Virus record (IMG/VR): IMGVR_UViG_3300025018_000406
Span: 1 to 30,976 of that record
DNA: 30,976 nucleotides
Direction: 5' to 3' (one strand)
Source: a virus
Taxonomy: Duplodnaviria; Caudoviricetes
Within the stretch, counting starts at the first letter, position 1; each line of letters opens with the position of its first letter. Shown in pieces: positions 1 to 30,976 of this stretch. Position numbers and translations under genes: made by a program. The notes below the pieces were generated by a model that had not been told where the DNA came from, made no database searches, and worked only from the letters and a program-made list of their open reading frames with translations.

Positions 1-4
1 ATAG

Positions 5-220
5 GTGAAGTATGATATGTACTACGGAGGGAGTAGTGCAATTTCCGCACTACTGTCAGATATGATAATGTCTGTGTTTTTTGTTGGTGCTATGGTGTAT
101 ATGATTTGTGTTTCTTTTGAGGAGCGGGACAAGAAAAGAAAAAAGAAGGAACAGGCGGAAGCAGCTGGATACTTTCGGCAATTTATGCGTGAGGATGTTT
201 GTAAATGGGTTAAAAAGTAA
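5..220 (+). CDS. Small hypothetical membrane protein
   Basis: 71 aa with one hydrophobic stretch (MIMSVFFVGAMVYMICVSF) followed by a basic run. The start is at the window edge and is uncertain. Confidence 0.5.
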   Translation: MKYDMYYGGSSAISALLSDMIMSVFFVGAMVYMICVSFEERDKKRKKKEQAEAAGYFRQFMREDVCKWVKK

Positions 221-243
221 TTGTAATTATTAGGGGTTATTCC

Positions 244-272
244 TTGACTCTTTCTGTGCAGTGCGATAACAT
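244..272 (+). promoter_or_regulatory. Putative sigma70-type promoter for the replication operon
   Basis: TTGACT (244-249), 17-bp spacer, TAACAT (267-272) in an intergenic region. Confidence 0.5.
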
Positions 273-319
273 AACGAATCAATCGCTTGTAAAGGAAGAC
301 AGGAAAACTAACTTTACTG

Positions 320-434
320 TACACAGGTCGGAGCCTGGTATATTTATATAATTTCCACCGAACCCCTGCTGGATGATGGTTCAAAAGGTACTCCGACCCT
401 TTTGAATCTAGTTCAGCGGGGGTGTTTTTATTTT
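320..434 (+). promoter_or_regulatory. Structured leader RNA: two hairpins with complementary loops, ending in a terminator-like U tract
   Basis: Hairpin CAGG-TCGGAG-CCTG (324-337). Hairpin TTCAAAAGG-TACTCCGAC-CCTTTTGAA (380-406) nested in a 12-bp outer stem (362-373/412-423), followed by TTTTTATTTT. GTCGGAG (327-333) is the reverse complement of CTCCGAC (391-397). Confidence 0.6.
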
Positions 435-446
435 GGGAGAACAATA

Positions 447-557
447 ATGGATGTAGATAAACTAAGCGTTAAAGAAAAGGTGGCTGTTCTCAATAGTGAT
501 CTGGTTCAGGAAAAGTTGAGTTCATGGTCATTCGGTGCCCCTATAAACAATTCTTAA
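447..557 (+). CDS. Possible 36-aa peptide (MDVDKLSVKEK...)
   Basis: GGAG RBS 7 nt upstream of the ATG. Lies between the leader and the first initiator-like gene. Not in the ORF track. Confidence 0.3.
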   Translation: MDVDKLSVKEKVAVLNSDLVQEKLSSWSFGAPINNS

Positions 558-567
558 TGGTGCAGAA

Positions 568-942
568 ATGGGAAATAACATGAAATATGATGAAGATGAA
601 GATATAACCACAAAACGGAATATATTCGATTTAGAAAGTGCCATGAGTGTACCATATGATAGGACTGCTGTATGGACAATATCAAAATATATGGTACGTA
701 GGATAGGAGCAAATGAAATAATCCTATTGCTGGAATTGGGAGAATTAGAGGGACATAATCGCAATACAATCAGTCGTATGGATTTAGAAAAATATACGTC
801 TTTCAATCAGCAGACTCAGGAAATGGCTGAATATAATCTTATTGGTCTTGGTTTAATTACAGTTGAAAAAACCGATGATGATATGGTTAATACTTATAAA
901 TTAAACCATGAGATAATTAATGCCATAATTGAGGGAAAGTAA
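568..942 (+). CDS. Winged-HTH replication-initiator-like protein
   Basis: The pattern 'RRIGANEIILLLEL...SRMDLEKYTSFNQQTQEMAEYNLIGLGLITVEK...YKLN' resembles the N-terminal wHTH of phage replisome organisers and parallels the N-terminus of the next gene. Confidence 0.55.
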   Translation: MGNNMKYDEDEDITTKRNIFDLESAMSVPYDRTAVWTISKYMVRRIGANEIILLLELGELEGHNRNTISRMDLEKYTSFNQQTQEMAEYNLIGLGLITVEKTDDDMVNTYKLNHEIINAIIEGK

Positions 943-2307
943 ATGGATAGGAATAAAAAGGCGCAAGCTGTGGTACTTCTGAAGGAGTTAATGGTTGTTA
1001 GTAATTTCTATCCAGGACATATAAAACTAACAGAATCTATTGGATTAGTTGAAGCTATGGTATTACAACAGCATGTCTATTTCCAATCTGTCAAGGGGGA
1101 TAAATACCACGGCACACGTAAAAAAATTGAACTGGAATTTCGTTTGAGTTTACGAATACAACGTCCTATTGAGTGTAAACTTATTGCACTTGGTTTCTTA
1201 GTAGTGGAAAGAAAACCGAAATCCTCTTACAATTATTACACAGTAAACACAGATTTAGTAAACGATTTTATCAACTTACCATATCAGGAGCGGTTATCCT
1301 ATGTTGAAAAAGCATATGCAACCATTAACAGCGATGGTGCTTCAGGGGGTAGTGACAATCCGTTACTAGGGGGTAGTGACAATTTGTCACCTCTAAAACT
1401 AGATAAGAACAGAATAGATAAAGATACAGATAATAAATTATCTGTAATGGACTTTTCCAAAGTCCACGACGAAAAGATTAAAAAATCAAGATTGCAAAGT
1501 AAAGACGAACCAACTGTTGCAACATCCGATAACCTTGCAGCACGAACCAATAACACTGTTGCACAGAAACAACCAGCTATTGACATACCAGACAGAACAA
1601 TTCGTTGCATAAAATACTGGAATAGTTTTTCCGAATTGATGGAACATAGGATCAATTTAACATCACCATCTAAAACCTTGCTGCAGACTGTAAAATTGCT
1701 CGGATCATTCTTTGCTGGTAATTTTCTTGATGTTGTCCAGATACCGCGAGGTTTTAAGGATCACAGTTGGTTTAACAGCAAGCCAACAGAAGACCAGTTT
1801 TACGAGATTGTTGATGATTTCGTCTTTTGTCTCCGCTCGCCCGACGTTAAACCTGTTATGAACGGTAAACGATATAACATTTTGGAATTTTTACGCGGCA
1901 ATAACTTTGTTGGTGAAGAAGGTATACCATCATTGATGCTGACGTATTGTTTTGGTGAGTACAAAACACTGGTTGTAGATAAACATCCAAAGACAACAGC
2001 CTTGATCAAAACTATATGGGAAAAATATATTGGCAAATATAACGACACACCATCTACTGAGCGGGCTTTTGTTACCGCGAGTAATATTTGCCATTTACGA
2101 TATACAGAGAAAAGAAAAGAAGAAGATGGTTGGATTCCAGCAATGAACGATTATCAACCAGCAGGAATAGCAAAGCAGATAATTTTGAACAAAGCAGAAT
2201 GGTTTAAAAAGGAGAAGAAGTCACCAGAAATAATGGGTGGTAGTTTTTTTACAAATATAATTCGGAAATACGATTACAACAAACGCACAGGAGACATGGT
2301 AATTTAA
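943..2307 (+). CDS. Phage replication initiator (lambda O / replisome-organiser-like)
   Basis: N-terminal wHTH ('ESIGLVEAMVLQQ...KLIALGFLVVERK...NYYTVN'), a low-complexity linker carrying DNA repeats, and position directly upstream of DnaB. Confidence 0.7.
   Translation: MDRNKKAQAVVLLKELMVVSNFYPGHIKLTESIGLVEAMVLQQHVYFQSVKGDKYHGTRKKIELEFRLSLRIQRPIECKLIALGFLVVERKPKSSYNYYTVNTDLVNDFINLPYQERLSYVEKAYATINSDGASGGSDNPLLGGSDNLSPLKLDKNRIDKDTDNKLSVMDFSKVHDEKIKKSRLQSKDEPTVATSDNLAARTNNTVAQKQPAIDIPDRTIRCIKYWNSFSELMEHRINLTSPSKTLLQTVKLLGSFFAGNFLDVVQIPRGFKDHSWFNSKPTEDQFYEIVDDFVFCLRSPDVKPVMNGKRYNILEFLRGNNFVGEEGIPSLMLTYCFGEYKTLVVDKHPKTTALIKTIWEKYIGKYNDTPSTERAFVTASNICHLRYTEKRKEEDGWIPAMNDYQPAGIAKQIILNKAEWFKKEKKSPEIMGGSFFTNIIRKYDYNKRTGDMVI
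1344..1446. repeat. Putative replication origin inside the initiator gene (iterons, A-rich tract, palindrome)
   Basis: Two tandem 24-bp units beginning AGGGGGTAGTGACAAT (1344-1367, 1368-1391), each with internal dyad symmetry (e.g. GTGACAA-T-TTGTCAC). An A-rich tract follows, then a perfect inverted repeat TACAGATAAT-AA-ATTATCTGTA (1425-1446). Confidence 0.65.
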
Positions 2308-2428
2308 AACAGACCGCTTAAATTGAGCTGTAAGCGATTTTTCATAGCAGGGTATACAATCATATAGGGAGGGTACGTTCCGTTCAATGCCGAGGCAATT
2401 CCCGCACTATTTTACGTAAGGAAAGAGA

Positions 2429-3943
2429 ATGTCATCACTAAGAATTGAAGAGATCAGCAACACAACCGAAGAATTGATGTTAGCAGGGATGATAACCAGT
2501 ACTCCTTACTTGTCCTGGTTGAAAGACAGATTTAAACCGCAGTACATGCGCAATGAGCAAGTCGGTTTACTGGCTGAACTTATACTGGAATACTTTGAAA
2601 TGCATGGGGAGGCACCGAATTCAAGTATCAGGGAATTATTGGCATCAATCGTTGATCATATAACGGTAGAAGATGCCACAATAGCAAAGAATCTGTTGCG
2701 TAAAATATCTGAGAGTTATGGTGACAGGGAGGTTTCTTTTGATGTCCTGTCCGATACTACCCTGGATTATTTTGAAACACGCTCCATTGAGGTATTGGTA
2801 GAAAAGTTAAGTGGATTAGCAAAGCGCGGTAAAACGGATGAGGCGATAGAGGAGGTGCACAGATGGGTTGAAAACCCTATGAGCAGTGTCATTGGGGCTA
2901 TTTCCCCTTTTGACACCACCTTTGCAGAAGCAATACTTTCCTCACAGAAACCTTTGTTTCGATTCAGTAATGATCTGGATAGAGTTTTACCGATACAGGC
3001 AAAGAATAAGTTCTACACCTTTGTTGGTGGTACAAAATCAGGTAAGTCACAATGGTTGGGTTGGTTGGGGTCAGAATTCTTGGCGCATGGTTTAAAAGTG
3101 GTTATATGGGAATACGAGTTAACCCAGATAGAATTTCTGCACAGGTCGCTTTGTGCTATTACTGGCAAAGATATCGATGGTAACTCAACAGACACCGAAG
3201 TCACCACGGAGCTATCCGTCTTTGACTGTACAAAGAATCGTGATGGTTCCTGTGAAAATCCAAATAGACCAGTACAAGACGGTATTGATTCCTATGATCT
3301 GTATGAGGAGGATGTTTGGATACCTTGTACCGCTTGTCGTGGTACAGAATTATTCAATCCCTGTGTGTGGAAGGAGCCTTTTAAGAAACAGGTGATCAAC
3401 AATGTTGTTTCTTTGAAGGCGGAACAGGTTAAATGGAGTAGACAGTATGGGGATAATGTACGGATCTTCAATAGAGATCCAAGTACCCAGACAGTAAAGG
3501 ATTTAAAGAATGAGTTAGAAAGATTACGGATATCGGAAGGATTTGTACCAGACGCAATAATCATTGATCATGCAGATAATATCCAGTCAAGCTCAAAGTA
3601 TAAAGATAAGCGGCATGAACTGAATAATATCTGGTCTGAATTATCTACCCTCTCAAAACACGGTTATCTTATCTGGACTGCTTCACAGACGAACAGAGCA
3701 GGTTGGAATAAAGAATGGATTACTACAGATATGATTGGAGAGGATGCCGGAAAATTAATGATTTGTGATGGTGTTGTGTTGATCAATCAATGGAAATCTG
3801 ATACAGTTGATGAATACTACTGGAACACCCAGAGGTTACGGGCAGCATACTTCAGGGGCCAGAAATTACCATCATTCGATCTGAAAGTTATTCACGATTT
3901 TTCAAGATACATTGCTTGTTTGGACTGTGCAGTATTTAGATGA
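2429..3943 (+). CDS. dnaB: DnaB-family (SF4) replicative helicase with Cys-rich insertion
   Basis: Walker A GGTKSGKS, catalytic WEYEL, Walker B IIIDHAD, and ASQTNRAG motif. Confidence 0.9.
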   Translation: MSSLRIEEISNTTEELMLAGMITSTPYLSWLKDRFKPQYMRNEQVGLLAELILEYFEMHGEAPNSSIRELLASIVDHITVEDATIAKNLLRKISESYGDREVSFDVLSDTTLDYFETRSIEVLVEKLSGLAKRGKTDEAIEEVHRWVENPMSSVIGAISPFDTTFAEAILSSQKPLFRFSNDLDRVLPIQAKNKFYTFVGGTKSGKSQWLGWLGSEFLAHGLKVVIWEYELTQIEFLHRSLCAITGKDIDGNSTDTEVTTELSVFDCTKNRDGSCENPNRPVQDGIDSYDLYEEDVWIPCTACRGTELFNPCVWKEPFKKQVINNVVSLKAEQVKWSRQYGDNVRIFNRDPSTQTVKDLKNELERLRISEGFVPDAIIIDHADNIQSSSKYKDKRHELNNIWSELSTLSKHGYLIWTASQTNRAGWNKEWITTDMIGEDAGKLMICDGVVLINQWKSDTVDEYYWNTQRLRAAYFRGQKLPSFDLKVIHDFSRYIACLDCAVFR

Positions 3944-3952
3944 AAAATATAC

Positions 3953-3984
3953 TTGACAATGATTGTAAGTTTACTTACAATCAT
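3953..3984 (+). promoter_or_regulatory. Sigma70 promoter overlapped by a perfect palindromic operator
   Basis: TTGACA (3953-3958), 17 bp, TACAAT (3976-3981). The inverted repeat ATGATTGTAAGT-TT-ACTTACAATCAT (3959-3984) covers the spacer and the -10 box. Confidence 0.75.
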
Positions 3985-4008
3985 AACTTATAAGGAAAGG
4001 AGAAAGGA

Positions 4009-4074
4009 ATGCATCTAGTCAGTAAAACATTTAGTTTTTGTGCTGCACACATGTTGGTTACTTCATACACAGAA
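4009..4074 (+). repeat. 66-bp direct repeat, copy 1
   Basis: Matches 5186-5251 at 65 of 66 positions (C4012 vs T5189). Confidence 0.95.
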
Positions 4075-4104
4075 GCTAGAATTAAATTAATGGGGATATT
4101 ATGA
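4009..4104 (+). pseudogene. Truncated queD 5' fragment (31-aa mini-ORF MHLVSKTFSFCAAHMLVTSYTEARIKLMGIL)
   Basis: The first 22 codons match queD at 5186. Strong AGGAG RBS. The TGA stop overlaps the ATG of the HNH-QueD gene. Confidence 0.8.
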
Positions 4105-5168
4105 AATGTAACGAATGTAATGGTGAAATTCACTCCATGGTGCATTTCTTTAAAGGGAAGTGTGATAAGCAAAAGAACAAGATAATGGATGGTGTTAATT
4201 GCATTATCGATGCCCATAACGATATTATGCTAAAAGATGTGGCAGTTCTATTAATAAAAGCATATCCATTTCTGACCATGGCTTCTGGTGGAAGACTAAT
4301 CAGAGAAAGAAGAACACACACTGGTGTTAATTCGTGGAAAATAATGGCTGAAAACAGAACAGGAAAAGATAATCCAGTATATAATCATGGTGTTATAGAC
4401 AGAATAAAGAATTCGGTAAAAGAGCGATGGAAATCGGGTGATTATTCAAATAGAATAAATGGTATGAAAGGAAAGAGAAAATTGGCTAGTCCAGTGTATA
4501 AAATTAATACACATACACTGCCTATATTCGGTGAAATAAATTATGTAAAATTTCTCTCACTTTTCCATAATGTGGATACCTGTGCACAATGCGGTTCAAT
4601 GGATAAAAGAATGAATGTCCATCATATAGATGAGAATAATAAAAATTATTTGCCATCTAATCTTGAACCATTATGTGTTAACTGTCATACGAAATATCAT
4701 TACACAAGGCACAAACAACCGTTTACAATAATCGTTAAGTCATTCTCTTTTGCTGGTGCACACAATCTTCCGCTACACAAAGGACTTTGTAATTTTCAAC
4801 ATGGTCATGAATGGAAACTGGATATAGCTATTAAAAAGAGGGTAAATCCAGATACAGGGATGGTTGTTGATTTTTCCTACTTAAAAGAACTTGTGAACAT
4901 GGCGGTTATAGATGAGTTTGATCATTCGAATATGAATGAACACCTAAATAATCCAACTGCCGAAAATATAGCTATGCTCATTTGGTTCAAATTAATGTAT
5001 TCGGGATTAAAAGGAATACATTCAATTAAAGTATGGGAGGGCGATGGCTCTTATGTTGAGATAGGAATGGATGATGCTTTTCACTACCTCAATGGTATAT
5101 ATGATGGTTGTGTATTTGCTATTACTGACAATGGTAAGGTGAAAATTGATAGATTAAAAGTTAAATAA
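4101..5168 (+). CDS. HNH endonuclease-QueD (6-carboxytetrahydropterin synthase) fusion
   Basis: NUMOD3-like segments (TGKDNPVY, GMKGK) and an HNH domain (CAQC...VHHIDENNKNYLPSNLEPLCVNCHTKYH). A complete QueD follows: FAGAHNL, CNFQHGH, GMVVDFSYLK, FDH, NPTAEN, VWE. Confidence 0.88.
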   Translation: MKCNECNGEIHSMVHFFKGKCDKQKNKIMDGVNCIIDAHNDIMLKDVAVLLIKAYPFLTMASGGRLIRERRTHTGVNSWKIMAENRTGKDNPVYNHGVIDRIKNSVKERWKSGDYSNRINGMKGKRKLASPVYKINTHTLPIFGEINYVKFLSLFHNVDTCAQCGSMDKRMNVHHIDENNKNYLPSNLEPLCVNCHTKYHYTRHKQPFTIIVKSFSFAGAHNLPLHKGLCNFQHGHEWKLDIAIKKRVNPDTGMVVDFSYLKELVNMAVIDEFDHSNMNEHLNNPTAENIAMLIWFKLMYSGLKGIHSIKVWEGDGSYVEIGMDDAFHYLNGIYDGCVFAITDNGKVKIDRLKVK

Positions 5169-5185
5169 TATGCACAGGGGAAAAC

Positions 5186-5251
5186 ATGTATCTAGTCAGT
5201 AAAACATTTAGTTTTTGTGCTGCACACATGTTGGTTACTTCATACACAGAA
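5186..5251 (+). repeat. 66-bp direct repeat, copy 2 (start of intact queD)
   Basis: Matches 4009-4074 with one mismatch. Confidence 0.95.
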
Positions 5252-5635
5252 CAGGCGCAGAAAGTACATGGGCATAACTATTCTGTGGATGTGGTGTTCG
5301 AATCTTCGGAGTTGAATCAGGATGGCATGGTTGTTGACTTTGGTAAGATCAAGGATATTATCAATCCCATTATTGATGATTGGGATCATAAGATGATTCT
5401 GTTGGAAGGTACTGCGGCGGAGAAAGACCACAGTAAAGTGTTTCTGCCTGTTAATCCTACTGCGGAGAACATGGCTCGGATACTTTACCTGAAGATCGAG
5501 GAACAAATACTTTGCAACTTCGGTGGTAATTCGGACACTCGTGAACGATCCTCGGCCGGTTATCCTCGTATTCTTCGGTTGAGGGCTGTACGGGTATCTG
5601 AAACAAACAGCGCATGGGCGGAATACACAAAATGA
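5186..5635 (+). CDS. queD: QueD/PTPS-family protein with Ala at the catalytic Cys position
   Basis: FCAAH, HGHNY, GMVVDFG, WDH, NPTAEN and VSET motifs. The CxxxHGH motif reads AQKVHGH. Confidence 0.88.
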   Translation: MYLVSKTFSFCAAHMLVTSYTEQAQKVHGHNYSVDVVFESSELNQDGMVVDFGKIKDIINPIIDDWDHKMILLEGTAAEKDHSKVFLPVNPTAENMARILYLKIEEQILCNFGGNSDTRERSSAGYPRILRLRAVRVSETNSAWAEYTK

Positions 5636-6249
5636 AAGTCTTTCTCAATGAAAAGTTTGTCACGATAAGCGGTGAGGTTGGTATTATTCCTCAAGGGCAG
5701 CTGGTATCGGTCATCCGACTACAGGGCTGTAATTTACGCTGTTCTTATTGTGATGCAATGGACAGTCAGGGTTTGTCTTTGGAAAATGGGGAAAATTTAG
5801 ACAGCCTGGTTGAGTGGGTGAACGATAATGATCTACCACTGTTAATAACTGGTGGAGAACCACTGCTACAAATTGAAATAGTAGAGATACTGGTACGTAG
5901 ATTGTCCGAGCATCTACCGGTTCAGGTTGAAACAAATGGTACTATGCCTGTATTTGGAATACCATCAAATGTCTGTGTGGTTATGGATTATAAACTGGAT
6001 AATCCACCAGACACTGACAACCTTATGCTGTTACAAAGCAATGACTATTTGAAATTCGTGGTGAGTAGCGCAGCAGAATTAAACTTAACCATGAGTATCA
6101 TCAATATGTTTAATGCTGATTTTAAGCCAACGATTGCAATATCGTCTACGGATAAAGCATTGTACCCAGAAATAATAGAAGAAATTAAGAGCAGAAATAG
6201 GAGGGTATTGGTTAATACTCAAATACATAAATTTATCGGAGTTCGTTAG
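5632..6249 (+). CDS. queE: 7-carboxy-7-deazaguanine synthase (radical SAM)
   Basis: F.TISGE, IRLQGCNLRCSYCD, ITGGEPL, VETNGT, LKFVV and TQIHK motifs. ATGA overlap with queD supports the start at 5632. Confidence 0.9.
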   Translation: MKVFLNEKFVTISGEVGIIPQGQLVSVIRLQGCNLRCSYCDAMDSQGLSLENGENLDSLVEWVNDNDLPLLITGGEPLLQIEIVEILVRRLSEHLPVQVETNGTMPVFGIPSNVCVVMDYKLDNPPDTDNLMLLQSNDYLKFVVSSAAELNLTMSIINMFNADFKPTIAISSTDKALYPEIIEEIKSRNRRVLVNTQIHKFIGVR

Positions 6250-6276
6250 GCTCGTAGGAGGTGGTGGATTATAAAA

Positions 6277-6426
6277 GTGAAGATTGCCAAATTAGAATGT
6301 CTTCGGTGTGGCTGGAAATGGACTCCGAGGAAAACAGATGTACGAATTTGTCCAAAGTGTAAATCAGCGTACTGGGATTTACCGAAAAAACAAACCCAAA
6401 AATCTAAGGAGAAAAAAAATGGGTGA
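6277..6426 (+). CDS. Small zinc-ribbon protein (about 49 aa)
   Basis: Translation: VKIAKLECLRCGWKWTPRKTDVRICPKCKSAYWDLPKK... with two CxxC pairs. Not in the ORF track; start codon uncertain. Confidence 0.75.
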   Translation: MKIAKLECLRCGWKWTPRKTDVRICPKCKSAYWDLPKKQTQKSKEKKNG

Positions 6427-7003
6427 ACTGAACATTGACAACAAACAGCTCAAGGCGGCTGTGGAAGAAATCAATTCCCTTAACGTGGAAGGTGTTACTA
6501 AAATTCGTACTGTCGGAATCAAGGCTGCAGTTATGGCCTTGCTGTTTATCGACGCCTGTGCAGCAATTTCTCAGGTAGATGAAGCATTGCTTTCTGATTC
6601 TGTAGTGGATGTATATAACAACCTGCCGTCAAAAAAGGAATTGGCAGAAGCTGGTGCAGTAGTTTCTGAAGCAAAGGCCAAGAAAGAAAAAGCACCGAAA
6701 AAGGAAAAAGCACCACGAGCACCGCGTGAACCAAAGGCTCTGAAAGAGCCCATTACCAAATCACGATATGGCCACATCCAGTCTGCAAAATCTGGTAAAC
6801 TGGATGACCTGCTCTGGGAAGGTGGTAAAATGTCGGATATCATGGCGGCTCTGGATATTCCTCGGGCACGTTTCGTCGGTCATGCAAATCATCTGAAGAA
6901 TGATCTTGGTCTTACCCTGATCATCACCAAAGATGAAGCGAACCCACTTGACACCATATACAAGGTTAAAGAAGAGACGGTTACCACAACTGAAGCAGCG
7001 TAA
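6419..7003 (+). CDS. Hypothetical DNA-binding protein with Lys/Ala/Pro-rich histone-like linker and C-terminal HTH-like region
   Basis: AAGGAG RBS before ATG 6419. Linker AKAKKEKAPKKEKAPRAPREPK. 'MSDIMAALDIPRARFVGH' looks like an HTH. Confidence 0.6.
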   Translation: MGELNIDNKQLKAAVEEINSLNVEGVTKIRTVGIKAAVMALLFIDACAAISQVDEALLSDSVVDVYNNLPSKKELAEAGAVVSEAKAKKEKAPKKEKAPRAPREPKALKEPITKSRYGHIQSAKSGKLDDLLWEGGKMSDIMAALDIPRARFVGHANHLKNDLGLTLIITKDEANPLDTIYKVKEETVTTTEAA

Positions 7004-7030
7004 TTTTAGGATATATTGGTAATATTATAG

Positions 7031-7065
7031 AAGGTGGTGTATCTCGTATACACCACCTTTTTATT
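7031..7065 (+). terminator. Rho-independent terminator
   Basis: AAGGTGGTGTAT-CTCGT-ATACACCACCTT perfect 12-bp stem followed by TTTATT. Confidence 0.75.
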
Positions 7066-7080
7066 AAAGGGTGGTAAGGA

Positions 7081-7704
7081 ATGAGAAAAAAGAAGCAGAA
7101 CCCATTTATACTTGACGAGATAATGCAACTTTCCAGAGAGAAGCAACTACAGATAGCTGCAGAACTGATTATTGAGGCGTCTGGTTACTCATTGAAAGAT
7201 CCTAATTTTGCAGGAACACCGGATCGTTTTGCCCGATCAATGTCTGAGTTTTTATGGACTAAAAAAAGGATCAAGAAAGAACTGGAAAAAGTTATTGCTG
7301 TGGAGTTCCCTACTAAATATCAGGGAATGATTTTTTCTAAAAATATTCGGGTATATTCTTGGTGCCCACATCATATACTGCCAATACAATACAATGTGCA
7401 TATCGGATACATTCCTGCGAAGAAAAAGGCAGTGGTTATTGGGGCCTCTAAATTAGCACGGGTGGCTGATATTCTCAGCAGGAGAATGGTTTTGCAGGAA
7501 GATTACATAATGGACATTGCTGATGTGTTAGAAAAGAAAATAAACCCAATAGGGATAGCAGTTGTCCTGGAGGGCATCCACGATTGTATGAAGATACGGG
7601 GCATAAAACAACAGTCAGCTACCTTTGATATGTCGGAAATGCGTGGGGCATTTGCTGATAACGAAAAAACCAGAAATGAATTCTTCCATCTTATGGCAAA
7701 GTAA
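7081..7704 (+). CDS. folE: GTP cyclohydrolase I
   Basis: TPDRFAR, SWCPHHILP, IGASKLAR, LQED and HDCMKIRG motifs. Confidence 0.95.
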   Translation: MRKKKQNPFILDEIMQLSREKQLQIAAELIIEASGYSLKDPNFAGTPDRFARSMSEFLWTKKRIKKELEKVIAVEFPTKYQGMIFSKNIRVYSWCPHHILPIQYNVHIGYIPAKKKAVVIGASKLARVADILSRRMVLQEDYIMDIADVLEKKINPIGIAVVLEGIHDCMKIRGIKQQSATFDMSEMRGAFADNEKTRNEFFHLMAK

Positions 7705-7725
7705 TTCCCTTTACCTAGGAGTATC

Positions 7726-7905
7726 ATGAAAATCAACACAATAGAACGGTTTAATCCATTAGTGATAACTATCGAGAACGAGGATGAGCTACGTGGTTTG
7801 TTCACTCTCATTGGAAAATTAGAAAGTGCAGGTTTTTTCTTGACTGAATTAGAAAGCATGATTCTGGAGGCGCTTTCTGACTACTGTAAGGAATCTATAA
7901 CATGA
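7726..7905 (+). CDS. Hypothetical protein (59 aa, MKINTIERFNPLVITIENEDELRGL...)
   Basis: AGGAG RBS. Fills the folE-thyX gap and its stop overlaps the thyX ATG. Not in the ORF track. Confidence 0.7.
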   Translation: MKINTIERFNPLVITIENEDELRGLFTLIGKLESAGFFLTELESMILEALSDYCKESIT

Positions 7906-8522
7906 AAATAATTAAACCTTCAGTGGAATTACTCTGGATTACACCTGAACCAGAAAAGCAAATCGAACTAGCCGGACGTACCTGTTACAAGTCGGAAGAT
8001 AAAATTACTCCTGAGTCATCTGCTGAGTTCTGCAAGCGGATGGTTAAATCAGGGCATCATGCCATGATTGAACATGCCTGTGCATCGTTTAAGATCATTA
8101 CAGATAGAGGTATAAGTCATGAGATCGTGAGACATCGTTTAGCCAGCTATGCTCAGGAGAGTACTAGATACTGCAATTATGGTGGGGAAAAGTTTGGTAA
8201 TGAGTGCTCATTTATTCTACCTCCTGGTATGACTAAAAAACAGTATAAACTGTGGTGTGGCGCGTGTGGTTATGCTGAAGCAGCATATATGGACGCACTT
8301 GATACAGGATGTCCTCCTCAGATTGCTCGATCAGTATTACCAAACTGTCTGAAGACTGAACTTGTTATGACCTGTAATTTTCGTGAATGGCGGCACTTCA
8401 TTGCCCTGCGGGCAAGTAAAGCAGCTCATCCGCAAATCAGGCCGTTAGCAATTAGTATTCACAGTATATTGAATGACATTGCACCAAATATATTTGGTGA
8501 TTTATTACCAGAGTGGAACTGA
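7902..8522 (+). CDS. thyX: Flavin-dependent thymidylate synthase
   Basis: GHHAMIEH, RGISHEIVRHRLASYAQESTRY (ThyX motif), ARSVLP and NFREWRHF. Confidence 0.96.
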   Translation: MKIIKPSVELLWITPEPEKQIELAGRTCYKSEDKITPESSAEFCKRMVKSGHHAMIEHACASFKIITDRGISHEIVRHRLASYAQESTRYCNYGGEKFGNECSFILPPGMTKKQYKLWCGACGYAEAAYMDALDTGCPPQIARSVLPNCLKTELVMTCNFREWRHFIALRASKAAHPQIRPLAISIHSILNDIAPNIFGDLLPEWN

Positions 8523-8523
8523 T

Positions 8524-8655
8524 ATGATAAGAGTGGCGGAATTGGAAGACGCTAAGATCCTCGTAAGTGAGCTGAAAGCGAGGTTGCCTGAAATAATGGC
8601 AGAACATACAATCGAGCAATCATGCTGGTTCGAATCCAGCCTCTTATCATTTTAA
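8524..8655 (+). CDS. Hypothetical protein (43 aa)
   Basis: ATG directly after the thyX stop; fills the gap to the next gene. Confidence 0.4.
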   Translation: MIRVAELEDAKILVSELKARLPEIMAEHTIEQSCWFESSLLSF

Positions 8656-8674
8656 ATTTAACTGGGGATTCAAC

Positions 8675-9034
8675 GTGAAAAAGATCATCTTCACTTTATT
8701 GGTTTTGTCGCTTGCAGCAATAGTTCAAGCAAAACCAGCAACTATTCAAGTAGAGTTTGAGTACAACACACCAGCTCAGGCTTTCAATCTGTATATGGAT
8801 GGTAAGAAGGTCTGCAATACCAATGAACCGAACGTCATGAACTGTACCAATATTGAGATACCTTTCGGTGTGCATATGTTTACCATGACTGCAGTTGTTG
8901 ATAATGTAGAAACCCAACACAGTCCTGCTTATGTATGGACTTATGCACCGGAACCTATTGGGCCTCCGGTATTTATTAATTTCAGTATTTCTGTTGACGG
9001 TAAAGATGTACAGGTGGTACCAGCGAATCAATAA
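8675..9034 (+). CDS. Exported beta-rich protein with signal peptide
   Basis: MKKIIFTLLVLSLAAIVQA signal peptide. Fn3/Ig-like pattern (FNLYMDG...FTMTAV...ETQHS) with a Cys pair. Confidence 0.7.
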   Translation: MKKIIFTLLVLSLAAIVQAKPATIQVEFEYNTPAQAFNLYMDGKKVCNTNEPNVMNCTNIEIPFGVHMFTMTAVVDNVETQHSPAYVWTYAPEPIGPPVFINFSISVDGKDVQVVPANQ

Positions 9035-9060
9035 TCATAAACAAAAAAGGAGATGTACGT

Positions 9061-9228
9061 ATGGAAGAGACATTGCAGAAGATCAAGGACACATATCGGG
9101 AATTTCTTGTAGATGCCCAACTGTGCATAGAGAAAGGCAACAAGACTGCTGGTAAGCGGTCAAGGAAGTACAGCACAGAGGTAGCAAAACTGATGAAGGA
9201 TTGGCGGAAAGCCACACTAGAAGTATAA
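9061..9228 (+). CDS. Histone H1-like nucleoid protein (Hc1 family, short form)
   Basis: MEETLQKIKDTYREFLVDAQLCIEKGNKTAGKRSRKYSTEVAKLMKDWRKATLEV contains the family signature EKGNK.AG.R.RK.S.E..K..K..RK. AGGAG RBS. Not in the ORF track. Confidence 0.85.
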   Translation: MEETLQKIKDTYREFLVDAQLCIEKGNKTAGKRSRKYSTEVAKLMKDWRKATLEV

Positions 9229-9233
9229 TAACT

Positions 9234-9320
9234 GAGCCAGCCAGAGAATCGTATCCATATTTTAAATACTCGCCGGGAGTCTCTAAAATGTTGAAGCATT
9301 TCTGGCTGGCTCTTTTTATT
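9234..9320 (+). terminator. Long stem-loop with terminal U tract
   Basis: GAGCCAGCCAGA (9234-9245) pairs perfectly with TCTGGCTGGCTC (9301-9312), followed by TTTTTATT. Inner hairpin ACTC-GCCGG-GAGT. Confidence 0.55.
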
Positions 9321-9330
9321 AAAGGACAAC

Positions 9331-10329
9331 ATGATGGATAAAAAGATTGTTAAGGCCGAAATACTGTTCAGTCGCCAATGCCCATTACATTGCTCCTACT
9401 GTGCAATGAAGAACAGCAAACAGAATACTCGTTCTATTGATCAATGGAAACGTGGTATGGTAGAATTGAAAAGACTTGGGTGTAAACTGGTGGCATTCTA
9501 CGGGGCAGAACCGTTGATGGAGTTCGACAAGCTGAAGCATGTAGTTGGGTATTGTGAAGACGATATTGGTATGGATACAACAATTATTACTTCTGGTGCT
9601 GTACCTGACTTTGAACATAAGTTACTGGAGCTTTATGAATACGGGGCTAAAAGTTTATCGATGTCCTTTGATCCGTCACCATCAGATATATCAACAAAGA
9701 ACAAATCTGATAATGCACTTGAATCTCTTATACGGTTCAGGGAATTGAAAGGTATACGAGATGTGGCAGCTATCGCCACACTAAATGCCCACAACTTCAT
9801 GGAGTTCCCTAATATGGTACGTAGAATGACCAGACGTGGCATATGGTCATTCTTTGATTTCATTCATACAGATCGTGGGCAGGTTGGTACGAAATGTTCC
9901 AATGTACCACAAGAAATGATGCTGACAAAAGAGCACTATCCAGCCATAAAGGATATGCTGAGAGAAGTTTTGTTTCTTAAAGGACGTGGATTTCTTTGTC
10001 ATACCTCACAATACTTTGTTGATGTTATGAATGAACGTATGGATACCGGTAATCTATATAGTTGGACATGTGCTAATCAAGAACCCTCATGGGTGACTAT
10101 TGATTGCGATGGTATGGTTTACCCTTGTGATGACTTTACTGGTACACATACACCTACAGATATGTTGGATATTTATAACAAATGGGATGTGTTTTCCTCT
10201 GCCTGTACGTTAGCTGTGCAGCAGGCTGATTGTCGGTGTGCTTGGAACACACACATTGACGCACATGGCATAATGAACGAAACAGTGCAGCTCAGTGATT
10301 ATGTACATGGTAAATACGTTGTTTCATAA
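9331..10329 (+). CDS. Radical SAM protein with SPASM/twitch-like C-terminal domain
   Basis: CPLHCSYC (CxxxCxxC), YGAEPL, and C-terminal WTCA...WVTIDCDGMVYPCDD...C...CRC. Confidence 0.9.
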   Translation: MMDKKIVKAEILFSRQCPLHCSYCAMKNSKQNTRSIDQWKRGMVELKRLGCKLVAFYGAEPLMEFDKLKHVVGYCEDDIGMDTTIITSGAVPDFEHKLLELYEYGAKSLSMSFDPSPSDISTKNKSDNALESLIRFRELKGIRDVAAIATLNAHNFMEFPNMVRRMTRRGIWSFFDFIHTDRGQVGTKCSNVPQEMMLTKEHYPAIKDMLREVLFLKGRGFLCHTSQYFVDVMNERMDTGNLYSWTCANQEPSWVTIDCDGMVYPCDDFTGTHTPTDMLDIYNKWDVFSSACTLAVQQADCRCAWNTHIDAHGIMNETVQLSDYVHGKYVVS

Positions 10330-10474
10330 TTCAGCAACTGTGTAGTCCTGCTGTTGCTGAAAATGAGCGGAGATGCTTACGGACGATAAAATAATCAGAT
10401 ATGCATAGAATAGGATGTGTTGCCTTAAAATTACTGTGACGCACAATTTAAGCGGTTTTATATATGAGGAGAAA

Positions 10475-11152
10475 ATGAGCAGACAGAAGGAAATACTTTG
10501 CTTGTCTGGTGGTCTTGATTCAGTTATCGCCTGGTACTATTTAGGCAAGCCACCGACAGTTTACTTTCATACCAATCTACCACACTGTGACAAGGAATTG
10601 CATTGTGTGCAGAGATTGACTGGTATGGATACGATTATCGATAAATCTCTGGACTTCTCTTCTGAGAAGGAGATCTACATACCACATAGAAACTTACTCT
10701 TTGCTTCACGGGCAAGTGTCTATGCAAAGAAAGTATGGATTGCTGGTTTGAAAGATGATATGGTAGAAGACAAGAATGAGGATGCCTTTTCTATGATGTC
10801 TCTCTGTTTGTCTACTGTTGGTAAGGAGACTGTCTTTGTTGAATCCCCTTTCTGGCAGAAGACAAAGACAGATATTGTAATGTGGTTTAAACATAAATAC
10901 AGTGATTCTATGGATGTAGACAGGCTGCTGAACGAGATGTCAATTTCCTGTTATGGTGGTGGTGATAAACCATGCTATCAGTGTGAATCATGTTTTCGCA
11001 AGGCATGTGCCATGTTCAACGCTGGTCTGTCGTATAAGTTTGATAATTTTGCCATGATAAAAGAGTACCGAGTAAAGGCACTGCAGAATAAATACGTAAT
11101 GTCACGTAATTTGGATATAATTAAGTTTACCAATATGTACATACCATCTTAA
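10475..11152 (+). CDS. queC: QueC-like 7-cyano-7-deazaguanine synthase (PP-loop ATPase)
   Basis: LSGGLDS, YIPHRNLL, SPF...TKTDIV and zinc site SCY...PCYQCESCFRK. GAGGAG RBS supports the start at 10475. Confidence 0.85.
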   Translation: MSRQKEILCLSGGLDSVIAWYYLGKPPTVYFHTNLPHCDKELHCVQRLTGMDTIIDKSLDFSSEKEIYIPHRNLLFASRASVYAKKVWIAGLKDDMVEDKNEDAFSMMSLCLSTVGKETVFVESPFWQKTKTDIVMWFKHKYSDSMDVDRLLNEMSISCYGGGDKPCYQCESCFRKACAMFNAGLSYKFDNFAMIKEYRVKALQNKYVMSRNLDIIKFTNMYIPS

Positions 11153-11157
11153 AGTTT

Positions 11158-11234
11158 ATCCCCTGCAGGGCCACCTATGACCGTAAGGAGTAGGGACGGG
11201 TTGGTCCCCGTTGGTAATGCCTACTGCAGGGGAT
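11158..11234. other. GC-rich intergenic multi-stem structure
   Basis: ATCCCCTGCAG (11158-11168) and CTGCAGGGGAT (11224-11234) form a perfect 11-bp closing stem around inner hairpins. Confidence 0.55.
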
Positions 11235-11261
11235 GATTAAATTTCACTTTTTGGAGACAAT

Positions 11262-11477
11262 ATGCTGCGTGAAGTAGAAGTTGGGACAATGAGAAGGGCA
11301 ACTATGAGTGTACAGTGTAAGAATGGTGAAGAGTTCATTAAGAGGGACTTTCCTGGTGACCTACTCTCGCATAACACAAATACTGTATGTTTCTGGGATG
11401 GTAGTGACCTGCTGATTATCCCTATTGATCAGACTATTTGGGTTAAAATTCATTTTGAGGATAGTACGGATGAATAA
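11262..11477 (+). CDS. Hypothetical protein
   Basis: GGAG RBS; overlaps the next gene. Confidence 0.6.
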   Translation: MLREVEVGTMRRATMSVQCKNGEEFIKRDFPGDLLSHNTNTVCFWDGSDLLIIPIDQTIWVKIHFEDSTDE

Positions 11478-11778
11478 ACCTGTCTACTTTTTTGATATTG
11501 ATGGTACGATTACCCATGAGACTGCTGGTTGGGACTATGCAAACCGTACACCAAGAATAGATGTCATCGACAAGATGTACCAGATTGCAGTAACTGGAAC
11601 TATTGTTCTATGGACGGCACGATTAGATTGTGATCGTGAAGTTACTGTCCAATGGTTGAAGAAGCATAATGTACCATATGCCTATATTATCATGGGAAAA
11701 CCGTTCTGGGATGTCTATATCTGCGATAAATCCTTCAATGTTGAGGAGTGGTTGGCTAATGGGCAGAACACCAAATAG
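11470..11778 (+). CDS. Minimal HAD-superfamily phosphatase
   Basis: FFDIDGTI (motif I), LWTAR (motif II), GKP and YICDK (motifs III/IV). GAGG RBS. Confidence 0.85.
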   Translation: MNKPVYFFDIDGTITHETAGWDYANRTPRIDVIDKMYQIAVTGTIVLWTARLDCDREVTVQWLKKHNVPYAYIIMGKPFWDVYICDKSFNVEEWLANGQNTK

Positions 11779-11947
11779 ACCTATGTGTGCATGGTGCAAA
11801 AAGAAAACAGATAATTTCATTTATGTACACAAAATGGTACAATGTTTTGAATGTGCACAGCAGGAGGTATCGGCTTTGGTGAGGAAACGCAAGGAACAGA
11901 ACGCCGAATACATGCAACAATTACGCAAGTCAAAAGGGTTATTATAA
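11759..11947 (+). CDS. Small zinc-finger hypothetical protein
   Basis: GAGGAG RBS; CAWC...CFEC. Confidence 0.6.
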   Translation: MGRTPNRPMCAWCKKKTDNFIYVHKMVQCFECAQQEVSALVRKRKEQNAEYMQQLRKSKGLL

Positions 11948-11955
11948 GGAAGACA

Positions 11956-12156
11956 ATGGCTAAGAAAAGACTGAAACAGATTTATGTACTCTCGTTTACC
12001 AATAAAGAAAACCAGATAACGAATGAGGGCTTTATAAGCCAATATGCTGCAAAGAATAGGAAGTATGCACTAGAAGTAACTGGTAAATATAACCAGTTGA
12101 GCCTAACCAATGTACCAATAGTAGATAACAATGTTGAGGTAGACCATGTATCTTAA
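11956..12156 (+). CDS. Hypothetical protein (66 aa)
   Basis: AAGGA RBS before ATG 11956. Confidence 0.6.
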   Translation: MAKKRLKQIYVLSFTNKENQITNEGFISQYAAKNRKYALEVTGKYNQLSLTNVPIVDNNVEVDHVS

Positions 12157-12305
12157 CGTTTAATAATGTAATGGAATAACTCTTTACAATTGCAATACGG
12201 GAAGAATATAACCAAACAAAAAATATATTACCAATATGTATAAAGTACAATAGGCACGTATCTACCATAGAGAGAATAATATATGGTATAACTCACAAAA
12301 TATAG
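12138..12305 (+). pseudogene. Possible remnant of an HTH domain
   Basis: The frame reads GRPCILTFNNVME*LFTIAIREEYNQTKNILPICIKYNRHVSTIERIIYGITHKI*, resembling C-terminal HTHs of HNH homing endonucleases. It has an internal stop at 12177 and no start codon. Confidence 0.35.
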
Positions 12306-13202
12306 GTGGTCCAATTGAACACAAGAGATAACCTATTGAAATTAAACGTTTTGCTCGATTCCGGTGCTTACTCAGCTGATCAACAAAACACCGTAATAGA
12401 TGTACATCAGTACATAGCATACATAAAAGAGCATAAACCAGATATTTATTTCAATCTTGATGTTATAGGTGATGATGTTGGTTCATGGAAGAATCAGGCT
12501 GTAATGGAAGATGCAGGATTGAATCCGTTGCCAGTATTCCATATAGAGGATGATATAAAATATCTGTATCGCTGTATTGACAACTATGAATACTTTGCAT
12601 TAGGTGGGTTGGCTGGTGGAGCATCTGAGCAGACACGACAAAGATTTCTTGATGTTTGTTGGGATATTATCTGTGATACTCCTGACCGTCTTCCCAAATG
12701 CAAAGTACATGGGCTTGGTCTGGCTTCTCCTCTGCTTGTCGCCAGGTATCCATTCTATTCCATTGACACTGCTAGCGGTATTCATTACGGTCGTTATGGT
12801 ATCATTATTATTCCTCGTATGTGTAGACGGGGTAATCCTAATTATACGGAACCTCCATACACGATATATGTTACAGAGAGATCGACGGCACAGAAAATAG
12901 AGGGGAAACATATCAAGTCTGTTTCCCCTGATTTACGTGGGTGGATATACAGATACATTGCAAGTCGTGGGTTCGAGGTGGGTGAGACAGTTGTGGAGAC
13001 AGTTGGGCCTGACTATGTACTGCAGGAGAATGAAAAGTTTACCGACAAGTCACATACAGCTATTGAACGGTTAATCAGTGTTGGTGTATTCAGTGATGGT
13101 ACTATACGGGATTACTTTAACATCGACTTTTTTATGCAGATGGAAAAAGTAATACCTGCATGGCCATGGCCATATCGACCATCTGTACGCCCACTATTTT
13201 AA
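12306..13202 (+). CDS. dpdA: TGT-fold (queuine tRNA-ribosyltransferase-like) protein; probable DpdA-type DNA 7-deazaguanine transglycosylase
   Basis: LLDSGAYSA, NLDVIGD, PVFH, ALGGL, KVHGLG and YPFYSIDTAS motifs, clustered with folE/queD/queE/queC. Exact start uncertain. Confidence 0.8.
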   Translation: MVQLNTRDNLLKLNVLLDSGAYSADQQNTVIDVHQYIAYIKEHKPDIYFNLDVIGDDVGSWKNQAVMEDAGLNPLPVFHIEDDIKYLYRCIDNYEYFALGGLAGGASEQTRQRFLDVCWDIICDTPDRLPKCKVHGLGLASPLLVARYPFYSIDTASGIHYGRYGIIIIPRMCRRGNPNYTEPPYTIYVTERSTAQKIEGKHIKSVSPDLRGWIYRYIASRGFEVGETVVETVGPDYVLQENEKFTDKSHTAIERLISVGVFSDGTIRDYFNIDFFMQMEKVIPAWPWPYRPSVRPLF

Positions 13203-13210
13203 GGAGCAGT

Positions 13211-13432
13211 ATGTTAATTTATTTAGCTGGTGGATTCCACTTCAGCAACAAGGTGGAATCTGAGATGAAGTTGGCTGAGCATTTACTTGAAAGATATGGC
13301 AGGTACAATCGGTTGTGCACCTTTTATTACCGTAAGGATGCAGGTAATATACTCACTGTGAAAAGACAATTAGATGAAAAGGAGAAAGATGAATACAAAG
13401 ATGAATACAAAGAAATTGCTACATGCCCTTAA
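13211..13432 (+). CDS. Small protein resembling the N-terminal segment of phage TGT/DpdA-like proteins
   Basis: AAGGAG RBS; MLIYLAGG...YNRLCTFYY. Confidence 0.6.
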   Translation: MLIYLAGGFHFSNKVESEMKLAEHLLERYGRYNRLCTFYYRKDAGNILTVKRQLDEKEKDEYKDEYKEIATCP

Positions 13433-14432
13433 CATGGTATTACCAGCAGTAGAGAGAAAAACAGTCATATCCCAGTACGATCATTTTGTCTTTAATAAAG
13501 GCAATGTCAGTACATATAATGGTAAATTGTTTTTCTCCCATCCAGTAGAAACAGATATCGAATGTTCTGTTGTTGCATCGGATATGCTGGAGGTGTTGAA
13601 AACTATCGACAGTCCTGATATGGAGATGGTCTTAACTGGTAAGACATTGAATGTCCTATCAGCAGATGTGGAGGCAAATTTATCTACCGAGGTACATGAG
13701 GATTCAGTAGTACAGGCGATCACTTCAATGAACCTTGACTCGGTTGATTGGGATACGGCACAGGCTGTTCCAGCGGACTTCATAACTGGAATAGAATATT
13801 GCCAGTTTAGTGTATCAAAGGATGCCAGCAACGTACAGAACCTGTTCAATATCCATGTGTTTGAGAATGTTATTGAATCTGGTGATGGTTTTCGCTGTTC
13901 TGAATACATTATGGATGGTAAAATGGATGAGGTACTTATTCCATCATCATCATCAATTGTTCTGGCTAAACAGAAACCACAACGTTATGTACTTACTGGT
14001 GGATGGATTCACTTTATTGATGCAGACGAAGTTATTTTCTCTGTACGGGTTGGTGAAGGCGATTTTCCGGATATAGGCAGAGTGATTGAGGTAGCTATGG
14101 TTGGTACAGAGAAAGTACAGTTGCCACTATCTCTACGTAATATTCTTGGTAAGTTTACGAATATTTCTGATGGTACATTGGATGTGTACAAGTTTGTGCA
14201 GATCAATATCAAAGATGGTAAGCTACTGTGCAGCACCAAGAAAGAAACCTGCAATATCAAGAAGACCATTGATTTTCCTGCTAATGATGTGGAGGTGGAG
14301 TTCTTTATCTCGCCAGTATTCCTCTCATCGATAATGGAGAAGACGGATACGATTAGTATCAATAGGGAGAATCATATGGCATTGTTTTCTGTCTCTAACT
14401 TTACCCATGTAGTAACACTACCAGAGGACTGA
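13389..14432 (+). CDS. dnaN: DNA polymerase III beta sliding clamp-like protein
   Basis: About 345 aa with a clamp-like pattern (KKLLHALNMVLPAV, STYNG, SGDGFR, EGDFPD, FFISPVFL), next to pol and dnaX. Alternative start at 13401. Confidence 0.82.
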   Translation: MNTKMNTKKLLHALNMVLPAVERKTVISQYDHFVFNKGNVSTYNGKLFFSHPVETDIECSVVASDMLEVLKTIDSPDMEMVLTGKTLNVLSADVEANLSTEVHEDSVVQAITSMNLDSVDWDTAQAVPADFITGIEYCQFSVSKDASNVQNLFNIHVFENVIESGDGFRCSEYIMDGKMDEVLIPSSSSIVLAKQKPQRYVLTGGWIHFIDADEVIFSVRVGEGDFPDIGRVIEVAMVGTEKVQLPLSLRNILGKFTNISDGTLDVYKFVQINIKDGKLLCSTKKETCNIKKTIDFPANDVEVEFFISPVFLSSIMEKTDTISINRENHMALFSVSNFTHVVTLPED

Positions 14433-14433
14433 T

Positions 14434-14646
14434 ATGGCACCAAATAAATATGTGCAATTTCTCAATACACATCGGATTGAGGACGGGTTGTTGCGGGAGT
14501 TTCTGCATAAGGAGAAGTTTATTGCAGCACAACAGCAAATACAGGCAACAATGGTGGCATACCAGAACAAAATAAATATGCTGAATAAATTGTCTATTGC
14601 AATTACTGAAGATGCAATAGCAGAAATGTTACAGGAGGAGGAATGA
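14434..14646 (+). CDS. Hypothetical protein
   Basis: Fills the dnaN-pol gap; ATGA overlap with pol. Confidence 0.65.
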   Translation: MAPNKYVQFLNTHRIEDGLLREFLHKEKFIAAQQQIQATMVAYQNKINMLNKLSIAITEDAIAEMLQEEE

Positions 14647-17204
14647 GAATCGCTTCTTTCTGGGGAAATGGGACGGCTGTTTCTGAAAAATGTGCTGTTT
14701 GTGGGCTACACAGTAAATGTGCCACACCATTCACGAAAGTACATGGTGATGGTAATTTACGCACCCTGTTAGTAATGGAGAAACCTTCAGAGCAGGAAGA
14801 ACGGGGCAGGTCTGCATTTAGCGGATCAACAATGGCAAAGGTTACTGATGGGTTTGCTGATTTTGGAATTGATATTCAGCATGAGTTCTGGAAGTGTAAT
14901 GCCATTCAGTGTTATACAAAGAAGGTGACAGATGCTGAGCCAGAACTGTGCAGAAATAATCTAATAAAAATAATCCATAAGTATAAACCAAAACATATAA
15001 TAACCGTAGGGTACACAGCAACAAAGACAGCTATTGGGCATATGTGTGAGCTACCAAAAAGAGCAGACTCTTTACCTTTTCATCATATTCCTGTACATGA
15101 GTATGGTGCTTGGGTTCATCCTATTATGAACCCAGCGAATATGAAGACACGTAATGAGATGGCTTATATGGACAGGTCGTATAAGTCAATCATGCAGGAT
15201 ATCAAGCTGAATAGGAAGATGGTTGAAGTTAATCCATTCGAAAAAGTAGAGGTACTGACAGATTACGATGACGTACTTGATGCTATTGAATGGTTATACA
15301 CTATCGATGATCCATTATTTGCATGGGATACAGAAACTACGGGGTTAAAACCACATTGGGAAGAGCACTTTATTACCTCTGTTGGTATTGCTGCTCGTGA
15401 TCGGGTTTTCTCTTTTCCATTATACCATGATGAGGCATACGGTGGGGATTACAGTTTATCTAAAGATGTAGAAAATGCCTTAGTCGATGTGATGCAGGAT
15501 AGTAGGTTTAAGAAGATTGCTCACAACAGAAAGTTTGATGAACAATGGTTAGAGGTCACAGCAGACTGCATTGTAAATGGTGGTATTCAATGCACAGCCA
15601 CAAATCAGCACTTACTTGATCACCGAGCAAATACCAAGGGATTAAAGTGGCAGGCTTTCTGTAGATGGGGAGTTGTTGAATATGATAAACGGGCAAAGCC
15701 ATATATTGAAGCAGAACAGCGCGGTGCTAAAGGTAAGAACAGGATGCAGAAAATGCCCCTGAGAGAGCAACTTTTGTATGTAGGTGCTGATGCCTACCTT
15801 ACCTTGAAACTGAGTGATGAGCAGGACGGAGAGTATGCAGAGAGTGATAATCCTTTGAAGCATCGACCTCGTTTATTGTTTCATGAATCAACTGATACTC
15901 TGAAGAGGATTGAAAAGCGTGGAATACCATCAGATAGCAAATATTATAAGCAGATGGAAATTGAACTGCTTGACAAGATGGCAAAGGAACAGAAAGCAAT
16001 TGATATTGATCCTGGTGTTATTGAGTTTAATAGTCGGTACAGTAAGAATTTTAAACAAACCTCACCAATAGACCTAAAAGAAGTTCTGTTCAACATCAAG
16101 GGTTATGATGCGAGTACAGTGAATAAGACGTATAAGGGTAATGTGTCGGTGGATGAGAAGGCGTTGAAGGATATTGACGATCCATTATGTGCTTCAATCC
16201 TTAACTACCGTAAATTATATAAACTGTATAATACGTACATGGCACAGTTTCTTTTTGAGGAGGTAGATGGGATAATACACCCTAACTTTAATCTGGTAAT
16301 ACCAAGGAGCTATCGTGGAAGTTGTTTGAATCCTAACATACAGAACGTGCCAAAGCATGATAAGTATGCCAATAAAGTGTGCAGGACGGGACTACATCCT
16401 AAGAAGGGGATGGGTATGGGGGAGATGGACTTTACAGGTATGGAGGTTGGTACTTCAGCCGCATACCATAAAGATCCTAATTTCATAAATTATCTGGTAA
16501 CTCCTGGTACTGATATGCATCGGGATAATACCTGCGATCTGTGGTGTGTTTCACCACAGGAAGTACACAAGAATTTACGGTATCATACAAAGAACTGTTG
16601 GACATTCCCTCAATTCTATGGTGATTGGTATGGTTCTTGTGCCCCTGAACTGTGGAAGCAGGTTATCACGAAGAACAATATGGCTCTGGAGACTGGTGAG
16701 ACAATCGTTGAAAGGCTACATGATAATAATATCCACAATCTCGATGATTTCCTTAAACACTGTCAGGATGTAGAGGATAAGATGTGGAATGAACGATTCA
16801 AGGTGTATACGGCTTGGAAGAAAGAAGTGAACGACTTCTATTTGAAGTATGGGTATGTTGAGACTTTTATGGGATTTAGATTTACTGGTTTATTAGATAC
16901 AAAACAGACCAGTAATTACCCGATCCAAGGCACAGCATTTCATTTACTGTTATGGTGTCTGAACAAACTTGACAAATGGATGGTGTCTGAGAAACTTTGG
17001 ACATACATATGTGGTCAGATTCATGACAGTATTGTATTTTGTTGGCACCCTGAAGAATTAGAATACGTAAAAGAGAAAATGGTACAGGTATGCACGGTTG
17101 ATCTTGCTAATGAATTTGAATGGATCAATGTTCCTATGGGTATTGATATTGAGGTATCAAAACTGTATGAGGAAGGTGGAAATTTTAGTAACATCGGAGA
17201 TTAA
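14643..17204 (+). CDS. polA: Family A DNA polymerase with N-terminal UDG-like domain and 3'-5' exonuclease
   Basis: CAVCGLHSKC Fe-S-type cluster and UDG fold. Exonuclease motifs WDTETTG, AHNRKFD, YVGADA. Polymerase motifs PNIQNVP, MDFTGMEV, RYHTK...F..FYG, NYPIQGTA, QIHDSI. Confidence 0.93.
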   Translation: MRIASFWGNGTAVSEKCAVCGLHSKCATPFTKVHGDGNLRTLLVMEKPSEQEERGRSAFSGSTMAKVTDGFADFGIDIQHEFWKCNAIQCYTKKVTDAEPELCRNNLIKIIHKYKPKHIITVGYTATKTAIGHMCELPKRADSLPFHHIPVHEYGAWVHPIMNPANMKTRNEMAYMDRSYKSIMQDIKLNRKMVEVNPFEKVEVLTDYDDVLDAIEWLYTIDDPLFAWDTETTGLKPHWEEHFITSVGIAARDRVFSFPLYHDEAYGGDYSLSKDVENALVDVMQDSRFKKIAHNRKFDEQWLEVTADCIVNGGIQCTATNQHLLDHRANTKGLKWQAFCRWGVVEYDKRAKPYIEAEQRGAKGKNRMQKMPLREQLLYVGADAYLTLKLSDEQDGEYAESDNPLKHRPRLLFHESTDTLKRIEKRGIPSDSKYYKQMEIELLDKMAKEQKAIDIDPGVIEFNSRYSKNFKQTSPIDLKEVLFNIKGYDASTVNKTYKGNVSVDEKALKDIDDPLCASILNYRKLYKLYNTYMAQFLFEEVDGIIHPNFNLVIPRSYRGSCLNPNIQNVPKHDKYANKVCRTGLHPKKGMGMGEMDFTGMEVGTSAAYHKDPNFINYLVTPGTDMHRDNTCDLWCVSPQEVHKNLRYHTKNCWTFPQFYGDWYGSCAPELWKQVITKNNMALETGETIVERLHDNNIHNLDDFLKHCQDVEDKMWNERFKVYTAWKKEVNDFYLKYGYVETFMGFRFTGLLDTKQTSNYPIQGTAFHLLLWCLNKLDKWMVSEKLWTYICGQIHDSIVFCWHPEELEYVKEKMVQVCTVDLANEFEWINVPMGIDIEVSKLYEEGGNFSNIGD

Positions 17205-17224
17205 ACATTTAGAAGGGGATTATT

Positions 17225-18193
17225 ATGTCGGGAAGTTTACCATTGAAATACAGGCCAGATGATTTTGAATTTGTCTACGGCAATAAACATGCCGTTGATC
17301 AGGTGCAATCTATTTTGAAACGGGATATAAATAGTATCCCTAAATCATGGTTGTTTACTGGTGGTTCAGGCTGTGGAAAAACTACGATGGTGCGGATCAT
17401 AAAGGAAAAATTAGGGTGCTCTGATGCTAATTTCCATGAGTTCAATTCAGCGAATACAAATGGTATCGATACCATAAGGGAGATAACGGCTAACTCCAGA
17501 ATGTCTGCTATGGGTGGTGGATGTAAGGTATTCCTCCTCGATGAATTTCATGCTGCAACATCGGCAGCGCAGAACGCCCTGTTGAAAGTGCTGGAGGATA
17601 CGCCGAAAAATACCTTCTTCTTTCTGGCAACAACAAATCCGGAAAAGATAAAGAAAGCGGTAAAAACCAGATGCACAACAATAACGATGAAGGAATGTTC
17701 CACAAGAGAATTAGCAAAACTCTGTACCGATATAGCACTTGAGGAGGGCATAACGTTATCCCCGAAAATTGCTAAGGCTATTGGTAATTCATCTGGTGGT
17801 TCGCCACGTGAAGCTCTGAAGATTCTTGATCAAGTTATTGATATTGAGGATGAGGAAGCAGCGATCAGTGCAGTAGAAAAGACCATAGGCAACGAATCAA
17901 ACACTATTGAACTGTGCCAGGAGTTCATGAACAATTGTAGATGGGAACGGATACGGGTTATTCTTGCTGATCTGTATAAAGACAACAGTGTAGAGGATAT
18001 GCGCAGGACGGTACTAGGGTACTTTAATACAGTGCTACTTGGTGCTAACAATATGCACGCCGCCATGATCCTTGAGCAGATAACAAAGGTCAGTAAATAT
18101 GATGCAGATAAAGCGGAATTTACCTTAGCATGTTATAATGCTGTGTTCGAGATTAATGAGGCAAGTGGTACTGGTAAGGATGTACCATTCTAA
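17225..18193 (+). CDS. dnaX: Clamp loader, DNA polymerase III gamma/tau-like AAA+ subunit
   Basis: KYRP, GGSGCGKTT, LLDEFH, QNALLKVLED, TRC and GSPREAL motifs. Confidence 0.93.
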   Translation: MSGSLPLKYRPDDFEFVYGNKHAVDQVQSILKRDINSIPKSWLFTGGSGCGKTTMVRIIKEKLGCSDANFHEFNSANTNGIDTIREITANSRMSAMGGGCKVFLLDEFHAATSAAQNALLKVLEDTPKNTFFFLATTNPEKIKKAVKTRCTTITMKECSTRELAKLCTDIALEEGITLSPKIAKAIGNSSGGSPREALKILDQVIDIEDEEAAISAVEKTIGNESNTIELCQEFMNNCRWERIRVILADLYKDNSVEDMRRTVLGYFNTVLLGANNMHAAMILEQITKVSKYDADKAEFTLACYNAVFEINEASGTGKDVPF

Positions 18194-18203
18194 CAAGTAA
18201 ATA

Positions 18204-18237
18204 TTGATTCTCTGTGTAGAGATACACAGAGAATCAA
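18204..18237. other. Perfect 15-bp hairpin with GAGA tetraloop
   Basis: TTGATTCTCTGTGTA-GAGA-TACACAGAGAATCAA, with no U tract on either strand. Confidence 0.7.
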
Positions 18238-18246
18238 AGAATAAAC

Positions 18247-18280
18247 TTGACATTAATTTACTTATGAGTATACTTATGAG
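18247..18280 (+). promoter_or_regulatory. Sigma70-type promoter with overlapping direct repeat
   Basis: TTGACA (18247-18252), 16 bp, TATACT (18269-18274). TACTTATGAG is repeated at 18259-18268 and 18271-18280. Confidence 0.6.
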
Positions 18281-18288
18281 AGAACACA

Positions 18289-18822
18289 ATGAGCAAAGAA
18301 TTTGATGTTGCTGATGCATTATCTCTGGATAAATTGGCACTTGATTATGAGTGGTTACGGCAGACGTATTTAGTCAATCAGGCCACTAATTTATTGGCAG
18401 ATATTACATTTAAGCGGGACAGAGCAAAAGCAAAGTTGGCGTATGAAAGTGCAAAGTTGGCAAATTATATTCGGTCAGAACCTGATGAATATAATATCAA
18501 AGGTACTGTTACTGATGGAAAGGTTCGGGAGATAGTTACGACGGACTACAAGATTTATGAGCTTGAACAGACCTTGCACGAATGGGAAGCGGAACTCGTT
18601 GCTGCTAATGGTGTAAGGAGGGCTTTGGAGCACAAGAAAGCAGCATTGGAGGAACTTACCCGATTATTTCTATCTGGGTACTGGGCAACACCGTATATAT
18701 CCAAGGAGGACAGGGATAAGTACAAAGAAAACGACAAGTATGACCAAGGGGATGTACTAAGCGAAAACACCCGTTTACAAAATCGGGCAAACAAAGGGAG
18801 TGACGAATATGGCGAAGAGTAG
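18289..18822 (+). CDS. Helical protein, possibly a UvsY-like recombination mediator
   Basis: Coiled-coil character, 'TDGKVREIV...ALEHKKAALEEL', located upstream of SSB and RecA. Function inferred from context. Confidence 0.5.
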   Translation: MSKEFDVADALSLDKLALDYEWLRQTYLVNQATNLLADITFKRDRAKAKLAYESAKLANYIRSEPDEYNIKGTVTDGKVREIVTTDYKIYELEQTLHEWEAELVAANGVRRALEHKKAALEELTRLFLSGYWATPYISKEDRDKYKENDKYDQGDVLSENTRLQNRANKGSDEYGEE

Positions 18823-19933
18823 ATTCAGAAAAACTGGTGGATACACTGAGGAGTTGAAGAAACGGACAGAGCAGAGCACAGGTGGTGGTTTTATCACTAT
18901 CTTCCGCGATGATCTTAATCTTCCTATCTGGAAGGAGCCGAAGGAGGGGGATGTTGGTATTGATATCATTCCGTATATTGCTTCAGCAAATCACCCACAG
19001 GCGAAGGAATGTGCACCAGTATACAAACTGGAGCTTTGGGTACATACTCGTGTAGGTCCAGAGAAAGGTGACTATGTATGCCTTCGGAACTTTGGACAGG
19101 AGTGCCCACTTTGCCAAGCACGTTATGATGAACTGGCAAGTGCCAATCCTAGAAAGAAAATCGCAGATGATCTGAAAGGAAGCCACCGTGCAATATACAA
19201 TGTTGTTGTTGTCACGAATGAGAAGGAAGAAGCAAAAGGTGTACAGATTTGGACGGCAAGTACATATTTGGCAGAACAACATTTCCAGTCAACAGCGAAA
19301 AATCGTAAGACTGGGGAAAAGATTCCTTTTTCTTGTCCTGATACTGGTCGTACTATTTGGTTTACAGTTGAAGGGAGTAAACTGACTAAGGCATTTGCTG
19401 GTATCACATTAGAAGAACGGCCTGAGCCCATTTCTGATGATATATTGGATGCAGCTTTTACTCTGGAAGAATGTATTATTATTCCGAAGAAATCAGATCT
19501 TCAGAAGATTGCTGAGATAATCGTGGGCAGTGGCAACCTCGATGATGATGATTTGCCAGATCCACCATCTCGGCGTGGGCGCAGTACACAGGATGACGAG
19601 CCGCCTCGTAGACGGGCTGCAAAAGAGCCAGAAGAAGATACACCACCTCCTCGTAGACGGGCTGCCCAGCAGGAAGAGGACGAGCCGCCTCGTAGACGGG
19701 CTGCCCAGCAGGAAGAGGACGGCGATCAGCAGGAAGATGACGGCGATCAGCAGGAAGAAGAAGATACACCACCCACACGTAAAAGGATAACGAAAGAGGA
19801 AGAGGACGAGCCGCCTCGTAGACGGGCTGCAAAAGAGCCAGAAGAAGATACACCACCTCCTCGTCGCAGATCTACTCAGAAAGATGATGGGGATGCACCA
19901 CCACGCAGAACAAGAATTAGAAGAGAGGAATAA
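18809..19933 (+). CDS. Single-stranded DNA-binding protein (gp32-like) with long repetitive charged tail
   Basis: IDIIPY, WVH, YVC...ECPLC zinc site, AIYNVV, GVQIW and PDTGR. The C-terminal ~130 aa are low complexity. Directly upstream of recA. Confidence 0.72.
   Translation: MAKSRFRKTGGYTEELKKRTEQSTGGGFITIFRDDLNLPIWKEPKEGDVGIDIIPYIASANHPQAKECAPVYKLELWVHTRVGPEKGDYVCLRNFGQECPLCQARYDELASANPRKKIADDLKGSHRAIYNVVVVTNEKEEAKGVQIWTASTYLAEQHFQSTAKNRKTGEKIPFSCPDTGRTIWFTVEGSKLTKAFAGITLEERPEPISDDILDAAFTLEECIIIPKKSDLQKIAEIIVGSGNLDDDDLPDPPSRRGRSTQDDEPPRRRAAKEPEEDTPPPRRRAAQQEEDEPPRRRAAQQEEDGDQQEDDGDQQEEEDTPPTRKRITKEEEDEPPRRRAAKEPEEDTPPPRRRSTQKDDGDAPPRRTRIRREE
19595..19864 (+). repeat. Coding repeats in the SSB tail
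   Basis: Identical 60-bp copies at 19595-19654 and 19805-19864, with 39-bp-period and 21-bp-period tandem units between them. All periods are multiples of 3. Confidence 0.9.
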
Positions 19934-19936
19934 ATA

Positions 19937-21034
19937 ATGAGCCGCCTAAATAGACAAGAAGAAACACTCACTGAGCAGTTTGAAGAACAGTTGGAAGAAC
20001 AGGCTGAACTTACTTCGGTGAATAAGAAAATACCAATAGATAAAAAGAATGTAGTCTCTACTGGTTGCACATTGCTCGACTTGTCTATTTTAGGCGGTCG
20101 TATTAAAGGTGGTGGTATTCCTGGTGGCATAATGGCAGAGTTTGCAGGTGGTTCTGGATCTGGTAAGACAGCTATGATGATGGACATTGCTGCCTCGGTG
20201 CAATTAAAAGGTGGTGAATCACTTATTGCTGATCCTGAAGGGAGGCTGGACAAAGAGTATGCAGCAACATTCGGATGTGAGATTCCGAAGGAGAATTATC
20301 ACCGTCCTAATCTCGTTCTTGATCACAAGAACGAGAAGGGCAAGGTTATTGAGCAGGGCATTGAAGGTTTGTTTATGGATTGGGAACCTACTAATCCTGA
20401 TATAATGAATATGTTTGGGGCAGATTCTATTGCAGCACTGTCTACTGCTATGGAAATGGAAAAGGGGGATGCCCGAGGACAAAGAAAAGCCAAAGAGTTG
20501 TCTGAATTTTGCAGGAAAATGGCAAGAATTATTGCTGAGGATCATAAGTTGTTGGTTTTCACAAACCAGTTACGTGTTGGTAATCCTACCCCACAGGGGA
20601 TTGCAACAAAGACTACTACTGGTGGAGAGGCAATACCGTTTTACAGTTCGTTACGGGTTAATTCTCGACAGGTGGCAAAAATTACTCGGAAGAAAAAGAA
20701 TGAATACGGGGTAGAGATTACCAGGGACGTAGGTATAATAACCAGTCTCAGCCTGATAAAGAATTCATTGGATGACCCTTACAGGAAATGTAATATGTAC
20801 CTGTTGTTCGGTCATGGTATAAGTGATGTCATGGGGAATCTGTACTACATCAAGGATATGACTAAATCAACGGTATTTGATGTCTTGGACAAAACCTATC
20901 GCAGTATATGGGATGCGTTACCGTATATTGAGGAAAACAATCTGGAAGCAGAGTTGAGGGAATGGACCATAGAGATATGGGAGAAAAACCAGAACCTGTT
21001 CGAGATGCCAAGGAAAACAAAAGTGAGGTTTTAA
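19937..21034 (+). CDS. recA: RecA/UvsX-like recombinase
   Basis: STGC..LD, GGIPGG, GGSGSGKT, ADPEGRLD, ADSIAAL, FTNQLR and GGEAIPFYSSLR motifs. Confidence 0.95.
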   Translation: MSRLNRQEETLTEQFEEQLEEQAELTSVNKKIPIDKKNVVSTGCTLLDLSILGGRIKGGGIPGGIMAEFAGGSGSGKTAMMMDIAASVQLKGGESLIADPEGRLDKEYAATFGCEIPKENYHRPNLVLDHKNEKGKVIEQGIEGLFMDWEPTNPDIMNMFGADSIAALSTAMEMEKGDARGQRKAKELSEFCRKMARIIAEDHKLLVFTNQLRVGNPTPQGIATKTTTGGEAIPFYSSLRVNSRQVAKITRKKKNEYGVEITRDVGIITSLSLIKNSLDDPYRKCNMYLLFGHGISDVMGNLYYIKDMTKSTVFDVLDKTYRSIWDALPYIEENNLEAELREWTIEIWEKNQNLFEMPRKTKVRF

Positions 21035-21035
21035 T

Positions 21036-21236
21036 ATGCCAGACTTACCAAAAGAAGGATACACTGAAGTAACTGCATCTGTAAAAAGAACTGTCCAGAT
21101 ACATGAATATGAACCATTGTCGGTGTCTGGTACTTTTCGTAAGGTGGTTAAAGACGAAGACGCATATAAGGAATTTGGTGATATGTGCGTTCAACTCGAA
21201 GTGGAAATTATGGAGTTCCTGGGGATAAAAGATTAA
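21036..21236 (+). CDS. Hypothetical protein
   Basis: Fills the gap; TAATG overlap with the next gene. Confidence 0.7.
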   Translation: MPDLPKEGYTEVTASVKRTVQIHEYEPLSVSGTFRKVVKDEDAYKEFGDMCVQLEVEIMEFLGIKD

Positions 21237-22087
21237 TGTACAGATACATTGCCGTGGATTGTTCTTCCCTGCTATTTGGTAATGCATTTAAGATGAAACA
21301 GTTGAAAGCGAACGAGGTTAAGACAGGGGCTATATTCGGTTTCCTGCGTAATCTGCTATTTCTTGCCCAGTACTTTCACTGTAACAAATTCTTGTTCTGT
21401 TGGGATGGTAAAGGATCTGATCGGAAAAAGATCTTTCCTGAATACAAGAACAAGCGCGGTAAAAGTCGCAAGGAAGATAAACAGTTGGAAGATATTTATC
21501 AAGCAGTACTGGTACAATCTAGGCAACTGAAGAATGAAATACTGCCACAATGTGGATTCAATAATCACTTTGCCCAGGAAGGAAAAGAGGCTGATGATCT
21601 GTTAGCCAATATTGTTACTTACCATGATGGAGTGTTGATGGTATCTAACGATGAGGACATGTTTCAGATGTTAGATTTGTGTGATATCTGGAACAATGGC
21701 AAACAGCGGATGTGGAGTGAACGTTCTTTCATCAAGGAATATGGTATCACTCCTATACAATGGGTTGATGTCAAAGCGTTGGGTGGTTGTTCTTCCGATG
21801 ACATACCTGGTATTCCTGGGGTGGCAGAAAAGACGGCTATCAAATATTTGCTTGGTAATTTGCCTGTGCATCACAAGACATTTACAGCTATCAAGAATGG
21901 TAAAGATATTATTGAACGGAATTACAAACTTGTGCGGCTACCTATGGATGGTACAAAATATCAGAAGATTATCCCTGATACCCTGAATTACGATGCCTTT
22001 GAAAAGATGTGTAAAAAATACTGGTTCAATAGTTTCTTGGAGAACCTGAGTATGGATTGGGAAAATTTCTTCCGGGGGAGAGTATAA
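21236..22087 (+). CDS. 5'-3' exonuclease / flap endonuclease
   Basis: AVD, CWDG, RKKIFPEYK..R, EADD, SNDEDMFQ and GCSSDDIPGIPGVAEKTA motifs. Confidence 0.93.
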   Translation: MYRYIAVDCSSLLFGNAFKMKQLKANEVKTGAIFGFLRNLLFLAQYFHCNKFLFCWDGKGSDRKKIFPEYKNKRGKSRKEDKQLEDIYQAVLVQSRQLKNEILPQCGFNNHFAQEGKEADDLLANIVTYHDGVLMVSNDEDMFQMLDLCDIWNNGKQRMWSERSFIKEYGITPIQWVDVKALGGCSSDDIPGIPGVAEKTAIKYLLGNLPVHHKTFTAIKNGKDIIERNYKLVRLPMDGTKYQKIIPDTLNYDAFEKMCKKYWFNSFLENLSMDWENFFRGRV

Positions 22088-22296
22088 TGATCCACTTCAT
22101 AGTAGCCGATACAACCTGTAAAAGATCGAAGAGTATTGGAGTTTATCCATATAAGAAATTACGCTTTACCCGATGTCACCCAGATGATGCAGAACGCGCA
22201 CAGATTGGGTTGCAGGGCATGACAGGTAATTTAGTTCCTATCTTTAGCGTTACTGATTGGGAAGTACAGGTGAATAAATTATTAATGGGGAAGTAG
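22087..22296 (+). CDS. Hypothetical protein
   Basis: GGAG RBS; TAATG overlap with the preceding gene. Confidence 0.6.
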   Translation: MIHFIVADTTCKRSKSIGVYPYKKLRFTRCHPDDAERAQIGLQGMTGNLVPIFSVTDWEVQVNKLLMGK

Positions 22297-22297
22297 G

Positions 22298-22693
22298 ATG
22301 GTAATGAAATCTCGGTCAGCAAAGAACAAGGGCGCACGATTACAGAAGTGGATGGCACAGAAGATATCTGATCTGACGGGCATCCCTTGTGGGAAGGATG
22401 AGTTGATTGAATCCAGAGAGATGGGACAGGCTGGTGTGGATATAAAGCTGATAGGGGAAGCTCGGATAAAGTTTCCCTTCAGTGTAGAAACAAAGAACCA
22501 GGAAAACTGGTCTGTTCCTGCCTATGTTAAACAGGCGAAACAGAACGTGATGCTTGGCACTGATTGGTTACTGGTTATGAATCGTAAAGACATAGATCCA
22601 GTTATTGTAATGGATGCAAATGCCTTTATGCGGTTGATGGGTCATATTAATTTCCCTGTTGCGGAGCAACCTAAACGATTGGAGCAAAAGTAA
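22298..22693 (+). CDS. PD-(D/E)XK nuclease, probable Holliday junction resolvase
   Basis: SAKNKGARLQ, MGQAGVDI and FPFSVETKNQE motifs. Confidence 0.8.
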   Translation: MVMKSRSAKNKGARLQKWMAQKISDLTGIPCGKDELIESREMGQAGVDIKLIGEARIKFPFSVETKNQENWSVPAYVKQAKQNVMLGTDWLLVMNRKDIDPVIVMDANAFMRLMGHINFPVAEQPKRLEQK

Positions 22694-24033
22694 TGCCATT
22701 TGAATATGTGTATCAAAATCTGTTGAAACTTGCAGGATTACCATCTACTAATGACAAGGAAGAATTGGTTTTGGAATGCTTGAAGAACAAAACATTCCAG
22801 AAAACTATGAAGTATGCACTTAGTCAGGGGTGGACTTACAGTATTCGTGAAGTGCCTTACCATAAGGTACCGTTAGAATTAGAGTCTGCTGATGAATTGT
22901 TCGAGTTCCTTGAGTACCTACGGGAGAAAGGGTCTGCTAACGAGACCGATAAAAACCAGCTCTCCAGGTTATCATCTGCATCATTAGCCACCCTGTATGT
23001 TGTCAACTGTATTACCCAGAAAGATATAAAATGTGGTGTTGGTGTAAAGACGATCAATAAAATAAAGCCGAAAACATGCCATCTTGTGCCATATCAACGG
23101 TGCAGTAGTGAGGAGAAGATAGGGAATGTCCAGTACCCTGCATTGATTCAGAAGAAAGCTGATTCCATGTTCAGTTACGCCCTTCCATTCAAAGAGAAGG
23201 ATGTGTTTCTGACACGTGGTGGACAGTTCTATGATGTGTTGTCGGCTACCCTGCAGAAGGAGTTGAAAACGCTGATCGATGGTAAAGAGGTACTTGTCGG
23301 TGAATGTCAAGTGCTGGATGAACAGTATATCAACGTATTGCCACGTAAAGCTGGTAACGGTATATTGAATTCCATCATCCAAGGTACAGCTACCCAGGAA
23401 CAGATGGAGCGGGTGATCTATGATGTATGGGATATTATACCATATGATGCTTTTCTGGAACAGTCATACAAGGTGAATATTGTACATCGATTTAACACTT
23501 TACAGGAAAGGGAGAAGAGAATACGTGGTGACGCGGTACAGGTGATCCCTTATGAATATGTCAGCAGTGAACAGGAGGCAAGAGATTTCTACGCTAAGAT
23601 GCGGAGTATGGGGTATGAAGGGGCTATTCTGAAAAACTTTAATGATCATTGGAAATTTAATACCAGCCCTATGCAGATCAAATTGAAGAATCAATCTGTG
23701 GCGGAGTTCGAAATTATTGATGCCTATTACGGTGAAAAGAATGGTAGGTTTGCTGATCTTCTTGGTGGTATAACTATACGTTCTGCCTGTGGTAAAATAG
23801 TCAGTAACTGTGGTGGTGGGTTCAGTGACAAGGAACGTAAACTGGGTGTTGACTGGTGGAAAGAACAGATCGGTAAGATTGCTGGTATAAAGTTTGAGTC
23901 GGTGATTGAAGACAAAACCACCAGAGAGACATACAAACTCTACTCACCGCAGTTTGATGAGATCCGAAATGATAAAATTGAAGCAGATACATTGGAATAC
24001 TGCTTGGAAATATCTACTGGTAAAAGGACATGA
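22693..24033 (+). CDS. ATP-dependent DNA ligase (T4-like)
   Basis: QKKADS (variant motif I), TRGG, VGE, VWD, EGAILK, IKLK and an OB-fold with CGGGFSD and IRNDK. Confidence 0.9.
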   Translation: MPFEYVYQNLLKLAGLPSTNDKEELVLECLKNKTFQKTMKYALSQGWTYSIREVPYHKVPLELESADELFEFLEYLREKGSANETDKNQLSRLSSASLATLYVVNCITQKDIKCGVGVKTINKIKPKTCHLVPYQRCSSEEKIGNVQYPALIQKKADSMFSYALPFKEKDVFLTRGGQFYDVLSATLQKELKTLIDGKEVLVGECQVLDEQYINVLPRKAGNGILNSIIQGTATQEQMERVIYDVWDIIPYDAFLEQSYKVNIVHRFNTLQEREKRIRGDAVQVIPYEYVSSEQEARDFYAKMRSMGYEGAILKNFNDHWKFNTSPMQIKLKNQSVAEFEIIDAYYGEKNGRFADLLGGITIRSACGKIVSNCGGGFSDKERKLGVDWWKEQIGKIAGIKFESVIEDKTTRETYKLYSPQFDEIRNDKIEADTLEYCLEISTGKRT

Positions 24034-24356
24034 AAATTAATAGTGTATTCACATTTGAAACGGCTCGTTGGGATAGTTCCCTGAACAATTTCGTTGGTAG
24101 AAAAAGTCGGGATGAGACACGAGAGATAGAGGTTGCTATAATTGCAAGAGATGGTAAACCTCTTTTAGTGTTCACTGGTGGGCCTACTGGTTTTGAATCG
24201 TATTATCTCGAAGATATATTGGAAGAACCACTACGAGGGGATGATTTCTGTATATGCGGTGGAACAGTAAACAGTTGGCCTAGGTGTATAGTGAACTGGC
24301 AGGATGTGGTTGATCTCATCCATGGTAATGGTTATAAGTTTAAGGAGGAGAAATGA
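24030..24356 (+). CDS. Hypothetical protein
   Basis: ATGA overlaps at both ends. Confidence 0.7.
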   Translation: MKINSVFTFETARWDSSLNNFVGRKSRDETREIEVAIIARDGKPLLVFTGGPTGFESYYLEDILEEPLRGDDFCICGGTVNSWPRCIVNWQDVVDLIHGNGYKFKEEK

Positions 24357-24967
24357 TAATTGGTATTTGTGGTGAGATGGGAGCAGGAAAGACTACCTTG
24401 GCAAATTTCCTGTGTAGTCATCATAACTTTGAAGTGTTGTCATTTGCTCGGAGATTTAAGATGGCTATGTGTGTTCTGTTCAATTGGGATGAGAGTCGAA
24501 TGCATGACATGGCATATAAGCAGGGCATAGATCCTGTTACAGGTAAGGTTCGCCGTGTATTGATGCAGGAATTTGCCACTGGTTATATTCGTGAACAGAT
24601 CGATCCCATTTTTCATACTAAGATGGTGGCACTAGATACTATGAATCTGCTATCCCGTGATAAATACGATGTTGTCTACGATGATGTACGGCATCCAGAT
24701 GAAGTAGAATTCATACGTGCTGTTGGTGGAACGTTGATTAGGGTCATAAGGCCAAATAATCCACACGAACAGTCCAACCATAAATCAGAGAAATATAAGT
24801 TGCAGGAGAACTCAGTTGTTACTAACTCTGGTAACAAAACAAACATGCTGGTTGATATCCAGCATGTTTTTAGAGATATAATGTTTACTGGTACTATGAA
24901 ATGCAGGAATGAGAAATCTTTGCAACTTCTGTCGGAGTACATAACTAAGTGGGTGAACAATGATTGA
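24353..24967 (+). CDS. Deoxynucleoside monophosphate kinase
   Basis: IIGICGEMGAGKTT, SFA, RVLMQ, DDVRHPDE and HKSE motifs. Confidence 0.9.
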   Translation: MIIGICGEMGAGKTTLANFLCSHHNFEVLSFARRFKMAMCVLFNWDESRMHDMAYKQGIDPVTGKVRRVLMQEFATGYIREQIDPIFHTKMVALDTMNLLSRDKYDVVYDDVRHPDEVEFIRAVGGTLIRVIRPNNPHEQSNHKSEKYKLQENSVVTNSGNKTNMLVDIQHVFRDIMFTGTMKCRNEKSLQLLSEYITKWVNND

Positions 24968-26003
24968 TGCTATCGAACTTACAGATTGGGAATCCCATGA
25001 ACACACACTTATTGAATTGTGTGATACGGTTACAGTCATACTCGGGCAGTCTCACAATGGTAAGAGTGGGATCATTCGGGCAATTAACTGGGTACAGAAT
25101 AATGATCCAGTAAGTACCGTATACTTTCCAAGGGGAAAGAAGAAACCGAACACCACAGTAAGTATAAGCAAGGATGACAGTTTTGTTTCTCGTGTTCGGA
25201 ATAAGACGAAGAATTACTATGAAATGGAGGATGGGGAATTTACCGCTTTGCGGTCTGGTGTTCCTGATGAAGTGAAATCGTTTCTTGGTATGACAGAAAT
25301 AAATACCCAGTTACAGAAAGATGTACATTTCATGCTCACTGATACTGCTGGGCAACGGGCGAAACGCTTGAATGATATTGCTGGGTTGGCTGAGATGGAT
25401 ATTGCAATGTCAGCAGTAAATAGTCGGCATACTAAGGTAAAGTCCATCTTTGATGCGAAAACTTTATTGCTTGGTGAGTTGGAAGAGAAGCACAGTAACC
25501 TTAAATGGGTACTGGATGCAGAGAAAGAATTCGATGTATTGCAAGAAATCGATGCGGAGAATGCAAAGCGGTACGAGGAGATTGAACAACTGACCAGCTT
25601 TCTAAGCACCTTACAGAGTATCGATGAACAGTTACAGAAACTACCAGATCCAAAGATAAAAGATGAGATTGAAGAGATCTTCAAAATAGATGACCACCTG
25701 TACAATCTTGAGCTAGAAGAGGAGGAAATTGAAAAACGCATAAAAACGTACACGGACTGCAAAAACGCATTAAATGATATCAGACTACCTGATGATTCTG
25801 AATTGCTTAATTTAAACGCAAAGAGTGCGGAATTTGGAAGGTTGAAGCAGGATATCACAGATATCAAGAGCGCTATACAAATTGCTGCTGCTATTGAACA
25901 GGAGTGTGTGGTTAAGGATAAGGAAATCTTGGCAGTACAGCAGGAGGAGACAGACTTCTTGGCAAGTTTTTCTGTCTGTCCTTTCTGTGCTAAACCAATG
26001 TAA
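24960..26003 (+). CDS. SbcC/Rad50 ATPase, N-terminal half
   Basis: WESH, Walker A GQSHNGKS, Q-loop (NTQLQKD) and coiled coil, ending at zinc hook CPFC. Confidence 0.88.
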   Translation: MIDAIELTDWESHEHTLIELCDTVTVILGQSHNGKSGIIRAINWVQNNDPVSTVYFPRGKKKPNTTVSISKDDSFVSRVRNKTKNYYEMEDGEFTALRSGVPDEVKSFLGMTEINTQLQKDVHFMLTDTAGQRAKRLNDIAGLAEMDIAMSAVNSRHTKVKSIFDAKTLLLGELEEKHSNLKWVLDAEKEFDVLQEIDAENAKRYEEIEQLTSFLSTLQSIDEQLQKLPDPKIKDEIEEIFKIDDHLYNLELEEEEIEKRIKTYTDCKNALNDIRLPDDSELLNLNAKSAEFGRLKQDITDIKSAIQIAAAIEQECVVKDKEILAVQQEETDFLASFSVCPFCAKPM

Positions 26004-26017
26004 CTTTCGGAGGGGTT

Positions 26018-26197
26018 ATGCGAGACGAATGGCGGCAGATGGTAGATGATTGTATGGACAGGGAAAGCAAACTGTCTGAATGGGAATTTTCTTTTATTGA
26101 TTCCCTGAACATTCTACTGGATAATGACTATTCACTTTCTATGAAACAGATTGATGTTCTGGAGAGGATTTGGGAAAATGTCACAAAGAATGGGTGA
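26018..26197 (+). CDS. Hypothetical protein (59 aa, MRDEWRQMVDDCMDRESKLSEWEFSFIDS...)
   Basis: GGAGG RBS; fills the gap. Not in the ORF track. Confidence 0.7.
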   Translation: MRDEWRQMVDDCMDRESKLSEWEFSFIDSLNILLDNDYSLSMKQIDVLERIWENVTKNG

Positions 26198-26200
26198 TAT

Positions 26201-27064
26201 ATGAAAAAAATTTACTCTGCGGATTGGCATATTACTTTTAAGAAGCCAAGAATCCGAACAGATGACTATACCTATGTGCAGTATGATAAGATCAAATTTA
26301 TCTGTGAGCTGGCTAATAAACATAATGCCCGACTTATTGTTGCTGGAGATATCTTTGATAAACCGTATTGTCCTATTCCTTGGCTGTATGCATATATGGT
26401 TTTGTTTCAGTCTGTAAAGAATGGCGTATATGTTGTATACGGACAACATGATCTGCATTTTCACAATCCTAATCTGGGGAGAACGCCTATTGGGATATTG
26501 CTTGCAGCTGGTGCAGTGAAACATGCAGGACAGATAATGGATGTGTGTAATTTTGGTGAAGTACTGCCGGAACAGCACCACACACATCTCTGTATCCATG
26601 CACCGATAACCCAGTACGAGCCACCTTTCTTCATGGAAGATGCAGTATCAGCAGCAGACTTTTTGCAGGAGAATCCTGAATGGCAATATGTCGTATCTGG
26701 TGATTTTCATGAACAGCATGTTACAGAAGTAGAAGGGCGGATATTATTCAATCCTGGCCCCATTATGCGGGCAGACAAAGGCAAGATGCAGATGCAACCG
26801 AAAGTGATTCTGCATGATGATACCAATAATGAATGGGAATGGATAGAAATCCCCATTAAACAGAATATCTTTGACATTGATAAACTGGATGCAGATGATC
26901 GAAAAGATTACAAAGACAGAATCAGGGAGTTTGCCAATAACATTGATGTTGGTGTAAAACAGAACTTCAGGGAAAATGTACAGTTGGTGATTTCCTGCAT
27001 GAAACCAAAAGACAAAACATTAGAGATACTCGACAGTATCCTGGAGACTACCAATGAGCGATGA
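26201..27064 (+). CDS. sbcD: SbcD/Mre11-like metallophosphoesterase nuclease
   Basis: ADWH, AGDIFD, GQHD, SGDFH and NPG motifs. Confidence 0.9.
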   Translation: MKKIYSADWHITFKKPRIRTDDYTYVQYDKIKFICELANKHNARLIVAGDIFDKPYCPIPWLYAYMVLFQSVKNGVYVVYGQHDLHFHNPNLGRTPIGILLAAGAVKHAGQIMDVCNFGEVLPEQHHTHLCIHAPITQYEPPFFMEDAVSAADFLQENPEWQYVVSGDFHEQHVTEVEGRILFNPGPIMRADKGKMQMQPKVILHDDTNNEWEWIEIPIKQNIFDIDKLDADDRKDYKDRIREFANNIDVGVKQNFRENVQLVISCMKPKDKTLEILDSILETTNER

Positions 27065-27305
27065 AATTAAGAAGCTAGAAAAGATTCAGCAGAGATTGAT
27101 CAAAGCACAACAAGAACGGGACAAACTTGCTGGTCGGCAGGAGGCAGCAATAGATGAGTTACGTAAACTTGGTTATAAATCAGTCGCAGAAGCAACAAAG
27201 GCACTTGCTGTAACTGTTAAGGAAGCAGATAAAGCTGCGAAGGAGCTGGAAGAGGCTATAACAGCATTTACAGAAAAGTACCCTGAACTCGTGGAAGTAA
27301 AATGA
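27054..27305 (+). CDS. Short coiled-coil protein
   Basis: 83 aa, almost entirely helical heptads; lies between sbcD and the SbcC C-half. Confidence 0.7.
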   Translation: MSDEIKKLEKIQQRLIKAQQERDKLAGRQEAAIDELRKLGYKSVAEATKALAVTVKEADKAAKELEEAITAFTEKYPELVEVK

Positions 27306-27922
27306 AAAATATTGCCAAGGTACTACAAAGAAAAGTCACCTCTTTAGAAATGATTGAGGAGCAGATTGAAACAGTAAACAGGGAACTTGATGGTCTGAAT
27401 GATGATCTGCTTGCCCATGTAGAAGCACGGGAGATCATTCAGCGGGCGGCAGCAATGACCCAGGAAGCACTAGGCACCCGCTTATCAGAGATTGTATCTC
27501 AGGCACTTGGGTTGGTATTCGATTACATGAACCTCGGATTCTCTGTGCAGTTTGTTACTCGGAGGAATTCTACGGAATGTGATATGTTCATCACTGAAGA
27601 TGGTGGAGAGTACGATCCTCTTGGTTCGTGTGGGTTTGGTGCTGCAGATGTTGCAAGTTTTGCACTGCGGGTGGCGATGTGGTCGATGAATAGAACAGAA
27701 AACTTTATGGTATTCGATGAGCCATTCAGGAACCTTGACGATGATCAAATGGTACAGGCAGCATTGCTACTGTCTACTCTGAGTGAGGAACTTGGTATAC
27801 AGATGGTTGTTGTCACCCACAAAGAAGCATTAAAGGCTAATGCTGGTAAAATCTATAGGGTGACAAAGATGGATGGGGTCAGCCGTGCTGTAGTTGAGAA
27901 GACGGCAAAACAGTTAAACTAA
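27302..27922 (+). CDS. SbcC/Rad50 ATPase, C-terminal half
   Basis: N-terminal coiled coil, degenerate signature SCGFG, Walker B/D-loop VFDEPFRNLD and H-loop VVTH. Confidence 0.88.
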   Translation: MKNIAKVLQRKVTSLEMIEEQIETVNRELDGLNDDLLAHVEAREIIQRAAAMTQEALGTRLSEIVSQALGLVFDYMNLGFSVQFVTRRNSTECDMFITEDGGEYDPLGSCGFGAADVASFALRVAMWSMNRTENFMVFDEPFRNLDDDQMVQAALLLSTLSEELGIQMVVVTHKEALKANAGKIYRVTKMDGVSRAVVEKTAKQLN

Positions 27923-28396
27923 TACTAAGTGGTGGTAAGCGAGAAAGTAATCTTCTGCTCGGGCCTTACCACCACTTGTATTGAAATACTTCTTGAGATA
28001 TTCAGACATGGCTACTGTATCGTATGATTTAGGCAATGGTCCTGGTGATCGATACAGTTTCAATCTTGCATGGATTGTACAATAAATAGGATTGTACTGT
28101 AGTTGGTATTCATCTGGTCCTTTCACACCAGATATCCCCTCAATTTCCTTGTTAAGCCCATTTTTATAATTAATAAAGTTGGTATAGTTATCATGCATGG
28201 TAGCTATTTCTACTTGGTATAGTCCCCGGGCAGTTCCACCACCTATCTGAGTATTATACTCACCAAGTTTCGATTCATGAGCAGCAACCATCAACAAAGC
28301 CGTCTCTGCAGATTCAGTATACAGTTGATGTTTTGTTGTTGTTATTGGTTGTAGGGATATTCTGATTATATTGGTTATAGCTTCTGGACTGAACAT
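27914..28396 (-). CDS. Lysozyme/transglycosylase-like protein, probable endolysin
   Basis: AAHES (catalytic Glu), GGG.ARGLYQVE and YLKKYFNT..GK. Located at the end of the structural block. Confidence 0.7.
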   Translation of the reverse strand: MFSPEAITNIIRISLQPITTTKHQLYTESAETALLMVAAHESKLGEYNTQIGGGTARGLYQVEIATMHDNYTNFINYKNGLNKEIEGISGVKGPDEYQLQYNPIYCTIHARLKLYRSPGPLPKSYDTVAMSEYLKKYFNTSGGKARAEDYFLAYHHLVLV

Positions 28397-28402
28397 GATT
28401 CC

Positions 28403-28627
28403 TCACACGTTGGCATGAATTATATTTGTTGGTTTCTTGGACTTCCCGACAATGATCCCACTACGTACAACAACCCAGTCACCCACCTTATACGAACCGC
28501 TTGATTCAGCGTTAAATTTGCGTCCTGTGCTGTCTTTTACAGAAAAGAGGGTAATCCCTAGCTTATCAATAATTTGACACGCTACAGTAGCACCATTGCT
28601 TTCATTTTGCCTAAACAGAGTTATCAT
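28403..28627 (-). CDS. Small hypothetical tail-associated protein
   Basis: Beta-rich with GDWVVVRSG (OB-like); overlaps the upstream gene. Confidence 0.55.
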   Translation of the reverse strand: MITLFRQNESNGATVACQIIDKLGITLFSVKDSTGRKFNAESSGSYKVGDWVVVRSGIIVGKSKKPTNIIHANV

Positions 28628-28967
28628 TCAGTTCTACCTCGATTGATGATGATGCACTTACAGATGTAGAAGATCTGTTGTAGTTTATGGATATGGATGT
28701 AAGCATACCATTTTTCTCGATAGATCCAGATACAACCTTCACCATTGAACCAGGTTGAATAAATGTTTGTGAAGGAGAATTAATACTTGCACTTCCTCGG
28801 TTAGAGTAATTTTTATCCACCTCTACCCTGCCCCTTTCTATCGCTGCATCGTTGGTGCAAAGCAATGGATCAGATATAGGATTACCCCAATTTAAAGCAG
28901 CATCATCTAATCGGCATTCAGGTGGATCATAAATAGACCCACCACGGCACACATGTACTTCAATCAT
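28611..28967 (-). CDS. Putative tail/baseplate hub-associated protein
   Basis: ISDPLL...AIERGRVE...IQPGSMVKV pattern typical of tail-hub C-terminal domains. Inferred from pattern and context. Confidence 0.55.
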   Translation of the reverse strand: MIEVHVCRGGSIYDPPECRLDDAALNWGNPISDPLLCTNDAAIERGRVEVDKNYSNRGSASINSPSQTFIQPGSMVKVVSGSIEKNGMLTSISINYNRSSTSVSASSSIEVELNDNSV

Positions 28968-29497
28968 ATAGCCTCCGCATAAACTACTATAACAATCAAA
29001 TACGTTTCATTCAAACTTAATGGTGGTAAGTTGGGCGTTAATTGCCACTGTTCCTTAAAATTTACAGGAAAGGTTATGTTGCCTATACAGGGGAATGTAC
29101 CTGAATCAATGGTTATCTTTGAGTTATTAATCGAACCAGAAGCAGTATTACCATACCATTTAGCTGAAAAAGTATTAACATCCAGATAAGAAAGTTCAAT
29201 ATCTGTACCATTAATAGCAACAATCTCTCCTTGTAATTCTCTGTTCCGTGTAATGTCTGCATCGATCTGGGTAACAGTACCAGTAGAGCATTTAACATCG
29301 ACTATTCGGATGTTATCTGGATAAGAGATTAGGAATACGGGGGAGTCTGTTGGTAAGAATGTCCCCTTGACTGATTTCTTACCATCTGAATCAGTCTGCA
29401 AATTATTAACATGTACATCATCCAGTTCAATGATTACCTGTCCAGTATCGGTAGTACCATCAATAAATTCAACAACAATACTTGTTTCAACAGACAT
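28964..29497 (-). CDS. Putative virion structural protein
   Basis: Acidic, beta-rich, in a tightly packed - strand operon. Confidence 0.55.
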   Translation of the reverse strand: MSVETSIVVEFIDGTTDTGQVIIELDDVHVNNLQTDSDGKKSVKGTFLPTDSPVFLISYPDNIRIVDVKCSTGTVTQIDADITRNRELQGEIVAINGTDIELSYLDVNTFSAKWYGNTASGSINNSKITIDSGTFPCIGNITFPVNFKEQWQLTPNLPPLSLNETYLIVIVVYAEAI

Positions 29498-29498
29498 G

Positions 29499-30976
29499 TT
29501 ATGCCTCTATCTCTGGTACATAGAATTGAACGTACTTACCAACTTCACCAGTTACAGTCCACTTCCAGTATTTAGTGGTATACTTAATACGCAGCAGTGA
29601 TTCAGATGGTACAGAATCTGTATTAAGGACAGTCAAAACACCAGATTCATTGACATCGAGAATTGCAGATGATGGAATGCCTGTGTCATCGGTCAATTCA
29701 TCTTCTATCCAGTCAATATCAATTATGCTGTATATTGGTTTAGTGGTACTGCCTTGCCAATTAATGAATTCAACGATTTCCCACTCATTAGAATCATCTA
29801 ATGCAGGAACCTGTTCGGTAACTGGATCAGTTGTCTTATTTATTGATACAGTTGGTCCGCCTGAAGATAGTAACGGGAACGGTCCTGCCTCGAATGGTAC
29901 ACGGTACCCTTTGATTATCTTTGTCGTGGCGTTTACTTCAATGACTTCCAGATTAATACTGTTCATTGTGGAATTTTGTTCCGATATAATAAAGGCATTA
30001 AAGCCATCCCTCTCATCAAATGAAACCTCTATATCAGCAATATAATCATCTTCAGTCAATGCTATAGTTGGTGTAAGGGCATCCCATTCAACAGGCGATA
30101 CAGGGTACATGCTAATGATCAATAATTCACCATTAGGCTTAGTCTGAACTACGCCACCAACAGCATTAACAATCTTACGTATTACTGCAAGAGGCGATTC
30201 CCCTACAACAGATATGGCACTAGATTTCACTAACCAATTTAATATCTGGTAATCTACTATAATACCAGACTTAGCTGCCATCAATTCAACTATATCTTTT
30301 GCATACATCTCTGTTTCTATGGTATCTGTTGCTGATAAGGTTCTTGAGTATGGTACATCGAGTTTTACAGTTGGTGAGCCCAATTCAATATTGAACTCAG
30401 CCACACCATGTGCATAGGATTTTGTTCTGTTACGAACCACAAACACAAATTCAACCCCATCATGTACAATCTTACAAGGCCGCAATATAACACACTTATA
30501 GTAACTGGATTCGGTCACACCACTCAAATAGCATGATATAATGAATTGGCCAATATCAGCAGTGATATTTAATCCTGTGAAATCAATATTATCATCCCAA
30601 ATAATTGTATCAAATTCATCATCACCGAGAGTCACAACTGTTTCAATGGATTGCAGTGTAGCCGTACCCATATTTTGCAGGGAGTAAGATGCAAATAAAC
30701 CGTTACGTATGTGTGTGCCATCAATAATGTTGTATTGTGGGATTAAAGATGTGCGGATATTCGTTCCTGCTGGAATACTGTATTCACTGAAGTAGTTTGT
30801 ACGTAATGATTCATATATTTTATAATTACCAATAATATTCTTTCTGATAGGAACGTTATACAATACCGATTGTTCTAGTATTTTTCGGATTGTTGGGGAG
30901 TCTGAATACCAACTATCAACCTTATTTATTATGACAGCCGCATCTGAAATTTCTTGTTCAAGTCTCACCTGCAACT
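29499..30976 (-). CDS. Putative tail protein (5' end outside the window)
   Basis: Open frame of at least 491 aa running to the edge. 'ESPLAVIRKIVNAVGGVVQTKPNGELLI' resembles the gpD/gp27 tail-hub repeat. Confidence 0.6.
   Translation of the reverse strand, partial: LQVRLEQEISDAAVIINKVDSWYSDSPTIRKILEQSVLYNVPIRKNIIGNYKIYESLRTNYFSEYSIPAGTNIRTSLIPQYNIIDGTHIRNGLFASYSLQNMGTATLQSIETVVTLGDDEFDTIIWDDNIDFTGLNITADIGQFIISCYLSGVTESSYYKCVILRPCKIVHDGVEFVFVVRNRTKSYAHGVAEFNIELGSPTVKLDVPYSRTLSATDTIETEMYAKDIVELMAAKSGIIVDYQILNWLVKSSAISVVGESPLAVIRKIVNAVGGVVQTKPNGELLIISMYPVSPVEWDALTPTIALTEDDYIADIEVSFDERDGFNAFIISEQNSTMNSINLEVIEVNATTKIIKGYRVPFEAGPFPLLSSGGPTVSINKTTDPVTEQVPALDDSNEWEIVEFINWQGSTTKPIYSIIDIDWIEDELTDDTGIPSSAILDVNESGVLTVLNTDSVPSESLLRIKYTTKYWKWTVTGEVGKYVQFYVPEIEA

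Follow-up and report, generated by a model that had tools for sequence, protein, structure and literature searches.

An HNH endonuclease fused to a complete QueD in phage genomes: a probable homing element that carries its own replacement for the queD it disrupts

The locus

The DNA analysed (the window) is the whole of IMG/VR virus record IMGVR_UViG_3300025018_000406 (Duplodnaviria; Caudoviricetes), 30,976 nts in length. Its content is phage-like, with Pfam or PHROG matches to a helicase, DNA polymerase A, RecA, ligase and a 7-deazaguanine gene set. The preliminary description reported that codons 1–22 of queD are present twice. This is borne out: the two direct repeats, 4009–4074 and 5186–5251, are 65/66 identical, lie 1177 nts apart and each begin exactly at the ATG, the sole mismatch being at base 4. 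Between them is a gene whose product is an HNH endonuclease fused to a second, complete QueD. The features of the region are as follows.

2429..3943, + strand: DnaB-like helicase (weak Pfam match, below cut-off); an upstream neighbour common to several relatives
3953..3981, + strand: candidate sigma-70-like promoter upstream of the queD stub, TTGACA-17-TACAAT, matching 11/12 of the consensus
4009..4074, + strand: repeat copy 1, resident queD codons 1–22 (the 5′ stub), behind the original Shine Dalgarno-like AGGAG at 3998–4002
4009..4104, + strand: 31 aa stub ORF, its stop overlapping the fusion start (ATGA), with a second Shine Dalgarno-like sequence, GGGGA, at 4092–4096
4075..4077, + strand: Ala codon, probably the last resident codon (judged from relatives, which read E-A-C)
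4101..5168, + strand: HNH-QueD fusion gene, 355 aa (Pfam; AlphaFold model); GC 0.335, GC3 0.275
4101..4580, + strand: N-terminal region, mostly helical in the AlphaFold model and presumed DNA-binding; NUMOD3 unconfirmed
4581..4703, + strand: predicted Zn-binding HNH domain (PF01844, PHROG HNH families, conservation)
4731..5063, + strand: complete QueD domain of the element, a predicted enzyme, with H221, C230, H234, H236, H275, E288 and E313
5169..5185, + strand: 17 nt spacer with Shine Dalgarno-like AGGGG, unlike the sequence preceding copy 1
5186..5251, + strand: repeat copy 2, codons 1–22 of the downstream queD (repeat comparison)
5186..5635, + strand: full-length resident-type queD, 149 aa, with Ala24 (nts 5255–5257) at the catalytic Cys position
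5632..6249, + strand: queE (radical SAM; Pfam, PHROG)
7081..13202, + strand: rest of the 7-deazaguanine pathway (folE 7081–7704, queC 10415–11152, TGT/DpdA-like 12306–13202; Pfam, PHROG)

The segment between the repeats is AT-richer than its surroundings, as had been claimed (GC 0.336 against 0.400 for the window). The GC3 of the fusion ORF is the lowest among 24 long ORFs, that of the downstream queD being 0.44, and the low value is common to both halves of the fusion. The upstream repeat copy had been described as keeping promoter and ribosome binding site and as being translationally coupled to the fusion. The ATGA overlap and the Shine Dalgarno-like AGGAG are there; the promoter at 3953–3981 is a consensus match only, 11 promoter-like sites having been counted against 8.5 in shuffles. 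The 17 nt spacer before the downstream copy probably arrived together with the element.

A repeat search revealed no terminal inverted repeat at the insertion, and no transposase domain was found in the window with Pfam. An insertion sequence or transposon was accordingly rejected, there being neither of these nor a comparable direct repeat at 21 other fusion loci. An intein or a group I or group II intron was likewise rejected, as Pfam and Rfam gave no splicing domain or ribozyme around the nuclease. The lack of intron and intein hallmarks noted earlier thus stands: there is no intein Pfam match in the window or in 27 family members, and Rfam on 3700–5700 gave a single chance-level snoRNA match below gathering score and no ribozyme.

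[Elsewhere in the window, a second radical SAM gene at 9331–10329, between folE and queC, possibly provides an extra base-modification step. The DNA polymerase A at 14643–17204 bears an N-terminal uracil-DNA-glycosylase-superfamily domain (Pfam), and the gp32-like single-strand binding protein at 18800–19933 has a repetitive, acidic, Pro/Arg-rich tail. The remaining exact 20-mer repeats have spacings of 21–210 nts and extend to about 19739.]

Integrity of the duplicated structure

The read evidence comprises short-read unitigs from 8 of 22 listed sequencing runs, and no single unitig covers the whole stretch. This favours the suspicion that the repeat or the fusion is an artefact of assembly or sequencing, as do a protein record that joins copy 1 to the downstream body (P0179, considered below) and a unitig of run X10, depth 2, that runs from 5189 back to 4013 (1177 back). 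Excision of a 1177-bp circle, a tandem copy or an artefact of the graph could each account for the X10 joint. In run X1, possibly the source sample, depth is 33 on the repeat unitig, 14–17 on the flanks and 17.5 on the insert, along which no alternative letter occurs; run X3 has the same pattern (repeat 15.7 against 6–10). Since the repeat is at doubled depth, the insert is at flank depth and two other assemblies, L023 and L024, hold both repeat copies, the structure is not an assembly artefact. A sequencing error that removed a stop, the other source of a false fusion considered in the preliminary description, is countered by a frame open in at least 43 lineages. An artefactual origin is therefore scarcely credible.

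The element has alleles that vary at 4074, 4200 and 4711. No certain empty allele of the window phage was found in contig and viral searches. An exact 24-nt search of viral contigs had 0 matches, and a 4074-to-5252 joint is absent from the contigs of the 8 runs, with which an empty allele is still compatible as the unitigs end at the repeat. [Divergent alleles of the helicase (3557–3682, 12 differences in 126 nts) and of queE (5988–6145) co-occur, and so related strains were present in the same samples.]

The fusion protein

The segment had been described as encoding a NUMOD3-like region, HNH and a divergent QueD with CxxxHGH. HNH and QueD are confirmed and NUMOD3 is not: none of 27 family members has a NUMOD3 Pfam match at E ≤ 0.1. 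(A ROS/MucR-like zinc finger is present in the N-terminal region of some relatives.) The HNH domain is matched by Pfam at aa 161–201, with 25.3 bits against a cut-off of 21.4, and C161, C164, H174, H175, N187, C192, C195 and H196 are all in place. The motif of a homing nuclease (PF01844) is accordingly intact, with its four Cys and with H175, N187 and H196, the catalytic residues of the HNH motif.

The QueD part has a PTPS Pfam match at aa 211–321 with 89.4 bits and is only 31% identical to the resident QueD. It has the sequence features of QueD (PTPS-I), namely Cx3HGH, a third His and the conserved Glu, as in PF01242 and the structures PDB 2oba and 4ntm; unlike these, it has a nuclease part of 200 residues at its N-terminus, to which no solved structure corresponds by sequence. 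In the AlphaFold model (mean pLDDT 82, pTM 0.58) the N-terminal part is helical, the HNH core is built of two strands and a helix, and the QueD domain follows. ESM Atlas gave HNH clusters only, at 0.86–0.90, which is a lead at most.

The downstream queD

The downstream copy had been thought to rebuild queD with a new ribosome binding site. It is full length and has its own distinct Shine Dalgarno-like AGGGG, but it does not look like a working queD. Its motif reads E-Q-A-Q-K-V-H-G-H, with Ala where the catalytic Cys of Cx3HGH or Cx4HGH is expected, and its sole nearby Cys is residue 11. Cys is present at that position in 5/5 of the closest relatives of the resident QueD, in 78/79 cellular QueDs and in 100/100 stand-alone viral or metagenomic QueDs (three rows that the pattern missed are counted as Cys, which is visible in their sequence). 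Because Ala replaces a Cys that is near-universal in relatives, the downstream copy is probably a dead enzyme. In the paralogue QueD2, the equivalent Cys-to-Ala change abolishes activity (PMC9894224). As the stop of the downstream queD overlaps the probable queE start at 5632, the dead frame may have been retained through coupling to queE.

The change in the Cys region starts at the exact base that ends the repeat. Loss of the Cys is somewhat more likely than not to be either a scar left by repair or a change by which the copy escaped cutting. In an alternative order of events, the Cys would have disappeared beforehand and the pathway would then have been rescued by the element. Record P0179, which joins the upstream start to the Cys-less body, is found on 1 contig, the downstream form on 10. 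If ancestral, it would mean that Cys loss preceded insertion; it may fit that order, but equally a collapsed assembly or excision between the repeats.

The direct repeat does not extend to the family as one of its features. It has no counterpart at the 21 other fusion loci, and among the 43 clusters listed the lineage of the window is the sole one with a whole second queD.

Extent of the family

Other HNH-QueD fusions, the search for which had been suggested at the outset, were readily found. A protein search gave 31 matches of which 30 are HNH-QueD fusions, and a profile search gave 89 proteins with both domains, 85 being complete enough for alignment. Scans of viral and metagenome contigs yielded at least 102 loci. 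The fusion is present in at least 72 of these, with the window at least 73, and the fusion loci fall into at least 43 clusters at 90% identity. Alignment-based queries were needed, as queries with the single proteins (fusion or resident QueD) found nothing in viral contigs. Annotated phage records contained no fusion, their 6 matches all being to the QueD part only. In cellular genomes (11 of 64 parts scanned), a single fusion (L183) was found among 80 loci, and its match coordinates are identical to those of viral contig L002. The family is essentially viral.

Neighbouring genes vary. Upstream there are helicase, topoisomerase or HD-domain genes, and downstream most often queE. [In two loci, a TdeIII-like type II restriction endonuclease is directly after the fusion (L057:3277–4068, L075:589–1380).] In three, the neighbouring queE has an intein (Hint matches) with an HNH-like domain (L011:6678–8387, L039:6053–7645, L022:7350–8951), and the queD–queE pair is therefore a hotspot for homing elements. 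At L022:5822–6963, a different QueD, extended at its C-terminus, comes behind a queD stub whose end lies past HGH. The extension has a PHROG ‘endonuclease’ match (E 1.3e-4) and resembles a PD-(D/E)xK/Vsr-type nuclease. On these sequence matches, the L022 fusion is possibly a second, convergent element.

Insertion sites

The fusion stands behind the 5′ stub of a different queD in 9 of the 43 clusters among the matches listed. The stub is in frame with it in L002, L028 and L035 (also in protein P0032) and out of frame in L006, L011, L056, L061, L068 and the window. Eight of the stubs were called by motif (L075 was dropped, the match being to its own domain) and that of L068 by HMM; the stub motif did not occur once in 254 kb of control sequence. 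L058, in which a short repeat was seen, was rejected as a stub since the His-x-Leu motif is missing. The stubs belong to two QueD subtypes and, by the motif reading, have their ends within about two codons of the catalytic Cys on either side. The window stub reads Y-T-E-A and then diverges, while the resident's close relatives read E-A-C or Q-A-C and L171 reads Y-S-E-A-C. Given the relatives' E-A-C and the Ala codon at 4075–4077, the left junction would be immediately before the catalytic Cys codon, and its register matches that of the relatives' stubs.

L171, a phage with a plain queD, is instructive for L035. Over the stub, the two phages share 83% DNA identity; similarity breaks off two bases ahead of the Cys codon and returns at the queE ribosome site, with 69% identity over queE. 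As the alignment is read here, the rest of queD is replaced by the element in L035. The preliminary description had called for relatives with an empty queD site: L171 is one for L035, and the window phage's own was not found. The family therefore has occupied and empty alleles, as a homing element should (L035/L171, and 9 stubs at the Cys codon). In L061, the 5′ stub is accompanied by a 3′ remnant of the old queD right behind the element (16.5 bits).

The remaining 34 of the 43 lineages among the matches listed are stubless (5 of them have less than 150 nts upstream), and so most of the family leaves no direct trace of invasion. In addition, in L006, L011, L056 and L061 a Shine Dalgarno sequence for the fusion can arise from the H-x-G codons that precede the Cys, because of which the clustering of junctions could partly reflect selection. 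Both points suit an explanation in which the fusion is stable and domesticated, its QueD joined to a zinc module that binds DNA and is perhaps autoregulatory, and has been moved between phages by ordinary illegitimate recombination. The nuclease would not then drive the spread, and stubs would survive only where they give a frame or a ribosome site, as the Shine Dalgarno-like strings that overlap the stub ends in four lineages might be taken to indicate. However, the in-frame stubs (L002, L028, L035 and P0032) need no ribosome site, yet have the same end codon, and the window stub brings a separate Shine Dalgarno sequence, yet also ends there. Any breakpoint past the His would have been detectable, yet 9/9 are at the Cys.

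Spread of the fusion and decay of its nuclease

The element QueDs group together on trees, with 7 stand-alone rows nested among them (support 85), and are not a clean clade. They are far from the window's resident QueD, and the stub-bearing members are scattered. On a QueE tree (79 rows) the fusion label undergoes 12 changes, at least 6 of them forced by starred branches, as against 23 in shuffles; these are quick or FastTree trees built on few columns, with long branches and many unresolved forks, from sampling that is not neutral. With 12 changes versus 23, much of the inheritance is vertical: the label is clustered, which would suit domestication, yet it is not inherited as one unit. L035 pairs with the plain L171 and L002 with the plain L180, and the elements of L002 and L035 are 54% alike.

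H175 is kept in 66/85 fusions, and H175, N187 and H196 together in 58/85. The HNH motif is decayed in the other 27, counted by alignment columns as a strict HNH pattern over-called decay. The losses are dispersed over the tree, on which at least 7 changes are forced. The QueD residues H221, C230, H234, H236, H275 and E288 are kept in 85/85, a comparison that is biased because the collection profile and filter required a QueD match, though point losses of the QueD Cys would still pass. Even where H175 is gone, the zinc Cys (94–99%) and N187 (100%) persist. This retention of zinc ligands in decayed copies leaves room for domestication. On the other side, catalytic residues that are intact in 58/85 and repeatedly lost in the rest are as found in homing cycles. 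Taken with the junctions, domestication as the whole explanation is unlikely. In L078 (2300–2774) a stub is followed by an element-type QueD that has no HNH, with only linker or HNH-tail remnants, and L079 (4938–5432) has an element-type QueD with only such remnants. They probably represent the end stage after nuclease loss, as far as their sequences can be read. Patchy lateral spread and recurrent nuclease decay, both features of homing elements, are thus seen, on quick trees and with biased sampling.

The decay bears also on the alternative put forward in the preliminary description, a two-part enzyme whose nuclease, held on the QueD oligomer, attacks DNA that lacks 7-deazaguanine (of host or rival phage) and is so coupled to modification. 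That folE, queD, queE, queC and a TGT/DpdA-like gene are all in the window, and that most fusions are just before queE, would suit it. It is disfavoured by the recurrent loss of the HNH motif from proteins that retain QueD, and in L078 and L079 the domain is gone altogether. The one-codon stub ends and the L035/L171 replacement are unexplained by it. Moreover, QueD acts on a soluble pterin and not on DNA. A nuclease coupled to modification is, on this evidence, highly improbable.

Interpretation

The sequences make it likely that the fusion is a homing endonuclease that destroys the queD it meets and installs its own, fused copy instead. The proposal of a selfish element that invades a gene and brings along a copy of the encoded enzyme finds support in the clustered junctions, the empty-site pair, the patchy spread and the one-sided HNH decay. 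Domains, repeats, junctions, empty-site relative, spread and decay are the observations here; that the protein cuts DNA, that the element homes and that its enzyme is active is what we infer from them. The element's QueD is predicted to be a working replacement enzyme.

In a mixed infection, the fusion protein would nick or cut a plain queD at the Cx3HGH codons. The left broken end would be joined to the 5′ end of the element, giving a stub of 21–26 codons, and this stub would then drive the fusion, in frame or via translational coupling. The right end would normally rejoin at or near queE, with loss of the remainder of the old queD. The queD that the element carries is divergent and is presumed to be immune. 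After fixation the nuclease would decay and QueD be retained. In the window, right-hand repair would have resumed at the resident ATG, so that 66 nts were duplicated and a whole second queD was left. For this, the element would have been copied with the donor's next ribosome site before a switch back at the resident ATG. The start of the repeat at ATG, its mismatch at base 4 and the differing 17 nts suggest such switch-back repair, which we put forward by inference only.

A broader reading, to which the sequences incline us slightly, is that there is in prokaryotic viruses a class of self-complementing homing element. Its nuclease would be welded to the whole target enzyme and cut the rival allele at the active-site codon, with no splicing, and it could not be purged without losing the enzyme. 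Different nuclease folds would have come to queD independently (HNH, and the PD-(D/E)xK-like C-terminal fusion with stub in L022), and the window would represent a spared resident copy that gave up its Cys to escape cutting.

Relation to known elements

Homing endonucleases spare the gene of their host in several ways: they splice out, occupy intergenic sites or split the gene, or, as the WHO and mORF elements do, supply part of it. The yeast WHO elements at FBA1 replace the 3′ end of the gene and leave fragments (PMC7282813). There an enzyme gene is cut with no splicing, a cut-resistant replacement coding sequence is provided and a fragment of the old gene is left. HNH-QueD would likewise cut queD and bring a copy presumed to be resistant; the stubs, the L061 remnant and L035/L171 are the corresponding traces of old queD. 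The WHO nuclease, however, is intein-derived with a zinc finger and is the product of a separate gene downstream of the chimeric FBA1, only the 3′ half is replaced, and the elements build clusters (PMC7282813). In contrast, an HNH domain is here joined, in one reading frame, to an entire second enzyme, what is left of the 5′ end of the old gene is an orphan, and the setting is a phage. Among 27 family members there is no Hint or LAGLIDADG Pfam match, and the element QueD is whole, having an N-terminal strand and His of its own, with the stub orphaned or no more than a leader.

Fungal mitochondrial mORF hybrids, in Allomyces atp6 and in Glomus atp6, atp9, cox2 and nad3, are also similar (PMC3630166). 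An endonuclease ORF is inserted in a gene, a foreign gene copy is carried and the native part is displaced, sometimes in phase. Their nucleases are LAGLIDADG or GIY-YIG and the carried C-terminus completes the native N-terminus as a hybrid (same source), whereas the enzyme of the HNH-QueD element is complete and placed behind the nuclease. The HNH-QueD element works like WHO elements and mORFs and is a member of neither, because its nuclease differs, its enzyme is complete and the two are fused.

Among free-standing phage homing endonucleases, Aeh1 mobE in nrdA and T4 mobA in gene 60 are likewise unspliced HNH genes at a functionally critical place of a phage enzyme gene (PMC2988022). There the host gene is split and its pieces reassemble; with HNH-QueD, the host gene is abandoned and replaced. 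For the HEG-islands of ICP1-like phages too, homing nucleases are proposed to carry essential cargo genes. These are separate genes flanked by nucleases, and no fusion to the target enzyme is described in the sections of PMC10448857 drawn on here. The preliminary description knew of no account of this architecture, and a search of open-access literature found no paper on an HNH-QueD fusion (‘HNH’ and ‘homing’ are both absent from the main text of PMC10516641). The homing strategy is apparently unpublished.

Significance

Fusion to a complete replacement enzyme would be a further route by which a host is spared from homing damage. A selfish gene would in this way be tied to an essential DNA-modification step, and its decay would leave metabolic enzymes with dead nuclease domains, offering a path from selfish nuclease to domesticated domain. 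The same reading would explain the discordant ancestry of queD in phage 7-deazaguanine clusters, and a new target site for an HNH nuclease would follow from it, perhaps within modified DNA. In the window itself, the element QueD, the Cys-less resident copy and the junction form a rare three-way set.
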